Shown in pieces: positions 1 to 64,000 of a stretch of 64,000 nucleotides of DNA (positions are counted from its first letter, which is position 1; each line of letters opens with the position of its first letter). Both the position numbers and the translations under genes were made by a program. The stretch covers positions 1 to 64,000 of the forward strand of contig NIVC01003777.1 in assembly GCA_002269645.1 (NCBI GenBank). The letters are read 5' to 3'. The notes beneath the pieces are model-generated. The model ran no database searches and was not told the origin of the DNA. It was given only the letters and a program-made list of their open reading frames with translations. The stretch comes from Macrostomum lignano (taxonomy: Eukaryota).

Positions 1-3000
1 GTCCAATCTTCTTTTGCTGAATTGTGTGAATAATATGGTTTTTAGATTGTAGCTTTGAGAACTCATGTGATGTCTTTTTGTTGCAATTCAAGGCGTCTCT
101 GTATTCAGCTTCATTAATTTCCTTCCTAACCACAACGTTTCGGAATTCCCTTTGATTTTTTTATTGGGTCTGACGACTCACATTTTATAAAATAGGACTT
201 TGCTCTCAACAATGAATTCAGTGATTATGTCACCAGCAATCTCGTCCTTCATTTTCCCAATCACTTTCTTGTTAGTGGCGTCAAACACTGATCACCATTC
301 AGCGTCCTGCAAGATTTCGTCATACTCAGACAAGTCAAAAACTCTTTTTGCTGCAGCATGTCCTGATAAATGTCTTCTGTTTGAATGTCCATAATAAAAC
401 TGTCTGTGTCAGTGTACAAGAGTTTCATTTTATCCTTGTACTGCTGCTTCATGCATAGAAGAATTGGTACATCAGACGTTTTGATTCGTCGAGAACAGTG
501 ACACCTGTATAGATCGGCTTGCGCAGCGTCACCTTGGTTTTGTAAAATATGATCACACCTAAGTAGCTATTAAAGATATGGAGTTCTTTGAATGTTGGCT
601 TTGACAAATTTGCCTGAATAACATCAGGCTCTGATGAGGTAACAAGTTTCAGGTTTGTTCTTTTCCGCTCATTCTCAAGAGTCTTGCCATAGACAGAGTT
701 GTTGGCCAACTTAAAGAGGTTCTTGTCAAAGTCGTTGGTTGCTTTGGTCCTAAACTGGGTGTTCTTATCAATGTAGGGTTTCATCCACGCTTCCTCTGTA
801 AATGTAAGAGCCCTGTGAACTTTGGTGACCCTGCAACCAAGTGAGATAAAATACTGAAGCAGTTTGTAATGGATTTTGTAACGTGTCTTGTTGTTTAGAT
901 TCTGTGTTAGTTTCTCTGTATGTTCTTTTTCTGTTCCTGACAGGTGCCAAGTTCCATTATTATCATTGGGAGTTTCGATTATTTTCGGGCACTTGATGTT
1001 CTCTGGAAGGGTGGAAAGTCAGAGAAATAGTCGTGAAGCTCTGGTGGAATGTAAACATCAACCTCATAAATGGCAGCCAATGAAAAGTCCCATTTGAATT
1101 CTGATGAGGGTAGCCATCGAAAATCTCTAACTGGAAGATCTTGACTCATCGCCCACCCGTAGAGATTATTAGCGTCCAAGTAAGTAATGTAGTTTGAGGG
1201 CTGCTCCTTATTGTAAGATTCAATGTAGGGATTGTTTGCTTTTGCATACCTGTTAACGCAAATTGAGATTCCCCCTCGCTTTGACGATTCGACAAAATTG
1301 TACATGTCAATGTCTGTAAGAAGTTCAATGTACCAATCTGGATCTTGATCCCATTTCATTTTAAGCAAAGATTCCCAGCTAGTGGCAGGCAGAGACACAT
1401 AATGTGCTGGATCGAGGCCATATGCTGTGTACCAGGTGTATCTGAAGGTTTCAAACACATCGGCCAGCAGAAACACATCTGTGTAGAGGTAAAGCAGGTG
1501 ATACTGGAAGAAGTTTTGACAATTAAAGTAATTATAGACATGCTTCGCGTGCTCATAGTTTTGTCAGAGATTCCAGAGTCTGTTAGCTTTGAAAAGAACT
1601 TCTCCTGTGGTGGTAAACCTTCTTCAAATACGTGATACCCAGTAATATTTTCATAGGGGTAGAAGCCTTTGGTTCTCAGGAGTTTAAATGATTCATCAGT
1701 GTTGTTAATTTTACTTGCAAACATCTTTGTATATGTACATTGTTCATCTTTTAGATTCTTGCTTAGTTCGTCTAGACTGGCAGCTAGAAATTGATATGAA
1801 TCCTTCAGTCTTATTTTACCTGTACCCGAATTATCCTGTTTAATATCAACACACTTAAACTTCTCCTTGTTCTCTGCGATGCAATCAAGGTGTATGTCTG
1901 GAATCATGCCGATTTTTTCAACTATTAAATGCATGTCATAGTTCTTTGCGTTGTGACAAAATATCGTTAGATCATGAATGTTCGATTTTAGCTTTAGATT
2001 ACAGGTGTTATGCGCTGCACCTCTAAATTTCCCAGTAAGTGGCAGTGGTCCCTAACGGTGGGGTTTTTAATATTAGTGCAAGTTAAATGTTTCCTGCAGA
2101 TGTGGCAATGAGTTGCTGATAGGAAATTGCTTTCATCCTCCTCAGACATACATTATTGGAACAGGTTGAAGGGTGCTAATCACTTTTTGCAACTCTAACA
2201 TTCTGGCAATAAACTGCTCCACACACTGCTCTCCAAAGAAATAATTATACTCAACAAGTCCTTTTGTATTAATAAAGGCATATGCTACTGAATTGGGGAT
2301 ATGTTTTTGAGTTTGAGTTTGTTTTTGAGTTGAGTTTGTTTTTGAGTTGGAGTTTGTTTTTGAGTTTCTGGCACGATTGAGCATTCGAAATCAGCATATA
2401 CAACAAATGGGAGCTTCTCCATCTTGTGATAGTTCTTAAACCGGAGATACTTCTCTTCAGCTGAAGGAAGAGAGCAGTTTGTCGGGTGATCCTCGCATGA
2501 TAATTCATGCTCTGTTAGTTTTTCAAAGCGTTCAGGTCCACTGTAATGCTTAAGGCACAAGCGGCAGATGGCAACAGCCTCGTGATGATTATTCAACTGC
2601 TTGTGAATGAGTCTTGAAAGATCTTTAATCCAAACATAGTGAGCCTCCTCTAGTAAATTACCAATCACTAGAAGATCCACTTCAGTCCGCCTTTTCCCCT
2701 CGGGATCTAAAACGTCTTTGCTACATCTGACCGGTTGAACTTTCTCAGTTTTTCACTCCACTCAAAGACTGTGATTCTAATTTTGTTATTAAACACTTCT
2801 TCTAGCTTTGGGATCTGAGAGATTGCCAAGCCTCCTTTGTCAAACCTGATTCCCTTCTTTTCGCATTCAATGAGATAGTAGTTAAAATAATTTTGATAAT
2901 TTGAGGTTCTTTCGGGGTGGTGAGGGACACTAAAAAGTGCAGAAAGAACTGCCCATAGAGCACAGCAATTGTCTTTATTTTTAACATTTATGCAAGCTTT

Positions 3001-3772
3001 TTTACCGGCTAGCTTATGCGGGAGCTCTATATAAGAGGAGGCTTTAAGTGGGTCATATTTCATGACCTGACAGTCGCTCTTTGAATCCCTCCACGACCCA
3101 TCCGGAACCTCTGGATGTAAACGCTTCAATTTTCTTATTGACATCTTGAAGGAAAGGATCCAGTGTGTCTGTTGGGGTGAATGGCTTTGCCTTTGTTGTC
3201 ATGTAATACTCGAGATGCTCAGTGGGTTTTGCAGGCATATAAAACGCAATCTTGAATGATATCTGTAGTTTAAAGGTCTTGCGTGTTTTGAGTGTGTGAT
3301 CAACAACTGATTGGATGCTGTCTTTATAGTCGTAGATGTTTGCGGTGGTACCGTTGGTACCGTTAATTGGGATTGTGTACTCTATATAATGTTCTGTAAA
3401 CTTCGTCTGTGCAAAATTAATCTCTTCAGTGGCAAGCTCCGACTCTTTTAAATGGATTAATTGCTCTAATTTCTCTTGTTCCTGCTTATTTTGTGGGTAC
3501 TTTGCTTTTTCACCAGTGAGAGTTTCATATTTGTTAACTAAGTTGCGACTCCTCTCTTGGTGTTCCTTTGCAGAATTTTTTATAGGCGCATACTGGTTTG
3601 ATTCTAATTGATTGATGATTTCCAACTGTTTTTCATAGCTTCCCAGGTGACCAGGGTCGGTGTTGAACTTTTGTTTGCATGCTTCTCTTAGTGAATTACT
3701 TTTGTCTTGAAATGAGACGCCTTTTGAAAAATATTTGTTGACTAAATCTCTTGCTGGATTAGCTTTTGGCAT
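1..3772 (-). CDS. Protein-primed family B DNA polymerase (Polinton type) with embedded endonuclease VII-like Zn finger; multiply frameshifted, 3' end beyond window
   Basis: ATG at 3772. Motifs in order across ORF fragments: IEAFTSRGSGW, SSYIELP..KKACINVKNKDN, YADFE (ExoI), CHIC..RDHCH.TGKFRGAAHNTCNL (~1995-2110), FHNAKNYDMH, DSYQFL (ExoII), KGFYPYE, YLDANNLYGWAM (region A), KLANNSVYGK (B), YTDTDS (C), KKVIGKMKDE. Confidence 0.92.
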
Positions 3773-3895
3773 TTTTCTCGAAAATATAAAAAAAATTTTG
3801 AGGGTTACCACCCTGATAGAAAAGTTGAACTGTTTCTACATCCTATCAGTAGTATTAGGTTTATGAAGCTGGATAAAGTGGGGTTTTAAACCTCA

Positions 3896-4351
3896 TCACA
3901 TCCGCATTATTGTAAACCCAGCATTGTGCAGTGTCATGATGGCTTTGACAATGTCAGACTTGCTTATAGAATTTTCATTCTCACAATCATCACAATCATC
4001 AAAATCAGGGCACCCATCTCCTGCCTTAATCGTTATACCTTTATCTCTTGCAATCTTTTGCAATTCTAGCTGGTGGGCCCTATCATTCCCAGCTTTAACA
4101 GCAGTTGCTACACCTCCAGCTACACCACCTGCGGCACTCACAGCGCCTGCAATGATCGGAATAAGAGCTGCTAATGGTAGGATTCCTCCTGACTTTTCAT
4201 CTGTGATGCTGTGTCTTTGTTCATTACACTGAACTATTTGCTGCGTGGGATCGATTTTTACTTTGATACCTTTAATTGATATAAGACCTGGTTTCTTTGA
4301 TTCAATGATTTTATTGAGTTTATTGATGGTTCTGGTTTCAATCTTTGTCAT
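3896..4351 (-). CDS. Adenovirus pX/Mu-like virion core protein (151 aa)
   Basis: SGGILPLAALIPIIAGAVSAAGG closely resembles the adenoviral pX C-terminal GGILPLLIPLIAAAIGA motif, which is also known from Polintons/adintoviruses. Confidence 0.7.
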   Translation of the reverse strand: MTKIETRTINKLNKIIESKKPGLISIKGIKVKIDPTQQIVQCNEQRHSITDEKSGGILPLAALIPIIAGAVSAAGGVAGGVATAVKAGNDRAHQLELQKIARDKGITIKAGDGCPDFDDCDDCENENSISKSDIVKAIMTLHNAGFTIMRM

Positions 4352-4367
4352 TTTTTATTTTAATATT

Positions 4368-5405
4368 TTAATTAATTTCCGTGTCAGCTGGTATCACTAG
4401 GAGTTCAGCTCTAGTGAATGACCGCGTGGGGGATTTAGGGTTAAAGGTTTGAGATAAAAAGTAATAGTCTCCAGAGTCGGAGGTAAAATGTCTGTCTATT
4501 TTATGTACATCAAGGCTGAAGTATGGATCTGTAGCTCTTCTTTTAGTGTCCTTCTCTAGCTCTCCAGGTAGATATAAAAAGCGTAGAAACTCAGAGTTTG
4601 TCAGTATGTATGGTGATTCAACTCCTGGAAGCTTAGGGTAGTTCGAGGTGTGTTTTGTGTTGTGTGTGTTGTGTGGGGTTGTCGTGTTGTTGTCTGTTTT
4701 ATGAGATGACTTAAGTTCGACAGTGTCTTGTTTAATTGCATGGGATGGTTTCAATCCAGTCATGCGTGTGACTTCATTGTTCAGTTGCTCTATAACAGTG
4801 GGGAGCCGGTCTGTCCACTTGGTATAGTATTGGCCACTTTTTAGTTTCAGCTCTTCAGCTGTCTGCTTAGTGAATAGCCTCTTGGCTAGAGTTAGATTGA
4901 ATCTTTCCACAAAAGCCTGGTCTCTGTGGAGCTCAGTTCTTCCATAGCGAATTTTTGTGTCATACTTATGTAGAAGTGATATCACTGCACCCATGAATTC
5001 TTTACCCGGGTCCGTCATAAAGATTTCAGGGTAACTAAGGGGTGAGTTTTTATAAATATCTTGCAGTGCGCTGGCAACAACCTCTGACTTCTTCGTCTTG
5101 AGTGGGCGAGCTTCCTTATATCTGGAAGCAATGTCAATAATTGTAAGAGCATACTTGTAGCCTGAGTCATTGGGGAGAAACAAAAGATCTGCTTGGTGCG
5201 CTTCATTAGGTTTATAAATACTGAAATGGGGCCTTTCAAATTTTACTGGTGGGAAATAGACTTGAAAGACAGCCTGCTTAGAGAGCCATTTTTCTACTGT
5301 AGCTTTTGGTTCCTTACTCAGCTCCATGAGTTTACTAACGGCATTTTTGCCTACAAAGAAACCTTTGTCGCTGTAGTAGAGTTTTTTAAGTTTCTGATCT
5401 GTCAT
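4368..5405 (-). CDS. Retroviral-like (rve) integrase of Polinton type, 345 aa, intact
   Basis: DDE triad in HQADLLF, FMTDPGKEF and AFVERFN; C-terminal RRATDP motif typical of Polinton integrases. Confidence 0.93.
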   Translation of the reverse strand: MTDQKLKKLYYSDKGFFVGKNAVSKLMELSKEPKATVEKWLSKQAVFQVYFPPVKFERPHFSIYKPNEAHQADLLFLPNDSGYKYALTIIDIASRYKEARPLKTKKSEVVASALQDIYKNSPLSYPEIFMTDPGKEFMGAVISLLHKYDTKIRYGRTELHRDQAFVERFNLTLAKRLFTKQTAEELKLKSGQYYTKWTDRLPTVIEQLNNEVTRMTGLKPSHAIKQDTVELKSSHKTDNNTTTPHNTHNTKHTSNYPKLPGVESPYILTNSEFLRFLYLPGELEKDTKRRATDPYFSLDVHKIDRHFTSDSGDYYFLSQTFNPKSPTRSFTRAELLVIPADTEIN

Positions 5406-5435
5406 TTATTTAAAAAGAAAATTTTAAATAAAATA

Positions 5436-5924
5436 ATGCAGCGCTCTGGTGGTAAGTTAGATTCACATGGACTGATAGAAAAGCTTCCTCATCCGAACAA
5501 AGGCTGGACACTTCCCGGCTATAAATATTGCGGGCCTTTGAATCCACTTGAAATACAGCTAGATAAAAACAATAATCCACATCCTGAGCATGAGCCTGTG
5601 AACGAGCTAGACTCTGTCTGCATGTGGCACGATGTTAAATATAGAGATTTTCCTGAGGAGAAGAATCGCTGGGACAAAGAAATGCTTAAGAGACTAGACA
5701 ATATAGGGGCTTCAAGCGGGTGGAAGGAGTCGATCGCTCGGAAGCTAGTTAAAGCTGTTATTTTTAGTAAGGCAAAGTTGGGTTTGGGGGTTCAAGGCGA
5801 AGGTGGGTGTTTGGGGAGAGAGGGCGGGTGTGCGGAGTGCTCGGGAGCGGGGTTTATTTTGTGTGCTCCAAACGAGGTATTAGGAAGACTGCTGAAAGAG
5901 CTGGGGGTTGAGAGAGGCGCTTGA
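5436..5924 (+). CDS. Parvovirus VP1u-like phospholipase A2 domain protein (162 aa from ATG 5436)
   Basis: GWTLPGYKYCGPLN Ca-loop-like motif and PVNELDSVCMWHDVKY (HDxxY catalytic motif). The ORF-track start at 5193 overlaps the integrase antisense, so ATG 5436 is preferred. Confidence 0.85.
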   Translation: MQRSGGKLDSHGLIEKLPHPNKGWTLPGYKYCGPLNPLEIQLDKNNNPHPEHEPVNELDSVCMWHDVKYRDFPEEKNRWDKEMLKRLDNIGASSGWKESIARKLVKAVIFSKAKLGLGVQGEGGCLGREGGCAECSGAGFILCAPNEVLGRLLKELGVERGA

Positions 5925-6250
5925 GTCGGGAAAGATTATTCGCAGCCAAGCGCAACAGCTGCATTTTGAAAGGGGGTGGGGTAACTGCTATTTGCTGAGG
6001 GAGCGCAGCTGTTGCGAATGTACAAGTTCCACGCGTGCTTTCCTTTCCTTTCCTTTCTTTCCTTTGTATTGCGCACGCCAAATAAAGAATTAGAAAGACT
6101 GCTGAACAGTTTACATTGATAAACAACTGAAGGACTGTAGCGACAGATTATAGTCGCTATATAGTTTATTAGTTTATTATAATTTTTCATGTGGTAAGCA
6201 ACGTGGCAACAACAGAGCATGCAGCAGAAGACAGAATGCCTATCGTAGGT

Positions 6251-6558
6251 AAATAATAATAATAATTGATTACAACTGCCCAATGGGCAGATGTGCAATC
6301 GACAGCTCAGCCGCAGCTATTGCGCGGCGCATCTTAAGGCTGCGTACGGCTGTTCAGTCCAAGGACTGGGGGTCGCCACACACACCCTCAATTACCCCAG
6401 CTAATGCTGGCACCCATTTTACAGCTGGGTGAACTGAAGCAATGCGGAGTAAAGTGCCTTGCTCAAAGACACAGATTGTTGCAGTGGGATCGGGAATCGA
6501 ACCCTCAACCTTCATTCAAGTAGTGAGTCCGACGCCCTAACCACTAGGCTATAACCCC
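6251..6558 (-). mobile_element. tRNA-derived CORE-type SINE inserted in the Polinton
   Basis: Reverse strand shows A box TAGCCTAGTGG, B box GGTTCGATTCC, a CORE-like block (CTTTGAGCAAGGCACTT...CAGCTGTAAAATGGG) and an (ATT)n tail. Homologous to copies at 27561, 37966 and 56855. Confidence 0.85.
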
Positions 6559-6728
6559 GTATGTGCAGGGTCTAAACTATGCAACAATATAAAAGGTTTC
6601 TGGGTGAGCGCCTGCTTTTTCTCCAGCCCTTCTCTCACCCGTCTTGCCCTACCGCCTCTCATTCCAAGCCTGTCCTCTGGGTGCCTCTCTCTCTTCGCAA
6701 CTAGCTCTACGCTCTCCTAGTCAAACAG

Positions 6729-7727
6729 CCACCTCAGAAAATGAAACCGCTGGTTTCAAATTTTGAGGTGGGTGATCTGAGTTCTGCACTGCTTCTCTAG
6801 CCTCCGCAACTAGCTCTACGCTCTCCCGAGCTCATTCTATTTGTAGTCAAACATAACACTAGCGATCTCGCGCTGGGGGGTAGAGGGGCGCCTGGGAATT
6901 TTGAGTCTCCCGTTGTACTGAAATCTCCTTCCCCTTGAGCTCCTCTCCCTTTCCCTTCCCCAGCAGTCCGGGCCAGAGCACTGGGCTCTCTTTGCACAGG
7001 GGCGCCGCGCCACCTCAGAAAATGAAACCGCTGGTTTCAAATTTTGAGGTGGGTGATCTGAGTTCTGCACTGCTTCTCTAGCCTCTGCAACTAGCTCTAC
7101 GCTCTCCCGAGCTTAGTCAAACAGCCACCTCAGAAAATGAAACCACTGGTTTCAAATTTTGAGGTGGGTCTACACTGCTGCGCTATCCAGTTCTCACCCG
7201 CCCTGCCACTCACTGCATGCAGTCCGCGCATTCCGCCACAAGTCCCCCCCCCCTTCTCTCTCCCCCCCCTTCTCTCTCCAGAATTGCAGAGGGTTGAGGG
7301 TTGAGCCGGGCGGGAGGGGTCTTTCGTTTTCTAGCCTCCACAACTAGCCGCTCCGTTTTCTTCTACGCTCTCCCGAGCTTAGTCAAACAGCCACCTCAGA
7401 AAATGAAACCACTGGTTTCAAATTTTGAGGTGGGTGATCTCTTCTACGCTCTCCCAACACATTGTATGGGTTTTATTTTTAGAACTTACGTCTACACTCT
7501 ACAAGGTACAACCTTCTGGGTGATCCCTCCGTTTTCTTCTACGCTCTCCTAGTCAAACACCCACCTCAGAAAATGAAACCGTTGGTTTCAAATTTTGAGG
7601 TGGGTGATCTGAGTTCTGCACTGCTTCCAGCAGAAACATTTGTCTACACTGTCTCAAGCAAATTTGCTATTTTAATCAAACACCCACCTCAGAAAATGAA
7701 ACCAGTGGTTTCAAAATTTGAGGTTGG
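6729..7727. repeat. Array of six 43-bp imperfect palindromes with modular spacers
   Basis: CCACCTCAGAAAATGAAACC-NNN-GGTTTCAAATTTTGAGGTGG starting at 6729, 7010, 7125, 7391, 7561 and 7684. Confidence 0.95.
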
Positions 7728-7815
7728 TGTCAACATTAGTAACTATCCAAGGATAACTTGCTATTATTGTAGCTTCATGAGTTGCTAAATAAACAATAGA
7801 TAGGTAATTTAAAAG

Positions 7816-8439
7816 TTAAAACAACAAGCCTTCGTCCACTTCCTGTTGCAGCATCGCAAGGGCCTCTGGCAAGTATGCAATCATCGACTTCAGCTTGTGC
7901 AGGGACATTGCAGATCTTTGTAGCACCGGATATTTCTCAGCTTGGTCAGCCAATTTCATCAGAAAGTTGGTCCACTGGCTGGTGAACGGTGCACGTCTTT
8001 TCAGCTCGTTGAACTGTTCCTTACTGAGAACCCGCTCCATTCTCAGAAAGATCCTGCCGAGCTGTAGGCCGTTTGCAAAGCCATGCTTACCATACCGTTC
8101 AACTAGCTTATGAAGGTTGGCAATCTGTACAAGCACTGCGTCGATTGTAAATGTTCCCTGCATAAATTCTTCTAGAGAATGCACTGGCACAGGCTCACTG
8201 TTGGTTTTATAGGCCGTGCGCAACTCGTCCAGAGCCTTGCTGATTTGTGATTGCTTGTCGGTAGTTTTCGCTAGCCGTCCATTGATAGTTGGCTTCACGA
8301 TTGGTGACCGAGCAATTGCATTGTATTTATCGGCCCAAAGATTCCAGTTGTCGAGATCTTTACTAGAAAAAACCGCCTTGATGAAGTTCTCCAGATTTTG
8401 GATGTAAACGTTGTTGCCTGCTTGCATTTCTTCATCCAT
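7816..8439 (-). CDS. Uncharacterised 207-aa predicted helical protein of the Polinton
   Basis: Uninterrupted ATG-initiated ORF of normal composition with promoter-like elements upstream; no family confidently recognised. Confidence 0.75.
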   Translation of the reverse strand: MDEEMQAGNNVYIQNLENFIKAVFSSKDLDNWNLWADKYNAIARSPIVKPTINGRLAKTTDKQSQISKALDELRTAYKTNSEPVPVHSLEEFMQGTFTIDAVLVQIANLHKLVERYGKHGFANGLQLGRIFLRMERVLSKEQFNELKRRAPFTSQWTNFLMKLADQAEKYPVLQRSAMSLHKLKSMIAYLPEALAMLQQEVDEGLLF

Positions 8440-8556
8440 GGCAAGATCCAGAGATTAAGCTAGTCAAAAATAAGAAGTTGCTGGCTCAGCGAGTTGAGGC
8501 GGGGTGAGGCGAGGCGGGGCAGGCAGGGTGAGGCGAGGGGCGGTGTGAATCGGCTG

Positions 8557-8636
8557 TATATATACCATTGGTGTGGGCTCGGGAATCCACGGATTCTCTT
8601 TTTGTTCTAGAATTTTCTAGAATTCGAATTCTAGAA
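8557..8636 (-). promoter_or_regulatory. Heat-shock-element / CCAAT / TATA promoter upstream of the 207-aa ORF
   Basis: TTC-TA-GAA-TT-TTC-TA-GAA at 8605-8622 (four alternating nGAAn units), a further TTCTAGAA at 8629-8636, CCAAT on the minus strand at 8571-8567, TATATATA at 8557-8564, ATG at 8439. Confidence 0.65.
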
Positions 8637-8988
8637 GGGAAACCCGCAGATTTTCTACTTATAGCCAGTATTTTCTATTAATGGTTGATTGGGGTTGCCT
8701 GGGAAAGATCTAGGAAGACTGCTGAAAGAGCTGGGGGTTGAAAAGGCTGGGGGTTTAAACAAGGAACTAAATGGGCGTTTCTGAAGCTAGGCAAGGGATC
8801 TTCTGAGCTAGTTAGGGTTGAGCTGGGCAAAAGCTTTTTTCTCTATGCTGCACACGCCGCTCGCGCTATGACCAGAAACAGCTGCCATACCCATTCCGCT
8901 ATCACCCACCCGCCACACAGCAAAATACCATGCGTAAAAATATCTATTATTGCAGTCTTAAAGTCTTAAAGCGTATCGTAACGACATT

Positions 8989-9228
8989 CTACAATTGCTT
9001 AATGATTTCTGCAAAGTTATAATAGCTGTCGTAATCTTTTACATATGTTACTCCGTACTTATGAAACCAGTGTCTTTGGAGAGCTAGGTTAATATTAGGG
9101 ACATTGATATCAACGTCGGGCCAATATTTTCTCATGTATTCGCTGCATTCAAGTTTGCATTGGTACTTGGATTTGTACAATGGATTAGGCTGAGTATAAT
9201 AAGAACCTGGAGAGACAACTGGAAACAT
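8989..9228 (-). CDS. Small orphan ORF (79 aa, Tyr-rich) in the Polinton
   Basis: ATG preceded by AATAAA like neighbouring element genes; no homology recognised. Confidence 0.45.
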   Translation of the reverse strand: MFPVVSPGSYYTQPNPLYKSKYQCKLECSEYMRKYWPDVDINVPNINLALQRHWFHKYGVTYVKDYDSYYNFAEIIKQL

Positions 9229-9430
9229 TTTATTGAGAATTTATTATTTTTTTTCAAAGGGTAAGGACCCTGCGCTGATAATTTAAAGTCTTAGGGATCT
9301 GGTAGCACGTTGCAAATTGAATGTGGGCCCCATGGGGAGAAGAATTCAGATTATTTTCTTATTGTTTCGAAGATGTTAGTGGATTATGTCAGTGTCAGTG
9401 AACATAACAGGTGTTAGTGGACACCTGCTC

Positions 9431-9727
9431 TGATTCTGTCAGGGATAATATGGATGGATTTAATACGATTATGTTCGAAGTTTTCGGAGCAAGTGCGACC
9501 CCTCCACTTTTTCATGATTCTGTCGGGGATAATATGGATGGATTTAATGGGATTATGGAGGACGTTTTGTGAGCGAGTGCGACCCCCCTTTTTTTCTGAT
9601 TCTGTCAGGGATAATATGGATGGATTTAGGTGGATTATGGAGGATGTTTTGTGAGCAGGTGCGACCCCCCTTTTTTTCTGATTCTGTCAGGGATAATATG
9701 GATGGATTTAGGTGGATTATGGAGGAG
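9431..9727. repeat. ~82-bp tandem repeat, ~3.5 copies
   Basis: Units TGATTCTGTCAGGGATAATATGGATGG... start at 9431, 9515, 9597 and 9679. Confidence 0.9.
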
Positions 9728-9768
9728 GTGAAAAATTTTGTCCCAGAAGCCCCCTCATGCCCTCTACT

Positions 9769-10390
9769 CTAACGGGGTAGAAAAACAAGGGGGTTGAAAA
9801 CTAGGCAGGGCTATAGCTAACGGGGTAGAAAAACAAAGGGGGCTGAAAACTAGGCAGGGCTATAGCTAACGGGGTAGAAAAACAAGGGGGGTTGAAAACT
9901 AGGCAGGGCTATATCTAACGGGGTAGAAAAACAAGGGGGTTGAAAACTAGGCAGGGCTATAGCTAACGGGGTAGAAAAACAGGGGGTTGAAAACTAGGCA
10001 GGGCTATATCTAACGGGGTAGAAAAACAAGGGGGTTGAAAACTAGGCAGGGCTATAGCTAACGGGGTAGAAAAACAGGGGGTTGAAAACTAGGCAGGGCT
10101 ATAGCTAACGGGGTAGAAAAACAAGGGGGTTGAAAACTAGGCAGGGCTATAGCTAACGGGGTAGAAAAACAAAGGGGGCTGAAAACTAGGCAGGGCTATA
10201 GCTAACGGGGTAGAAAAACAAAGGGGGCTGAAAACTAGGCAGGGCTATAGCTAACAGGGCAGAAAAACAAGGGGGTGTTGAAAAGTAGGCAGGGCTATAG
10301 CTAACGGGGTAGAAAAACAAGGGGGAGTGAAAACTAGGCAGGGCTATAGCTAACAGGGCAGAAAAACAAGGGGTGTTGAAAAGTAGGCTG
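9769..10390. repeat. ~48-bp tandem repeat, ~13 copies (probable subterminal repeat of the element)
   Basis: Unit CTAACGGGGTAGAAAAACAAGGGGGTTGAAAACTAGGCAGGGCTATAG with small variants. Confidence 0.93.
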
Positions 10391-10648
10391 GAGAGTTAGG
10401 GAGAGAACGATAAAGCTGACAGAGGGGGTTGGAAGAGAGGTGCCGTGCAGAAATATAATACGAGTACAAACGTAATTGTACGAAAGTGCATGGACCTGAT
10501 AGATCGATATAAGCGAAATTCAGCAAATGAATTAATTCTCTTAGTAAACAGCATTGAGAGTCTGACCTACCTTTTATACTAAGAGGTATCTCGGCGCATC
10601 TTTGAACGCTCACATTCAGTCAACTTCCAATTTCCGATTTCCCATCAG

Positions 10649-11153
10649 GATTCTGCGCTCTTCATCTCACAGTCTCCAAATACAGCACGGCCTGCAGCAC
10701 CAACAGAACTCGCGCAACTCTCGAGTAGCAACAGCCATTGTGCTCTGCTTGGCGGTCACTTTCTACCTGTTCGAGTCACCAGGAGCCGTGGCCATCATGT
10801 GCGACTGGCCCGGGGTGGGGTCGCGCATCGACTGGTTCTACTGCCTCAACGACATCCTGGTGTCGCTGGACAGCGCCAGTAACTTTCTCATCTTCGTCTG
10901 CTTGAGTCGCAGCTTCCGATGCACCGCCCGCACCGCCCTGCTTGGTTGGTGCCGAGGCGGTGGAAGTGGAGGCCGCGCCGGAAACGGATGCGGCGGCGGT
11001 GGGCGTTTCGGAACCGCTCAGCTTCAAAATGGAATCCGTCGCGGCAAAGACGACGTCGCCATCGACCTGGAAGAGCGTCGGCGATTCGTCACCGATGGCC
11101 GACTGGTTGGACGGGGCGGCAGCGAGTCCTGCCTGTGCGACGTCAACGTCTGA
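10649..11153 (+). CDS. Terminal exon (TM6-TM7-tail) of a rhodopsin-class peptide GPCR
   Basis: Pyrimidine tract plus CAG acceptor at 10646-10648; VATAIVLCLAVTFYLFESP (TM6) and DSASNFLIFVCLSRSFR (TM7/helix 8). Upstream exons not found in window. Confidence 0.75.
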
Positions 11154-12292
11154 CTGAAGGGAGACCCAGGCCGAATGCTTGACGATGTAGATAGGGCAGT
11201 AACTCCATAGCTACATGTAGTTTGCTTGTGTTTTTCTTCTTCAGCCGAACTGCGCACACAGACACATCTAATCGAACTAATTATGGGGGGCTTACAATGT
11301 CGGTCATCAGAATGTTAACCCAATTGGATAATCATTAAGCACATTTCATAATCAATAGCTGTCAGATTTTGTACTCGATTCGATCTAGCCTAGCTCGAAT
11401 TCGTCAGGTAGGCGTCGTCATTCACCTGTAAATATGTTTTTGCCCCACATAATTTGTGGGTTGTTGTGCACGCGAGCACTACAAATAATTAATATAAAAT
11501 GCACCAAAACTCTCATTCAGTGGGGAAGATGTTATTAACTCAGAATGGGCTATACTGAAAAGCTTACGGAAACTCGGCTCTTGCCCTGTTATTCAAGGCA
11601 GGTGCGAACTCGGAACTCGAACTACCGTTGTGCCGCATTGAAAGTCGTGCAGTCCTAATGCAAACACGAACCCCCCGCTTGTTCACCCCCACCCTCTGTG
11701 CACCTTTAGATGGGGAATGGGCTAAATTATTAACTACAAGCTGCAAAGGTGTCGCACATTTGAGCATGCAATAAATCACTATAGCCGAATTTTATCGCAC
11801 GACATTTCTGAGTTCGACAGCAGCAACCCGAGAAATACTGCGGAATGCTGCGCAGAGGCGGTGGGCAAGTGACTGATAGCAATAAATGAACAATTCTACT
11901 CTAAGGAGAATTAGAATGAGTAATGATAAGACATTTAGCATAGGTATACTGACTGCATTCATTTACTCACTTTGAAATGAATAGCAACTTAAACACACAT
12001 TAAAAATTTTAATTTATCAATTTTAATTCACTCAATCAAAGATCAGTGACAAAAACGCAGCAATTTTCAGGTGTATTTATCATTTAGAGGCCTTGATTAC
12101 CACGGAAAAATAGCTGGCATAGGCCAAGTGAAACGGGTGGCTCAAAACTGGATTAAACACGCTGTAAAGAGATTAAAATATCTGACCGGAGTACGCAGTG
12201 ATGCAGGACTGAAATCCGTGACGTTCTACCTTGCCTTAAAGGAACACAAAAGCAATGAGAAAAACAATTTTAACACGCTTTTTATTTGAGGC

Positions 12293-12500
12293 AGGGGCTG
12301 TGTGCACCCTGGCGCACTTTAAGCGACATTGTCACACAACCGGCGAGAGGCATTACTGCCCATTCCGCCGACTCCCCAGAGCAGGCACACAAGCGCGCGG
12401 ATACGTACGCAGTCATACGCGTACGTACTCCCACAGGAGGCACACACTCACACAGGTGTACAGCGGCCCTAACTTTTTTATCGTTAGGCATGTACACTTT
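12293..12500 (+). repeat. ~200-bp interspersed repeat with a 3' hairpin (CCTAAC...GTTAGG)
   Basis: Near-identical reverse copies at ~52495-52678 and, partial, ~24287-24397. Class not determined. Confidence 0.8.
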
Positions 12501-12689
12501 ACTGTGCCTTGGGGGTTGGCCCGATCAAGGCCATTAATTGCACGACCAGAGCCAAACGGAGATCCCAATTTAGCCCCAAATGAATGTGACTGCACTTGGA
12601 ATCGAGCCTGTGCCGCCAGCACATCAGAGCGCCGCACTAACAGTTGCTTACTGAAAATTATCGCGTGAGAAGCAGAAATTTTAATTACA

Positions 12690-12850
12690 AGTAGTATATC
12701 TTATGCAGTAGTATATCTTATGCAGTAGTATATCTTATGCAGTAGTATATCTTATGCAGTAGTATATCTTATGCAGTAGTATATCTTATGCAGTAGTATA
12801 TCTTATGCAGTAGTATATCTTATGCAGTAGTATATCTTATGCAGTAGTAT
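12690..12850. repeat. 17-bp minisatellite (AGTAGTATATCTTATGC)n, ~9.5 copies
   Basis: Direct inspection. Confidence 0.95.
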
Positions 12851-13130
12851 AAAAAGCGAATAAAACGGGACACAATTGAAAAGCATGCACTAGAAGAGAT
12901 CACACAAACAAGGCAGGGCAACTGCAGCAATGTTATTGCATAGCCACAGCTGTCTGCTGAAGACTAGATTATAGTAATAATAAAGCTTTGCAACAATTTT
13001 AATGCCGCTTGAAACTGCAACAATATAAAAAGCTGACATAAATAACAGGCAACAATAAAACGCAGGAAAGTTCTATAAAAATGACGTGACTGTTGTTATA
13101 AAATATATATTTGTGTCTAAGACGGGCCGG

Positions 13131-14187
<1,057 letters not shown>

Positions 14188-14305
14188 GACAGAGAAGCAG
14201 AGACTGAAGTTAAGAAGCCCAAAGCTGAATAATCACAATACAACAGTCTACTACAATCGTCATGCTCTCTCCCCGCTCCAGCCAAGACTCCGGTCTTGCC
14301 CGAAC

Positions 14306-17445
<3,140 letters not shown>

Positions 17446-18554
17446 ATCTAATCTTTTTTTCCAAAATCTGGTAACCGAAGTTTGAAATCAGGTAATTCAA
17501 TTAGCAGACCAGCCAATTTAACTGTGATATCCAGAAGGATTCTCAGGATACTAGCATACAAGGCATATGGCTAACCTAATTATAGACAAACGGGTTACTT
17601 CTAAACAACATTATAATAAGTAATGTTTATGCTATGTAAACCATATAGCTTGGCCGAATTATTTTTAATACAGAATACAACACCTTCAACTAGCAGGAAT
17701 TATTATAGCGCTTTGCACTATAATAAACCATTTATACAGCCTAGCTAAACAGAAAGTTAATCGCAACAATTACAACAGGTAAATTGACTATCTAGCAAAC
17801 CAATGGGCCGCTACTAAAACTTTTATTTAATCTCGATAACGAAGGGCATCTCTTAGATTTGAATTCGCAAAAGCCGAAGATTCCAAGTCTAATAATAGAT
17901 TAAGCGCAGTTTTCAATTGCCAACAAAAGAAAATGCCGGGTTTTACTATTCTCCTCTAAACAAATAATGTCTTAAAAATACTACTGATGAGACAGATTCA
18001 AGTAGTGCAAACCGAATCTGCATGCACTTCTTTATCCGGCCTATGGTGATAAAATTGAATAAAACAGAGCTAAAATGAAATTATGAAAGTTCAATTGTGC
18101 ATTAATAAGCTTTCCGATTCAATTGCTTTAGTTTTGAGGGCATACTGATAATAACTTTCCAATTTAGAATTTTAAACTACCGAGAAAGAAGTGAATTGAA
18201 AAAAACTTGTACGAGAAGGGCAAGAGGAGAAAGACAACAGCAGAGCGTCAAAGATTTTAATATAAAAAACGGCTACATAATGCACACGAAATTACCAATT
18301 TATGCATTTTATGAATCTACATATCTAAAATTAAAACACAAATAATTACCTAAAAAAGCATTCCTATACTACTCACGCTAATCCTAGACATGCTAATCAA
18401 AGTAGATTAAAGTCTGTTTGCCATTGTCATTTCGCACTATCGACTGAGCCTACGATAGTGCGATTAAATCATAATTTAATAAAATCGAATGACATTCAGA
18501 GAAACCTAAAGCAAATTGAAATCGTTGTAAGCGAAGAAATGAGAGCCTAACTAA

Positions 18555-18589
18555 GTCTGTCTGTCTGTCTGTCTGCCTGTCTGTCTAGC

Positions 18590-18654
<65 letters not shown>

Positions 18655-18682
18655 GAATGCCTACCTGTCTACCTGTCTGTCT
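18555..18682. repeat. (GTCT)n microsatellite
   Basis: Direct inspection. Confidence 0.95.
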
Positions 18683-18890
18683 TCAATTGAATCAGCGCTA
18701 CATCCTAAATGTCCCGCTACTAAACTGAAGCAGATGAACAAAATCCAATCAACAGGAGAGAATGAGACGATGTCGCTGGGGGGTGCAGCATTTCGTAATA
18801 ACAAAAATTTGCTCATAGTGGACCGATTCGTGTAAATAAAAAATATCAGTCAAATGAGAAGTCCTGCTGCTAAGCTTCAATTATCGCAGT

Positions 18891-20167
18891 CTAAGCGGCC
18901 TTGGCAACCGTGACAGTGTAACCAAAGTTAGCCTTAAGCTGCTCCAGGAACACGAAGGTGAGCACCGTGTGCGGAGCCAGACGCACAAACGCCGGCACGA
19001 TGCCTTTGAAGAAGCCGAAGAACAGGAAACCGGAGGCGTAGATGTCGGCGGCACAGGCGGAGAGACCCGTGTAGGCGCCCGGCTTGGCGTTCATTAGGCG
19101 AGTCTTCATCACGTCGAACGGCTGCGTGACCAGGGTGGCTGTGCCGCCCGCCCCGAAGCTCGCAGTGAAGTGCGTCAACGGGTCGTCGCCGAACAAGCCG
19201 GTGGACATCAGGGCGCCCTTGAATAGGTCGTAGAAGGCCAGCTGGCCGAAGGTGACCAGGGCGGCTCGTGTGGACGTCATTGAGACTCCGTTCATAACTT
19301 TGACGGCGCCCTCATTGCGGCACACCTGCAATGGTCATGGGGTGCTCATAGACTGGTCATAGGGTGGGGCTGCCGATGCTCACAGAATGGTCATGGGGTG
19401 GAGCTGCAGCTGCTCATAGACTGGTCATGGGGTGGGGCTGCCGCTGCTCATAGACTGTTCAGGGTGGGGCTGTCGCTGCTCATAGACTGTTCAGGGTGGG
19501 CTGTCGCTGCTCATAGACTGTTCAGGGTGGGCTGTCGCTGCTCATAGACTGGTCATAGGTGGGGCTGCCACAGATCATAGCATTGGTCACGGGACCCGAT
19601 AACACATGGTAGTACTGCCCTGCTCAAGAGTACATGCACTTTTAAATCCCATGCACGCAAATAAACAATTGCACAAAAGCAAAATTGGCAATATCAGGTG
19701 ACTCCGCCCACCTGGTAGAGCCCGTCAAACACGTGACGATAATTCCTCCGCTGATCCAGCGGCAGTTTGACATCGTTCTGCATGCGCACGTTCACCATGT
19801 CGGCCGGGTTGCCAACCACGCCGCCAACGAAGCCGCCAATTAGGGCGACGCCGGCAGACTCGGCGAACGACATCTTGGCCTGGCCTTTTCTGCTCTTGTA
19901 GGTCTCGTAGATGGCAAATCGGGTCATGGAGTACGTCAGCTGGCGCATGATGGAAGCAGAAAGGCCATTGTACAGTCCCATAATGCCATCCCGCTTCAGC
20001 ACAACGACACCCATGCGAACCAGCCCAATGTCTGCCTTCTGCTGCGTCTGCAGATGCACCTTCAGCAGGTCCAACGGATGGGTGCAGGCTGCGGCCATGG
20101 CGCTGGCGACTCCACCAAAGTACCAATAGCCCATGTGCTTCACTTCTGGCTGCTTGTTGGATGCCAT
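18891..20167 (-). CDS. SLC25A10: Mitochondrial dicarboxylate carrier (SLC25A10/DIC-like), 296 aa, 2 exons
   Basis: Exons 20167-19712 and 19325-18891 (GT-AG, phase 0). Three carrier signatures PLDLLK, PADMVNVR and PFDVMKTR; DIC-typical RQLTYSMTRF, VRMQND and RLAPHTVLTFVFLEQL. Confidence 0.9.
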
Positions 20168-22032
20168 CTTGATGCTGTAAGTCATAGAAATAGAGCTTGA
20201 CTATGAGATTACCAACTGACTCTCTGGGTAAGATTGTGAGATATTAACTAATTCTCTAGGTGACACCAACTATGAGACTATAATTCTTGACCTAGTTAAA
20301 TAAATTTATAATAAAAATATTGAAGAGTATTGTTCATATATTTGAGATAATTATAAATAGTTATTATTTTTTATGCCAACCTTATTTAAATTTTAAAAGA
20401 AATACTTATTTTTAGAAATTTCAAGTCAATAAAATTTATATTATTATTTGTTTTTAATTATATTTTTAATAGTATTACTACATTTTTCTATCAATATATT
20501 ATCATTTTTATCATAACAATTTCTAATAATCAGGTAGCTATTATATATTATTAAATAATTTTAAAATTAAGCTTAAAATAGGAAAATTAAAAATTATAAT
20601 ACTTAACTATAATAAGCATAAGGTCAAAACAATTTTAGTAGACCTAATAAAACTTTTGCATTTCTATGACTATAAACATAGAACTAGGTCACTAGGGCCA
20701 AGGGCCTGCTGCCTATAATGAGAAACTAGGCTTTTTTGAAGGGCACCACTTTAAAATAATAAACTTAAGAAATAGTAATACAACTAGGCCCAATTTTCTT
20801 TATAACAAAACAAGATAAAACTAGATTTTTAGGGAGAGTAGGCACTTTGCATCTTACTTAGTAACATACCATGTGCCACTAACTATGCTCTCCTACTGTA
20901 CTGGAAAATTGACTTAACTTTGAGAAAATACCTACTGCCAAAGCAGCCAAACCTAGGATAATAGCATAGGTCTATGCTATTGTAATTGTACTAGATGTCG
21001 CAGCTGAAAAATGCGCTTGAGGTTAAGGATAAGCCTTTAGTAGCTGACTATAGCCTATGCTATGACTATGTGCAGCATGCGCCCATATTGAATTGAGATT
21101 CTATTCCTAATTCCCATGTAAAACAGAAGCAGTGCTTATGTCATTGCCAGAAAATGTGTATAGCCTTTAAGCACAAATTGATAATAAAAAAATTCAATTA
21201 AGTTTACATAAGTTTCCTCTATTTTTAAAAAGAACTTAATGTCATCTTATTTGTTTTTTAACCTCAATTTGTTACCTAAATATTATATTAAATCGTTCAT
21301 CTTGAATCGTTGCAAAAAACGAAATTAAATAATCTCTTGTAGCAGATTCTTTTAAACATACTAAATCGGAGTTAATAAATTTCTGATGCAAAACAGTCGT
21401 TAAAGCATAAGAAACTATTTATTTATTTAAAAAACTGACTGATTTTGTTTTACTTTGCTGCGCCATGCAAACTTTCGCATTTCGGCAAATGTCCCAGGCT
21501 TAAATACCTTTGAAGGCGCATATTGGTGCAGAGTAGGATTGATTATTGAGAGCTGTTTAACTTAAAATCACCAGCCTTTCATCATCATGCAATTTTAATT
21601 TGCAAAGAGGCTCGTGATCAATAACATTTATATTTTGAAACTTTTTTTCAGGATGATATCAGAGTTTTTCTAAAAAGCAAGTTTGCAAATATTGTAGCTT
21701 TTCGCTAGCTCGAAGATGTTCAAGACAATTTAAATTTTTTTAAGCACTTTAGGTTTTTATTGCAATTTTATTTTATTTCGATTTTTTTACTCTCAAGTAG
21801 AGCAGACAATACATATTTGTGTCATATCATTTCAATACAATAACAGCAGTCAGCAGATGATTTGAACCAACAGTACATGTACGTATACATGCTTCTGTTC
21901 ATGCAAACAGCAAACTTTGACAAATTTATCCGTCAATCTAGCAACAGATATCAATGTAACAAAGATAAGAATAAATTTGCTAGTCATACGAGCTAGTATC
22001 TACTTGAAGCTAGTATTACTCGTAAGTCTCAA

Positions 22033-23613
22033 TCAGAACGTGGCGGCAGTCCACTTCTCAGCTAGGTCAACAGGGCGCGCTTTGAACACAGCGTCCCGAA
22101 GTCGTTCAATCGGTGGCGAGCCATGAGGCAAACGACCCAAAGCAAAGATGCTGAGCTTCATCTTGGGCCGGGATGCCCTACCATAGGCATCCTGGATGAG
22201 AAACTCACCGGGCGAAAAGTCGAATCGGGCTAGTTTGTGCGGCGACGAGTCTAGCATCGACCAGCCGGGCGAGTCGCGCCAATCGGGAAAGTTCATGAAG
22301 AACCAGCTGGGGGTCCCGCGGTCCAGGCAGTCAGTGACTCGACGAGCTGCCTCCTCGAGGACGCTCTCGATAAATGGTGGGTTTACGGACCAGCCTCCCG
22401 TGCGCCTGGAGACGTTCAGCAGTTGCATATTGAAATGGCACCGGATCCTCCCAGATCCTCAGACTAGATTTAGATTATCTGCAGCCCCCTACTCCAGACT
22501 GTACTGTCACCCTTTCAACTCCTCACTAAATCCTTGAAATTCACCTGGTCAGATCAATGTTGAAAAAGTTTCCTAAACTGCCAAACACAGAGTCTGTGTC
22601 GGGGAACAGCGAACAGAATCCGGCCTCGTCCAGTCCAAGGAATCGAGAATTCAATGGCGACGAGAAGCCTTCATAGCGGGCGCCGAAGTCGCGGTAGTAG
22701 ACCCGGTGCACGCTGAGTGGGTCGCCCCACTGATAGCTTCCGCTGCCAAGAGACTCGTAGCGCAGCAGCATGCGGGCCGTGGCGGCCAGGCCGAACCGCT
22801 GAGCCAGGTAAGGCAGGCGTCGGGAAGCGGACGATTGAAACTCATGGCCAACCCGGATGCAGCCTCGATCCTCGTCGAGCATGCGCAGCTCGATAGCCGG
22901 CTGTTCGAGGAACTTTTCCGAGTCGTGGCAGCTCCGACGGAAACGTTCGACCTCGGCCAGCATGCCGATGGCCAAATTGGTGGCCGAGCGACGCAGTCGA
23001 CAAAATCCTTTATCGTAGGCGTCGGAAGCCAGCAGCTTTGTCTGACGAAAAAGGAGAAAATTTGGTCTTCAACTCAGTCATAGACGTACAAAGACAACAT
23101 CAACATGCCAGTTGCTTATCACAGGTGTACAGAAAGCAGGTAAGGCCAATATAAAATCAGAAATATAGTATGAGTCACGTCATACGCATGAAATGTTGAT
23201 ATACGGTATGATTATTGAGGCCTGAATAAATCAGCCGGAGGATCTGAGAGTGTGCCAGGCAATCAGACATCCAACTAAAATACGAGGTAATGTCGCAGCT
23301 TCACCTTCTGATCATCCGACCGCATGCCAATTGGGAACAGCGGCAGCTGCTTATCCATCTTGGTGCTGCATCCTCCGTCGCTAACCGCATCAGCTTGCTG
23401 CAAGCTAAGGATCCATCGCTCAACAATATTTGTAGCCTCGCGGAGGCCGCTTCCGACGCCACGGCCACCGCCTCGCCTACTATTGGGATTTCTCTCCTCG
23501 GAAAGTTGTAGAAATTTCTGCACCAAAGTGTCGCAGAATTGCTTTTGCCGGTACTCGATGGCCAGGCCATTGTCAACTGATTTTTCGCTGTCAGATTTAG
23601 TGATAGAATTCAT
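22033..23613 (-). CDS. PCIF1/CAPAM-like cap adenosine N6-methyltransferase, ~392 aa, 3 exons
   Basis: Exons 23613-23305, 23041-22545 and 22405-22033 with compatible phases. Motifs VERWILS..PLFP, LLRYESL, GFSSPLN, FCSLFPDTDSVFGSLGNF and catalytic NPPF. Confidence 0.8.
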
Positions 23614-26464
23614 TCTGCTGTTATACGTTCAGTCTAAGCTAAACGTTAGAAGTTCAATAGAAGCTTGGAATGGTGTTTTTTGTTATCGATCGACGCGATT
23701 CGCAAATTACCAAGATAGTCAATAAGCTGCTTTAAATTGTCTGTGGCACGACCAGATTGTGTTTTCTAGCGGTCAAATTTAGCTGTTGGTGTCGCGGATT
23801 GTCCTTCTTTGTCTATGGTCGAGTCTCAAACCCCGCCAACGGAGGCAAACTATCCATGAAGATGGGGGTCTAGCGCGGCGCTCTTATAGTGACCACTAGG
23901 GCTCCTCGATTCCATGTGCAGTCAAATTAATTTGGGGTTGTCGCGACTTCCTTAAGTCATTGCTTATTTCACTTTCACTCGTCTCTGTTTACTATGTTTT
24001 CTTTCCCTCTGTCTAGTTCAATCTTGATATTATTATCTCTCTCTCCCTCGCTGCCTTCTGATTGGCTCTCCATTCTCGCCTCTTTCCTCAGTCGCAGAGT
24101 CCACCCTTCCTCTTATCTAATTGCAATCACCCCCCTAATAAATGCCTTTAGAATACTGATTCGGGCCCGGCGCCGCCCTTCACTGTCTGCTAATGTAATG
24201 TTTGGGCTAAATTGGAATCTCGGCTTGGCTCTGCTCGTGCAATTAATTAACCGCCTTGATCAGGCAACCCCCCCATGAGACAGTAAATTGTACAGGCCTA
24301 GCGATAAATAAAGTTAGGGCCACTGTACACTCCTGTGTGAGTGTGCCTGTGCGTAAGACTGCGTACGTATCCGCGCGCTTGTGTGCCTGCTCTGGGGCCC
24401 GATTTAAGAGCAAGGGAGTAAGGAGTTAGAAGTCAGGAGTGGTCCTAGCAAAGAGTAAATCGATTTTGTGTGCTATAGAGTTCAAGAATCAAGAGTTAGG
24501 AGCTAGGAGTTGTTCCAGGGATAGGAGTGAGGACTTCTAAGGAGTGTAAGGTGTCAAGGTGATTTGCTAAGGAGTCTGCCAATCTGTGTGCTATATTTAA
24601 CTCCTAAATGTATGCACCTTTAGGAGTAATTCTAGGAATTAAATAACAAGTTAAAATAAGTTTTATTACCCTGTGAAAAGCGGCTATGAGCGCGTAAAGC
24701 AATAAAACCATTTTAGGCTAACAAGCCTGCCATTTAATTGGTGGAGGGAGCGCATTTAATTTGTTGATAGACTAAAATAAATAAAAAATGGTTTAACTGC
24801 TATAGTAATTAATTGCTCTCATTTGATAAACAACTAACACTCGTATAAGAAATATCGCAAAAGAAGGGTGCTATCAGAGACCATAAAATTGGTCATTTTT
24901 GTTATTCAGCAAACGTGCCCGTTTTCACTTTTCAGCACAGACATTGCGAAATCCAAGATTTGTGATGTTTTAAGATGCAACATATCTTTGTTGAAATTGG
25001 CGTTGATTCTCATTGAGCGGAAATCATGACACAGTACGAATCAGTGATGACCCACTTTTTGATTTTCGAAAAAGCTTGTCCTTTGCTTAAATTGCCTGGG
25101 TCGCCGATCGTTGGCTCCATCATCGTCTGAGCCTAGGTATTTTTGCTAACAAGAAACTGACAAGTGAGTTCTGAATTGGAGTGTGATGTACGGACTGGTG
25201 TATTAGACGTGCTTTGATTGTGATGTAACCTGGGGAATGATAGCTTACAGTTAGAGCTATGGCCCGAGGTACTGATACCAGGGTAGAAGGGGATCAGACC
25301 TCACCCTCCCAGGCCCTAGAAGGAGAACTGCAGTAGCTTGGTTTGTGATACTATGGCAAGGTCTGTTCTAATCCCAACTACGGCCAAGGAGTTTTGAAGG
25401 TATGGACTGCTTAAAGTACATCATGTAATTCTGCCACCGCAATTATGCTAAGCATCTAATGGTGTCCTGACAGTGATGATTATGAGGTCTTTTGCATAGG
25501 GGGGCTTCTGATCTGTGCAAGGTCGAGCGAGCCTTTGATTTTAGCTGGGTTTGAGATAGAGGGAGAGTTCCAATGAACAATGATTTGACTCCCGTCTGGC
25601 AAACGGCAGCGCTGCGATCGGAAACAATGAGGAATTGGCTTCTATTGCTTTAGGCTCTGTGCACAGGTTTTAGAATAATAATTACATTAGTCTGCGAGTA
25701 CCACTAAATGCATACAGTTGCACGTACATTATTACACCTGAAATCTCCTTACGATCTGTCAACAGCTTCAGTTTTGTATCCATGCAGCCGTAAGTCTCGC
25801 TTCCAGTTGGCATTGGCATCACTGATCGATTCAGCGGTATCTGCCGAAAGAGGGCGCCCTCTACTGAGATTGACATTGACAGGCTGAGTTGAAAATAAAC
25901 AAACTAGCCAATTGTTTTGAACAATTCTGATTCTTCACTTTGTTGTTAGATATTGTAGTGTTGCTCCTCCTGTTAATTTTAGAGCGTCAAATTACCGGTC
26001 ATTAAATGTGTTAAGTGACGTTTTGAACAATGCTAGCCAATAATATGAAGTATAGCATAGTACCAATAAGGCCGAAAAGCTTTCAAAGTGAATTTCTCAA
26101 ATTTTCTTGGAAAACTATTTCGATTTTAAAAGCAATTTTCAATAAAAATGCATCATGAATTTCAGTTCATTCAGTTGTAAACTTTATTTTGCATACAAAC
26201 AGATGATACACACAGATGTAGTCTCACCCAGCTAAAGCATTCTAATGATTAATTAATAACATTAAAAATAACAATCATTTATTCAACTACAAAATACAAA
26301 ATTTAAGCGCTTACAAGGACAAAAGAGACGCCATCCAGTGTAACACTAGCATTTCGTAGAAATTAAGTTAGTGCGCATTTTATATCAACGCGAGTACACG
26401 GTCACAATAACTGCAATCTATTCACAATACAATATCAAGTAATGCTTGGGCATCAGGAAGTCCT

Positions 26465-27000
26465 CTGGGGGAACTTCCGGCCTCTGAGGGGCATAAACGG
26501 TAGTTTCTTCAGGCTTCTGAGGGAAGAGGTGGCCTCTTCAGGCTTCTGAGGGAACCGGTAAGGGTGTCCTCTTCAGGCTTCTGAGGGAACAGGTAGCCTC
26601 TTCAGGCTTCTGAGGGAACAGGTGGCCTCTTCAGGCTTCTGAGGGAACAGGTAGCCTCTTCAGGCCTCTGAGGGGCATAAACGGTAGTTTCTTCAGGCTT
26701 CTGAGGGAACCGGTAAGGGTGTCCTCTTCAGGCTTCTGAGGGAACAGGTAGCCTCTTCAGGCTTCTGAGGGAACAGGTGGCCTCTTCAGGCTTCTGAGGG
26801 AACAGGTAGCCTCTTCAGGCTTCTGAGGGGCATAAACGGTAGTTTCTTCAGGCTTCTGAGGGAACCGGGTGAGGGTGTCCTCTTCAGGCTTCTGAGGGGC
26901 ATAAACGGTAGTTTCTTCAGGCTTCTGAGGGAACCGGGTGAGGGTGTCCTATTCAGGCTTCTGAGGGAACAGGTGGCCTCTTCAGGCTTCTGAGGGAACA
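26465..27000. repeat. Compound minisatellite built on CTTCAGGCTTCTGAGGG with several alternating linkers
   Basis: About 16 units of ~29-36 bp with a higher-order pattern. Confidence 0.9.
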
Positions 27001-27084
27001 AGCAGTCTAAGGAAGCAGAGTGGAATATTTCACCTTCTGGGGGATATATTGAAATTAGGCGCTTAAATAGAATAAACATAAATA

Positions 27085-27303
27085 CTAGTCTGCAGCTTCC
27101 TCCTCAGCCACCAGTCTCTGCATGGTGCCCAGCGACACTCCAAGAATGTCCATAAACTGGTAGTGACTGTTGTATAGGGACACGTTAGTTCGTTTGATTC
27201 TACGTCTCAGCGATGGACTTTTATAAAATCCAATAGCATAGGACGCATATAGAACTGGTAGGCCGACAACATTGGCAAGGAATACTTGGTTGATTGTTGG
27301 CAT
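27085..27303 (-). CDS. Small single-TM protein, possibly CEBPZOS-like (72 aa)
   Basis: Hydrophobic N-terminus followed by SPSLRRRI...HYQFMDILG, whose spacing resembles the CEBPZOS family from memory; weak. Confidence 0.35.
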   Translation of the reverse strand: MPTINQVFLANVVGLPVLYASYAIGFYKSPSLRRRIKRTNVSLYNSHYQFMDILGVSLGTMQRLVAEEEAAD

Positions 27304-27560
27304 GATGGATCTGAAATGATTGCATCAGTTAGTATTGCAACAGTATAATAGAGACACAAAAACCTCTCATGGAATCTATAGGCCTTATGCAAACATTTTA
27401 AACCTAGGATTACTTAGAGTCTAGACACGCTATTAGCCATTGTCAAAGTCTAGAATCGAACTTAGGGTTGTGGCTCAAGAAGTGCACATATTTACTGCAA
27501 AGTTATACCAACCTCTTAAATAGGCCTATGCAATATAACTAAGTTAGGTTTCCATTTCTA

Positions 27561-27810
27561 GGGGTTGTAGCCTAGTGGTTAGAGCATGACTTGAAGGTCG
27601 GTGGTTCGATTCTTGATCTCACTGGAACGATATGTGACCTTGAGCAAGACACTCAACTCTGCATTGCTTCAGTTCACCCAGCTATAAAATGGGTGCCAGC
27701 ATTAGCTGGGGTAACTGAGGGTGTTTTTGTGACCCCCTATCTTTGGATTGAACAGCAATATGCAGCTTTTGGATGTGCTACACAATAGCTGGGGCTGAGC
27801 TGTTGGTTGC
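27561..27810 (+). mobile_element. CORE-type tRNA-derived SINE
   Basis: A box TAGCCTAGTGG, B box GGTTCGATTCT, core CCTTGAGCAAGACACTCAAC...CAGCTATAAAATGGG. Confidence 0.85.
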
Positions 27811-29344
27811 ACATTGGCCCAATTGGGTCAAGTATAATCCATTTTTTTCTTTTTTAGCACAAAAATTGTTATTGCTTTTGGTAGGAGGCTGACCCAATGT
27901 TCATCTTTTGATACCTTACTTATGGCTCTATTAATATTCATATAACTTTTTATTTATAAAACTAGTATTCTATGTTATTGTTAATTTTATAGCTTACATT
28001 CAATTGAACAAGTACTAGGGCCTAAAAAGCATAAAAATGGCATAGTGTAACTCATTGATTTTATGAATCTATTTTATCATTCTTATCTTAATGGCTACTT
28101 GTAATGGGTAGCCAATTGTGATAAGAACCTATTACAATTGGAACAAAGGTCAACAAAATCAGTTTTGTTTATCATTTTCTTGGAAAGATTGCAGTTATCT
28201 AATGTTCCAATAAAGCAAAGGAAAAATCCTAACTGGAATATATTTATCAATACTAGCAATAGTGCATAACTATTAAGTGACTTCAAAAGCCAGATTGCCA
28301 AGTCTAGGGAAACAAAATTCAAAAGTATTACAATGAGTTGAGTGATCCAAAGTGGCATCAAACAACAGTTTAAATCCTATAGATGGTAATGGTTAAAGAA
28401 AAGTAAATTTCTAAATCTATTTAGCTATATTATAAGAGCCCAGCTACCTAGGCCTATTAAATGCTATAGGCCTACCTCTATTATAGCTAAGGTCTAAACT
28501 ATGCTAGATACTTACATGTTAGACCATGCAAGCATAAGTCCCAAAGATCAATGATTTTGTATATACCTCATAATATCCCTACCATGTACCACTGCTATGC
28601 TGCACCATTGCTCAATGTGTTGCACTACCACCAAACACAATGCCAACTTCCATGCACTATGCCACTGCTAAAGACTAATTTGCATTAGATGTTGTCAATA
28701 ATAATGGCCATTGGCTACAATAGGCTTATGTACAACAATTAAGGCAATTAAAACCTATAAATGAAGCAGTTGTTGCTATTTTCCATGGAAGCTAAAGCAA
28801 CTATAAGTAACCAATTGCATATTATCAAGTATATAAAACCTTTAGTCAGTTCCATTCCTCTATAGTTTAGATCATTTATTAGTATATACCAAAGAAAATA
28901 GTAGGCCTATATATCCATATTTAGATGCCATGCAAAACTAAAAAATATTTTCATTATACATAGCAAAGTTATATACTTTTTTATATTTGTATAATATATT
29001 TTAAGGTATATCATTATCATATATACATATATATGTCTAGTCATATGCCAGGATATAGGCCTATACTTGGTATATACTAAAAATGGCAAGTAGCCTACCT
29101 ATTGTCCCTATTGAAATAACTACCCATATAGTGTACGTCCATCTGCCATACAAAGTTGTTAAATTTTGATATTATGGCTTATGCCATAGTCTATACTATT
29201 GCAAAATTAGTTATATTTATATATAAGTAAGTTATATATAACATTTAATATCATTTATTATACCTAAGCATAATATTTATAACCTATATTGCACATTAGC
29301 AAGATCTAAAATGGTATTCTAATAGGGCCCATTGTTGTAGGCCC

Positions 29345-29857
29345 TATACTAGGAAATCTGGCATAACTATGGTTTCATTCATTATATTATTTTATTTAAA
29401 AAGCAACAAGTTATTAGAGATTATGACAAACTGTACTTGGAAAAGTTCAGAAAAGATGACCCACTACCAAAAAAGTTCAAATTAGAGTTTGAAGTCACAA
29501 GAAAGATAATTAGAGGGGATAATAATGTGACATCCAGTAGAGAAAGTTGCCAAACACATTCTGTAGATATAGACGGCACCATAGAAATTCCTGTAGATGA
29601 GTTTTGAATAGACCATCACTTGTCCCATACATGTTGCGAAACTTTGGCTTGCAATGTGCCCACATTCCCTTGATAGTGTTTGTATAAACTGTTGGGTCTT
29701 GGGGGTCCACAAAATGGAGCCGGTGGTTTACAGATGCGTGGAATGATTATTGTAGGAGCCAGTGGTCATCTAGCCATTTCTTCGTGCACTGGAACAAATT
29801 TGAAACAAGAAATAATATAATGAACAAAGCCATAGTTATGCCAGAAATCCTAGTATA
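29345..29857 (-). mobile_element. 513-bp TIR element carrying an IS1595/Merlin-like transposase remnant
   Basis: 48-bp inverted repeats at 29345-29392 and 29810-29857 (5 mismatches); internal VNH..FVDP..YTNTIKGMW..K..GTS....HLQEFLW. Confidence 0.75.
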
Positions 29858-30525
29858 CATGTCACGTTACCATCCAAACTATGGAGTTAGCTTTGATTCT
29901 AGGCCTTAGCCTAATAGGCAAATGCCTTTGCACTAAGGCCCCTATAAAGCTAGAATTTGTACTATCGATCATAGTAGGCCCAGGCCTAGTAATTATAAGC
30001 AAGAGATGACACAAACATTAAGTATTTTAATGATATATATTGCTTTAATGAGTAGTAAATAATATTAAAACAGATAAAAAAATAAATTTTACACTGGAAA
30101 TTATATTGTTTTGAGAATTCAAACATCCTAAAAAATTCAATGTTTATTTAATCAAAGCCTTGCAACCTTTGATTTGCTTAGGTAAACCCAACCTAATTTT
30201 TACAGCACTATTTCTAAACTATCTTATGAGTTATGACAAAAGCCCATATTTGTCATCATTAGGCCTAATGTTCTGCACTGCCTGAAAAATATGTGCAATG
30301 CCCTCGCAAAAAACAGAATCATTTCAATAGAGACAAGCAAACAGAATGGCAAGATCTGGTTGACTTCTACTAAAAGGGACGATAGCTTATTATATTCGAC
30401 AGCTTAAGACTGTCAGATTTGGCTGACTGAGCAATATGTATTTCAATGTCTGATTGGGTCTAATTGATAAGCATCTATTTTGTACTAAATATAAATAGTG
30501 CTATGATATTTTTACAACCTTCTAC

Positions 30526-31534
30526 ATGCAGGGATTCCCCGAGCGATATTCAAGATCGATATTCGGAAATAACAAAAATCTCTGCTTTTAAAGCACCAAA
30601 CGCCATGATTTTTTACAGAAGAAACATCACCCACGAGATAAACCGACTTAAAAAAAATTACGGCTACAGATTGAAAGGATTTTTTACAATTTGCCAAAAA
30701 CTGGTGCTTCCCTATCTCCACAATGCATTAGATTGATATTCGATTTCTTAGTGTCTGGGTGAAGTCCTGCATGTCAATTTTCAGCGACAGAGAGCAAGCA
30801 GAAGTACTCGAAATCGAATATCAATCTAATAATGCATTGTGGAGATAGGAACATCAGTTTTTCTCGAATAGTTCTCGAGCATGAAGCTTTGAGTTCGGTT
30901 TGAGTTATGATAATCGCTTAGTGTCTGGGTGAAGTCCTGCATGTCAATTTTCAGCGACAGAGAGCAAGCAGAAGTACTCGAAATCGAATATCAATCTAAT
31001 GCATTGTGGAGATAGGAACATCAGTTTTTCTCGAATAGTTCTCGAGCATGAAGCTTTGAGTTCGGTTTGAGTTATGATAATCGCTTAGTGTCTGGGTGAA
31101 GTCCTGCATGTCAATTTTCAGCGACAGAGAGCAAGCAGAAGTACTCGAAATCGAATATCAATCTAATGCATTGTGGAGATAGGAACATCAGTTTTTCTCG
31201 AATAGTTCTCGAGCATGAAGCTTTGAGTTCGGTTTGAGTTATGATAATCGCTTAGTGTCTGGGTGAAGTCCTGCATGTCAATTTTCAGCGACAAAGAGCA
31301 AGCAGAAGTACTCGAAATCGAATATCAACTAAATGCATTGTGGAGATAGGGAAGCACCAGTTTTTGGCAAATTGTAAAAAATCCTTTCAATCTGTAGCCG
31401 TAATTTTTTTAAGTCGGTTTATCTCGTGGGTGATGTTTCTTCTGTAAAAAATCATGGCGTTTGGTGCTTTAAAAGCAGAGATTTTTGTTATTTCCGAATA
31501 TCGATCTTGAATATCGCTCGGGGAATCCCTGCAT
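30526..31534. mobile_element. Non-autonomous foldback/MULE-like element with ~220-bp TIRs and 9-bp TSD
   Basis: ATGCAGGGATTCCCC...GGGGAATCCCTGCAT termini; ACCTTCTAC duplicated at 30517-30525 and 31535-31543; internal 167-bp tandem units from 30748. Confidence 0.88.
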
Positions 31535-31909
31535 ACCTTCTACACTATGCATTAAAAATGCATCTTTGATTTAATTATATATATATATTCAGATTCTCTA
31601 ATTTTAACGACTTCGAAAAGCGGACGGCGGACTTGGTCGAAAATTATAATATAACGCCAGTCATTCAGGGGAGTTTAAATTAGTTTGTTACATTCAAAAC
31701 ATTTTTTAGCTTTTGTTTTGCAGGATTACTCAGTGAAAAGTTATCGTTCTATCGCACAACAATGCTGTCAAAAATCCATCTGGATCATAAAGATTCCAAA
31801 TTACTTTCCGGTGGCTTTGTTATCTTGACATCCCCTTCCAATCATCGCAGGCCTATTTAAAATTACCGTGCATTTGCATGTTGGAAAGAGCAGTAGTAAA
31901 GTCCGTGCC

Positions 31910-31943
<34 letters not shown>

Positions 31944-32039
31944 AGCAACAGCAGCATTGCTTCCCTTTTTGCCGCGGTCGCGACGGGCGACGCAACTTTG
32001 AAAAATCTATGATAAATCATATAACATCAACGTAACATC

Positions 32040-32310
32040 CAGGCGCGTCGCCATAGATTTTATGGTTCGGGGACAAAAGCCAAGAATTCTACATGTACCT
32101 TATTTTCAGAATTGGTGTTATCAGCGATCATTTTAGCGCTGCAGGCACTCATTTTAGGTTTTTTTCGCACTGAAGCAAAATTATTGATTTGCATACAACA
32201 GGTCAATAATAAAGGTGGGGTAAGGGGGACAAAGCATACTCGAAATGTGTCCCCCCCAAAACTTTTACTGACAGGACATGTCCCAACTCCCGCCTGGTGG
32301 CGACGCCCCG
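32040..32310 (+). mobile_element. hAT-like MITE (same family as 43923-44210)
   Basis: CAGGCGCGTCGCCA...TGGCGACGCCCCG termini; degenerate flanking duplication GTAACATC/GAACATC. Confidence 0.7.
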
Positions 32311-33647
32311 GAACATCACATGAAGTAAACTCAAGCGAAATTAATAAGTGTTGATAATAGTACATGCTCACATTCATTTTTACCTGCTGTTATTTGTTTG
32401 TTAAATCAGTGAGGTGAGACGGGTCTGCCAGGCCGCAACATTTCAGCATAGTTTTAGCGCAGCGGGCGAGATTTATTTCAATGAGAATGGCACTCTCATT
32501 TTCGCTAAGGGGTCAGCTGACTCCATTGTCCTCCTCTGAATGGCTCTAATCCAGGAGTCTTCAACTCATACAGGTGAATTTTGCGTCCATCCACAACGTT
32601 AAAAATATGTTTCTGTTCTGTAATTTTAGGAGCTTTTGATTTTAGCTGTTCGAATATCTTATTTTTAAACCTAAAAATTAAAAAAAATATTGAGCATTCT
32701 GGAGCAGCACTCTTCTTACTGATTAAAACCTGTTTCTGCAAATATATTTGAATTTTTTAGTTGTTTAAATCCATTGATGGTTTTCGGCCTTTCGGCCCCC
32801 TTTTGGGGAAGCCTTCGGGCCTCAGGTCGCAGAAATAAATCAATTAGAGTCCTGGCCCCCCACTCCTGTCAGATGGTCAGCCCCATGGTAGCTTGATCGT
32901 GTGGCGAGCAGTCTAGGTCCTATAGCTAAGAGAGGGACAGCGAGAGACAAGCAGGGAGGATTTTGAAGGTAGAGATTAGCTAATCCGCAGATTAACTAAC
33001 CCGCTGCCATCAGCCCGTGCGTCCTGGCTCACCAAACCGGGACTTTCGAAATCGGGCTTCCGACTAGAGGGGGCTTGGCACTTACCTGCCAACTAGTGTC
33101 TTTTTGATGTCAATCTCGAAGTCACAGCCGATGATAAGGGACACTGCTGGGACTTGATCGCATTGGCCATGCAGGTACAGAGGGGACTTGTGCAGGGGAT
33201 TCTTGCAGTGGCGAGACTATTGGGGTAGCTACATGTACTATTACATTGCTAAATACGAAGAATTGTACTTTTGGCCTTAGACGCGCCAACTAGCTTCTCG
33301 TAGCGCTGATGATAGGCTAACTCGAACATCGGAGACCGCATGATTCATTACCATGATGCATGATGCATAGCAGATTCATGGTAGCAGAATAGGCCTGGAA
33401 ATTAATTTGTTCCATCTATTTTGTACAAATCACGACAAATTTCAAAACGCAGGTTTACAATCTACTGAATGATAGACTGTTGCAAAGAGAAACATCTTGT
33501 AGAATCTGCTAATACTTTTCTTACTGTACATTTTGCACTAAACCAAACTTGGACGTAGTTATGTGGAATTGATTTAAAGCTTAAAGTTCTAAATTTAATT
33601 CTTATCAGCATTAAGGCTGGTGGGATTTATGCTTTATGGATCAGTGG

Positions 33648-35418
33648 AGACAGGTACCATCATATTAAGGATCGGGAGAGACAGGTAACGTCTGTATTAA
33701 GGATCGGGGCAGACAAGTACCATCTATATTAAGGATTGGGCAGACAGGTACCATCTATATTAAGGATCGGGGCAGACAGGTACCATCTATATTAAGGATT
33801 GGGCAGACAGGTACCATCTGTATTAAGGATTGGGCAGACAGGTACCATCTGTATTAAGGATCGGAGCAGACAGGTACCATCTATATTAAGGATCGGGGCA
33901 GACAGGTACCATCTGTATTAAGGATCGGGGCAGACAGGTACCATCTGTATTAAGGATCGGGGCAGACAGGTACCATCTGTATTAAGGATTGGGCAGACAG
34001 GTACCATCTATATTAAGGATCAGGGCAGACAGGTACCATCTGTATTAAGGATTGGGCAGACAGGTACCATCTATATTAAGGATCGGGGCAGACAGGTACC
34101 ATCTATATTAAGGATTGGGCAGACAGGTACCATCTGTATTAAGGATTGGGCAGACAGGTACCATCTGTATTAAGGATTGGGCAGACAGGTACCATCTATA
34201 TTAAGGATCGGGGCAGACAGGTACCATCTGTATTAAGGATCGGGGCAGACAGGTACCATCTGTATTAAGGATCAGGGCAGACAGGTACCATCTGTATTAA
34301 GGATCGGGACAGACAGGTACCATCTGTATTAAGGATTGGGCAGACAGGTACCATCTATATTAAGGATTGGGGCAGACAGGTACCATCTGTATTAAGGATC
34401 AGGACAGACAGGTACAGGTACCATCTGTATTAAGGATTGGGTAGACAGGTACCATCTGTATTAAGGATTGGGCAGACAGGTACCATCTATATTAAGGATC
34501 AGGGCAGACAGGTACCATCTGTATTAAGGATCGGGACAGACAGGTACCATCTGTATTAAGGATTGGGCAGACAGGTACCATCTGTATTAAGGATCGGGGC
34601 AGACAGGTACCATCTGTATTAAGGATTGGGCAGACAGGTACCATCTATATTAAGGATCGGGGCAGACAGGTACCATCTGTATTAAGGATCGGGGCAGACA
34701 GGTACCATCTGTATTAAGGATCGGGGCAGACAGGTACCATCTGTATTAAGGATTGGGTAGACAGGTACCATCTATATTAAGGATCGGGGCAGACAGGTAC
34801 CATCTGTATTAAGGATTGGGCAGACAGGTACCATCTATATTAAGGATTGGGGCAGACAGGTACCATCTGTATTAAGGATCAGGACAGACAGGTACAGGTA
34901 CCATCTATATTAAGGATCAGGACAGACAGGTACCATCTGTATTAAGGATTGGGCAGACAGGTACCATCTGTATTAAGGATTGGGCAGACAGGTACCATCT
35001 ATATTAAGGATCAGGACAGACAGGTACAGGTACCATCTATATTAAGGATCGGGGCAGACAGGTACCATCTGTATTAAGGATCAGGACAGACAGGTACAGG
35101 TACCATCTGTATTAAGGATTGGGTAGACAGGTACCATCTATATTAAGGATCGGGGCAGACAGGTACCATCTGTATTAAGGATCGGGGCAGACAGGTACCA
35201 TCTATATTAAGGATCAGGACAGACAGGTACCATCTGTATTAAGGATCGGGGCAGACAGGTACCATCTATATTAAGGATCAGGACAGACAGGTACCATCTG
35301 TATTAAGGATTGGGCAGACAGGTACCATCTATATTAAGGATCGGGGCAGACAGGTACCATCTATATTAAGGATTGGGCAGACAGGTACCATCTGTATTAA
35401 GGATTGGGTAGACAGGTA
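33648..35418. repeat. ~32-33-bp minisatellite, ~1.77 kb
   Basis: Unit GACAGGTACCATCT(G/A)TATTAAGGAT(C/T)GGGGCA. Confidence 0.97.
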
Positions 35419-35498
35419 GAAGGATCAAGGTAGGCAGGAAGCGACTCACTGAATAATTGGGTCCATCAGTTTCAAGTTCTATCTATACAATATATAAC

Positions 35499-36499
35499 TT
35501 AGGACTCAGAGATGATGTGAAAGTCTAGCGAAGTCTCTGGCTGCGGCTGCACCAGCAGGATCGGCAGGATGAAGGCGGCTGCCAGAGCGGCAGTCAGCGC
35601 GCTGAGCAGCAGGGAGCCGCCGGCGTACCGTCCGGCTTTGAAGGCCGTCAGGGCAGCCAGTTCGAACTCGCTGCGAGCGAAATACGAGCGAGAATAGCGG
35701 CAGCTTTGAATGGCCCGGAGCGCCAGGTTCATGCCGCAGCCCAGCTCCATGAGGAACAGGTAGGGCGCCAGCAGCAACTGTACAATGAGGCTGGCCACGC
35801 ACAGCCAGTAGTAGTCTATGGGGGGCCTGTTGGGCCCCACGTTAAACAGCCGGGCATAGGCGATTGGGCTCTTCTTTTGCGATACGTCCTCCAGAACGTA
35901 GTCTGAGCTGGGGTCCTCGTCATCTGAGACTGTTGGGTTTGGTTGGTGTGAGTTGATTTGGGTGGATGAGTTTTAGTGAATGGTTTTGGGTGAATGAATA
36001 TGGATAAATCGGTTTGGGTGAATGTGTTTGGGTGAATAACTTTTAGTGAATGGTTTTGGGTGAATGAGTTTTGGTGATTGGGTTTGGGTGAATGAGTTTG
36101 GGTGATTGGGTTTGGGTGATTGGGTTTGGGTGATTGGGTTTGGGTGATTGGGTTTGGGTGATTGGGTTTGGGTGATTGGGTTTGGGTGATTGGGTTTGGG
36201 TGATTGGGTTTGGGTGATTGGGTTTGGGTGATTGGGTTTGGGTGATTGGGTTTGGGTGATTGGGTATATGTGAATAATAAGTCTGAGCTGAATACGTTCT
36301 GTAATTCATGAGTTCTTCAATTGGCAAGAACGCCGGGCCCAAACCATATGCACGCGGCGACCAGCTCACCTATGTTATTGAGCTGCACGTACTTTCCGTG
36401 CTCGGCGGCGGTCTGCCCGTCCATGCCGAATGCAGTCGCCGCAGGCGTGGCAGCCGGGGAAACTGAAGGCTCCGTTGATTCCGGCTGTTGATGACTCAT
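35499..36499 (-). CDS. CD225/dispanin-like membrane protein (~186 aa, 2 exons)
   Basis: Exons 36499-36370 and 35929-35499 (phase 1, GT-AG). PPIDYYWLCVASL...ALRAIQSCRYSRSYFARSEFELA..A..A followed by a second hydrophobic segment. Confidence 0.55.
36075..36265. repeat. 14-bp G-tract minisatellite (TGGGTTTGGGTGAT)n in the CD225-like intron
   Basis: Direct inspection. Confidence 0.93.
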
Positions 36500-37262
36500 C
36501 AATCGATGGGGACAGGGGTGACAGCTGAGCGCAATCGCTGCTTTATAGTTTAGGTGACAGGCCAAAATCTGTATTGCATAAAACGCAGGTGGCTCCAGCT
36601 TTTAAACTGCACTACAAGGTACATTAAAATATCTGTTTCAATTCTTTGCCTACGCAGTGAAATACTCATTTTGTGTTTGCAAAGGTACATAATTTTCCTG
36701 TACTGCAAAGATAAACAAACTGTGCGCTAAACCGCATGCAGGTTGGGCTACTGAGATCAAACCTATGGTGAATTCTTATCTTAGCCAGGCTGCAGCTGAA
36801 ACCGCAGTTGTACAGCTCTGGTGAAATTGGCATATTTTACATGAACTTTTCAGAACTAATGAGCTACGTGTGGTGTTTAAGTAGGACTGGTACGACAGGA
36901 CTGACTTGGCCGAGGAGAGAGATTCTCAGAAATGACATTCTAATTCTTATAAGGGGACCGAGGGTAGAATTCTTATCTGCGTTTGATTGTGATTTATACA
37001 GTGGATGGATTTTCTGACTAGTAAAAGACAACTCAAGTAGCAGCTAAAGGACGCTCGACACTCTACAAATTGGGCCGGCAGATTTCACTGGAGCCGCTCC
37101 AAAATGCAGTAGCAAGAAAAAATTTTTCAGTTTTTCCGTTCTAGTCTCTCAAGAATTCAGTCATCACTCCAGACTCCGTCGCCACCTTCAGCAGGTGGCT
37201 CCTGGTGTCTATGGACAATTGTGCAGGTGTAATCGATTATTGTTATTATTAAAGGGTGGATG

Positions 37263-37957
37263 CACAGAACTTACACAGAATGCTCAATCAGCGATTTAAT
37301 GAAATTAAACTGCGTAGAAAAAGGTATGCGTACAAACTACTAATCCGGTGAAGAAACATAAGTAGCCATAGACATAGCCATCATGGAGCAAATCTTTCTT
37401 GGCAGTGACAAATCCTATTTCCAACAGAAAGGCGTTGGCAAAGACCTTCAGCGAAAATTTGCTGCAGCGAATCAGCCCGCTCTCAATCTGCACATTGAGT
37501 CCCATTCGGTAAGTTGTGCAATCAGCTTTGCAGCGCTGTATTGCCGCCTACGGCTGCACCATTGGTGCAGCAATCAACGACGGGAAACTCAAAGGCAAAG
37601 GAAGAGGAAGCAAGTGTTCGGCGCAGACGCAGTGAGCAAGAAATTTTTGCGAATGAACGTTGGCAACTAATGGCAGTGCTTTAATGACACTTTTCCGTTT
37701 TTTATCCAACTTTTTGAGTTGCATCACTTCAAAACTTTTTGTGCTCCAGTTTAACTGGTTTCTACGTTTCACGTTTCGATTGCTGCATGGTTTCTGGTTA
37801 CTGACTTAATAAATCAGGCGGTCTTGTGCTACACACTTGAGTATTAGTCTATGGCTACTTATGTTTCTTCACCGGATTAGTAGTTTGTACGCATATCTAT
37901 TTCTACGCAGTTTAATTTCATTAAATCGCTGATTGAGCATTCTGTGTAAGTTCTGTG
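37263..37957. mobile_element. Non-autonomous TIR element with ~110-bp TIRs and 8-bp TSD (P- or hAT-like)
   Basis: CACAGAACTTAC...GTAAGTTCTGTG termini; GGTGGATG at 37255-37262 and 37958-37965. Confidence 0.85.
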
Positions 37958-37965
37958 GGTGGATG

Positions 37966-38205
37966 TGCAACCAACAGCTCAGTCGCAGCTATTGCGCGGC
38001 GCATCTGAAGGCTGCGTACGGCTGTTCAGTCCAAGGACTGGGGGGTCGCCACACACCCTCAATTACCCCAGCTAATGCTGGCACCCATTTTACAGCTGGG
38101 TGAACTGAAGTAATACAGAGAATTAAGTGTCTTGTTCAAGAACATAATTTGTTCCGAGTAGGTCGAGAATCGAACCCCCGACTTTTCAGTCGTGAGTCCG
38201 ACGCA
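37966..38205 (-). mobile_element. CORE-type SINE, 5'-truncated
   Basis: Body nearly identical to the SINE at 6251-6558; B box retained, A box missing. Confidence 0.85.
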
Positions 38206-38594
38206 GATGCGATCTCGATTCGGCAATAAGAGTTGAAACCGTTAAGTTCCCTCCTTTTTAACAAACGAAAGGATATATTTGCTGTTTAATTATCTTTTCC
38301 ACAACTCGTAGTTTGCAAAAGTTGGAACAGATGTGTTTACTTATGCGTTTCCTCTTGTTGAAGCAAAGGAATCAGGGTTCCAGGGCTTTGGAATACCAGT
38401 ATTACGCATAAAAACACTTAATTCGAACAAACGGAAGAAAATGTTATGCATGTGCTTCATATGATTTAAGCATTGAAAATCTGAAGGGGAAACAGACTTC
38501 GTAGCAATAAGCAGTATGCTAAATAATTTTCCTGTTTTAAGGAGTCTCCATAACATCTACTTTTTGCACTTTTTTCTCCTTTTGCCAGCATCAG

Positions 38595-50100: not shown

Positions 50101-53100
50101 TCACAAAACTCCGATAAGCTAGGAATCGATTTAGCTTCTTGACGCACCAGACCACTCCGAGGGCTTCTCGTTCTAGCTGGCTGTATCGCGACTCCGCAGG
50201 TGTGAGTTTCTTGGACACAAACGCTACAGGCCTTCCACTCTGCTCCAGCACTCCTCCAATGCCGTAGGGCGATGCATCTGTAGTCAGAGTTAGCTCCTTA
50301 CTTGGATCGTACGGCGCTAGCACCTGCCTTGATGTAATGTCCTGCTTCAATTGCATCACGGCCTTCGTGTGTTCTTGTTGCCATGTCCAGTTGACATCTT
50401 TCTTCAGCAAGTTATACAGAATGGCAGTCTTCGTGGCCACTTGCGGAATGAACGGCGCATAGAAATTTATCAGTCCCAGAAATGTTCTCAGCTCTTCCTG
50501 GTTTCTTGGATCTTCCATGCTTTGTATTGCCGTCACCTTATCCTCGTTCATGCAGCATCCCTCCTTTGAGATCTTAAGGGCTAGAAACTCGACCTCTTCC
50601 TTGTCGAACTGGCACTTCTTAGCATTCAGTGTGATGTCATTCTCTTGCAGCCTTTTAAGTATTATTTCCGTCTTCTCGGCTAAATTTTCCCGGTTTTTTC
50701 CACAGACTAGAATGTCGTCAATGAACACCACCACTCCGAGGACATCCCGAAGCAACTCGCATAGTGTGTTCTGAAACAATCCAGGAGCAGATGACAGTCC
50801 GTATGGTAATACCCTGTACCGAAAGTAACCAAAAGGTGTTGCGATAGTAGTGATATCCCGTGAGTCCTCGCACAGCTCCAGGTTATGGTATGCATCCTTC
50901 AAATCTAGCACAGTGAAACGGCTGCATCCTGAGATGGCTCGTTGCACATCCGCCTTTGTTGGCATATCGATTGGCGGTAGCCGTAAAAACTGGTTGACCC
51001 GTCTATAGTCTCCACACAGCCTGATGTCTCCCGAGCTTTTGGGAACGACCACAATCGGACTAGCGAACACCGGCTGTTCTACTTTTTCAATTATCTTCCG
51101 CTTTTCCAGATCTTCTAATCTTTCCTTAACGGCTGGTACCAGCGAAAATGGGAGTGGTCGGGCCTTCGATACCACCGGTCTCGTGTTTTCTCGTACTTCC
51201 AACTTTACTTGAATTCGCTTATAAGCCAATGAAGCTTGACAACGGCGTTTGGTAACTTCGATACCCAAACTACTAAACCAATTTCGGCCAATAACCGGCT
51301 TTGCGTTCATGTCCATGACTACCACAGGTAATGAGCACTCACTTTCATCTTCGGTCTGAACTCGAACATCTGCGGTACCACATACTGGTAGGTCTTGTCC
51401 TCCGTATGATGTTAGTCGACAATTTGGGTCTGTCCAATGCAGTCCTAGTTGTTCAGCCAAAATCTTAGAAATGCAGGTCACTGATGCACCAGAGTCCACC
51501 ATCATAGCAACGTCCTTATCGTTCAGTTTTACATTGATCCAGACGCTTGATCTGTCCCGGTCATCGCATAGGCTAAAAAGCTCATTGTCCTTGGCTGGTT
51601 CATCCTCCTCCTCGATTCCTGCACACTCTCGCATTGACAACTTTCCTTTAATGGAGCCAGATGCCATCCTTCCATGTGAGCTAGCTGGCTTGTTAAGCTT
51701 ACATGCAGCTTCAAATGGTTCATTTTCCCACATTTTCGACATTTTGCTCCAAACGCAGGGCATGCCTTTGGCGGGTGCCTCTTCATACAGAAATTGCAAG
51801 CCTTGCTGAATGTGCGTCCTTGAGCTTGGGCCCTGTTTTGTTGTCGTACTCTGCCCTTAGTCGCACTGACTGTTTCCACCTTTCCATTAGTGCTTAAGGC
51901 ACTCTTGCTTACTTGCTCTTGCGCCGTGGCAGTCTCCACCGCCAGCTCCAGGGTCAGCGGGTCTTTGATAAGCAGCTCTTTCACCACCGACTCACTGCGC
52001 AGTCCTGCCACGAATCTGTCTCGCAAAGCTTCTTGTAGGAAATCTCCGAATTGACATCGGTCTGCTTGAGCACGTAACCTGTTCTCAAAATCTGCCGCTG
52101 ATTCGTATTCATCTTGCTTCAGTAAGTTAAACTTGTAGCGCTCAGCTACAACCAGTTTCTTCTGCGGCACGACATGCTTCTCAATTTCATCCTTCAATTC
52201 CTTGAAGGTCTTGTTCTCTGGCTTCGCCGGAGCGACCAGGTTCCGCAGCTTGTCGTAGGCAGTTTCCCCCATGAGGCTTATGAAGAAGTCGGTCTTGGGC
52301 GAAAACCCTTCCTCCTTCTCATCCTTCACGCCGGATCTCCTGCAGACGGCTTCAAACCGCTCGATCCAGGCCTCGAATTTGTCCTCTGTCCAGGGAAGCT
52401 CCCGCAGGTTCTCTCGAGACAGCGACGCCATTGTCTATAAGAAGTCAGAAGTCACGTCACAACACCAATCATAGACCAGGAACTTCCAGGAAGTGAAGTG
52501 TACATGCCTAACGATAAATAAAGTTAGGGCCGCTGTGCACTCCTGTGTGAGTGTGTGACTGCGTACGTATCCGCGCGCTTGTATGCCTGCTCAGGGGAGT
52601 CGGTGGAATGGGCAGCAATGCCTCTCGCCGGTTGTGCGACAATGTCGCTTAAAGTGCGCCAGGGTGCACACAGCCCCTTGGCTTTAACTAAACCTAAGAA
52701 GACTAAAAGTACATTCACTATCTAAGCCATTTACAGAATAAGGGCTAAATTACAGTTACTGTCTATGCAGAAGTCTAGAAACTAAAGTACGTTCTCTGTC
52801 TCTCCAATCCTGCAAGAGTGATGATGAAATTAAAAGCTTAAAAATCGATGCACAGCCCCTGCTGAAGCCAGTCAAATAGAATAGTGAAATTTACGTGCCT
52901 ACAAAATAAAAGTACTTTTGCACTCACTGAGGCCTGCAGCTTGAGCCTTCAGCGGGTATCGGGCGACCGCGTTCTGCTAAACCTGACCAGCGCAGGCGGC
53001 GTGGCGCGCAGCCAGCAGTTCATGGTCCGCTTCAAGTGCCGCTTTGACATGCGCAATTTCCCATACGATGCGCAGCGTTGCGGCGTCAAGATCGGCTCGA

Positions 53101-56100
53101 TTATGCAGAGCTCGGCCTCTGTGAGAGTGCGGATGATGCCGGCCAGCGAGGTGGAGTTTAGCGGAGCCACAGGCAGCCACGAGTTCTGCGTGCAGAGCGT
53201 CTTCACTGAGGAAGGAGCTGAAGGCGAATTTCCATTCGTTCGGCTGGTTGTCGTCTTCTCGGTGCGCTGCTTACTGGGTCGGGGGGAAGGGATCGGAAGG
53301 GAAGAGTTGTAGGGAAGGGGTCGGAGGGAAAGAGTTGGAGGGGAAGGGGTCAGAGGGGAAGGGATCGGAGGGGAAGAGTTGGAAGGGAAGGGATCGGAGG
53401 GGAAGGGATCGGAGGGGAAGGGATCGGAGGGGAAGGGATCGGAGGGGAAGGGATCGGAGGGGAAGGGATCGGAGGGGAAGGGATCGGAGGGGAAGGGATC
53501 GGAGGGGAAGGGATCGGAGGGGAAGGGATCGGAGGGGAAGGGATCGGAGGGGAAGGGATCGGAGGGGAAGGGATCGGAGGGGAAGGGATCGGAGGGGAAG
53601 GGATCGGAGGGAAGGGATCGGAGGGGAAGGGATCGGAGGGGAAGGGATCGGAGGGGAAGGGATCGGAGGGGAATGGATCGGAGGGGAAGGGGTTGGAGGG
53701 GAATAGGTCGGAAGGGCAGGGGTCGAAAGGAAAGGGTTCGGGGGGGGGGGAGGAATCTGACAGAAGGGATCCGAGGGGAGTTTTCAAAGTGGAAGAGGTT
53801 AATGAAGCTGTAGAAAGGTGTAGAAAGCAAACAGACAGGGTGGCCTCCTAGGTTGTCACCTGAGACAAAGTAAATTTTGGATAATTTACTGTGGAACTCA
53901 CTCGAAAATTAATAATTTGATTTCGTTCACCAAAGCGCCGATCAACATTCTACCTGGTGAACATCGTCATACCCAGCCTCCTGCTGCTCGCCATCTCAAC
54001 CCTGGTATTCCGCCTGCCACCGGAATGCGGCGAGCGAATGTCCCTGAGCGTCACCATCGTGCTGTCGATGTGCGTGTTCCTGCAGCTGGCTGGCAGCTAC
54101 ACCCCAACGCAGAGCGAAGCTGTGCCTCTGCTCAGTGAGTTAAATAAATTTCAGAACTCCGTTTTTGGATCCTGATACAAAACTTTCGGTAGAATGTACA
54201 AAAGTGCAAGGATGCATACACACACACACACATCGAAAAAAGATACAACACTTATCTTTAAATATATGATTGCCAGTTTTATTGGTTCTTTGCTTTTACA
54301 ACGCATTTTTGTAAAATTTATAACAGGCAAGTCATACGGAAGTATTGTAAGGATTAGCCTTTCATCCGAAGAAATGAAAAGGTCCAATCTCAGTAGTGTT
54401 ATTTTTCTCGTACTTTCGCGTGAAGCCAGTATTAACAGTAGAACTACCAAGAGGGGGAAATTCCCCCCCCCCCTGACATTTTTTTGCTGCGCCGGAACGG
54501 AGCAACGCAGGCACACGAAATTCAAGAAAACGGGCTAATTTTTTGTTGCGCACCTTCTCAAACAAGAATCAAGTCGCCAGCCCTCCGGACCGTCGAGATA
54601 TTCGACGATTATGCCAGAAGGTCGGATTTTTCCCATAAGCGCCAGTGTATTCAGTGCACCCCTGTGCGCCAGTCAGCACTGCGCCTCAGTGCAGCCTCGC
54701 CAAGCCTCCAAATTTCATCAGCACGTAGACCAAATGTGTCTGCATCAGCTCTGACTTCGTTGGTCACTAGCCTTCACCCAGGCGGAGCTTCTGGACCTTC
54801 AGCAGGTGGCACCAAGTGACTATGGACAGCCTGATGCAGATTTCTCTAGTTTCGCCGATCAAGCCTTGACAGTGAGCAAAAATCAACTGCTGGGCATCCT
54901 CAGCTAGTCTCTCAAACATTCCGTCATCACCCCGACACCGTCGGCACCTTCAACAGATTACACCAGGCGATTATTGGCATCCTGTTGCAAATATTTTAGA
55001 CTGTTCTGATCAATCTTCAATAATGGGCAAACCTCTACTGCTAGGTATCCTCAACTAGTTTTTCAAGCATCCGGTCGTCATTCAGCCGTCGTCGGCACCT
55101 TCAAGAAGACGAAACCGACTATAGACACCCAAAAGAGAATATTTTTATTGTTAACAATTTTAGCAATTTATAAGATAGAAGACTAGATATCCAGTATATT
55201 ATGAATTGATCTTCATTCCGAACAGAAAATTGGATAATTTCTAGTAATTTTTTCTTCGCGAAGATTCTGTTCAATTTACAGTTTAATTAGCAAATTACGT
55301 CATCAAGTTTACTTAATTATGTCCGGTGATGATAGACTGTTTGAGAGTATAGCTGAGAACGACCAGAAGTTAAAGTTTGCCTATTATTGATGTTGGTCAG
55401 CGACATCAAAGAAATTCGCAACAGCGTGTCCATTGTCACCTGTTTTCATCTGTTGAAGGAGCCGACGGCGTCGGGTGATGATAGAATGCTCGAGAGACTA
55501 TCTGAGAATGTCCGTCGGTTGAGGCTTGCCCATTATTGAAGCTTGATAAGAAAAATCTGACATATTTGCAACAGGATGTTCATAGTCATCTTGTGTCATC
55601 TGTTGAAGGTGCCGACGGCGTCGAGGTGATGACGGAATGCTTGACAGACCAGCTGAGGATGTCCAGCAGTTGATTTTGCCCACTGTCGAGGCTTGATCAG
55701 CGAAACTAGAGAAATTCGTATCAGGCTGTCCATAGTCACCTGGTGCCACCTGTTGAAAGTCCAGAAGCTCCGCCTGGGTGAAGGCTAGTGACCAACGAAG
55801 TCAGAGCTGATGCAGACACATGTGGTCTACGTGCTGATGAAATTTGGAGGCTTGGCAAGGCTGCACTGAGGCGCAGTGCTGACTGGCGCACAGGGGTGCA
55901 CTGAATACACTGGCGCTTATGGGAAAAATCCGACCTTCTGGCATAATCGTCGAATATCTCGACGGTCCGGAGGGCTGGCGACTTGATTCTTGTTTGAGAA
56001 GGTGCGCAACAAAAAGTTAGCCCGTTTTCTTGAATTTCGTGTGCCTGCGTTACTCCGTTCCGGCGCAGCAAAAAAATGTCAGGGGGGGGGGGGAATTCCC

Positions 56101-57396
56101 CCCTTCTCTTGGTAGTTCGACGGGCGGAAAAATGGCTTGGTATTCCTACTGTTAAAAGCGTTTCGAGCTACTTATAGTAGTCATCTTCTTAATCAAATTT
56201 CAGCCTATCACTGCAGCGCGGTGGCCATGCTGACCATGGGCAGCCTGCTCGGCAATGTGTTCGTGCTCGACTGCCACTTCAAGCTGCAGCGGGGCGGCAG
56301 GCGGGTGGTCAGTCCGCTGGTCCGGCTGCTGTTTCTCAACCGCTGCATTACTGGGAATTGCAAGCGAACGGCAGACGCGGTGAGTCACGCGACAATCTCG
56401 AAAGGCATCTGACAGAAGCTAAATTTGAGCCACAAGGAGACAGGGGCGCCAACCAAGAGACAGGGGCACCCACCAAGAGACAGGGCGCCCACCAAGAGAC
56501 AGGGGCGGCCACCAAGAGACAGGGGCGGCCACCAAGACAGCAAATATTGTCGACCCTTAGGGTTAAATAAATTATTGTGCACGCCACTAAGCCTGCGAGT
56601 TGAATATAAATCTATAGAGGGGAGAACTCGGACTTATAAGAAGCTTTTGAAGAGTTAAGCAAGATAAATTGAGCTATTAAATGTGTATCTAAAAGTGAGA
56701 TTCAAACTCTTTAGTAACTTATATGCTAGCTGGTTATAACCGCTAAGTTACGGACTCACCCGCATTCAACGTTTAGCCTTTTATATAGATAACTATATAG
56801 TAATTAGGTCAAGTGAATGATGGTTGGCGCCATCTATGGTGGTTGGTTGCATTGGGGGTTGTAGCCTAGTGGTCGATCCCACTGGAACAATTTGTTTCCT
56901 TGAGCAAGACACCTAACTCTGCATTGCTTCAGTTTATCCAGCTGTAAAATGGGTGTCAGCATTAGCTGGGGTAATTGAGGGTGTGTGTGACGACCATACG
57001 CAGCCTTCAGATGCGCCGCGCAATAGCTGCGGCTGAGCTGTCGATCTGTCCCGATTAGTGCAGGTGTAATCAATTATTATTATTGAACAGTTTCTTAGTT
57101 CCCTCTCGCTATTTCTCTGATAAAACGTCAAGATCAGCTCCTGGTGTAACATTGCATCGTTACATTGTGCCGTCCCATTTCCACAGAGGGTACTACCAGC
57201 CAACAAGACTTCGGGCAGCTCTGACGCCGAGACGGAGGAGGCAGCCGGTCGAGAAGTCAATGAATGGCTGGTCGTGGTTGCTGCCGCTGACAGGTGTCTG
57301 TTCGCCCTGTTCCTGTCCGCCACTCTCACCATAGCCGTCGCAGTTTGCTGCGTTGAGACGAGCTCTGTGCGAGCCTGCCAGTACAGCGCCTACTGA
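47135..57396 (+). CDS. Divergent nicotinic-type Cys-loop ligand-gated ion channel subunit (436 aa, 7 exons)
   Basis: Exons 47135-47374, 48199-48243 (45 nt), 48322-48440, 52940-53261, 53936-54134, 56204-56379 and 57187-57396 sum to 1311 nt in frame. Signal peptide, VRP, WQPD, Cys-loop CRFDMRNFPYDAQRC, TM1-3 with GER before TM2, TM4 EW..V...DR; AATAAA at 57522. Confidence 0.9.
47419..47885. repeat. 28-bp minisatellite in channel intron 1
   Basis: Unit TAGTGTCCGAAACTCCAACACCGAT(A/C)TC, ~16 copies. Confidence 0.96.
48473..52464 (-). mobile_element. Ty3/Gypsy LTR retrotransposon, antisense in a channel intron; 5' LTR truncated
   Basis: TSD CCAAT at 48468-48472 and 52465-52469. 3' LTR 48473-48705 (TGTT...AACA) with adjacent PPT AAAGGAAGAGGGA; only 32 bp of 5' LTR (52433-52464). 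Confidence 0.93.
48718..52431 (-). CDS. Gypsy gag-pol (gag-PR-RT-RH-INT), two frame disruptions
   Basis: Zn knuckle, VDSGAS protease, YRVLPYGL/FIDD RT, TTDASPYG RNase H and VTDNGRQF integrase. Frame breaks at ~51720 (CATTTGAAG, one T short of H-F-E-A-A-C) and ~49215 (before PASNGVAE). Confidence 0.92.
53280..53760. repeat. 15-bp purine-rich minisatellite (GGAGGGGAAGGGATC)n in a channel intron
   Basis: Direct inspection. Confidence 0.96.
54436..56151. mobile_element. Foldback element with ~670-bp inverted arms, flanked by TTAA
   Basis: TTAA-CAGTAG...CTACTG-TTAA; arms ~54441-55110 and ~55445-56118; the mirrored 111-aa ORFs differ at few residues. Confidence 0.85.
56430..56535. repeat. ~20-bp CCAAGAGACAGGGGCGC minisatellite (second locus ~58790-58995)
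   Basis: Same unit at both loci. Confidence 0.85.
56855..57084 (+). mobile_element. CORE-type SINE with deletion between A and B boxes
   Basis: GGGGTTGTAGCCTAGTGG head, core block and (ATT)n tail. Confidence 0.85.
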
Positions 57397-57629
57397 GACT
57401 GAGCACGAAATGCTGAGCTTAAAGCTTCTAAACCGCAGATTAGTGATGCAAGCAATGCGTGTTGCTACCCACGTACTGAACAAAAATGAAGAAGCATATA
57501 CACTTGTTAGAGGAAAGTTACAATAAAAAGCCCCAAGAATCAGGCTCTGCTTCTAAAAGAGCCGCTTTCATTCGTCAAATTGAACAATCATTAGTTAAAA
57601 CTCGGTTTTCCATTTCTATTTCGATGCAG

Positions 57630-58130
57630 CTGTCAGTGCAAGCTGTTCCTGTTCGATGCGTGCAGTCACCGTGTGCAGTCTGTGCCGAGCTGCACTCATC
57701 AGGTGACTGTGTATGTGAGGTCTCTGCCCGGCGTACCTCCGGGTCACCTGTGTCCGTCCGGATACGAGCACACGAGACACGGCACATCGTACAAGGTGGT
57801 CACGTCGGTGACTCTCACCTGGAACAACGCCAACCTGACCTGCAGTGCGGATCCCGGACTGACCAAGTTCTCTGATGCGATCGACCTTGATGAGGCTCTG
57901 CACCTGAGGTCGCTGAAGCAGCTGATGGGCAGCTCGTTCGATTTTTCCTTGGGATTTTAGAAATTTGAATGCTTACTCTGACTGGTTCTGGGCCGCCTGC
58001 GACCGCGTGGCACTCTGGAGAGCCGAACGGTGCCGCGTCATTGGAGTGCACAAATCTTTGGTGCAGCTTTGAAAAATTGAAGGCTTGACTACGATTCCTA
58101 CATCTGCGAGTGCCAGTCCGTGTTTTCAGA
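57630..58130 (+). pseudogene. 5'-truncated, frameshifted paralogue of the C-type lectin at 59487
   Basis: High nucleotide similarity to 59708-60260; TAG at 57958-57960, frame breaks, GEPN at 58017-58028, YICECQSVF end. Confidence 0.75.
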
Positions 58131-59486
58131 CAACTTTCTTAAACTAAATTATTACCTAAGCAAATATAATCGAAGCTATGGCCATGAACTAGTTTTGTAG
58201 TATGGGTTCTAATGTTAATTACTGTTACATTTAAGAACTTATTACTGACAGATTCTAAAATGATTTTTTAGACATCTTGAAAGAAAGTTCACAAAGTTAT
58301 TTTTATCTCAGAATTCTGTACCCTAAGTAAGCTGAGGTCCTTAAGCATTTGAGCAAGTTGAAATGCGAGTAGTTGCTTCGTTCACACTTCAAGTAAGTGA
58401 TTCTGTGCAGAATAGACCAACCTGCTCAGAAGTCATTAGGAATTCCGAAGAATCCTCTCCCAATGCTTCACCTGTTGAAGGCAGTCTTAGCCCTTTATTT
58501 CACCTGTCACTGACGTCTCACGCTTTTTTCAGCGTAAGATGAGCACTTTCGCCTTGGCATTGAGTGCAGCCTCAGCCAACAACACTCAAACTTGAGCAGC
58601 TCAATAGAGTGGCAGGCCCAGTAAATTTCTGACAAAGCTTGTTTTCACAGGAAATTTCTCTTTTTACGAGCTATATTTGAAACTTTCCCTGATTCACAGA
58701 TCATATTTATACTGCATCCCACAGGAGCTCAACTTTTGCAACCTCTTGGGTGTCGTATCCAACGGCCTAAGTAAGAGAAGGGGGTAGGGGCGCCGACTAA
58801 GAGACAGGGCGACCACCAAGAAACAGAGGCGCCCATCAAGAGACAGGGGCACCCATCAACAAGAGACAGGGGCACCCATCAAGAGACAGGGGCACCCATC
58901 AACAAGAGACAGGGGCACCCATCAAGAGACAGGGGCGCCCACCAAGAGACAGGAGTGCCAGCAAGGGTCGCACACCAAGGGTCGCCCACCAAGAGACATA
59001 AATACATACTCGTAAGCACCATTGTAATGGTCCTGTATTAAGCTCGGTTGATACCTCAGACTTAATTTAAAATTTACAGGTACAACTCGCTACTCATAGT
59101 AAACTGTTTCGAAAACAAATTAATCTGTCAAATGCTGCGCGGGTTTTACTGTGTGTGGAATCATCCTACAGAGGTGGGGACTAAGGACGCGAAGCACAGG
59201 GCCAACTTAAGGGCGCTGTTGAAATGCTGTCTTTTGTTTAGATTTTCTGCGCAGCAGAGTCACAAGTTAAGTTGGAAGAGGCTCAACAAAGAGAAGTGAA
59301 GAGTTGTAACCACCGGGCGCCAGGTTCCACCGCAAGAAGTGTCTGTCTGAATGTCTCCTTACAAAAGATCACTCCTAAGACTTGAAAGACGTGACAAGAG
59401 CTATTTAAGCAAGAAGCAATACTCTAGTCGTTTATTTCTCACTGAAGTTTGACTGCTCAACGATCATTCCAGCAATCCGTAATCCA

Positions 59487-60260
59487 ATGCTGCTCTTCGC
59501 ACTGCTGCAGCTGCTGTGGGTGTCGGCAGTTCTGTCCGATTCCTGCAGCTCTGACGGAGTGAAATTCTCTCCAATCACCGGTGTGGACTGCGTGAGCCCC
59601 GAGTTCACTCGAACTGTGTCGGGCCTGTGCTCTCCACTCGAATGCAGCATTCAGTGCGCTCAAATGCCCAAGTGTCAGGCTTTCAGACTGCTGACAGCTG
59701 GAGCCTGTCAGTGCAAGCTGTTCCTGTTCGATGCGTGCAGTCACCGTGTGCAGTCTGTGCCGAGCTGCACTCATCAGGTGACTGTGTATGTGAGGTCTCT
59801 GCCCGGCGTACCTCCGGGTCGCCTGTGTCCGACCGGATACGAGCATACCAAATACGGCACCTCGTACAAGATTACATCGTCTCCAAACAAGAATTGGCAA
59901 ACTGCCAACCAAATCTGCAGTACGCAACCGGGACTTTCGAAGTTCGCTGACGCAATCGATTTCGAGGAAGCCGCGTACCTGAGGTTGCTGGTGCGGGCAG
60001 ACTACAACCCCGACTGCTTCCTGGGCGGCAAGCTGACAACTGACATATCCACTGCCACAACCAAGTCCAACTGGGTCTGGACCGCCTGCAACCTGACCAT
60101 CGATGCGAGTGTCTGGCAGGGCGGGCAGCCCGACGGAGTCAATGAATATAATAGCAGCGGCTGCGCCAACCTGTGCTCTTATTTTGGCACCGGAGGCATC
60201 GACGACCATGGATGCGACATCTCAACCTGGTACATCTGCGAGTGCCAGTCCGTGTTCTGA
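59487..60260 (+). CDS. Secreted PAN/apple-like plus C-type lectin domain protein (257 aa, intronless)
   Basis: Signal peptide, Cys-rich N-domain (CS..C..M..C.AF), then CTLD with WQTANQIC, FLGG, WVW, WQGGQPD, GCA and DDHGCD..YICE. Confidence 0.85.
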   Translation: MLLFALLQLLWVSAVLSDSCSSDGVKFSPITGVDCVSPEFTRTVSGLCSPLECSIQCAQMPKCQAFRLLTAGACQCKLFLFDACSHRVQSVPSCTHQVTVYVRSLPGVPPGRLCPTGYEHTKYGTSYKITSSPNKNWQTANQICSTQPGLSKFADAIDFEEAAYLRLLVRADYNPDCFLGGKLTTDISTATTKSNWVWTACNLTIDASVWQGGQPDGVNEYNSSGCANLCSYFGTGGIDDHGCDISTWYICECQSVF

Positions 60261-60541
60261 CACTGCCTTCGACAATTTCTCTTGATACAATAGTTAACAG
60301 GGCCATTTTGAATCTTAGGCCATCTGAAAATGAACTAAACTTTCGGCACCAGCAAAATTTTCCATTGTAGCTCTCCATTGAATGCACCACTCTTACAATA
60401 CAGAGTACCATTTTGTGTAGTCGCAGTCTTGATTTAAGGCTAGCTTTAGCAATGCTTAGATACTAGATAGATATTAGCGATATATTCTCTTTTTATCCGG
60501 ATATTATGGAAAACTATAAACAGAAATATTATGGAAAATTG

Positions 60542-61625
60542 CAGGGCCGTAGCCGGGGTGGGCGCCAAGGGAGGCCGAAGGGATGCCAAAACTCTGGCGT
60601 TCCCTTGCCAGTTGGTGCTGGCGCCCCTGGTGCTGGCGCCCCTGGTGCTGGCGCCCCTGGTGCTGGCGCCCCTGGTGCTGGCGCCCCTGGTGCTGGCGCC
60701 CCTGGTGCTGGCGCCCCTGGTGCTGGCGCCCCTGGTGCTGGCGCCCCTGGTGCTGGCGCCCCTGGTGCTGGCGCCCCTGGTGCTGGCGCCCCTGGTGCTG
60801 GCGCCCCTGGTGCTGGCGCCCCTGGTGCTGGCGCCCCTGGTGCTGGCGCCCCTGGTGCTGGCGCCCCTGGTGCTGGCGCCCCTGGTGCTAAAGCCCCTGG
60901 TGCTAAAGCCCCTGGTGCTGGCGCCCCTGGTGCTAAAGCCCCTGGTGCTGGCGCCCCTGGTGCTGGCGCCCCTGGTGCTGGCGCCCCTGGTGCTGGCGCC
61001 CCTGGTGCTGGCGCCCCTGGTGCTGGCGCCCCTGGTGCTGGCGCCCCTGGTGCTGGCGCCCCTGGTGCTGGCGCCCCTGGTGCTGGCGCCCCTGGTGCTG
61101 GCGCCCCTGGTGCTGGCGCCCCTGGTGCTGGCGCCCCTGGTGCTGGCGCCCCTGGTGCTGGCGCCCCTGGTGCTGGCGCCCCTGGTGCTGGCGCCCCTGG
61201 TGCTGGCGCCCCTGGTGCTGGCGCCCCTGGTGCTGGCGCCCCTGGTGCTGGCGCCCCTGGTGCTGGCGCCCCTGGTGCTGGCGCCCCTGGTGCTGGCGCC
61301 CCTGGTGCTGGCGCCCCTGGTGCTGGCGCCCCTGGTGCTGGCGCCCCTGGTGCTGGCGCCCCTGGTGCTGGCGCCCCTGGTGCTGGCGCCCCTGGTGCTG
61401 GCGCCCCTGGTGCTGGCGCCCCTGGTGCTGGCGCCCCTGGTGCTGGCGCCCCTGGTGCTGGCGCCCCTGGTGCTGGCGCCCCTGGTGCTAAAGCCCCTGG
61501 AGCTAAAGCCCCTGGTGCTAAAGCCCCTGGTGCTAAAGCCCCTGGAGCTAAAGCCCCTGGTGCTAAAGCCGCCACGATGACGCCCCCACGATGTGGCCCC
61601 AATGAAAGACCTTGGCTACGCCCTG
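60542..61625. repeat. 15-bp minisatellite (GGTGCTGGCGCCCCT)n, ~60612-61570, inside a hAT-like TIR frame
   Basis: Flanks CAGGGCCGTAGCC and GGCTACGCCCTG form inverted termini; no clean TSD. Confidence 0.85.
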
Positions 61626-62227
61626 AGCCGGTTGGAAATTAAAAAACTTTGAACGCTGGAAACTCCACTGGAAAAAGCAGCCTAATGAGTACAATTATTT
61701 GTTTCTCTAGCTATGTTTTATTACTAAAATTATCTACCATTTCTAATTTTCCGTGATCTATCGTTAATCTGTCCATTTAATTTACTGAAAAAAGTTACTT
61801 TAGGAGCTGCCCCACTTGCAGTGTACGTGAGTCCCAACAAATATATTCTTATGTGCAAGCGTATTATGAGCGCTGTCACAAAATGCATCTGTCTGGATCC
61901 TGCCAAAATGGCTTCTTAGAAAGTTTATTTCTTTCTGAAAAGAAAAACAGCCCCATTGTTGAAGACAGCCTCACCCAACCAAAATTTCAAAGGCGCTGTT
62001 TTGCGGCAGAAATTCCACCCCTCCCAGTCAAGTTGCCATGGTAACTAAACTGCAGCTTTTAACGGCAGGTGGAGTGACTCTGTATAGAAGCGGTGAGGCG
62101 GAGATGGTCCCATTAGGCAAGGCTTGAGCTCACTGGAGAGGGAATAGTGTGCTCGACTGTCTCCACTGTTTCTTTGTTTGACTGCTTTCTGCTCTGCTGA
62201 ACTTGAGCTGCTTTTGTTTAGCGACAA

Positions 62228-62697
<470 letters not shown>

Positions 62698-64000
62698 ATA
62701 CAGGCGTTTAAAGACAGGGTTTAGGGCCAGGTTTTTTATTGACAGGGATTTTAGGGCCAGGGGTGAAGGGCGAAGGGTTTAGGGACAGTGGTTTAGGGGG
62801 AGGTCGTAAGTGGCAAGGGTTTTAAGACTAGGATTAACGGGGCTAAATGAAAGGAATTAAGAATTAGTGGGGTTTATGGAGTGGGGCGCAGACGGTATTA
62901 ATATGAATTGCGGGGTTACGCGTCGTAGGGCTAGACTTTTATGTAATCCACTTGCGAGCTATCTTAACAATGACTTTCAATCTTCAACCGAAACCATTCG
63001 TTGGACTCTGGGAAATTGAGTTTCGAATGAGAATTCTTGACTTTAAACACGTTTTCTCCATAGAGAAAGGCGTGTGAATGCAGCAGGAGTCTTTAGGAGA
63101 TGCAGGAGATGCTAAAGCTTGCAAGCAGGAGAGTTCCGCTTCAAAAACTTTTTGCCGATCGGGTGAGGACCCCAAGGCACAATGCGCCTGGCAATGATCA
63201 ACCAACCATGGTAGAAGGAAAGCAGTGGCACGCAGACAGAAACTAGTGACCCACAGACAGCTGCTGCTTCAATACTGCACATCACGTCAAAGGAAACTCA
63301 ACAAAATGCAGGCTGTGGTGTCTTGATAGACAAACACAGGAAAACCGCGAGTAATTAGGCGGTTTTCCGCAGAAACCGCGAGTAACTTAGGACAACCCGC
63401 GCTTATATTACACATCCAACCACGAATTATTACGCGATCGATAAATTTGGCAACAATAAAATGTATTAATTGTCTGCATCACATTTACGGTGACGCCTAC
63501 TTACAGTAGAGTAGTAAGAAAAATATCCCTTTTAGTTAGTTAGTAAAACGACCCTTTTAAGGGCTCCTTGCCACGACACAACACAGGCAAGAAGAAATTC
63601 AAAGACAGCACCCATGATGAGGCCAAATACAGGGGGAAATATAGGGAAATACTACACAAATTATCTGATTACATTCGTTACACTCGTCATATGAAACTGA
63701 GGAAGACAAATGTGGCAATAACTTTGGCAGTTTTTCTGAGGTAAATCTGCAAGGATGGATATTGAGCTAGGAAGTCCTTTATGTCTTTGTTTTTCCTAAT
63801 TGGTAGACATTCACAACTCCAGCCCTCAGCCGTTTCTATGGCGTGTTATGTAGCTCTTTCACAGCAAGTGTGCGGACGGAAATTCTCACAATAGACAGAG
63901 CTTAAGGGGTTTGACGTAGACTTGACAATGCTTCTTGTGCATTCATACAGGTCTTCCAAACTGCATGTCTTCTTGGCTAGCTGGAAAGAGCCCTTCTCTT

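Follow-up and report, generated by a model that had tools for sequence, protein, structure and literature searches.

A Maverick/Polinton family of Macrostomum lignano carries a portable promoter, composed of a heat shock element (HSE) and a TATA box, in the variable slot that holds its first gene. When the host experiences heat or proteotoxic stress, its heat shock factor (HSF) probably acts through this promoter to turn on the slot gene, whose product is predicted to be an early regulator that binds DNA. Heat induction of the slot genes is considered likely because the HSE core is conserved, host hsp70 genes follow the same design, and HSE-bearing LTR elements of this species are heat-induced. 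The copy described here lies in a window of 64 kb, that is, the whole stretch of DNA that was analysed, and its features are collected in Table 1.

Table 1. Features of the Maverick/Polinton copy and its slot promoter (positions in the window)
Feature	Position	Strand	Remarks
Protein-primed PolB (pPolB)	449-3772	-	Split into several frames in the window copy
pX-like core protein	3896-4351	-	PF05829
rve integrase	4368-5405	-	PF00665, 1e-9
PLA2-domain gene	5436-5924	+	PF08398, 8e-14
Hypervariable slot	5938-8990		Between PLA2 end (~5937) and left TIR
First AATAAA past the ORF207 stop	7472-7477	-	Likely 3' end signal, by inferred use
ORF207, slot (cargo) gene	7816-8439	-	Intact 207-aa ORF; all-alpha protein of an unnamed family
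Type I promoter cassette	8459-8699	-	Shared with copies bearing other slot genes
TATA box TATATATA	8557-8564	-	40 bp from the HSE, 125 bp before ATG 8439
CCAAT	8567-8571	-	2 bp from the TATA box
Perfect four-unit HSE TTCTAGAATTTTCTAGAA	8605-8622	-	Four phased nGAAn units
Perfect 22-bp palindrome	8615-8636		Overlaps both HSE blocks; not in the preliminary description
Two-unit HSE block TTCTAGAA, upstream	8629-8636	-	Out of phase with the 8605-8622 block
Left TIR	8991-9768		~780 bp; ends ...CTACT at 9768 (5'-AGTAG terminus)

The element belongs to a multi-copy family of about 16-18 kb, as estimated from sister copies (TIR-to-TIR length of approximately 16.4-17.6 kb in contigs C3589 and C897), and the PLA2 motif counts 158 copies in the genome. 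The CTACT end is sharp, the flanking sequence differs at most insertion places, and a 6-bp target duplication is seen in one short copy (L124). The pPolB gene lies in broken pieces in the window and matches PF03175 (7e-16) in a sister copy. Because the contig start cuts the window copy, the A32 ATPase (PF04665, over the cut-off) and an adenain-like protease (recognized by its H-W..D motif and tblastn alone) were read from sister copies. A weak match to a DJR capsid (PF21738, E 3e-5, below the cut-off) and a putative penton, which has no Pfam match, also come from sister copies. The bare AT-rich gaps that had been described upstream of the pX-like, integrase and PLA2 genes are present; the integrase and PLA2 starts lie 30 bp apart, and the gap ahead of pX measures 16 bp. 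Five more core genes in a sister copy display the same trait, with 80-93% AT across the 30 bp before the ATG. In two sister copies, no four-unit HSE was found elsewhere than in the slot, core-gene upstream regions included.

Other features of the window lie beyond the TIR. A 49-bp tandem array (9769-10420) represents the host flank at the insertion site, outside the element. Two ORFs at 18891-20185 on the minus strand presumably resemble a mitochondrial carrier. A long inverted repeat (54453-56102), with 429-nt arms that are 97% complementary, is possibly a MITE.

ORF207 occupies the first gene position inside the left TIR. Slots differ completely between copies, whereas the backbone remains about 88-97% identical, and at least ten divergent cargo types occur in the slot, in either orientation, with and without an HSE. 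The slot sample was taken from the first 64 of 158 listed copies; 62 were analysed, in two sets of 52 and 10 slots. Among the 52, 14 are shorter than 500 bp and thus nearly empty, and 23 match a single protein-domain profile. An HSE with a TATA box is found in 11 of the 52 (mean of 0.03 in shuffles) and in 8 of the remaining 10. The total is 19 of 62, about a third (approximately 0 in shuffles), in a sample whose copies are related and partly duplicated and whose counts are not independent; 43 sampled slots lack the combination. Some slot genes contain GT-AG introns and are therefore Pol II transcripts. Two short, cargo-less slots (L160 and L168) have tandem repeats containing HSE-like arrays of three to four units. 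A partly palindromic unit of 60 bp is scattered through the slot of ORF207-type copies, with about six occurrences in the window (6623-7727).

The four-unit HSE is the sole perfect match in the window, and none of 100 shuffles gives one. Across the genome, perfect four-unit HSEs number 526 sites in 764 Mb versus 107 for a reversed control; with a TATA box 15-45 bp downstream, there are 244 matches versus 4. The upstream two-unit block is missing in 5 of 25 promoter haplotypes through an 11-bp deletion. ORF207 transcription would start at about 8530-8535. The preliminary description had reported both HSE blocks and a TATA box some 40 bp downstream, facing the intact 207-aa frame, and each of these was recovered. 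It had also listed the CCAAT motif, which is present and probably not a working CCAAT box, because it lies so close to the TATA box, is altered in some copies and is missing from the related promoter of L134 and L196. Its candidacy as an NF-Y site was rejected, and so was the idea that the HSE is part of the TIR.

Read contigs from four runs span ORF207, promoter and TIR alike, and they run through the promoter. None of the listed sequence holders is recorded as RNA in the expression look-up. In run X19, TIR contigs (8991-9350) are up to about 9000 deep, compared with about 130 for the ORF, and this excess is greater than in the other three runs. Derivatives that consist of the TIR alone, or transcripts of the TIR, may account for the depth in X19.

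Heat-shock genes of the host follow a similar design. Full starts are available for 18 of 30 fetched hsp70 loci, and all 18 carry a three- to four-unit HSE 13-14 bp before a TATA box. A host Hsp20 gene also has an HSE followed by a TATA box, and the genome yields seven HSF-domain matches (PF00447). An hsp20 reporter is documented in the accessible text of PMC6371448. The slot promoter resembles the hsp70 and Hsp20 promoters in placing a three- to four-unit HSE ahead of the TATA box, but its 40-bp gap exceeds that of hsp70, where a second, distal HSE also occurs. An HSF-type promoter of hsp70-like architecture remains the best reading, given its retention among copies, its conserved core, the uniform hsp70 design and the presence of host HSF. 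Capture from host hsp70 or Hsp20 was rejected, as no similarity extends beyond the HSE.

HSEs are also common in repeats of the M. lignano genome. A Helitron encoding a PIF1 helicase and an OB-fold RPA-like gene (L135, L083 and L084; G000:C129 at ~828700, also C17 and C262) contains a perfect HSE4 between TATA boxes on either side. In the published heat table of PMC12801592, as accessible, all 11 PIF1 rows are down. A further repeat family (L079, L089, L093, L098 and L137; G000:C104, C181, C201, C221 and many more), frequently arranged in 1.3-kb tandems, combines an HSE4 and a TATA box with additional HSE-like units.

The slot promoter is portable and not tied to ORF207, because the same HSE-TATA block (type I) precedes at least four cargos and the closest ORF207 paralogs (28-39% identical) have no HSE. 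The cargos comprise ORF207, a 271-273-aa gene, several intron-bearing genes and a 237-aa gene, and those other than ORF207 are 13-20% identical to it over the shared domain. Type I homology stops at varying points (8459-8513) in GC-rich repeats of the 5' leader, which suggests recombination there. Reshuffling of promoter and cargo through recombination in this leader is likely.

Conservation of the motif was evaluated across type I copies. A flank pattern independent of the HSE recovers 40 places, 39 of which retain an intact HSE; over all distinct type I places, the figure is 41 of 43. Among 25 haplotypes, 1 of 18 columns varies in the HSE core versus 54 of 149 in the flanks (p=0.005); under the strictest filter, with CpG sites and the 3' end removed, the values are 1 of 18 versus 33 of 121 (p=0.034), and these p-values are rough because the copies are related.

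A diverged variant (L134 and L196) keeps both HSE blocks and a TATA box within new flanks, and its promoter lies at the opposite slot end in reversed orientation. In these two copies, the HSE is flanked by two TATA boxes, one directed toward the cargo and the other toward the PLA2-integrase-pX-PolB block. A type II promoter, found at 44 sites, combines a distinct HSE4 with a TATA-like box 10-14 bp further on; it precedes two different cargos. A 225-aa type II gene corresponds to NCBI Mlig026570. Type III (L166) is a third HSE4-TATA promoter, and its sister L194 has the same core without the HSE. The three types have only the HSE in common. In L015, L016, L157, L193 and L194, the same core promoters occur with no HSE, L132 has a broken HSE unit, and an L034-type paralog likewise lacks the HSE. 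Comparison of these promoters indicates that the slot acquired an HSE-TATA promoter three separate times.

ORF207 had been regarded as an orphan gene. This view is not sustained, because 151 clusters (50% identity) in public data match a profile derived from 12 slot proteins, and Desmophyllum coral proteins are among them. ORF207 also has 63 matches in its own genome, 20 of them at 83-100% identity, with further families near 38, 31 and 30%. Among metagenome loci of the slot family, one of four adjoins a PLA2 gene, and an HSE precedes the homolog at one of three loci with upstream sequence. The latter is a coral-like homolog whose ATG has a three-unit HSE (L231:200-212) some 70 bp upstream, with no TATA box seen there; a close sister of this locus (L234) lies near a PLA2 gene and is without an HSE. 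In an exact look-up, one of ten slot proteins is letter-identical to a named M. lignano protein record. Homology searches with ORF207 as a single protein and with five sequences returned no matches, and the ESM Atlas returned weak, unnamed clusters only. Sequence scans against Pfam, PHROGs and PDB gave no family for the slot protein, and no relatives were found in viral contigs. Kinship of two cargo subgroups rests on their joint profile, because the profile-profile match between them is weak (probability 5%, E 0.008).

ORF207 is under purifying selection, with pN/pS values of 0.16-0.39 in those 8 of 11 pairs in which at least five synonymous changes occur. A structure model from 65 sequences (pLDDT 90) is all alpha, and neither Foldseek nor VIA assigns it a confident fold (best Z 6.4). 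The C-terminal domain is basic (pI 10.1) and the N-terminal half acidic (5.3). The protein may resemble a DUF3102 or ParB-type HTH domain. PF11300 matches 1 of 65 family members (E 0.017), the DUF3102 match (E 1.6) comes from a low-confidence model only, and a Spo0J match (Z 5.4 across 93 residues) ranks 48. From charge and a weak fold hint, we infer that ORF207 may be a DNA-binding early regulator or a conflict effector.

In the proposed mechanism, HSF would very likely bind the slot HSE and recruit Pol II. Under heat or proteotoxic stress, HSF would cause Pol II to make a short transcript from the slot gene, while promoter and cargo would be shuffled independently of each other. HSF control may have been favoured several times, as in the LTR elements of this host, and, on balance, the repeated HSE gain would reflect an advantage of producing the slot protein in a stressed host. 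As a more tentative step, somewhat short of an even chance, the slot protein might act on DNA or chromatin in a manner that favours the element. Reactivation of the whole element by slot gene induction alone would be unlikely.

The preliminary description had gone further and proposed a host-stress-triggered switch for reactivating the integrated virus, in which the HSF-induced slot protein would turn on the AT-rich core promoters and thereby initiate excision, replication and packaging. The position of the slot, the occurrence of Pol II regulatory motifs in this slot only, with bare AT-rich leaders at the core genes, and the capsid (a weak match), ATPase and protease of sister copies are consistent with such a switch. 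Against it, 43 of 62 slots lack the HSE-TATA combination and 14 are nearly empty, and the low identity of the cargos behind one promoter is unlike a dedicated activator. The heat table of PMC12801592, in its accessible form, lists 1120 rows up and 1913 down (3033 regulated) after a 2-h heat shock. One pPolB+EndoVII row is up (log2FC 2.8, baseMean 4), which would agree with a switch; one pPolB row is down and no PLA2, pX, A32 or protease family row is among the 3033, although this is a weak test, with 2 h of heat, 3'-end reads and rows that are not mappable to the Maverick family or to ORF207. Mavericks and Polintons are not mentioned in the accessible main text of that study. In a coral, as reported in the accessible text of PMC11131425 without a statistical test, core-gene expression of polintoviruses clusters by colony and not by heat treatment. 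Because most copies lack the HSE, published heat data contain no element-wide induction, the promoter is not gene-bound and core genes of two sister copies have no HSE upstream, this proposal is not supported so far and is judged unlikely. A plausible reading, held with less than even confidence, is that the slot hosts diversifying effectors of host-element or element-element conflict, such as anti-silencing or immunity-like repressors, with HSF control as one of several expression regimes and not tied to replication. The wealth of divergent cargo types in a single slot of a backbone that is 93-97% identical, in both orientations and in the presence or absence of an HSE, together with purifying selection within a cargo type, argues for this reading, which is nonetheless compatible with HSF-driven expression of the slot gene and not exclusive of it.

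Two other explanations concern the motif itself. The HSE could be a neutral passenger, a piece captured with its TATA box from a mobile element or host gene, amplified with the copies and silenced in vivo. The 32 bp around the type I HSE are 87.5% identical to the Helitron promoter, yet 18 of these 32 bases are the HSE itself; the abundance of HSEs in genomic repeats and the existence of HSE-less derivatives also agree with passive capture. The better conservation of the HSE core relative to its flanks, and three separate gains in the slot, compared with no HSE ahead of core genes in two sister copies, make this origin quite improbable. Least probable is that the motif is not read by HSF and serves instead as a palindrome recognized by an element protein, or as a replication or packaging signal. 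The palindrome is perfect and lies about 350 bp inward of the TIR, but many copies that retain the four-unit HSE have lost or disrupted it. It was rejected on this ground as a functional unit and is probably a by-product. Moreover, three unrelated promoters converge on nGAAn phasing with a TATA box, and most copies are without the motif. HSF control of a portable slot promoter remains the preferred reading.

To the question of what activates animal Polintons, the slot promoter would contribute a concrete host signal, HSF, and a defined promoter. The family offers built-in controls, as one and the same backbone exists in HSE-bearing and HSE-less forms. Transgenesis is available in this species, and so are public heat-shock RNA-seq reads (37 C versus 20 C, E-MTAB-14939, as named in PMC12801592). 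The slot also points to a widespread, unnamed accessory protein family with a possible tie to coral heat stress. A broader generalization, that animal Mavericks possess an interchangeable slot for an immediate-early regulator, which the M. lignano family has wired to host HSF at least three times, is regarded as doubtful; under it, the HSE upstream of one coral homolog would be a hint of a recurrent HSF link in corals. If true, such an HSF-wired slot would be a eukaryotic counterpart of stress-induced prophage induction. Within the literature covered, which extended to papers outside subscription, no account of HSEs in Polintons was found. HSE capture by mobile elements is already known, and it is apparently seen here for the first time in a Maverick.

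The backbone is closest in content to the PLA2-type adintoviruses described in the accessible text of PMC8502044. Both possess pPolB, rve integrase, A32 ATPase, adenain-like protease, pX, PLA2 and TIRs, as well as an accessory gene upstream of PolB; the DJR capsid of adintoviruses has a weak counterpart in the M. lignano family. Adintovirus Oncoids are defined there by LxCxE and paired CxxC motifs; ORF207 has neither of these and no cysteine at all, and its assignment as an Oncoid was rejected. The word "promoter" is absent from the main text of that source, as accessible. A functional parallel is found in herpesvirus immediate-early promoters, where, according to the accessible text of PMC12047821 and 10.1101/2024.09.23.614483, the early genes of nuclear DNA viruses come under the action of host HSF. 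Herpesviruses differ in being unrelated viruses that are not germline-integrated.

Heat-activated transposons provide the nearest regulatory comparison. According to the accessible text of PMC12801592, ONSEN/COPIA78 of Brassicaceae and Helitron1_CE of C. elegans are likewise mobile elements wired to HSF through canonical HSEs, but they belong to other element classes and their HSEs control transposition genes. The HSE-bearing Ty3/Mdg4 LTR retrotransposons share the host, the canonical HSE before a TATA box and several independent gains with the Maverick. In the accessible parts of PMC12801592 and its preprint (10.1101/2024.12.18.629116), four of six families of HSE-bearing LTR retrotransposons in M. 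lignano are heat-induced approximately 2^8-fold and two are not, and HSE mutation abolishes the induction. There, the HSE is part of the LTR and controls the full genomic RNA, with induction proven. In contrast, the Maverick HSE lies outside the TIR and precedes a single accessory gene that is exchangeable, in a DNA element with a putative capsid gene, and its induction is predicted. Heat-activated HSE transposons carry the motif directly before replication or transposition genes, whereas the Maverick carries it in the accessory slot only. HSE capture, known from retrotransposons and Helitrons, would thereby reach a DNA element that putatively encodes a capsid.
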